From IMG/VR virus record IMGVR_UViG_3300002220_006884: a stretch of 20,000 nucleotides of DNA. One strand, given 5' to 3'. The notes beneath the pieces were generated by a model, which was given only the letters and a program-made list of their open reading frames with translations, was not told where the DNA came from and made no database searches. Numbering within the stretch: position 1 is the stretch's first letter; the number at the start of each line of letters is the position of its first letter. This document shows, piece after piece, positions 1-20,000 of the stretch. This stretch comes from an uncultured virus (IMG/VR IMGVR_UViG_3300002220_006884) (lineage: Duplodnaviria > Heunggongvirae > Uroviricota > Caudoviricetes). A program made the translations under genes and the position numbers.

Positions 1-378
1 TTGTGCAGAATAAACATGTAATGGAAGTGGAGTTTCATAAGCAGGATTTGCTATTTTTTCCATCCAATCTGCTGGAGCAAGAGGTAAATCTTCAAAATTA
101 AACAATTTTCCTGTGAATGATTGTTTGGCTATACCTTCAAAATCATCTTTAAATTGTTCTGATATTTCTAAATTATTTTCTCTGATAATTTTTTGCCATT
201 CATTAGCTTGCTTTGAATATGTTATTTGGGTTAAGTATCTAGCAATAGAATTTTGATAGCCTGAAGCAATCATTAAGAATAAGGCAATAGGAATATTGCC
301 TTTAGAACCAATAAAGTAAGTGTATTCTTCTTTGTGGTAATTATCTTCTTTTCTTATTCCTAATTTATTTAAATTCAT
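1..378 (-). CDS. Hypothetical protein, runs off the window edge (MNLNKLGIRKEDNYHKEEYTYFIG...)
   Basis: Translated by hand: ATG at 378 with AAAGGT upstream, 126 open codons to the window edge, directly after the stop of the 393-2387 gene. Not in the ORF track. Confidence 0.8.
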   Translation of the reverse strand, partial: MNLNKLGIRKEDNYHKEEYTYFIGSKGNIPIALFLMIASGYQNSIARYLTQITYSKQANEWQKIIRENNLEISEQFKDDFEGIAKQSFTGKLFNFEDLPLAPADWMEKIANPAYETPLPLHVYSAQ

Positions 379-392
379 ATGTATGTAACCTT

Positions 393-2387
393 TTAAAAAA
401 AATGATTAAACTCAGTTAGTGTGTTAGCTTTTCTTGTTCTATTAAATCCATTATCATTTTGAGATAATGTTGAATCAATAATGTTGTCTTTTTTCATTTG
501 TTCCCATGCCATATTTTTCAATTCAAAAAAATTATAATCAAGGTTGGTAAAAATATCTGCATAATGAAATGGTTTTTTTGCTATGGCTGAGCATAATCTA
601 AACATATTGGCTTGATATGGTCCAGACCAATTAATAGAGTTGATTTCAATGGGAACAACTGATTGATGTTCGTCAGACCAAGCAATATCTAATACATAGT
701 TTTTATACTCTGGATACTTTTCTTTCATTTCTTTACAAAATGTTCTTAAAAATTTAGCATATTGAAATGTCCTATTCCTATCAATGTTTGTATCTGTAGC
801 GTTGTGTCCATCAGACAATCTTGGATCAAATCTTCCATTTAACCAACAATTGAGTGGGACAGTATTTCTAAAGCAAGCTGTCGTTGAAACAGGTTTATGA
901 TCAATAATGAAGGTTCTATATTCATTTTGTAAATTTAAAACTTCACTAACAAAAAAACATTTTAAATCACGAGTAAACCAATGGCTAAATAGGTTTCCCT
1001 CTAAGTTATAATCAAATATTAATTTACTATTTAGTAAAGTAAAAAGTAAAGATTCTGTGAAGAAGTTTAAAAATGAAAGATGACTATACTTAGGTTCCTC
1101 TTGATACTTCCGAATTACATCTAAAGGGTTAAAAAATGTTAATGATTTATGTGAGCCATTATTCTTTTTGAAAAATCCAAGAGAAGAGTCTTTTTTGGGA
1201 TTAATTATTTCACAATGAGTTTTGTGAGCAATTGTTTTGTAAAAAAAAGAGCAAACATTAAGTACTTCATCTGTTTGAACATTTGAAAATTCAAAATCGT
1301 GACTACAATAATTATTATTAATTAATTCATCTAAGTTAGTTTTTTGATTTTCGGTTAAAATTTCTTTTGTTTGATTCAATAAAAATAAAGCTAAATCACG
1401 AAAGCTAGCTAAAAAATTATTTCTTTTGCAGTATTTTTGGAATACTTCATTTTCCCAAAAGTTTTCAACATTAATATTAGTTAATGGATTTATTTTACAG
1501 TCTTCTTTTTGTGATAAAAGCAATGCTGGAACAAATGAATTGCCTTTAGGAACTCCTAATATAAAATCAAAATCATTTTTATTTAATTGAGAAAATTTTT
1601 CCCAGGCCAAAGTATCTCTACTAATAGGAGCAGTTAGCGTATATACATCACCAAAAGTTGTTTCTCCAATAAAAAAACAATCACCATATTGAGTGGAGGC
1701 AATAATAAAAGAAATTTCATCAGAAATATGATGGAAAAGTCCTCTAGACTTAATTTTAACCCAATCATCATTAGGCCATGGAAAAGAAAAGTTAGAAAGA
1801 GGTATGATTAAGTCTTTTAAATCAAATAAATTATTTGGACTTAAATTTTTTAAATTTAAAGTGGTGTTTTGGTTTTTTTGATAATGAAACTTTTCAAAAG
1901 TAATGTCTGGAATATTATTTTTATTCCGAATATAATTATTAATGTAAAGAGTTTGCCATAATAAGTTACTAGATTCAATATTTGTATCTTTAGGTAACCA
2001 TTTTGTAAAATCTTCAATTAATAGTGGATTAATCAATCCACCTTCTAAATAAACTCCAAATTTAATATTTTCAGTAAGATTATATGGTGAGTTATCTGTT
2101 AATTCAATAATTCGGTGAAATAATCCAAGAGAAAAAGTATAAGTAATTAACTTACCAAAAGAAAATGAGTCAAGATTGTAAGTGGAATAAATATTTACTT
2201 TAGAAAGAAAATCTATGATTTTCTCATTTAAAGTATTAGTTGATTTTAATTCTATTTTAGTGAATTTAGTATCAATTAAGAATTGAATAAGCCAATATTC
2301 TAAGGTTGTAGTATTAAATGGATTATTCTGAGATAAAACTTTAATATTTTTATTATTTAGGTGAGTTAAATTAAAATTTAAAAGCAT
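393..2387 (-). CDS. Large protein with C-terminal ATP-grasp domain, R2K-clade-like
   Basis: 664 aa ORF. C-terminal motifs FFVSEV..LQNEYRTFIIDHKPV, YVLDIAW and VVPIEINSINWSGPY match the ATP-grasp EYR..V / xxDI / ExN pattern. N-terminal part unrecognised. Confidence 0.65.
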   Translation of the reverse strand: MLLNFNLTHLNNKNIKVLSQNNPFNTTTLEYWLIQFLIDTKFTKIELKSTNTLNEKIIDFLSKVNIYSTYNLDSFSFGKLITYTFSLGLFHRIIELTDNSPYNLTENIKFGVYLEGGLINPLLIEDFTKWLPKDTNIESSNLLWQTLYINNYIRNKNNIPDITFEKFHYQKNQNTTLNLKNLSPNNLFDLKDLIIPLSNFSFPWPNDDWVKIKSRGLFHHISDEISFIIASTQYGDCFFIGETTFGDVYTLTAPISRDTLAWEKFSQLNKNDFDFILGVPKGNSFVPALLLSQKEDCKINPLTNINVENFWENEVFQKYCKRNNFLASFRDLALFLLNQTKEILTENQKTNLDELINNNYCSHDFEFSNVQTDEVLNVCSFFYKTIAHKTHCEIINPKKDSSLGFFKKNNGSHKSLTFFNPLDVIRKYQEEPKYSHLSFLNFFTESLLFTLLNSKLIFDYNLEGNLFSHWFTRDLKCFFVSEVLNLQNEYRTFIIDHKPVSTTACFRNTVPLNCWLNGRFDPRLSDGHNATDTNIDRNRTFQYAKFLRTFCKEMKEKYPEYKNYVLDIAWSDEHQSVVPIEINSINWSGPYQANMFRLCSAIAKKPFHYADIFTNLDYNFFELKNMAWEQMKKDNIIDSTLSQNDNGFNRTRKANTLTEFNHFF

Positions 2388-2390
2388 ATT

Positions 2391-2573
2391 TTAAAACATT
2401 GCTGCCATTTCTGATTTTCCAGCTTTAATCCCACGTTCATATGCTTCACGTTGATAAAAGTCAATCATGCGAGAAAGGGTATCATGAATTTTACCTTGAC
2501 CAATAGAAATACAAATTTCACCAACCCAAAAAGAAATTTGTTCTTTGCGAGATTTTTGAAGAATATGTTCCAT
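2391..2573 (-). CDS. Small hypothetical protein
   Basis: 60 aa ORF with AAAGGT RBS, 3 nt from the next gene start. Confidence 0.75.
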   Translation of the reverse strand: MEHILQKSRKEQISFWVGEICISIGQGKIHDTLSRMIDFYQREAYERGIKAGKSEMAAMF

Positions 2574-2683
2574 TATTTACCTTTAGTTAATTTTTTAAAA
2601 TTGAATTGTATCATAATTAAGTTGATTCCAATTTATTTTTTTGATAATTAATTGAAATACAATGAATATGAAAGAAAATTAAT

Positions 2684-3553
2684 ATGAAAAACAAGAGAAT
2701 TTTATATAAAAAATTATTAACAACAGTTGTTTTAATGACTTGTAGCCAGGCTTTCTCCACAACATGTACAGATATATCAGGACACTACTTTATAGGAGGG
2801 GTAACCCCTTCTTTGGCTCCTGGAATAGAGTCAGTTCTTGAGGCAATGAAGATTAGTAATGGTGGACTTGCAGATAGTGAAATTAAAATTAATAATTCAG
2901 ATACAGAAATTTCATTATGGATAAAGCGGGGTAGAAATAATAACTTTAGGGTTTCGCCAGATGTTCAATTACAAAATACAATAGATTTTGAATGTAAAGG
3001 AAAATCGGTTTTTTTAAAAACAACTCCACGTTCAGGAAAAAAGTTAGAAAATATATATTTAAAAGGTATATCTACAGTAAGATTAGAAAAAAATAACTCT
3101 CAAGGGTTAACACTTATATCTGAGTTTATTGGGAGTGAACAAGTAGGAATATACTCATATGAATCAGCAAACATATCAATTAACAAACTAGGAACAAAAC
3201 AAATTATTAGAGATACAATTTTGTGGCCTATTTTCTCAGAAGATTTACTATCAAAACCTGCACAAGTTGTTATTCCAGAAAATAAAGATATTGAAGCTGT
3301 TAGAAAATTACTGAGTGTTTCAGTAATGGGCAATATACCTATTGGTGGAATTAGAAAAGAAAAAAGTGAAGTTATCGTTACCTTAAATATTCCAAAAGAA
3401 AAAGATATTAAATCATTAGAAAATCGTTTAGTTCAAGCAAAAATTGATTACAGAATAAAAGAGCAACCTAAGTGGTCTGATAGGGGATATTACACCTTAA
3501 TAGTTGTTCAGCCTAAACCTCTTGCATCATATAGTAGTGAAGTTAAAAACTAA
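2684..3553 (+). CDS. Exported hypothetical protein with signal peptide
   Basis: 289 aa. Basic N-terminus, hydrophobic stretch and SQA cleavage-like site, followed by CTDISGHY. Confidence 0.75.
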   Translation: MKNKRILYKKLLTTVVLMTCSQAFSTTCTDISGHYFIGGVTPSLAPGIESVLEAMKISNGGLADSEIKINNSDTEISLWIKRGRNNNFRVSPDVQLQNTIDFECKGKSVFLKTTPRSGKKLENIYLKGISTVRLEKNNSQGLTLISEFIGSEQVGIYSYESANISINKLGTKQIIRDTILWPIFSEDLLSKPAQVVIPENKDIEAVRKLLSVSVMGNIPIGGIRKEKSEVIVTLNIPKEKDIKSLENRLVQAKIDYRIKEQPKWSDRGYYTLIVVQPKPLASYSSEVKN

Positions 3554-3805
3554 GCTGTTAAGTTTTATTAAATATATAAATTTTATCATTATTTTGAGTA
3601 ATTTAAAAAAATAAATAGAATTAATTAGTTAAAAATAGTATCGTGGAACATATGAAAACTAAAGGTATTAAAATGAATAATCTTTTAACTAACATTAATA
3701 TTTCTCAACAAATTTTAAATAAAATTAATCAGTATTATGAATAATGAAAAGTTACCAAAAATGTTGAAACTAAATTAAATAAACCAAAGATTTAATTTTT
3801 TCTAG

Positions 3806-4045
3806 TTATGAAATTAGAAACAAGAAAAAAAGAATGATTAGTATTGTAGTGATTGGTCGGGTTCTACAAAATCCATTGGTTATTTGAGCACCATCCATTA
3901 AATAGTAAAGAGGCTTATTAGGATGTGAAGATTTTATATGGAAGCATAAAGAAGTTAAATCTTCATTACTTACATTATCCTTATTCGATGTAAGATTATT
4001 GTAGTTGGAAGATAATGATGAAGGTATATGATGAATGATTGTCAT
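3806..4045 (-). CDS. Small hypothetical protein with hydrophobic C-terminus
   Basis: 79 aa ORF with a clear AGGAG RBS upstream of the ATG. Could be a gene remnant. Confidence 0.55.
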   Translation of the reverse strand: MTIIHHIPSSLSSNYNNLTSNKDNVSNEDLTSLCFHIKSSHPNKPLYYLMDGAQITNGFCRTRPITTILIILFFLFLIS

Positions 4046-4220
4046 AACACTCTCCTATTTGTTTAGAACTTCAGTGTGTCAATAAATAAACTGTGTGTCT
4101 GTATGCTAGCACACATAATATATTGATGCAACCACATTTAAGAGTATTAATTTTAATATGTATTAAAAAAAAGTAAATAAAATAGTAAAAAATGAAATTT
4201 AACATTTTTAAAAAATATAG

Positions 4221-4229
4221 TGATATAAT
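4221..4229 (+). promoter_or_regulatory. Extended -10 promoter
   Basis: TGATATAAT about 30 nt upstream of ATG 4261. Confidence 0.55.
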
Positions 4230-4260
4230 GAAGATATTAAATAATTTGAAAGATTAAATC

Positions 4261-4605
4261 ATGTTAAAAACAATGAGTTTATCAGGAGTTTCACTTGATT
4301 GGGCTGTAGCAAAAGCTAAGAATTGGGTTGAAGACTCAGATGTTGAATGGTTTTTAAAAGAGAAACCATATTGTGTTTCAACAGATGAATCAAAAGGAAA
4401 GTCAATTATTGATAGTGAAAAAATTGAATTTTTCACACAAGATTCATGGCAAGATATTCATGGGAATTTTTATTCAATTCCTTCTGCAAAACATCCATTA
4501 GGGAACAAGATTTTTCAAGGTGAAACAAAATTGGAAGCTGCTATGAGATGTATTGTTCATGCATACTTAGGAGATGAAGTTAATATTCCATCATTGATTA
4601 AATAA
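4261..4605 (+). CDS. Phage NinX/DUF2591-like protein
   Basis: Motifs LSGxxLDWAVAKA, STD...IIDxEKI and GETKLEAAMRCIV..LGDEVxIP are typical of this phage family. Confidence 0.7.
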   Translation: MLKTMSLSGVSLDWAVAKAKNWVEDSDVEWFLKEKPYCVSTDESKGKSIIDSEKIEFFTQDSWQDIHGNFYSIPSAKHPLGNKIFQGETKLEAAMRCIVHAYLGDEVNIPSLIK

Positions 4606-4641
4606 TGGGTAGTATTTATTGAACAAATCAGGATAAAAAAT

Positions 4642-4831
4642 ATGAAATTTTCATCTTTAATTGCTTTAACCATGATGTCGCTTTCATTGAATGTGTATGC
4701 ATTCAATGAATATACTAAAAGAAAAATATGAAAGAGTGGATTGTAATGATTGGGTTAGTCCTCAAGAAATTCACGAAACTAAATCATTAAATCAGGAGGA
4801 TATTAAAGAAAAACAATGTCGTATTGATTAA
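4642..4831 (+). pseudogene. Possibly frameshifted small exported protein
   Basis: Signal-peptide-like MKFSSLIALTMMSLSLNVYA with an AGGA RBS stops after 29 aa. Removing one A from the ACTAAAAGAAAAA run continues the frame as EKYERVDCNDWVSPQE...CRID*. Confidence 0.4.
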
Positions 4832-4950
4832 TACAAACTTTAAGATTCTTGCTTATTAATTAAATAATAGAGTTTCTTAATCAAAACAAAAAAAATTTAA
4901 GAATAATTTATGCTATAATAACATCAATCTAAACATCCAAGAGATATAAA

Positions 4951-5079
4951 ATGACAATTAAAGAATTTCAACCAAACAAGACAATTGGATCAAAATCTGT
5001 TAACTGTGCATATCTGAAAACAAATATTAATGCAGAAAAGATGAATGAAATATACACAAATAAACAAACTAATCAATAA
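4951..5079 (+). CDS. Small hypothetical protein (42 aa)
   Basis: ATG..TAA ORF MTIKEFQPNK... with GAGA upstream and a TGCTATAAT promoter at 4911-4919. Confidence 0.4.
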   Translation: MTIKEFQPNKTIGSKSVNCAYLKTNINAEKMNEIYTNKQTNQ

Positions 5080-5145
5080 GTTTGGTCTAAAAAATTTAAC
5101 ACTAGAATAATTCAGCACATAAATTTAATAATTAAGGAATATATT

Positions 5146-5547
5146 ATGCATAATTTCACAACAAAAACACTTGTTGGTTTTTCTATTATTGGCAAAATGA
5201 ATATGAGCAATGTAGCATTTCTTCTTATGGGGCAATATGATTTAGAAATGAAGTGTGCTTTCTTTTACACACATATGAAAAAACCCCCAACAAGCCTTGA
5301 GGATTTGGAAGTTCCTGAAGTATTAGAGACATTGGAACGGTTTAAAGATATGTATCGGAAAGACGTTCAGATGATTTTTGCTCAAGCCGCTAAAGAAGAT
5401 AAGCATCAACTTTTAGATAGTTTGAAAAATACCAATAAACCACATGAAATGGGAACTGTTACAGAAATTGCATTAAAATATAATGTGTCAAAAAGTGAGG
5501 TTCGTCGTCGCAAATTAGAGGGAACCTTAGCTGAATTGGCTGTTTAA
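5146..5547 (+). CDS. Hypothetical protein with C-terminal helix-turn-helix-like motif
   Basis: 133 aa, AAGGA RBS, C-terminal TVTEIALKYNVSKSEVRRR. Confidence 0.7.
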   Translation: MHNFTTKTLVGFSIIGKMNMSNVAFLLMGQYDLEMKCAFFYTHMKKPPTSLEDLEVPEVLETLERFKDMYRKDVQMIFAQAAKEDKHQLLDSLKNTNKPHEMGTVTEIALKYNVSKSEVRRRKLEGTLAELAV

Positions 5548-5563
5548 TATTTAAAGAAAATAT

Positions 5564-5638
5564 CGGTCTATAGTACAACGGATAGTGCAGTTGCCTTCTA
5601 AGCAATGAATGTGGGTTCGATTCCTGCTAGACCGACCA
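5564..5638 (+). tRNA. trnR: tRNA-Arg(UCU)
   Basis: Cloverleaf: acceptor CGGTCTA/TAGACCG, anticodon arm GTTGC-CTTCTAA-GCAAT, T-loop TTCGATT, encoded CCA. Confidence 0.95.
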
Positions 5639-5642
5639 AGTT

Positions 5643-5674
5643 AAAAGCCTAAATGTTTATATTTGGGCTTTTTT
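5643..5674 (+). terminator. Intrinsic terminator
   Basis: AAAAGCCTAAAT...ATTTGGGCTTTTTT hairpin plus T-run immediately after the tRNA. Confidence 0.75.
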
Positions 5675-5754
5675 AGTATAAAAATATACAATTATGATAT
5701 TTAATAAACATTATTAGATATATAATAAAGAATGACTTTTAAGATTGGATTGTT

Positions 5755-6297
5755 ATGAAAATTGGAATTGAAATTAAATCTATTGGTTATACACATGATT
5801 ATGGAGATTTAATTGGAGATTATGAAAAATATATTCGTGAATTTTCTGAAGAAGATTTAAGTGGTTTGAATGTATTAAATTTAAAATATTTCTCACCAAA
5901 TACTTGGTCATCAATTCTTAATAATGAAGTTTTTAACATTGTTCAATTTAAAGAACTGATGGAATTAACAACTTATGAGTGTCCATACACTCAACGTAAT
6001 TATACTGCATTGGTTCCTATATCTATCTGGTCAAAAGATGTAGAAAAATACTTTTCAACAAGTAGAAATAATTATATAAAAGATATGGCCTGCGACAAAG
6101 AGTGGAACTTAAGAGATGTTGAGTTGTCTAGCTTTAAAAATATTGAATTGTCTAATATTCAAAAATTGCTATTGGGTTCTGGATATACTTATGGAACATC
6201 AATAAATGATGGTTCAAATAGTGTTGTTCCAGTTTTCATTGATTTAGATAATGGCGACTTAATGTATGCTGCCACCTTTGTTTGGCATAATAAATAA
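5755..6297 (+). CDS. Hypothetical protein
   Basis: 180 aa ORF with GGA RBS. Confidence 0.8.
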   Translation: MKIGIEIKSIGYTHDYGDLIGDYEKYIREFSEEDLSGLNVLNLKYFSPNTWSSILNNEVFNIVQFKELMELTTYECPYTQRNYTALVPISIWSKDVEKYFSTSRNNYIKDMACDKEWNLRDVELSSFKNIELSNIQKLLLGSGYTYGTSINDGSNSVVPVFIDLDNGDLMYAATFVWHNK

Positions 6298-6323
6298 AAT
6301 AAATATTGATATATTCTTTCATT

Positions 6324-6716
6324 TTATTCCTTCTCATTAAATTTTAAATAATGGTTTCTAAAATTAATTAAATCAAGACAAGAATCAGAATCATCTTGAG
6401 GTCCATAGTTAGTAATGAATTTTTCATTACTAACTATTTGAAAATCAAAAGCTTCCCCATTATATTTAAAAAGAACAATTTCCAAACTATCTTTAATCAC
6501 ATTAAAATAAGATTTGTAAAAATTAATAAATAGTTGAAAATCATTATGTGTAATGAAAACATAAGCATAAATATTAATATTGTTTTCTTTATTTTCATCA
6601 CACCATATTTCAAATACAGGAAGGTTATCATTAGTTAGTCCTAAAGAAATAATAGGACCATCATAATAAAGAATATCCTTTAAAAATTTAAAATCTATTA
6701 GTTTATTTATTTTCAT
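6324..6716 (-). CDS. Hypothetical protein
   Basis: ORF track gives 6324-6752. The start at 6716 (MKINKL) is preferred because AAGGA lies upstream and it avoids the overlap. Confidence 0.75.
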   Translation of the reverse strand: MKINKLIDFKFLKDILYYDGPIISLGLTNDNLPVFEIWCDENKENNINIYAYVFITHNDFQLFINFYKSYFNVIKDSLEIVLFKYNGEAFDFQIVSNEKFITNYGPQDDSDSCLDLINFRNHYLKFNEKE

Positions 6717-6735
6717 TTTGGTAGTCCTTAGTTTA

Positions 6736-7317
6736 TTATTTAAAGTGTTCATTTTTATATTTAACTAACCAATCATGAGCAAATTTAGCTTCAGCTTTCC
6801 AACGAGGAATATATTGTTCAAATCCACCTACTTTTCCCCAATTTTCACTAATGAAATCATCAGGATTAATTTCATAATTGTCTAAACTTAAAATTGCTTC
6901 TTCGATACTTTTTTCATTATATTTACCAAATGCTCCATTGATTTTATAAGCAGAGTGCTTTCCTATGCCTGGCATAGTATTAATTCCAAGTAAAGATTCT
7001 GCTTGACACTTAGAGCATGAACAAGCAACACATGTGCAATCACCTACATGATAAGATTGTAATTCTTCAAGATAATGTTCTAATAGAGTATCACATCTTT
7101 TATCAATGGGAGACTTATCATCAGAAAAGTAATAGTCGGTATCAACTTCTTTTCTAGCCTTTTCTAAGTTGAAATATTTTTCTTCTAAATACATGGAGGC
7201 ACTTGAAAGTAATTCTTCCATTTCCGAAATTTTTATTTTAAGCCATAATTCCTTTTTTTCATATTCTTCTAGGTCAATAGTGGTGTAAAGTGGATTTTTG
7301 TTATAGTTAATTTTCAT
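6736..7317 (-). CDS. Hypothetical phage protein with His/Cys cluster (HVGDCTCVACSCSKC), possible metal binding
   Basis: 193 aa ORF with AAGGA RBS. Confidence 0.8.
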   Translation of the reverse strand: MKINYNKNPLYTTIDLEEYEKKELWLKIKISEMEELLSSASMYLEEKYFNLEKARKEVDTDYYFSDDKSPIDKRCDTLLEHYLEELQSYHVGDCTCVACSCSKCQAESLLGINTMPGIGKHSAYKINGAFGKYNEKSIEEAILSLDNYEINPDDFISENWGKVGGFEQYIPRWKAEAKFAHDWLVKYKNEHFK

Positions 7318-7346
7318 TTTAATTCCTTAATTTAATTGTTATATAT

Positions 7347-7745
7347 TTAATTTATTGTGACTTCAATTGTTTCTGTTGGAAGTTGATTCTTTTCATACTC
7401 AAAGAGTTCATCCCAAGTGGCAGAAAAATAGTCATACTCATCTCGACCATAAGGGTGTTCTTGAATCCAGGTTAAACGAATTCCGTTTTCATCAATATCA
7501 ACCTCACTAGGTTCAAGATATCCACCCCAACGAGAACGAGGGCAAGAATTGGCACTAATAGATAAATCATGAGCAAACCCCATATATTTTTCTTTAATTG
7601 CTTCAATTTCTTTTTCAACAGCATAAATTTGTGAGTTCATGTTTTTTTCAATAGTGGAAATTTCTGAATATAATTCAGCAGTTTTATCTTTCTTTTCTTG
7701 GGTAAGTTTTTTGAGTTGAGAAAAATGTTGATTAATAATGTTCAT
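7347..7745 (-). CDS. Hypothetical protein, N-terminal coiled coil
   Basis: 132 aa ORF with AGGA RBS. Confidence 0.8.
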   Translation of the reverse strand: MNIINQHFSQLKKLTQEKKDKTAELYSEISTIEKNMNSQIYAVEKEIEAIKEKYMGFAHDLSISANSCPRSRWGGYLEPSEVDIDENGIRLTWIQEHPYGRDEYDYFSATWDELFEYEKNQLPTETIEVTIN

Positions 7746-7759
7746 AATAATATCCTAAG

Positions 7760-8209
7760 TTAATTTCCATATTTAGCTTGTAATTGAGCAAGTTGAGCAC
7801 GCTCAATCTGTTCAAAACGTTCTCTTTCTTTTTGTTTCTTTAGTGAATCTTCTTGTTCTTTTTTTAATTTAATTGCTGTATCTTTTTGAATTTGGATTTT
7901 TTTTAATTCTTCATATTTTTTATCTGATATATCTCTAATTAAGTCTGATTCTTCATCAATATATAAAAGTTCTTCTTTAGATAAAAAATCATGATATTCA
8001 TCTTCATTTAAACCATTAATTAAAATCGTAAATTCAGTATCTTCATTATTAAATTTATTTTCACCCATAGCGTCACCAGCACTTTTAGTATCAGTAAAAT
8101 ATTGAATTTTTAATTCAGATTCTTTGCCACTATTGTAATCACCACAACGGTCATGCCATCCCTCTTCACCAGGAATATAAGTAATTAATGTATAGATATT
8201 TTGTTTCAT
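7760..8209 (-). CDS. Hypothetical protein, C-terminal coiled coil
   Basis: ORF track gives 7760-8257. ATG at 8209 (MKQNIY) follows AAGGAG. Confidence 0.8.
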   Translation of the reverse strand: MKQNIYTLITYIPGEEGWHDRCGDYNSGKESELKIQYFTDTKSAGDAMGENKFNNEDTEFTILINGLNEDEYHDFLSKEELLYIDEESDLIRDISDKKYEELKKIQIQKDTAIKLKKEQEDSLKKQKERERFEQIERAQLAQLQAKYGN

Positions 8210-8228
8210 TTGATTTCTCCTTTTAAGT

Positions 8229-8528
8229 TTAACGAACAAAGTTTTGCACACTAACATCTACACTGTTAAGGTGTATAAAAATGTTAAATACAAAGTGGTA
8301 TAGCTCTAATGTAAGAATAACATTAGAGAAAATAGAACGAGATAATTTTTTGCTAGTGAAAGCAAAATTTAAAATAAAGTGTTTTGTTTTTTCTACAAGG
8401 ATAATACTGAGAAGTATTCCAATAGTAGAGAGGATGTATAAATATAAAGAATGAGAAATAATTTTTACATATTGTAAAAACTTAAAGCCAGTTTGTGTTT
8501 GAAACACATTTGGGAAAATCTACATCAT
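8229..8528 (-). pseudogene. Membrane-protein gene interrupted by an early TAG, or a short GTG-start CDS (8229-8507)
   Basis: AAGGT RBS then ATG ATG TAG, in frame with the downstream hydrophobic 92 aa ORF. Confidence 0.45.
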
Positions 8529-8561
8529 TTTATTTACCTTTTAAAGTTTATTAGTGTGACT

Positions 8562-8591
8562 ATTATATTACTAAAATGAAATAAAAGTCAA
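8562..8591 (-). promoter_or_regulatory. Sigma70-like promoter for the leftward operon
   Basis: TTGACT-18nt-TATAAT on the minus strand. Confidence 0.65.
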
Positions 8592-8691
8592 CAAGTTTTT
8601 TTATAAAATATAAAACTTATTAAAAAATGTGTTAATATGTTATAGCTTTGAAGCACAACATCGTAAAGCCAGTTAATTTAGGATATAAAAT

Positions 8692-9093
8692 ATGATAAAA
8701 GAAATTGATATATATAATGAATATATAGAAAAAATGAGATTACAAATTAATCAAGTTATGGAAAAACTTTATATCTTTAAAAAAGAAGATAATAATACCG
8801 GAATGAACGAATGTAGTGATTTAGCTCAATTAGTTATGAGATTAGGAACAGTAAGTGAGAAATTAAGGCCTTATACAAATAATAGGACACCAATACAATA
8901 TCAATTGATTGATGATTGGATTGATATAATTGATGTTAAAAAATTAGACTGTTTATTTTTAACTGCTTTTTTAAGATACACCTTTGTTGCTAAAAATGGA
9001 TTAAAAAATTGGAGTAAATTAAGAGATGAAACTGCAATAAAAATAGATTCAATAGGGAAAAATAGTAAAAGTTTGCTAAGGGGTTTGTTTTAA
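8692..9093 (+). CDS. Hypothetical protein
   Basis: 133 aa ORF with AGGA RBS. Confidence 0.8.
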   Translation: MIKEIDIYNEYIEKMRLQINQVMEKLYIFKKEDNNTGMNECSDLAQLVMRLGTVSEKLRPYTNNRTPIQYQLIDDWIDIIDVKKLDCLFLTAFLRYTFVAKNGLKNWSKLRDETAIKIDSIGKNSKSLLRGLF

Positions 9094-9200
9094 AAATAGA
9101 AATAGTTGGTTATTATATCTTCAAAGACTTTCAGGTTTTTTTAGAATGAGCAAGAACATTAGGATTTTTATCAAAATCATCTTAAAAAAATACAATTTAA

Positions 9201-9209
9201 TGATATAAT
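9201..9209 (+). promoter_or_regulatory. Extended -10 promoter for tRNA-CAU
   Basis: TGATATAAT 13 nt upstream of the tRNA. Confidence 0.6.
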
Positions 9210-9222
9210 CATTGAATTGAAT

Positions 9223-9299
9223 GCGACATTAGCTCAGTTGGTTAGAGCAAAGGACTCATAATCCTTGGGTCGCTGGTTCGAACCCAGCATGTCGCACCA
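9223..9299 (+). tRNA. tRNA with CAU anticodon (elongator Met or lysidine-type Ile2)
   Basis: GCGACAT/ATGTCGC acceptor (G1-C72 paired, so not initiator), AAGGA-CTCATAA-TCCTT, TTCGAAC, CCA. Confidence 0.92.
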
Positions 9300-9382
9300 A
9301 ATTTATTTAGATATGTTAGAAGTTGAGATTGTCAGACTAGAATAATTAAAAAAATAAATTTTTAAATAATTTTTAAAAGTAG

Positions 9383-9412
9383 TAGACAAAAATATAAAAG
9401 TTGATGTATAAT
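9383..9412 (+). promoter_or_regulatory. Sigma70-like promoter of the tRNA operon
   Basis: TAGACA-18nt-TATAAT with an AT-rich upstream region. Confidence 0.65.
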
Positions 9413-9441
9413 TCTTTCATCGGTTAATTAATTAATCAATA

Positions 9442-9452
9442 GCTCTTTAAAA
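9442..9452 (+). promoter_or_regulatory. boxA-like antitermination site
   Basis: GCTCTTTAAAA versus rrn boxA consensus GCTCTTTAACA, located in the leader between the promoter and the first tRNA. Confidence 0.6.
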
Positions 9453-9469
9453 ATTGAAGATAATCAAAA

Positions 9470-9556
9470 GCCTTGGTGGTGAAATAGGTAGACACAAGAG
9501 ACTTAAAATCTCTCGCTTTAAACGGCATGCCGGTTCGATTCCGGCCCAAGGCACCA
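9470..9556 (+). tRNA. trnL: tRNA-Leu(UAA)
   Basis: GCCTTGG/CCAAGGC, AGAGA-CTTAAAA-TCTCT, long variable arm, TTCGATT, CCA. Confidence 0.95.
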
Positions 9557-9662
9557 TATAAAAACACATCGAGGCAAAGGCCAAGCCTTGTTGTGAAACA
9601 GCCAAGCAATACGCGATTGCTTTGGTGGACGGTTAAACTCCGTTGATGTGTTTTTATATGGT
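9557..9662 (+). ncRNA. tRNA-like structured spacer element closed by an 18-bp stem
   Basis: Perfect inverted repeat 9553-9570/9645-9662 enclosing D-like, short anticodon-like, variable and T-like arms. Confidence 0.6.
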
Positions 9663-9665
9663 AAT

Positions 9666-9741
9666 GGGTTGTTAGCTCAGTTGGTAGAGCGTCTGCCTTA
9701 CACGCAGAATGTCGGCGGTTCGAACCCGTCACAACCCACCA
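9666..9741 (+). tRNA. trnV: tRNA-Val(UAC)
   Basis: GGGTTGT/ACAACCC, TCTGC-CTTACAC-GCAGA, TTCGAAC, CCA. Canonical 76 nt. Confidence 0.97.
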
Positions 9742-9750
9742 AAGATTAAT

Positions 9751-9855
9751 CTGCCGATAGCTCAGATGGATAGAGCATCTGCCTTCTTAAGTATCTTTTC
9801 TTAAGGGTATTTAAGAAGCAGATGGTCGGGGGTTCGAATCCCTCTCGGCAGGCCA
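9751..9855 (+). tRNA. trnR: tRNA-Arg (UCG or UCU) with a 28-nt hairpin insert/intron in the anticodon loop
   Basis: CTGCCGA/TCGGCAG acceptor, normal D and T arms, A20 and G73, CCA. Anticodon stem TCTGC/GCAGA encloses 35 nt instead of 7. Confidence 0.85.
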
Positions 9856-9974
9856 AAACAAGTTCTAAGAAATTAGAACAGCTAGTAGGATTGACTAGAA
9901 ATTCAATCAAACTGTTTCAGAAGTCTTGAGTGAGAAACAGAATTAACTCTGATAGCTCTATGAGTTAAACTTTT

Positions 9975-10048
9975 GCGGGTAAGCACGAGGTGTGTCGCCA
10001 GCCTTCCAAGCTGCGCAGAGTGGAATTCGATTTTCCCTACCCGCTCCA
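9975..10048 (+). tRNA. trnG: Atypical tRNA-Gly(UCC)
   Basis: GCGGGTA/TACCCGC acceptor, U73, CAGC-CTTCCAA-GCTG, TTCGATT, CCA. D arm and T stem are non-canonical. Confidence 0.8.
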
Positions 10049-10096
10049 CTTTTAAGAATTTTTCAAAAAGAGTTTTTAAAAGTGGAAAAATTTAAT

Positions 10097-10181
10097 GCCT
10101 GAGTGGTGAAATTGGTAGACGCGGAGGACTCAAAATCCTCTTCCGAAAGGAGTGTCGGTTCGAGTCCGACCTTAGGCACCA
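10097..10181 (+). tRNA. trnL: tRNA-Leu(CAA)
   Basis: GCCTGAG/CTTAGGC, GAGGA-CTCAAAA-TCCTC, variable arm TCC-GAAA-GGA, TTCGAGT, CCA. Confidence 0.95.
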
Positions 10182-10335
10182 GCACTTTGATAAAAAAGAA
10201 AAACCATAATACGAATGATGCCTAGCAAAAGGTGGTATGGTTCATGCAGTTTTGTCAAACAACCTAATGAAAAATAGGTTTAAGAATTAATGATTATTTT
10301 CAATTTTAGAGATTATTAAGTAGATATAAATAAGT

Positions 10336-10363
10336 AGCCCTTGAAAGAATCAAGGGCTTTTTT
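10336..10363 (+). terminator. Intrinsic terminator of the tRNA operon
   Basis: AGCCCTTGA-AAGAA-TCAAGGGCT followed by a T-run. Confidence 0.85.
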
Positions 10364-10367
10364 GTTT

Positions 10368-11588
10368 TTAAGATTTATTTTTTATTTTTGCGAGATTACT
10401 TTTTTCTTTTCCACATTCTGGACACCAACTACCTTTTTGAATATTTTGAAATGCTGAACTCCAAGTTGGGTGTAAGTGATTTTGACACTTCCATTCCATT
10501 TTAGTTTCAGAATTAATATAGTTGGTAGATAAGCACCATCCACCTTTATTTATTGCAAGCTGTTTAGCTTTTTCTAAATAATTGTTTTGATGATTAGTAT
10601 GCTTGTTTAAAAGAGATTCAATGATTGAAATATCAATTTTTTTATTAATTTCAATATTGTTATACTTCAATAATTGCAAGATATAATTGATAATTTGTTG
10701 AGAATCATCTAATTTAAAATTATCATCAATAATAATTAGTTTCACCTGGTTATCAATACAATTTTTCTTTTTTATTGAATCTTTAAATTGAATATATTCA
10801 AGTTCTTCTTTTGTTTTTCCAAAAGATCCTACCTTATAATGATGTTCACCTTGAAATTCAAAAGCAATTTTTAATTCTTCGCAATAACCATCTAATTCTA
10901 ACCTTTTATTGGTTTTAGGATTAATGTTCCATTTTGGGCGAGATTTTTCAAATTTAACTTCCAATAAATATTCTAATATATCTCTAATTTTATGTTCTTT
11001 ATAATAATAGGCAGAACATTGCGGACACCAACTATTATCTAATACAACACTTTTATATTTAGTGTTCCATATATGATTATTTGCACATTTCCATATTAAT
11101 TCTTTTTTAGCTCCGATATATTCAGTAGATAGGCAGTCTCCACCTTTGTTTTTGGCATATTCTTGGGCTAATTTTAATCCATTTTTATTTAGTGATCTTG
11201 TTGCATTTTTTAACTCATTACATTCTGGACACCAATGTTGACCAATTAAAATATTGTATTTTGCCTCCCAAGTATGACCATGAGAGCATTCCCATTTTAA
11301 TTTAGAAATAGAATTAACATATTCAATAGAAAGACATTTTCCACCTTTAGCTAAAGCATATTGTTGTGCTCTTTTTATCCCTTCTTCTTTTGTAAAGTAA
11401 CCTGCACATTGTGGACACCAAGAACCAAACATAACATTTTTAGTTGGAGCATCCCATTCATGTCCATGAGAACATTTCCAGGTTAGTTTTGAATTAGCTC
11501 CAAGATATTCAGTAGAAAGGCAATCACCACCTTTATTTTGGGCATATTCTTTAGCCTTTGCTAATCTTAATATTTGGTCATTATTCAT
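10368..11588 (-). CDS. Zinc-ribbon-repeat PD-(D/E)XK (Vsr/EDxHD-like) endonuclease, probable free-standing homing endonuclease
   Basis: Four repeats of KGGxCLSxxY...WxCxxxHxW...WCPxC flank a nuclease motif E..IR..LE...RLELDGY....IAFEFQGEHHY...D..K. Confidence 0.8.
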   Translation of the reverse strand: MNNDQILRLAKAKEYAQNKGGDCLSTEYLGANSKLTWKCSHGHEWDAPTKNVMFGSWCPQCAGYFTKEEGIKRAQQYALAKGGKCLSIEYVNSISKLKWECSHGHTWEAKYNILIGQHWCPECNELKNATRSLNKNGLKLAQEYAKNKGGDCLSTEYIGAKKELIWKCANNHIWNTKYKSVVLDNSWCPQCSAYYYKEHKIRDILEYLLEVKFEKSRPKWNINPKTNKRLELDGYCEELKIAFEFQGEHHYKVGSFGKTKEELEYIQFKDSIKKKNCIDNQVKLIIIDDNFKLDDSQQIINYILQLLKYNNIEINKKIDISIIESLLNKHTNHQNNYLEKAKQLAINKGGWCLSTNYINSETKMEWKCQNHLHPTWSSAFQNIQKGSWCPECGKEKSNLAKIKNKS

Positions 11589-11666
11589 TTGTAATAGTTA
11601 GATAAATAGTATTTTATTATATCATATTTTAGTTATATTTGGTTTTAAAAAAGTTATAAAAAACTG

Positions 11667-11695
11667 TTGCCAAAAATTAAATTTTAAGTTATAGT
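11667..11695 (+). promoter_or_regulatory. Sigma70-like promoter with no ORF directly downstream
   Basis: TTGCCA-17nt-TATAGT; predicted start near 11702. Confidence 0.65.
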
Positions 11696-11710
11696 ATCGG
11701 TTATGTTAAA

Positions 11711-11954
11711 TTGCTTTCTAAACGGGTGATATTAACAATTAATTCCGTAGATTAGCTAGTCCCGTTAATTTGCTTGAGTTAGTTGAAAAGGTTAAAAATC
11801 CACTGGGCATGGTTCTTTAGTATCACCCGTTTAGAAAGTAACTATAGCTTGTGAGTGAAACAAGCACTAATCATTATTTTTGATAACATATCTAAGGATA
11901 GATGATTGCAAGTAACTTGAGAAGCTGTTTCAAATTATCAAGTTCTTCACAAAG
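11711..11954 (+). ncRNA. Putative structured ncRNA(s), two domains
   Basis: 25-bp inverted repeat 11711-11735/11817-11841 with internal hairpins, then a multi-stem domain at 11849-11952. No ORF; promoter upstream. Confidence 0.6.
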
Positions 11955-12107
11955 ATAAATCAAAATTCATTTTTAAAGTATCCTTCCACAACAAATCTAT
12001 CTATTTAATAATCTAAGTATCTTTAGCTTATTACAATTCTTGTAGTTTAGAGAAAGTATAATGGTATTGTGATATAATATAAACATCATACTTAATGAGA
12101 GAAAATC

Positions 12108-12512
12108 ATGACAACATTATACGAGCGAATTAGTAAAGTTAAAAGTACAAATCCTTATTTTACAAAAGACTTAAAAAAGGCACAGGCTGCTAATAAATTT
12201 ATTGGAAGAGGTTCTATGTTTTCATCTACACACAAGTATATGACAGCAGCAGCAGAATTAGGAAATTGTGGAAATTATGATTCAAGCGATTTGATTTTCA
12301 TATCTGCTGAAGGGGCACGCAATGGTAGGTTGTCTGTTGATTATGTAGAACTTAAAAAAGCAGTAGATGCTGGAGCTAAATTTGTAACAGATGATAAATA
12401 TAACCGTGAACGTCAATATAATGTTGGTGAAAGAGAAGTTAGTGTGTTTTTAGAAAAAAATGGTTATACAGATATTGGTAAAGGTTACTGGGAAAAATTA
12501 ATTAAAAATTAA
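12108..12512 (+). CDS. Hypothetical alpha/beta protein, possibly a SLOG-like nucleotide-binding fold
   Basis: 134 aa, GAGAG RBS, TGATATAAT promoter at 12070-12078. Motifs FIGRGS..SST, IFISAEG, AGAKFVTD, YNVGE. The fold guess is weak. Confidence 0.7.
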   Translation: MTTLYERISKVKSTNPYFTKDLKKAQAANKFIGRGSMFSSTHKYMTAAAELGNCGNYDSSDLIFISAEGARNGRLSVDYVELKKAVDAGAKFVTDDKYNRERQYNVGEREVSVFLEKNGYTDIGKGYWEKLIKN

Positions 12513-12534
12513 TTTAATTTAATAAAAATAAAAC

Positions 12535-12563
12535 TTTACTTTTATTAAAACTAGGTTTATAAT
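12535..12563 (+). promoter_or_regulatory. Sigma70-like promoter for the repeat ncRNA / TerD-fusion transcript
   Basis: TTTACT-17nt-TATAAT; predicted +1 at about A12570, the first base of repeat copy 1. Confidence 0.7.
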
Positions 12564-12569
12564 TCAGTC

Positions 12570-12714
12570 ATCAGGCTATTGTTAGACTTCCTTCTAAACT
12601 CAACTTTATATGAAACTATAGTATAACTGCTCTCCTGATACTAATTCTAAATTGTTAGGCTATTGATGAACTTCCTTCTAAAATTATGGTATTTTAGTTT
12701 ATCTGCTCTCCTGA
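12570..12714 (+). ncRNA. Two tandem copies of a structured RNA motif (12570-12639 and 12655-12714)
   Basis: Both copies read AGGCTATTG-N4-ACTTCCTTCTAAA-variable-TAGT-N4-CTGCTCTCCTGA, with an end-closing stem and a covarying inner stem. Confidence 0.75.
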
Positions 12715-12867
12715 ATTTTATTTAAAGCTAAAATTAATTATTTAATTTAGCTTTCTAATATCTTCAAGTTAAATCATGTAGAATATTACTGTTTCTACAT
12801 GTGGCAGATCATTGTAATTATTAGTTCTACAGTCCTGTTAAAAAATTTAATTAAGAAAGAAGTTATT

Positions 12868-15354
12868 ATGTCAAAAATTTTCAATCAAATTCAATCCGAT
12901 TTATTTGCTACTAAACAAGTAGTATTCATTGATAGCTTTTTCAAAAATACAGATACCCAATCATTGGGGAAAAATAAAGTTGAGGCATTTACATTACTTT
13001 TAAAATGTGAACAGTTGGGATTTTCATTCAATAGTGACTTACTTAATGTTGTTTCTCATGCAACATTGCCTGAAATGGAGAATTTTTGGAATTGGATGAC
13101 TAAAGCAAATGAAAAAATCTATGGTGCATCAAGCTATAAGCCAATGTATCCAAATTTTCCTAAGCAAGTAATTGAAGCATCTGAAGCAGAGCTTTTAGTT
13201 AATGCATTTATGCACTATACTGGAGATGTATTTGGATTGAGAATTATTCCTTCTTATAAAGAAAAAGCTCGTAAAGAACTTAAGGAAGAAGTGACTCCAA
13301 TGCGAATGTCTGTTACAACTGAAGATTCAATCCAAGAATCTTTTGTAAACTATTTACTTTCCAATACATCTCTTTCTGTTTCATCAAAAGAATTGATGAA
13401 AAATATGTTTAATTACCTTCTTGAAAAAGATGCAGATTTAGTTGAGAGTATTCTTATTGAAAATAAAATTCCTCAAAAGGAAAACTTAGCATTTATGGGG
13501 GCAATTGTATTAACATCAACAATTGATTTCAATAAATCTTTAGCAAGTCAACTTCAAACTCCAACAGATTTGATTCGTTTAAGTGCAGCACTTAATGATG
13601 GAGATACAAGTTTGGCAAAAGATACAAAAATTAAAAATATGTCTCGTCCAATGCGTAAAGCCTTTGTAGCAAAACTTGAAAGTATGTTACAAGATGGAGA
13701 CAAATCTCAATTTATGGAAAATATGTTCACTTATAAAGAAAAGTGGACTCGTTTAGCTCATGCGATTCACATTGGTGAATATAAAAGCAAATGTCCTCTT
13801 GCTTTTGAGGCATTACAAAAGGTTCGTTCAAATGATAAAGATGAATCCTTCAATTATAAAATTGAGAAATTAATTACTTCAGGTAACACTGTTGGTGCTT
13901 CAGAGCAATTATGTACACGCCCAGGAGTTTTTGGTCGTATGCTTAATCAAGTATTAAGCAAGAGTAAAGATATTGCAGACCAAGAAAAGGTATTAGGTAA
14001 TTTTAAGTTGGCATCAGCATCAATTGCTACTCCAGTATTATTACAAATTCATGCAAAATTTAAGTATGACAATCAAAATGAAAAGAAAATCATTCTTCCA
14101 AAAGGTGGTTTGGGTAAGATGTTCGTTCGTGATTTAAATGCACCAAAAGTAGAGAAGGTTGTTAAGAAAAAGCCTGTATACAATAGCTACAAGGTTCCAG
14201 AAAAGGCTCCCGAAGTTAAAATGGAGTCAGCACTTGCTCAAGCATTAAAGAATGTATTAAACATTAAGGATGCGGATAAGGTTATGGCTGAAGTAAAAAG
14301 AATTATGCCAGAAATAACTGTTGCTGAAACAGAAAAAGTTAAAGAAGTAATTAAAGAAACTGCAAAAGTAGCTGTTGTTCAAAACTATACTAAAGTTTCT
14401 GATGAACTTGCAAACAAGGTTGTATCAATTATTGAAACAACTTTAATTGAAAGATTTAAATCTGCTCCAGCATTAGGAGATGTTTATATTGAAGATAGTT
14501 TAACATTACAAAATGTTCCATTTGCACAAAGAACAGCATCAAAAGCTTTGAAGACTGTGCCAAAGGGTTCACGTTTTGTGAAGGAATCAGATAAGCCAAT
14601 TATTCGTTTCTTTACATGGTGGAATGAGAATGGTGTTGATAAAAATGGTAATGCATTAAATTCTGGTCGAGTAGATATTGATTTAAGTGTCGGAATTTTT
14701 GATTCTGGATACAACTTAATTAAGCAATGTGCTTATTACGATATGAGGTCTTCAGACTATATGGCACATAGTGGAGATATAACATCTGCACCTAATGGAG
14801 CAGCAGAATATATCGATGTTAATATTGAAAAGCTAGTTGAAGATTTACCTGGAGCGGCTTATGTTGCTCAGTTAATTAGTTCATATACTTCACAAAAGTA
14901 TAGTGAGTTGCCAGAATGTTATTCAGGTTGGATGGAGCGTGAGCAAAAACAACATGGAGAAATTTTTGAAGCATCTACAGTTCAAAATAAAGTAGATATT
15001 ACCTGTGATTCAACTCAAGTATTAACTTGTCTTTATGATATCAATCGTAAAGAATATATTTGGGCAGATACTCCTATTAGTTCAAATTTTTCTAGTTATA
15101 ACAACCTTAAATCAATTAAGGGAGCAATGGCATATAATATTGAAGGATTGGTAGAAATGAAGAAGCCAAATCTATACGATTTATTTGAGATGCATGCAAA
15201 AGCTCGTGGAACAATCGTAAGTGATAAAACTAAAGCAGATACAGTTTTTTCTTTAAAAGAAGGAATAACACCTTTTGATACAGAAATTATTGCCTCCAAG
15301 TTCATGGCAGATGTGTATGAAGTACCTTCTGTTAAAAAGAAATTAAAGGCTTAA
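12868..15354 (+). CDS. Large helical (TROVE/Rot-like?) plus C-terminal TerD-domain protein
   Basis: ORF track gives 12799-15354; ATG at 12868 (MSKIFNQ) is preferred. C-terminal RVDIDLSV...HSGDITSAPNGAAEYIDV is TerD-like. N-terminal part is helical, with MYPNFPKQV and RPGVFGRML motifs. Confidence 0.75.
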   Translation: MSKIFNQIQSDLFATKQVVFIDSFFKNTDTQSLGKNKVEAFTLLLKCEQLGFSFNSDLLNVVSHATLPEMENFWNWMTKANEKIYGASSYKPMYPNFPKQVIEASEAELLVNAFMHYTGDVFGLRIIPSYKEKARKELKEEVTPMRMSVTTEDSIQESFVNYLLSNTSLSVSSKELMKNMFNYLLEKDADLVESILIENKIPQKENLAFMGAIVLTSTIDFNKSLASQLQTPTDLIRLSAALNDGDTSLAKDTKIKNMSRPMRKAFVAKLESMLQDGDKSQFMENMFTYKEKWTRLAHAIHIGEYKSKCPLAFEALQKVRSNDKDESFNYKIEKLITSGNTVGASEQLCTRPGVFGRMLNQVLSKSKDIADQEKVLGNFKLASASIATPVLLQIHAKFKYDNQNEKKIILPKGGLGKMFVRDLNAPKVEKVVKKKPVYNSYKVPEKAPEVKMESALAQALKNVLNIKDADKVMAEVKRIMPEITVAETEKVKEVIKETAKVAVVQNYTKVSDELANKVVSIIETTLIERFKSAPALGDVYIEDSLTLQNVPFAQRTASKALKTVPKGSRFVKESDKPIIRFFTWWNENGVDKNGNALNSGRVDIDLSVGIFDSGYNLIKQCAYYDMRSSDYMAHSGDITSAPNGAAEYIDVNIEKLVEDLPGAAYVAQLISSYTSQKYSELPECYSGWMEREQKQHGEIFEASTVQNKVDITCDSTQVLTCLYDINRKEYIWADTPISSNFSSYNNLKSIKGAMAYNIEGLVEMKKPNLYDLFEMHAKARGTIVSDKTKADTVFSLKEGITPFDTEIIASKFMADVYEVPSVKKKLKA

Positions 15355-15390
15355 TTTAAGCAAGTAAATATGAATTTATGTTGTTAAAAG

Positions 15391-15425
15391 AAAAGACACT
15401 AGATTTTAGATTTAGTGTCTTTTTT
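15391..15425 (+). terminator. Intrinsic, probably bidirectional, terminator
   Basis: AAAAGACACTAGAT...ATTTAGTGTCTTTTTT between convergent genes. Confidence 0.8.
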
Positions 15426-15515
15426 CATTTCTACCTATGGTATCTAATTTTAAAACAATAGACTTTCAGATGGGCTTGTGAAATTCAAGGTTTTTTTCAT
15501 TAGTAGGCTATCAAG

Positions 15516-16082
15516 TTAAAGGTTATACTTTGTTTTCCAATCAAGAGCTTCTACAGCATGGAAGATTTCTTCTTTAACGGTTGGAGCAAAGTTATTCAAC
15601 ATAAAATTATCAAAAGATCTAACGTGTGGATAATTAATCATTTGAGTAGTAAATAGAGTTCCTTCTGACATAAAATGTTCTGCTTTATTACTATTGGTTA
15701 GAATATCTCTCAAAACGAATTCAGAGACTTTAGCTGTAATTAGGTGAGTGACAAGGTTGTCTGTTTCATGAGAGCATAAGAAGTTAAATTTTTTAATCTG
15801 ATCGTTAGACAGAGCATAACCAGTTTCTTCTTGAAACTCTCTAATAGAGGAAGAGATTAAATCTTCACCTGGTTCAACTTCACCACCGATAAATCCGATT
15901 AATCCATCCCATCGTTGCATCATAAGAACAAGAGGAACAATGGTATCTTTATTTTGTTTGGAAATGCCACTATAATTTCGCCAAACATTGGTTTCAGCAT
16001 AAGCCATGATAAAAGAAGCTTGCTTCTTATTATTAGGATTACTTTTAGGTTCAATGAGTTTAATATTCAAAATGGACTCCAA
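15516..16082 (-). CDS. Nudix hydrolase, NUDT16 (U8 snoRNA-decapping enzyme)-like
   Basis: Nudix box GGEVEPGEDLISSSIREFQEETG preceded by LMMQRWDGLIGF. An alternative TTG start at 16070 follows a GGAG RBS. Confidence 0.85.
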   Translation of the reverse strand: MESILNIKLIEPKSNPNNKKQASFIMAYAETNVWRNYSGISKQNKDTIVPLVLMMQRWDGLIGFIGGEVEPGEDLISSSIREFQEETGYALSNDQIKKFNFLCSHETDNLVTHLITAKVSEFVLRDILTNSNKAEHFMSEGTLFTTQMINYPHVRSFDNFMLNNFAPTVKEEIFHAVEALDWKTKYNL

Positions 16083-16221
16083 TTATTGTCATAAGTAGTT
16101 AGTATACATCAAATATGATAGGTTTGGTAATTAATGTAAGTTTTGTTAGATAATGGTTGTACATTTAGTAAAAATCGGATACAATACGAATCAAGAGTAA
16201 GATATTAACTTTGGAGCATTT

Positions 16222-16572
16222 ATGGAAACCGAAAAAAGTGTAGAAAAAGATTTTGATTTTTTCAAGAAAAACACTGCCATTACTGCAATTAAGAACAAAG
16301 TTCCATTTGTAAAAGATAAAGAATCTAAAAAGTCAAAATCAAGTTCTGCAATTCCCACAGGTTTTTGGGGGATGATGCTGATTGGTATCAGTTTGATTGG
16401 ATTATTCAATCATATTGAATATGCAGGCTGGGTGATGTTTTTTGGAGTATTAAAGCTCGATGATAAAAAAGGTTGGAAGACATTTTTTCTAAGCTTATTG
16501 GGTTTAATTGGATTATCACTTGGGATTGAATATTCTGGCTGGTTACTATTTTTAGCATTTATTGTTGATTAA
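16222..16572 (+). CDS. Small membrane protein with duplicated hydrophobic hairpin
   Basis: 116 aa, GGAG RBS, two LIGLxxxIEYxGW repeats. Confidence 0.8.
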   Translation: METEKSVEKDFDFFKKNTAITAIKNKVPFVKDKESKKSKSSSAIPTGFWGMMLIGISLIGLFNHIEYAGWVMFFGVLKLDDKKGWKTFFLSLLGLIGLSLGIEYSGWLLFLAFIVD

Positions 16573-16591
16573 TATAGATAGAATTTAATAG

Positions 16592-16620
16592 AAAAGGACT
16601 GATGAATCAGTCCTTTTTTT
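16592..16620 (+). terminator. Intrinsic terminator
   Basis: AAAAGGACTGAT-GA-ATCAGTCCTTTTTTT. Confidence 0.85.
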
Positions 16621-16782
16621 ATGGTTTTTTTGAAGATGAATATGGTTATTATGTAGTGATGGAAATTTTTAACCTGGTTTCTTTGGGTTTGCTTTTATTC
16701 ATGTAATTCAAGATTTAGAAAAACTGAAAATTTTGTTTTTTAATTTGGTTATGTTAAAATTATGAATAATTTAGGAAATATA

Positions 16783-17622
16783 ATGGAAAATAAAGAGTTT
16801 GAAAAAGTTGAAGAAAAATTTAATTTCACCAAAAAGTTAGAAAAAGAAATTGATAATAAATTTTTCAATGCTAATTTGAAGAAAAAAGCACAATTTGTTG
16901 CATTCATTACTTTAGGTTGTGTAACAATTGGTTTTAGTATGGGAATTGCTCAATCTTTAGGTTCTGGGTATTTAGTAAATGCAAAGAAAAATGCAAATAT
17001 TGAAGAACTACAGGCTAAAAGTGAAGAAGTAAGAAAAAATAAGCAATTTGAGATTGATTCTAAAAGATTAGAAATTCAAAAAGATGAGCAAGATAAGGAA
17101 AATAAGAAAAAACAAAATGAAGTAGAAAAATTGAATATTCAACAAGAAAAAGCTACTTTTAATTTGTTATTAAAAAATAAAGTAGACATGATAAGCAATT
17201 ACGAATCTCAATTAAATATTTATGACATTCCTTATAAAGAAAGTGTTGCTGCTGTTAAAAATGGATTGTTAGGATTAGATGAATTAAATGAGATAAGAGC
17301 TTTATATCAATCATATAGAGATGACATTCATAAGTATATAAGGTTCGTGAATGAGGCAACATCATCATTTGAATTTTATCATAATTTAACTGATGAAAAT
17401 AAGAATTATTTAAATGAAGAGTTGATTAAATATCAATCAGGTGGACTTAATAGAAATAATGATTTAGAAAATGCTTTACTTGCAAAGATTAGTGGAGAGC
17501 ATAATGATAGTGCAGAAAGAGAAAAAGCTAGGAGAATAGCTAGAGATAAAATGATAGATGATTTAGCAGATGTAATGAAGAATGACAATTCTACAACAAC
17601 AGTTAAAAAACTTAAAAGATAA
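16783..17622 (+). CDS. Membrane-anchored coiled-coil protein
   Basis: ORF track gives 16762-17622; ATG at 16783 follows AGGA. One TM segment (FVAFITLGCVTIGFSMGIA) then a K/E-rich helical region. Confidence 0.8.
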   Translation: MENKEFEKVEEKFNFTKKLEKEIDNKFFNANLKKKAQFVAFITLGCVTIGFSMGIAQSLGSGYLVNAKKNANIEELQAKSEEVRKNKQFEIDSKRLEIQKDEQDKENKKKQNEVEKLNIQQEKATFNLLLKNKVDMISNYESQLNIYDIPYKESVAAVKNGLLGLDELNEIRALYQSYRDDIHKYIRFVNEATSSFEFYHNLTDENKNYLNEELIKYQSGGLNRNNDLENALLAKISGEHNDSAEREKARRIARDKMIDDLADVMKNDNSTTTVKKLKR

Positions 17623-17643
17623 CAATGGATATTACGCAGTTAG

Positions 17644-17674
17644 AAAAAAATAGCCTGGTTTCCACCAGGCTATT
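17644..17674 (-). terminator. Intrinsic terminator between convergent genes
   Basis: AATAGCCTGGT-TTCC-ACCAGGCTATT with an A-run on the left, which is a U-run on the minus strand. Confidence 0.8.
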
Positions 17675-17696
17675 ATATATTTCAATGATTCAGGAT

Positions 17697-18545
17697 TTAA
17701 TCTTTTGAAAGAGAAAATGGTTCATTAAAAACTTCTTCAAATAGAATAATGAATTCTTTGTAGTCTTGATCTTCAGCTTCATCCTCATTGGGTTGATAAT
17801 CTTCCCAACGCCAAGAGAGATAATCTTTCCAAGCTTTATTATCTTCTAGAGAGAATACAAAACCATTTTGGTCAAGTTCTTGTTTAACTTTTAGAATGCC
17901 GATAGAACGATCATTGTAAACAGTGAATTGCCAATCGCTATCAATTAGGAACCTACATGAATAAACATCTAATTCTTCTTTTTCAAAAGATTGAAATAGT
18001 GGATGTGAATACTTTTCAATTTTTTGGTCAGACATTTCATTTAGTAATTGAAAAACATCATCTACATTTAAAGTTGAAATATCTAAAATTTTAGGTTCAT
18101 GAGTGGTTCGGTCATAATATGACATTTTAGAAATCATATTATGATTAAAATATTGACGAAGAAGCTCTTCATTTTCAGAATTGTCTTCCCATCGATTCCA
18201 AATATTATAAAAAGCAAGACTGCCGATATTGCAATAATCTTGAGAAGAGTAAATATGTTTGTTTGGGAAATCTACAACAATAATGCCATATTCTGATGGA
18301 GATTGTGTATTGCAAGGAAAGTAAACTGAAGTCATATTGAGTTCAAATTTGCCCGTATCCTTATTTTTTTCGTAATCAGCTTTCATTTCCAACCATTGTT
18401 CAGAGAATTCTGAATACCAAGTATCAAAATTACCAAGATAGAGATTAATTTGTTTAAAGAAGTATGGCATGATATTAGTCCAACGATCCATGCCAACCTG
18501 TTCACCATTAGGTTTTTTCACAATAATTCCTACATTACCACCCAT
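17697..18545 (-). CDS. Hypothetical protein
   Basis: 282 aa ORF with AAGGAG RBS. Confidence 0.85.
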   Translation of the reverse strand: MGGNVGIIVKKPNGEQVGMDRWTNIMPYFFKQINLYLGNFDTWYSEFSEQWLEMKADYEKNKDTGKFELNMTSVYFPCNTQSPSEYGIIVVDFPNKHIYSSQDYCNIGSLAFYNIWNRWEDNSENEELLRQYFNHNMISKMSYYDRTTHEPKILDISTLNVDDVFQLLNEMSDQKIEKYSHPLFQSFEKEELDVYSCRFLIDSDWQFTVYNDRSIGILKVKQELDQNGFVFSLEDNKAWKDYLSWRWEDYQPNEDEAEDQDYKEFIILFEEVFNEPFSLSKD

Positions 18546-18559
18546 AATATTCTCCTTTT

Positions 18560-18838
18560 TTATTCAAAAGTTTCTTTAGTTAATTGAATGACTGATTCAA
18601 GTGTCTCAAATTGATTAATGTATTTAATTAAATCAACACTTGAAGCCTTTCCATAAGGTTGACTTGAGCGATCTGCTGCCCAACGAGTCCATTTTGAGCG
18701 AAGGATGGCTTCAACTTGTTTGTCATCATAACCAGCATTTCGTAATTTACGAACACAAGCCTCCCAAGAGTTATAACGATTTGCGGAATAAGCATCGCAA
18801 GTTTTTTCAGCAAGTTCTTTGATAGATAAAGTTTGCAT
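18560..18838 (-). CDS. Hypothetical phage protein
   Basis: 92 aa ORF with AAGGA RBS, in an operon with the 17697-18545 gene. Confidence 0.8.
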   Translation of the reverse strand: MQTLSIKELAEKTCDAYSANRYNSWEACVRKLRNAGYDDKQVEAILRSKWTRWAADRSSQPYGKASSVDLIKYINQFETLESVIQLTKETFE

Positions 18839-18993
18839 TACAAATCCTTAATGTAAGTTAATTCTTTTGAAGGTTTTATTGTAGCATAAAAGGGAAGATT
18901 CTTGGTCAAAATAAGAATGAAAAAAGAGAAAAGTTATCATGACAAAAATATTGTGTGTGTTATAATGTGTATATTGAATAACAGGAGTTCAAA

Positions 18994-19275
18994 ATGAAAA
19001 CCTTCCAGAAAAAAGAAATTAGTGAAATTAAGGCTGTTCGTTATGGTTTTGATAAGAAGTCAGAAAACTTCGTCAAATTGTGCATTAAATCTCTAAAAGG
19101 TGAAATCAATGAAGTCCCTGGAGATATGTTGGGAACTCCTAAAAATGCTTTTAATGCTGTTAAAACAAGCAGCGGTTGGTCTGAGATTCAAGTGGGTGAT
19201 TGGATTGTTCAAGATGAAGATAAAATTGTAGTAATTCCCAATGGTGTGTTTGAATTGCTTTTTAAAGAAATTTAA
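18994..19275 (+). CDS. Hypothetical phage protein (GDWIV motif)
   Basis: 93 aa, AGGAG RBS, TGTTATAAT promoter at 18958-18966. Confidence 0.8.
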   Translation: MKTFQKKEISEIKAVRYGFDKKSENFVKLCIKSLKGEINEVPGDMLGTPKNAFNAVKTSSGWSEIQVGDWIVQDEDKIVVIPNGVFELLFKEI

Positions 19276-19326
19276 TAAATAGGCTGTTCCGAAGAAACAA
19301 ATAATTATTAAATAATTTAAAAGTTG

Positions 19327-19355
19327 TTGTACTATAAAAATAAAACCAGTATAAT
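19327..19355 (+). promoter_or_regulatory. Sigma70-like promoter
   Basis: TTGTAC-17nt-TATAAT. Confidence 0.65.
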
Positions 19356-19385
19356 GTATCTATTGAAAACGGTTAGGGGATAAAA

Positions 19386-19517
19386 ATGAAAGCATCTTTT
19401 ATTTTTGTAGCAGCCATTATTTTGATTGGTGTTGTAGCTCAAATGGGAGATTGTTACGAACATAATGGAACAATGGTTCAAGGTATGTTTGGATATGAGT
19501 GTGTTAACAAGAAGTAA
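19386..19517 (+). CDS. Small membrane-anchored protein (43 aa, two Cys)
   Basis: MKASFIFVAAIILIGVVAQMGDCYEHNGTMVQGMFGYECVNKK, with AGGGGA RBS. Below the ORF-track cutoff. Confidence 0.7.
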   Translation: MKASFIFVAAIILIGVVAQMGDCYEHNGTMVQGMFGYECVNKK

Positions 19518-19550
19518 GAATATCTACTTTATTGAAAAAAGGTGAACAAA

Positions 19551-20000
19551 ATGGAATATTGTTTTTATAATGCGATCAAGACTCCTGATGGAACTATTCT
19601 TTGGTGTCAAAGTGGTCATGATTATCAAACTCACAAGGATACAGTTTCTGGTGAAGAATATATGAATGATGGACTTGGTTATATGATTCGTCGTTCAGTA
19701 AATACTGTTCCATACGAAGACTTATCTATTTCCAGCAGTGATCCATTTGAAAAGATTCGCACTGCTAAATTCTGGGGGTCTTACGGAAAGGATGGAAAGA
19801 GTCCAAAGCGTATGATGGCAGTAGAAGAAATGGAAGATAGTCATATCCGAGCAATTCTTGATACACAGAAGCAAATTGCTGGAACTGCGATTGAAAAACT
19901 TTTCCTACAAGAAATTGAGTATCGTGCGAAGCTTTTTGCAGATAAGCTAGATGCAGAACTTCCTAAAACTGGAAAGAAGAAGGTTAAGCCGAAAGCTTAA
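19551..20000 (+). CDS. Hypothetical phage protein (NAIxTPDGT..HDY motif)
   Basis: ORF track gives 19542-20000; ATG at 19551 follows AAGGTG. Confidence 0.8.
   Translation: MEYCFYNAIKTPDGTILWCQSGHDYQTHKDTVSGEEYMNDGLGYMIRRSVNTVPYEDLSISSSDPFEKIRTAKFWGSYGKDGKSPKRMMAVEEMEDSHIRAILDTQKQIAGTAIEKLFLQEIEYRAKLFADKLDAELPKTGKKKVKPKA

What the first reader, a model, noticed from the sequence alone, without database searches (positions are those of the whole stretch)
9553..9662. tRNA-like cloverleaf with an 18-bp extended acceptor stem and no usable anticodon loop
Seen: perfect stem ACCATATAAAAACACATC/GATGTGTTTTTATATGGT encloses four arms in tRNA order. These are a D-like arm (AGGC-AAAGGCCAA-GCCT, GG in loop), a shrunken anticodon-like arm (GTTGT-GAA-ACAGC), a long variable arm (CCAAGCAAT/ATTGCTTTGG) and a T-like arm (GACGG-TTAAACT-CCGTT, 7-nt loop). 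It has no CCA of its own. Inference: a tRNA-mimic ncRNA that keeps the D/T elbow, functionally reminiscent of tRNA-like Y RNAs although not in the permuted YrlA order. tRNA finders would probably miss it.
Basis: partly seen in the sequence, partly recalled or inferred. Interest (0 to 1): 0.72.

Follow-up and report, generated by a model that had tools for sequence, protein, structure and literature searches.

The report
Self-pairing tRNA look-alike in phage cassette
Between two tRNA genes of a large uncultured phage sits a small tRNA-shaped RNA that cannot read codons, is framed by a hairpin resembling a cutting site of the host enzyme RNase III, and keeps a self-complementary loop that suggests two copies stick together; it belongs to an RNA family that matched nothing in the RNA library searched.

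Summary
The fold is real, but it has two parts. (1) The 18-bp stem is not an acceptor stem. It starts on the ACCA end of tRNA-Leu(UAA) and belongs to a large carrier-stem family in phage tRNA arrays (207 distinct copies here, unrelated inserts). The arms match the E. coli RNase III consensus in one register only (86% against at most 56%); predicted cuts are 9560/9561 and 9656/9657. This scan found such carrier stems before on other DNA. (2) The insert belongs to a conserved four-arm RNA family (44 distinct rows, all arms covary) with no Rfam match. Its second loop is too variable to be an anticodon, and the D-loop GG is not conserved. Instead the first loop keeps a 4-nt palindrome whose two adjacent middle bases covary as GC, UA, CG and AU (33 of 36 rows), the signature used for intermolecular kissing loops in OLE and GOLLD. 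A Y-RNA role is unlikely: the nearby Ro60-TerD gene has its own RNA family, and a complete phage genome with a homolog lacks Ro60. Best reading: an RNase III-released, non-decoding tRNA look-alike that homodimerises. Expression, cleavage, dimer and target are untested.

The parts
9383..9412 (+). sigma-70-type promoter-like site (11 of 12 consensus matches) in front of the tRNA-Leu to tRNA-Leu run
   Evidence: consensus match only
9470..9556 (+). tRNA-Leu(UAA); its last four bases ACCA are the first four bases of the carrier stem
9553..9570 (+). 5' arm of the carrier stem; predicted RNase III cut between 9560 and 9561, leaving 4 nt behind the CCA
   Evidence: cut site inferred from consensus
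9561..9656 (+). predicted released 96-nt RNA: 10-bp closing stem with 2-nt 3' overhang around a four-arm insert
   Evidence: inferred; fold z -2.7
9572..9588 (+). first (D-like) hairpin, 4 bp, 9-nt A-rich loop
   Evidence: 4 of 4 pairs with two-sided changes, 87% of cells paired
9579..9582 (+). palindrome GGCC in the first loop; proposed intermolecular kissing site
9589..9600 (+). short second arm (anticodon position), loop GUGA; loop length and sequence vary in the family, no decoding loop
9601..9626 (+). long third (variable-arm-like) hairpin
9628..9644 (+). T-like arm, 5 bp with 7-nt loop keeping G53-C61, U54, A58, U60; C56 replaced by A
9645..9662 (+). 3' arm of the carrier stem; predicted cut between 9656 and 9657, leaving a 9-nt leader on tRNA-Val
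   Evidence: cut inferred
9666..9741 (+). tRNA-Val(UAC)
9751..9855 (+). tRNA-Arg(UCU)-like gene with a 28-nt hairpin insert in the anticodon loop (same transcript)
   Evidence: intact Arg(UCU) at the same place in L020
9975..10048 (+). tRNA-Gly(UCC)-like gene with aberrant D arm, missed by ARAGORN and Rfam (same transcript)
   Evidence: Gly(UCC) at the same place in L020
10097..10181 (+). tRNA-Leu(CAA)
10336..10358 (+). intrinsic terminator-like hairpin with U run, closing the array
12574..12725 (+). context: two copies of a different RNA family (GGCTAT...CTTCCTTCTA) that travels with the Ro60-TerD gene
12799..15354 (+). context: Ro60-like ring with a TerD domain (851 aa ORF)

Best explanation
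The phage transcribes Leu-cassette-Val-Arg-Gly-Leu as one precursor (inferred from promoter and terminator). The carrier stem, which uses the tRNA's own CCA as part of its lower half, is cut on both strands by host RNase III (inferred). This frees the 3' end of tRNA-Leu with a 4-nt trailer, gives tRNA-Val a short leader, and releases a ~96-nt RNA. That RNA folds into four arms (shown by covariation), cannot decode (shown: no conserved anticodon loop, no CCA), and pairs with a second copy of itself through the palindrome in its first loop (inferred from adjacent-base covariation). The purpose I think most likely, about 30% on its own, is a translation-inert, tRNA-shaped dimer made in bulk with the phage tRNAs that binds and diverts host proteins which recognise the T arm of tRNA, such as tRNA-cleaving defence enzymes; a structural RNA assembly of the GOLLD/ROOL type is nearly as likely. 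Odds by step: conserved structured RNA 0.95; RNase III release 0.75; self-pairing 0.75. The confidence given is for these three steps together.
For: Carrier stem: 116 of 123 pattern matches in IMG/VR form at least 15 of 17 pairs; 207 distinct cassettes in 118 of 126 loci with inserts of very different length and sequence. Register scan on 94 distinct stems: 85.6% match to the RNase III consensus (text in PMC4357697) for a cut after arm position 7, at most 55.5% for the 14 other registers; window 14 of 20 against at most 10. Pairs 16 and 17, not fixed by the search, are U.G in 50 of 94 and U-A in 80 of 94, the optimal distal box of E. coli RNase III (PMC1540722), and pairing drops right after pair 17. 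No phage RNase III in 5 of 5 records tested, one complete. Insert: 92% of 1583 cells paired, 26 of 38 pairs with two-sided changes, every inner arm included, 0 of 500 shuffles. Palindrome: middle two bases GC 17, UA 10, CG 4, AU 2, other 3 of 36 rows; outer two paired in 35 of 36; 0 of 500 shuffles. The window's GGCC lies inside a starred clade of five GUAC rows. The palindrome is off the hairpin axis in 27 of 30 rows, so it is not a by-product of a perfect inverted repeat. Model-free check: palindrome in the first loop of 28 of 45 clusters of T-arm inserts against 25 of 114 other inserts, 13.6 expected by shuffling. Kretsch et al. use the same signature for OLE L9.3 and GOLLD L21a.
Against: No expression, end-mapping, cleavage or dimer data were obtained. 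The window's own distal box is U-A/C-G, not the canonical pair, and its first proximal-box pair is A-U, not G-C. About half of the family (50 of 94) has G-C at pair 8, which cuts E. coli RNase III reactivity 14-fold while leaving binding. Eight of 17 stem pairs were fixed by my search pattern, itself taken from the window, which inflates the consensus match. A 4-bp kiss is short. Rows are related, so 36 rows are far fewer independent events (at least 9 changes of type). A4 was aligned to a model built on 9 GUAC and 1 GGCC rows; 8 of 44 rows had gaps at the palindrome and were set aside; 3 or 4 aligned rows are not palindromic. The automatic test misfolded the window's own first hairpin and scored it negative. 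The decoy function has no direct evidence.
Confidence: 0.55

Rival explanations
1. The stem is bound but not cut (or is cut by another nuclease). The cassette stays attached to, or shields, the tRNA 3' end and controls when the tRNA matures; the insert still self-pairs and may bring precursors together.
For: G-C at pair 8 in 50 of 94 stems is a catalytic antideterminant for E. coli RNase III that keeps binding; the stem always buries the CCA; the window's distal box is non-canonical.
Against: The window has A-U at pair 8; the tRNAs upstream look intact and need a free CCA; helix length equals the minimal cleavable substrate.
Confidence: 0.15
2. It is a Y-RNA-like partner of the Ro60-TerD protein 3.2 kb downstream, with the long stem as the Ro-binding helix.
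For: The 851-aa protein matches Ro60/Rsr (Z 10.8, 10.3, 8.5 over 313-334 residues; next unrelated row 6.6). YrlA genes lie within 4 kb of Ro60 and mimic tRNA (PMC4201824). The window has a CGA at the top of the 5' arm. Phage Ro60 binds phage Yrl RNAs (PMC12135203).
Against: The protein has its own RNA family right in front of it, present in 104 of 163 sequences examined, bacteria included. Carrier stems appeared in only 5 of 153 Ro-TerD loci, all close phage relatives, and none of those carries this insert. Five records with true homologs, one complete, have no Ro-TerD, TROVE or GGCTAT RNA. No YrlA match, no permuted order, no conserved GNCGAAG motif.
Confidence: 0.06
3. The insert is a decaying class II tRNA (Leu/Ser type) or an exapted one that is still trimmed, CCA-tailed and perhaps charged for a non-ribosomal use.
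For: Arm order and long variable arm are class II-like; relaxed ARAGORN calls it a tRNA; one relative (L284) has the same fold without the carrier and ends in CCA; most members keep a canonical T loop (partly selected).
Against: Strong covariation across divergent phages argues against decay; U8, the GG and a 7-nt anticodon loop are not kept (loop 7 nt in 5 of 44 rows); no Rfam tRNA match on 20 loci with members; most predicted ends are CAA or CUA, never CCA.
Confidence: 0.12
4. The arms work at DNA level as recombination sites that shuffle inserts among tRNA ends, and the insert is a passenger.
For: The same insert family sits behind 11 kinds of tRNA (31 of 45 rows; 14 with none called); L020 has Leu-cassette-Val twice with different inserts.
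Against: U.G at pair 16 in 50 of 94 with no A.C there points to the transcribed strand; the insert itself is under structural selection. Shuffling by ordinary homologous recombination between shared arms would explain the pattern without a dedicated system.
Confidence: 0.07

Closest known systems
RNase III processing stems (T7 R1.1, rRNA operon stalks; E. coli consensus in PMC4357697 and PMC1540722)
   Same: About 17-bp A/U-rich helix, consensus match in one register, U.G and U-A distal box, A-U at proximal-box positions 2 and 3, product with 2-nt 3' overhang.
   Different: Lower half borrows the CCA of a tRNA; half the family has G-C next to the cut; the enclosed piece is a conserved RNA in its own right; no cleavage shown.
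GOLLD, ROOL and OLE RNAs (Kretsch et al., 10.1101/2024.12.08.627333; review PMC12990946)
   Same: GOLLD and ROOL lie in phage tRNA islands with unknown function; OLE L9.3 and GOLLD L21a show the same palindrome switching at adjacent bases; GOLLD lies right next to one member (L296).
   Different: This RNA is about 95 nt against 500-800 nt, is tRNA-shaped, shows one such loop, and has no Rfam match to these families.
Bacterial and phage Y RNAs (YrlA, Yrn1, phiLo Yrl1/2) with Ro60/Rsr
   Same: About 100 nt, long 5'/3' stem, tRNA-like module with T arm, a Ro60-like gene within 4 kb in this window.
   Different: Not permuted, no conserved GNCGAAG motif, no bulged helix, D-loop GG not kept, no link to Ro60 in other genomes.
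T4 species 1 and 2 RNAs (rnaC, rnaD)
   Same: Small (118-138 nt) non-coding RNAs of unknown function in T4-like phages (PMC12685909 passages); their place in the tRNA cluster and a role of RNase III there are recalled, not checked.
   Different: No sequence match of the element or of homolog L294 to 50,697 cultured-phage records.
Class II tRNAs (Leu, Ser, Tyr, Sec)
   Same: Arm order, long variable arm, T arm.
   Different: No anticodon loop, no U8, no conserved GG, no CCA, 10-bp closing stem after the predicted cut.

Membership tests
tRNA (RF00005) | Covariance-model match above gathering score | tested here: not met
   No match over the element at E<=5 or over members in 20 loci at E<=0.5
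tRNA (RF00005) | 5-bp anticodon stem with 7-nt loop | tested here: not met
   Window loop 4 nt; 7 nt in 5 of 44 rows, 2-7 nt in 42 of 44
tRNA (RF00005) | G18/G19 pairing with U55/C56 (elbow) | tested here: not met
   G19-C56-type pair possible in 17 of 37 rows; window has A56. The first G is kept in 35 of 36 rows, so a partial contact is not excluded
tRNA (RF00005) | T arm with G53-C61, U54, A58 | tested here: met
   Invariant in 10 of 10 rows of A2 and 44 of 44 rows of A4 (partly fixed by the pattern)
tRNA (RF00005) | 3' NCCA, encoded or added, and aminoacylation | not testable with these tools
   Not encoded; addition and charging need experiments
Y RNA / YrlA (RF02553) | Permuted tRNA module (T, acceptor, D order) and model match | tested here: not met
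   Order is D, short arm, V, T; no YrlA match on the element
Y RNA / YrlA (RF02553) | GNCGAAN0-1G motif near the 5' end | tested here: not met
   Only CGA in the window; absent from the nine aligned homologs; motif as given in PMC4201824
Y RNA / YrlA (RF02553) | Encoded within 4 kb of a Ro60 gene across genomes | tested here: not met
   True in the window but 0 of 5 records with homologs carry TROVE or Ro-TerD, one of them complete, four 14-39% complete
Y RNA / YrlA (RF02553) | Binding by Ro60 | not testable with these tools
   Needs a binding assay
RNase III substrate (E. coli type) | Helix with at least 11 bp above the scissile bond | tested here: met
   12 bp above the predicted 3'-strand cut; requirement in PMC1540722
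RNase III substrate (E. coli type) | Proximal box: G-C, A-U/U-A, A-U, A-U/U-A | tested here: inconclusive
   Window 3 of 4; family has G-C at position 4 in 50 of 94; positions 2 and 3 were fixed by my pattern
RNase III substrate (E. coli type) | Distal box U-A then U.G | tested here: inconclusive
   Met by the family (80 and 50 of 94) but not by the window copy (C-G, U-A)
RNase III substrate (E. coli type) | Cleavage with 2-nt 3' overhang | not testable with these tools
   No read-level or biochemical data
Self-associating phage RNAs (GOLLD, ROOL, OLE) | Rfam model match | tested here: not met
   No match on the element
Self-associating phage RNAs (GOLLD, ROOL, OLE) | Loop palindrome with covariation at adjacent bases | tested here: met
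   criterion
Self-associating phage RNAs (GOLLD, ROOL, OLE) | RNA-only oligomer seen in solution | not testable with these tools
   Needs native gels, mass photometry or cryo-EM

The most novel reading that the evidence does not exclude
Large freshwater and groundwater phages use one RNase III-cut carrier stem, docked on tRNA CCA ends, as a plug-in expression slot for a library of small RNAs. One of these is a family of tRNA-shaped RNAs whose D-loop has been turned into a self-kissing loop, giving tRNA-mimic dimers or higher assemblies that act as multivalent decoys against host tRNA-targeting defences.
Probability: 0.25. Interest if true: 0.88.

Novelty: new variant of a known kind. Interest (0 to 1): 0.7.

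Why it matters
Phage tRNA arrays hold many structured RNAs of unknown purpose (GOLLD, ROOL, T4 species 1 and 2). This family is small enough to synthesise and gives two sharp, cheap predictions: exact RNase III cut sites and a palindrome-dependent dimer with natural compensatory variants as controls. If right, it adds a natural tRNA-sized RNA homodimer, shows how phages release non-tRNA cargo from tRNA precursors by overlapping the CCA with a processing signal, and offers a route to test the idea that phage tRNA arrays carry decoys against tRNA-directed defence.

Tried and rejected
blastn of the element and of homolog L294 against cultured phages: only 19-22-nt chance matches or none. Exact 17-mer from the first hairpin in IMG/VR: 9 hits, all unrelated on inspection. 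Single-protein locus search in viral contigs: nothing. A first hairpin-based pattern had one letter too many and found nothing; the corrected one worked. No whole genome is held for the window, and the contigs of the closest relatives could not be searched whole, so the window's phage could not be checked for its own RNase III or further cassettes. Sequencing runs hold the region (20 of 23 rows, 2 with half the words or more; RNA runs only at shares of 0.14 or less), but no reads were laid, so there is no evidence on expression or ends. A generic long-stem search was too noisy in AT-rich DNA. Searches of earlier findings by sequence and place gave nothing, nor did words on a palindromic loop. 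Rejected: terminator (lies inside the array, no U run after the outer stem), pseudogene decay, Y RNA, D/T elbow. The palindrome as a DNA restriction or methylation site was rejected because seven different palindromes occur at that place. Literature: searches found no description of the carrier stem or this insert. The catalogue of 10,006 viral candidate RNAs (PMC10690425) may hold them: its alignment and diagram files could not be read, and five motifs were absent from the 3 of 6 held files that were searched. One search listed only the best 150 of 315 Rfam matches.

Full report
Setting. The window is AT-rich, phage-like DNA with a tRNA array. The element lies between tRNA-Leu(UAA) 9470-9556 and tRNA-Val(UAC) 9666-9741. 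A promoter-like site at 9383-9412 and a terminator-like hairpin at 10336-10358 bound a run Leu, element, Val, Arg-like, Gly-like, Leu (consensus matches only). No whole genome is held.

Observation. The 18-bp perfect inverted repeat is real and not chance. Its first four bases are the ACCA end of tRNA-Leu. The four inner arms are predicted, but their energy alone is ordinary (z -0.6). Rfam gives no match on the element.

The stem is a carrier. Loci of close relatives, fetched through the TerD-fusion protein (69-72% identity), show the same stem many times, on tRNA-Leu ends and in arrays, around unrelated inserts. A relaxed search of 126 sequences gave 243 cassettes, 207 distinct, in 118. Earlier notes of this scan describe what seems to be the same carrier family on other genomes; I reached the RNase III reading before seeing them, and they are not independent evidence.

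RNase III. The E. coli consensus, read from one passage of PMC4357697, was slid along 94 distinct stems (29 of 123 matches dropped as duplicates or poor stems). A cut after arm position 7 with a 2-nt 3' overhang matches 85.6% of informative positions; the 14 other registers give 24-56%; the window gives 14 of 20 against at most 10. Eight pairs were fixed by my pattern, so the unselected top of the stem is the fair test: pair 16 is U.G in 50 of 94 and pair 17 U-A in 80 of 94, and pairing falls off after that. PMC1540722 (passages and part 2 of 7) gives U-A then U.G as the optimal distal box and 11 bp as the minimal helix. In this register the C-A of the tRNA's CCA plus the next U form the lower 'CWU' box. 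Against: G-C at pair 8 in 50 of 94 is a catalytic antideterminant for the E. coli enzyme, and the window copy has a non-canonical distal box, as if it had lost the U.G pair; a review notes that the distal box is not conserved across substrates or species (PMC3867540 passages). None of five records with homologs encodes RNase III, so the enzyme would be the host's. Predicted cuts: 9560/9561 and 9656/9657.

The insert is a family. Of 207 inserts, 13 end in a T arm. Three further scans gave close homologs and 55 distinct T-arm cassettes. Ten close members give 91.5% paired cells and 16 pairs with two-sided changes. A model built on them ranks four-arm inserts above all other cassettes in 100 sources. 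Over 53 sources that I chose (one per insert type plus earlier members) it returned 45 matches, 44 distinct, at E<=1e-9; I left in about five rows that probably belong to other insert families. On this alignment 92% of cells pair, 26 of 38 pairs change on both sides, and each inner arm covaries (the alignment is fitted to the structure). Members follow 11 kinds of tRNA (31 of 45 rows), so inserts move among tRNA ends. One relative has the fold without the carrier and ends in CCA (L284). No Rfam family matches members in 20 loci.

Not a tRNA elbow but a palindrome. At the same four columns the family has GGCC 13, GUAC 10, GCGC 4, GAUC 2, AGCU 1, GGCU 2 and four others. The two middle, adjacent bases are Watson-Crick complementary in 33 of 36 rows, in all four types; the outer two pair in 35 of 36; no shuffle of 500 reaches this. 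Eight rows had gaps there and were set aside; six of them show a palindrome that the model did not align. The window's GGCC lies within a well-supported clade of five GUAC rows, a double change that keeps self-complementarity. The palindrome is shifted off the hairpin axis in 27 of 30 rows, mostly by one extra 5' purine, a geometry like retroviral dimer-initiation loops (recalled). A model-free count gave 28 of 45 clusters of T-arm inserts against 25 of 114 other inserts; that test is crude and missed the window itself. Adjacent bases cannot pair within one strand, and Kretsch et al. used exactly this pattern (GGCC to GAUC or AGCU) to support intermolecular kissing loops seen by cryo-EM in OLE and GOLLD (passages). 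By contrast a G19-C56-type pair is possible in 17 of 37 rows, and the second loop is 7 nt in only 5 of 44.

The Y-RNA idea. However, a different RNA family sits directly in front of the gene (12574 and 12658) and occurs in 104 of 163 sequences, bacteria included; earlier notes of this scan describe it. Carrier stems were seen in only 5 of 153 Ro-TerD loci. Five records with true homologs lack Ro-TerD, TROVE and that RNA; only one of them is complete. YrlA features (PMC4201824, parts 1-2 of 5) are not met.

Mechanism and odds. Shown: stem, family, four-arm fold by covariation, loss of decoding features, palindrome covariation. Inferred: co-transcription, RNase III release (0.75), homodimer (0.75). 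Guessed: decoy for tRNA-binding or tRNA-cleaving host proteins (0.3), or a structural RNA assembly. Nothing here shows expression.

Novelty. Eight literature searches and four Rfam scans found no description. Subscription journals are mostly not held, and the alignment files of the 10,006-candidate viral RNA catalogue (PMC10690425; passages) could not be read, so a catalogue entry is not excluded. Other papers seen: PMC7824862 (passages), PMC12135203 (passages), PMC12990946 (passages), 10.64898/2026.07.01.735769 (part 1 of 5; concerns manA, EGFOA and a kink-turn RNA, not this family), PMC12685909 (passages). The carrier is a repeat finding of this scan; the self-complementary tRNA-shaped insert family did not turn up in its earlier notes. 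I rate it a new variant of a known kind, interest 0.70.

Noticed in passing
window 9751-9855 +: tRNA-Arg(UCU)-like gene with a 28-nt insert that extends the anticodon arm into a long perfect hairpin (z -5.8); not bulge-helix-bulge. L020 has an intact Arg(UCU) at the same place. Intron, intervening sequence or disabled tRNA.
   Followed up: partly
window 9975-10048 +: tRNA-Gly(UCC)-like gene ending in CCA with a shrunken D loop, missed by ARAGORN and Rfam; orthologous position holds Gly(UCC) in L020.
   Followed up: partly
window 11711-11841 +: Second long hairpin RNA candidate: 24-25-bp outer stem plus inner stem, z -9.7, behind a promoter-like sequence; sequence unlike the carrier stem; no Rfam match and no match in close relatives.
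   Followed up: partly
window 12574-12725 and 12799-15354 +: Two copies of the GGCTAT...CTTCCTTCTA RNA in front of a Ro60-like/TerD gene; the pair recurs in phages and many bacterial phyla. Some copies carry T-arm-like inserts (L092, L102, L107, L147, L161).
   Followed up: partly
L016 17535-18450, L017 18861-20120, L015 18542-19454: Arrays of five or more carrier stems alternating with other structured, T-loop-bearing segments downstream of tRNA-Leu(CAA), without called tRNAs between them.
   Followed up: partly
L284 344-436 +: Same four-arm fold with GGCC loop but no carrier; ends in CCA and is called tRNA-Cys by ARAGORN.
   Followed up: partly
L301-L383: Several other conserved insert families end in a T arm (for example L307 type, 21 copies; L301, L302, L309, L315 types); each may be a separate small-RNA family.
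   Followed up: no
L296 1-395; L169, L216; L195: GOLLD RNA directly upstream of a member's carrier stem; GOLLD and a permuted betaproteobacterial-type tmRNA in other cassette-bearing arrays, a hint at betaproteobacterial hosts for some of these phages.
   Followed up: no
window 10368-11588 -; 393-2387 -; 15516-16082 -: Zinc-finger-repeat HNH-like endonuclease next to the tRNA array, an R2K-clade ATP-grasp protein and a Nudt16-like NUDIX hydrolase.
   Followed up: no
window 9856-9974 and 10182-10300 +: AT-rich spacers with several small hairpins; fold energies not above shuffles (z -0.8, -1.7).
   Followed up: partly

What the first reader, a model, noticed from the sequence alone, without database searches (positions are those of the whole stretch)
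9751..9855. tRNA-Arg with a 28-nt self-complementary insert in the anticodon loop
Seen: the tRNA body is intact but the anticodon loop is 35 nt (9783-9817). Bases 9784-9817 form a 15-bp hairpin (3 G-U pairs, loop TCTT) extending the anticodon stem. Deleting 9787-9814, which begins and ends with TTAA, gives CT-TCG-AA (Arg-UCG). Deleting 9788-9815 gives CT-TCT-AA (Arg-UCU). The insert is far too short for a group I intron and shows no clear bulge-helix-bulge. Inference: a protein-spliced mini-intron needing a phage nuclease/ligase, or an unspliced, anticodon-masked tRNA acting as a decoy or non-ribosomal Arg donor.
Basis: partly seen in the sequence, partly recalled or inferred. Interest (0 to 1): 0.78.

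Follow-up and report, generated by a model that had tools for sequence, protein, structure and literature searches.

The report
RNase III-type phage tRNA intron
This phage arginine tRNA gene is split by a small hairpin built like a cutting site for the host's double-stranded-RNA enzyme RNase III, and many other phage tRNA genes carry the same design, which points to an undescribed way of splicing tRNA in bacteria (predicted from sequence, not yet shown in RNA).

Summary
The insert is real and belongs to a family: 22 distinct inserts in tRNA-Arg genes, including cultured Aeromonas phages Aeh1 and PX29, and 12 in Ile, Gly, Thr and Lys genes. Insert-free orthologues (phiAS5, PA5oct) fix the site at 36/37 and the product as Arg(UCU), not UCG. 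In that register both junctions lie in one helix, staggered to leave 2-nt 3' overhangs, which is RNase III geometry. The insert here is 11 bp + tetraloop + 2 nt = 28 nt, the size of the product of the minimal E. coli substrate. A U·G pair 9 bp from the cut recurs in 22 of 34 inserts, and a published RNase III matrix scores this register best in 19 of 22 Arg inserts. Best reading (0.6): host RNase III excises the hairpin and a phage ATP-dependent RNA ligase seals the tRNA. Cutting is inferred from sequence, ligation is inferred more weakly, and no RNA data were seen. The scan earlier noted hairpin-interrupted phage tRNAs on other DNA; my word searches of those notes did not show this mechanism.

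The parts
9751..9787 (+). 5' exon of tRNA-Arg(UCU): acceptor 5' strand, D arm with A20, anticodon stem 5' strand, loop positions 32-36
   Evidence: aligns to insert-free PA5oct tRNA-Arg
9788..9815 (+). 28-nt insert at position 36/37: 11-bp stem (9788-9798/9803-9813), 4-nt loop (9799-9802), 2-nt 3' tail (9814-9815) that pairs with anticodon bases 36 and 35
   Evidence: boundary from insert-free orthologues
9784..9787 (+). Loop bases 33-36 paired with 9817-9814; predicted cuts after 9787 and after 9815 leave 2-nt 3' overhangs
   Evidence: pair probabilities 0.98-1.0; geometry is inference from the fold
9788..9791 (+). Proximal-box-like pairs +1 to +4 (U-A, A-U, A-U, G·U) with 9813-9810
   Evidence: against the consensus in PMC1540722
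9796..9805 (+). Distal-box-like pairs: U·G at +9 (9796/9805) and U-A at +10 (9797/9804)
   Evidence: U·G at +9 in 22 of 34 family inserts
9816..9855 (+). 3' exon: A37, A38, anticodon stem 3' strand, variable loop, T arm, acceptor 3' strand, encoded CCA
9383..9412 (+). Sigma-70-like promoter match (11 of 12) ahead of the Leu-Val-Arg-Gly-Leu tRNA run; context, function not shown
10336..10358 (+). Terminator-like hairpin closing the tRNA run; context, function not shown

Best explanation
The insert is a tRNA intron removed by host RNase III and sealed by a phage RNA ligase. Shown from sequence: the gene is an intact tRNA-Arg(UCU) split at 36/37; the insert extends the anticodon stem into a helix in which the two junctions are staggered by 2 bp; this design is conserved with compensatory change in five isoacceptors. 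Inferred with good support: host RNase III binds the 11-bp stem through proximal- and distal-box pairs and cuts after U36 and before A37, releasing a 28-nt hairpin and leaving 3'-OH and 5'-phosphate ends. Inferred with weaker support: a phage ATP-dependent RNA ligase (Rnl1 or Rnl2 type) joins these ends without end healing, giving a normal 77-nt tRNA. Why the phage keeps it is open: the anticodon stays masked until ligase is present, and the insert may also shield the gene from DNA-level attack.
For: Register: phiAS5 has an insert-free tRNA-Arg(TCT) at the same locus as the insert-bearing genes of 7 other Aeromonas phage records. With only CTTC...AA imposed on the loop, 11 of 11 loops of this class end so that bases 33-36 pair, against 0 of 52 other loops. 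The last two insert bases track the anticodon in Ile, Gly, Thr and Lys genes; both pair in 20 of 25 loops with a tRNA body and in 22 of 143 without. Covariation in 15 arms: 90.5% of cells paired, 12 of 19 pairs change on both sides, while +9 stays U·G in 11 of 15 with no two-sided change. RNase III rules: 2-nt 3' overhangs, 3'-OH/5'-P ends (PMC6212723); 11-bp minimum, 28-nt product, stringent U·G in the distal box (PMC1540722). With the published in vivo matrix this register is best of 9 in 19 of 22 Arg inserts; column-order permutation p = 0.0001 for 10 lineage representatives; p = 0.0009 for this insert alone. Out of sample, 12 non-Arg inserts: U·G at +9 in 9 of 12 (null mean 1.0), register best in 8 of 12. 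Aeh1, PX29 and Ah1 show no uninterrupted Arg loop of the searched form (ARAGORN on the Aeh1 and PX29 clusters). RNA ligase PF09414 in 9 of 9 near-complete insert-bearing records against 5 of 15 controls. No phage RNase III domain in 4 and 5 records searched.
Against: No RNA evidence of cutting or joining. The window's genome is not held, so its own ligase and host are unknown; none of the 20 window ORFs scanned is a ligase or RNase. The window, L210 and L215 also carry an uninterrupted tRNA-Arg(TCT), so splicing is not needed there. C-G at +1 (9 of 22) and G-C at +3 (5 of 22) are antideterminants for E. coli RNase III in vitro. The tRNA side of the helix has a bulge at C32 or C31, at a position paired in 95% of in vivo sites, and bulges can limit cleavage to one strand. 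Inserts under 28 nt (13 of 34) give less than the 11-bp minimum. Three Lys inserts and the Ile insert of L260 lack the +9 U·G. The ligase association weakens to p = 0.03 by lineage and p = 0.08 when matched for genome size; insert-free phiAS5 has both ligases too. Family members are related, so permutation p-values overstate independence.
Confidence: 0.6

Rival explanations
1. RNase III cuts the hairpin out but the halves are not rejoined, as for intervening sequences of 23S rRNA. The product is a nicked tRNA, or the site is a decay switch that limits or times this tRNA.
For: [quoted passage not shown] A spare uninterrupted tRNA-Arg(TCT) exists in the window, L210 and L215.
Against: The exons rebuild an exact 7-nt loop with a cognate anticodon in five isoacceptors, and the gene replaces an ordinary tRNA-Arg at the same locus in Aeromonas phages that have no other. 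A break next to the anticodon is expected to block decoding (own knowledge). RNA ligases co-occur.
Confidence: 0.17
2. The RNA is spliced, but by an unidentified phage (or other host) nuclease rather than RNase III; the RNase III-like pattern reflects shared ancestry of the inserts or a similar dsRNA-binding mode.
For: Some members break E. coli RNase III rules. Near-identical inserts sit in different tRNA bodies, so the inserts are at least partly homologous. Many phage ORFs are of unknown family.
Against: No neighbour gene family is shared across the 19 loci scanned. U·G is kept at a fixed distance from the cut while most other pairs covary and loop length varies from 26 to 37 nt, as described for RNase III.
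Confidence: 0.1
3. The RNA stays unspliced and acts as an anticodon-masked tRNA mimic (decoy for anticodon nucleases, synthetase or RNase III binder, or non-ribosomal amino-acid donor).
For: The unspliced fold is very stable. G-C or C-G next to the cut can allow binding without cleavage, and 9 of 22 Arg inserts have C-G there. A20, acceptor stem and CCA are intact.
Against: A mimic would not need to keep exact, removable 36/37 boundaries in five isoacceptors, nor flip between insert-bearing and insert-free alleles. This insert has U-A at +1 and matches the cleavable consensus.
Confidence: 0.1
4. A dead gene hit by a chance palindrome, or an assembly artefact.
Against: 34 distinct inserts with one geometry, cultured-phage genomes among them, with intact and covarying tRNA bodies.
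Confidence: 0.03

Closest known systems
'Enigmatic' tRNA introns of Lak megaphages (Devoto et al. 2019, PMC6784885; passages and part 4 of Table file read)
   Same: Phage tRNA genes interrupted next to the anticodon; insert-free alleles exist; the paper notes a one-base offset from the predicted 37/38 site, which I read as 36/37; mechanism unknown.
   Different: Lak introns listed are about 79-113 nt, in Tyr, Phe, Thr and Gly genes, and contain T-arm-like or tRNA-like parts. These are 19-37-nt single hairpins whose 3' end pairs with the anticodon.
RNase III-excised intervening sequences of bacterial 23S rRNA (PMC8708148, passages)
   Same: A hairpin insert in a stable RNA, removed by RNase III.
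   Different: Those are 100-200 nt, in rRNA, and the fragments are not rejoined. Here the insert is in a tRNA anticodon loop, where function should need ligation.
Minimal E. coli RNase III substrate uR1.1 from the T7 R1.1 site (PMC1540722; Results part 1 and Discussion part 1 read)
   Same: 11-bp helix plus tetraloop above the cut, 28-nt product, W-W pairs at +1 to +3, U·G/U-A distal box.
   Different: An mRNA processing signal, not an intron; here the other half of the site is formed by the tRNA's own anticodon arm.
Archaeal and eukaryotic protein-spliced tRNA introns (PMC3400036, passages)
   Same: Short insert beside the anticodon, removed by cut and ligation.
   Different: Canonical site 37/38 and bulge-helix-bulge; ends are 2',3'-cyclic phosphate and 5'-OH. 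This class has 0 of 11 such helices, against 29 of 48 for archaeal-type loops from the same search.
T4 Pnk/Rnl1 repair of PrrC-cut tRNA-Lys (PMC3400036, PMC3014915, passages)
   Same: A phage ligase joins 3'-OH and 5'-phosphate ends in an anticodon loop.
   Different: Repair of damage to a host tRNA after end healing, with nothing removed; here the ends would be ready for ligation and the substrate is the phage's own precursor.

Membership tests
Group I tRNA intron | Catalytic core of several paired regions, typically over 200 nt (own knowledge) | tested here: not met
   28-nt single hairpin; no intron family among the 10 Rfam matches in the window
Archaeal/eukaryotic tRNA intron | Bulge-helix-bulge at the junctions | tested here: not met
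   0 of 11 loops of this class form the canonical central helix; 29 of 48 archaeal-type loops do
Archaeal/eukaryotic tRNA intron | Canonical position 37/38 | tested here: not met
   Boundary is 36/37 by insert-free orthologues
Lak-type phage tRNA intron | Site one base 5' of the predicted 37/38 position | tested here: met
   Paper passage on the offset, my reading of Table S6,
Lak-type phage tRNA intron | About 79-113 nt with T-arm-like or tRNA-like content | tested here: not met
   Lengths 19-37 nt, 25 of 34 at 26-30 nt; compared by eye with the part of Table S6 read
Bacterial RNase III substrate | Two cuts staggered to leave 2-nt 3' overhangs, intervening pairs intact with a G-C/C-G | tested here: met
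   Geometry of the 36/37 register against PMC6212723; predicted, not observed, cuts
Bacterial RNase III substrate | At least 11 bp between cut and loop | tested here: met
   11 bp in this gene; 13 of 34 family inserts are shorter than 28 nt
Bacterial RNase III substrate | Proximal and distal box pairs | tested here: met
   Score -24.4 on the 24-position matrix, above the paper's -25.5 column; order-shuffle p 0.0009. Some family members carry antideterminants
Bacterial RNase III substrate | Continuous helix on the second half-site | tested here: inconclusive
   Two pairs, a one-base bulge, then the 5-bp anticodon stem; stacking can substitute and bulges can restrict cutting
Bacterial RNase III substrate | Cleavage by the enzyme | not testable with these tools
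   Needs an in vitro or rnc-mutant experiment
rRNA intervening sequence | Lies in rRNA and fragments stay unligated | tested here: not met
   Lies in a tRNA gene; ligation state not testable here
tRNA-Arg(UCU) | Cloverleaf, A20, C35, CCA end, UCU loop after removal | tested here: met

The most novel reading that the evidence does not exclude
A new class of tRNA intron in the bacterial world: phage tRNA genes of at least five isoacceptors are interrupted at 36/37 by minimal RNase III sites, so that a host housekeeping nuclease and a phage RNA ligase together act as a splicing machine. It would give phage RNA ligases a routine biosynthetic job beyond repair and mean that phage tRNA sets are under-counted and mis-annotated.
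Probability: 0.6. Interest if true: 0.92.

Novelty: categorically new. Interest (0 to 1): 0.85.

Why it matters
[quoted passage not shown] This family offers a concrete route with named enzymes and predicted cut sites, testable in days with commercial RNase III and T4 RNA ligases, and in cultured phages (Aeh1, PX29, Ah1). It also corrects annotation: the gene is labelled tRNA-Glu in Aeh1, a two-piece tRNA-Lys in PX29, and the Aeh1 genome paper lists no Arg-UCU (PMC1524935). The novelty label applies to the mechanism, which is predicted. The existence of interrupted phage tRNA genes is already known. Ten literature searches showed no report of this mechanism, but the library lacks most subscription papers, including a 2021 Cell Systems phage-tRNA paper that I recalled and could not read and a 2025 Trends in Microbiology review seen only as a citation.

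Tried and rejected
Whole genome: none held. Related loci by the protein at 8692-9093: none confirmed. Sequencing runs: 21 listed, no RNA holder listed; 2 rows from 2 studies hold half or more of the words, one of them possibly the source; none was laid, so nothing is claimed from them. UCG register: rejected because it gives a blunt cut, insert-free orthologues are TCT, and it does not generalise to other isoacceptors. T4 rnaC/rnaD: read, different architecture. Five of 9 genome-contig hits (L218, L219, L220, L222, L225) had no tRNA body and were dropped before counts. Inserts over 40 nt and those starting with A were left out of the non-Arg test. Phage RNase III: 0 of 4 and 0 of 5 records; RtcB 0 of 5; several of these records are fragments. 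Homing-endonuclease link: endonuclease-like ORFs within 2.5 kb in 7 of 19 loci (81 of 85 ORFs scanned) with no background control, so inconclusive. Searches of cultured phages with two Lys genes found no full-length relative. My first filter was too strict (0 hits) and was replaced. The three-way alignment placed the Gly gap poorly; the Gly boundary was read. The Devoto PDF supplement did not show intron text in the search, and only part 4 of 8 of its table file was read; unseen parts may bear on the comparison.

Full report
Observation. The window is AT-rich, phage-like DNA with a run of tRNA genes. The gene at 9751-9855 is as described: an intact tRNA body (Rfam 55.4 bits) with a 35-nt anticodon loop that folds into 15 more pairs; z = -5.6, 0 of 200 shuffles as stable. 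It lies between a promoter-like site at 9383-9412 and a terminator-like hairpin at 10336-10358. The host and the rest of the genome are unknown.

A family, not a one-off. A pattern fixing only CTTC and AA on the loop gave 69 metagenome and 3 viral stretches, 63 distinct loops with the window's own. Of these, 48 begin CTTCTA and 4 CTTCGG; they look like archaeal 37/38 introns (29 of 48 and 4 of 4 form the canonical central helix, lengths 11-36 nt). Eleven form a second class: all 11 end so that loop bases 33-36 pair with the last two insert bases and A37-A38, none forms the archaeal helix, and lengths are 26-30 nt. A targeted pattern (5 of 9 genome hits dropped for lack of a tRNA body) and annotated phage records brought the set to 22 distinct Arg inserts. 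In 15 aligned arms, 90.5% of cells pair and 12 of 19 pairs change on both sides (relatedness inflates such scores).

Register. Aeh1, Ah1, avDM12-TAAL, AsFcp_1, AsFcp_2, AsFcp_4, phiWae14 and PX29 carry the insert in the tRNA after gene 57B. phiAS5 has an ordinary tRNA-Arg(TCT) at the same place, lacking exactly the bases between TCT and AA. The PA5oct tRNA-Arg (codon AGA) aligns to this gene in the same way. So the site is 36/37 and the insert is 9788-9815. Aeh1, PX29 and Ah1 have no uninterrupted loop of the searched form. Databases call the gene tRNA-Glu in Aeh1 and a two-piece tRNA-Lys in PX29. Against necessity: the window, L210 and L215 also carry an uninterrupted tRNA-Arg(TCT).

Geometry. 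In this register U33-A38, U34-A37, C35-G(-1) and U36-A(-2) are paired. Cuts after U36 and before A37 therefore fall on opposite strands of one helix and leave 2-nt 3' overhangs; the UCG register would be blunt. RNase III cuts in this way and leaves 3'-OH and 5'-phosphate ends (PMC6212723, passages and one section read). Its minimal substrate needs 11 bp between cut and tetraloop, yields a 28-nt product, and has a stringent U·G in the distal box; the cut is not set by loop position (PMC1540722). The insert here is 11 bp + 4 + 2 = 28 nt. The figures were not held: placing the distal box at +9/+10 rests on the paper's base numbering, my recall, and the in vivo table, where +9 has the most U·G on that arm and U-A leads at +10. 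I oriented that table from counts quoted in the paper's text.

Sequence test. Scored with the published matrix, the window's gene gets -24.4 (the table's cut-off columns are -25.5 and -33.8); the 22 Arg inserts range from -23.3 to -30.6; this register is best of nine in 19 of 22. Twenty-nine archaeal-type introns read the same way score -32.2 to -59.7. Shuffling the order of pairs within each insert gives p = 0.0001 for 10 lineage representatives and 0.0003 for 8, and 0.0009 for this insert alone. G·G mismatches sit at +2 in 11 of 34 inserts; in the E. coli table G·G is most frequent at the matching positions C and C'.

Out-of-sample test. Patterns leaving the anticodon's last two bases and the insert ends free and a scan of all loci found the same design in Ile(UAU), Gly(UCC), Thr(UGU) and Lys(UUU) genes, with insert ends that follow the anticodon. 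Both pairs form in 20 of 25 loops with a tRNA body and 22 of 143 without; the 5 misses are 41-49-nt spans that look like other things. In 12 non-Arg inserts U·G is at +9 in 9 (null mean 1.0) and U-A at +10 in 8, including 37-nt Gly inserts with a larger loop. Three Lys inserts and the Ile insert of L260 do not fit. L159, a relative with the same tRNA order, has insert-bearing Gly genes where the window's Gly-like gene has none.

Enzymes. No RNase III domain in 4 and 5 phage records and no RtcB in 5, which points to the host nuclease. An Rnl2-family ligase is present in 9 of 9 near-complete insert-bearing records (three checked as RNA ligases by PHROGs) and 5 of 15 controls: p = 0.002 raw, 0.03 by lineage, 0.08 size-matched. 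Rnl1 was found in 3 of 4 and 2 of 5 records. T4 Rnl1 joins 3'-OH and 5'-phosphate ends in an anticodon loop. Such ligases are common in jumbo phages anyway (PMC7824862, passages), so this is weak support. No neighbour gene is shared across the family.

What speaks against. No RNA data. Some members carry pairs that inhibit E. coli RNase III in vitro (C-G at +1 in 9 of 22, G-C at +3 in 5 of 22), 13 of 34 inserts are under 28 nt, and the tRNA side has a one-base bulge that could restrict cutting to one strand. Hosts other than Aeromonas are unknown and their RNase III rules may differ. Near-identical inserts in different tRNA bodies show that inserts move or are shared by descent, which lowers independence.

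Comparison and verdict. It is not a group I intron, not a bulge-helix-bulge intron, differs in size and build from the Lak introns, and differs from rRNA intervening sequences in lying where ligation should be needed. It works like an RNase III site placed in an anticodon loop. I put RNase III recognition at about 0.8 and full splicing by RNase III plus phage ligase at 0.6. Searches in print (listings and abstract starts, with passages of the papers cited) and in the scan's notes showed no statement of this mechanism, within the limits of those collections. Interest 0.85.

Noticed in passing
window 9975-10048 (+): An atypical tRNA-Gly(UCC)-like gene with CCA end that ARAGORN and Rfam both miss; the two Gly genes of relative L159 carry a 37-nt insert of this family.
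   Followed up: partly
window 9553-9665 (+): Long closed stem starting at the CCA end of tRNA-Leu(UAA) with inner hairpins (z = -6.7); L159 has a stem with similar outer arms and different inner content. Resembles the 'stalk with cargo' RNAs in earlier scan notes.
   Followed up: partly
window 5564-5638 (+): A second, uninterrupted tRNA-Arg(UCU) 4.2 kb upstream; ARAGORN finds none within 10 kb of the insert-bearing gene in L159.
   Followed up: partly
window 10368-11588 (-): 406-aa protein with treble-clef zinc fingers matching PHROG endonuclease families, converging on the tRNA run; homologue at the same place in L159.
   Followed up: partly
L002/L190 and L205/L216; L194 and L198: Identical or near-identical inserts sit in clearly different tRNA-Arg bodies, suggesting recombination or mobility of the insert.
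   Followed up: no
L007 151-240 (-), L110: tRNA-like genes with 28-35-nt hairpins in the anticodon loop that do not fit this geometry (Lys-CUU or CAU reading); possibly another class.
   Followed up: no
L221, L223, L224, L226: Family-type inserts in contigs binned as Woesearchaeota, Fimbriimonadales, Clostridia and Chitinophagaceae genomes; whether these are cellular genes or mis-binned phage DNA was not settled.
   Followed up: no
L468 1587-2234 and nearby Ile gene; L374: An RNA ligase gene lies within about 2 kb of an insert-bearing Ile gene in G011, and a weak ligase match lies on the 4.6-kb contig of L374.
   Followed up: partly
window 393-2387 (-), 12799-15354 (+), 15516-16082 (-): R2K ATP-grasp protein, an 851-aa protein with distant phage relatives only, and a Nudix hydrolase.
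   Followed up: no
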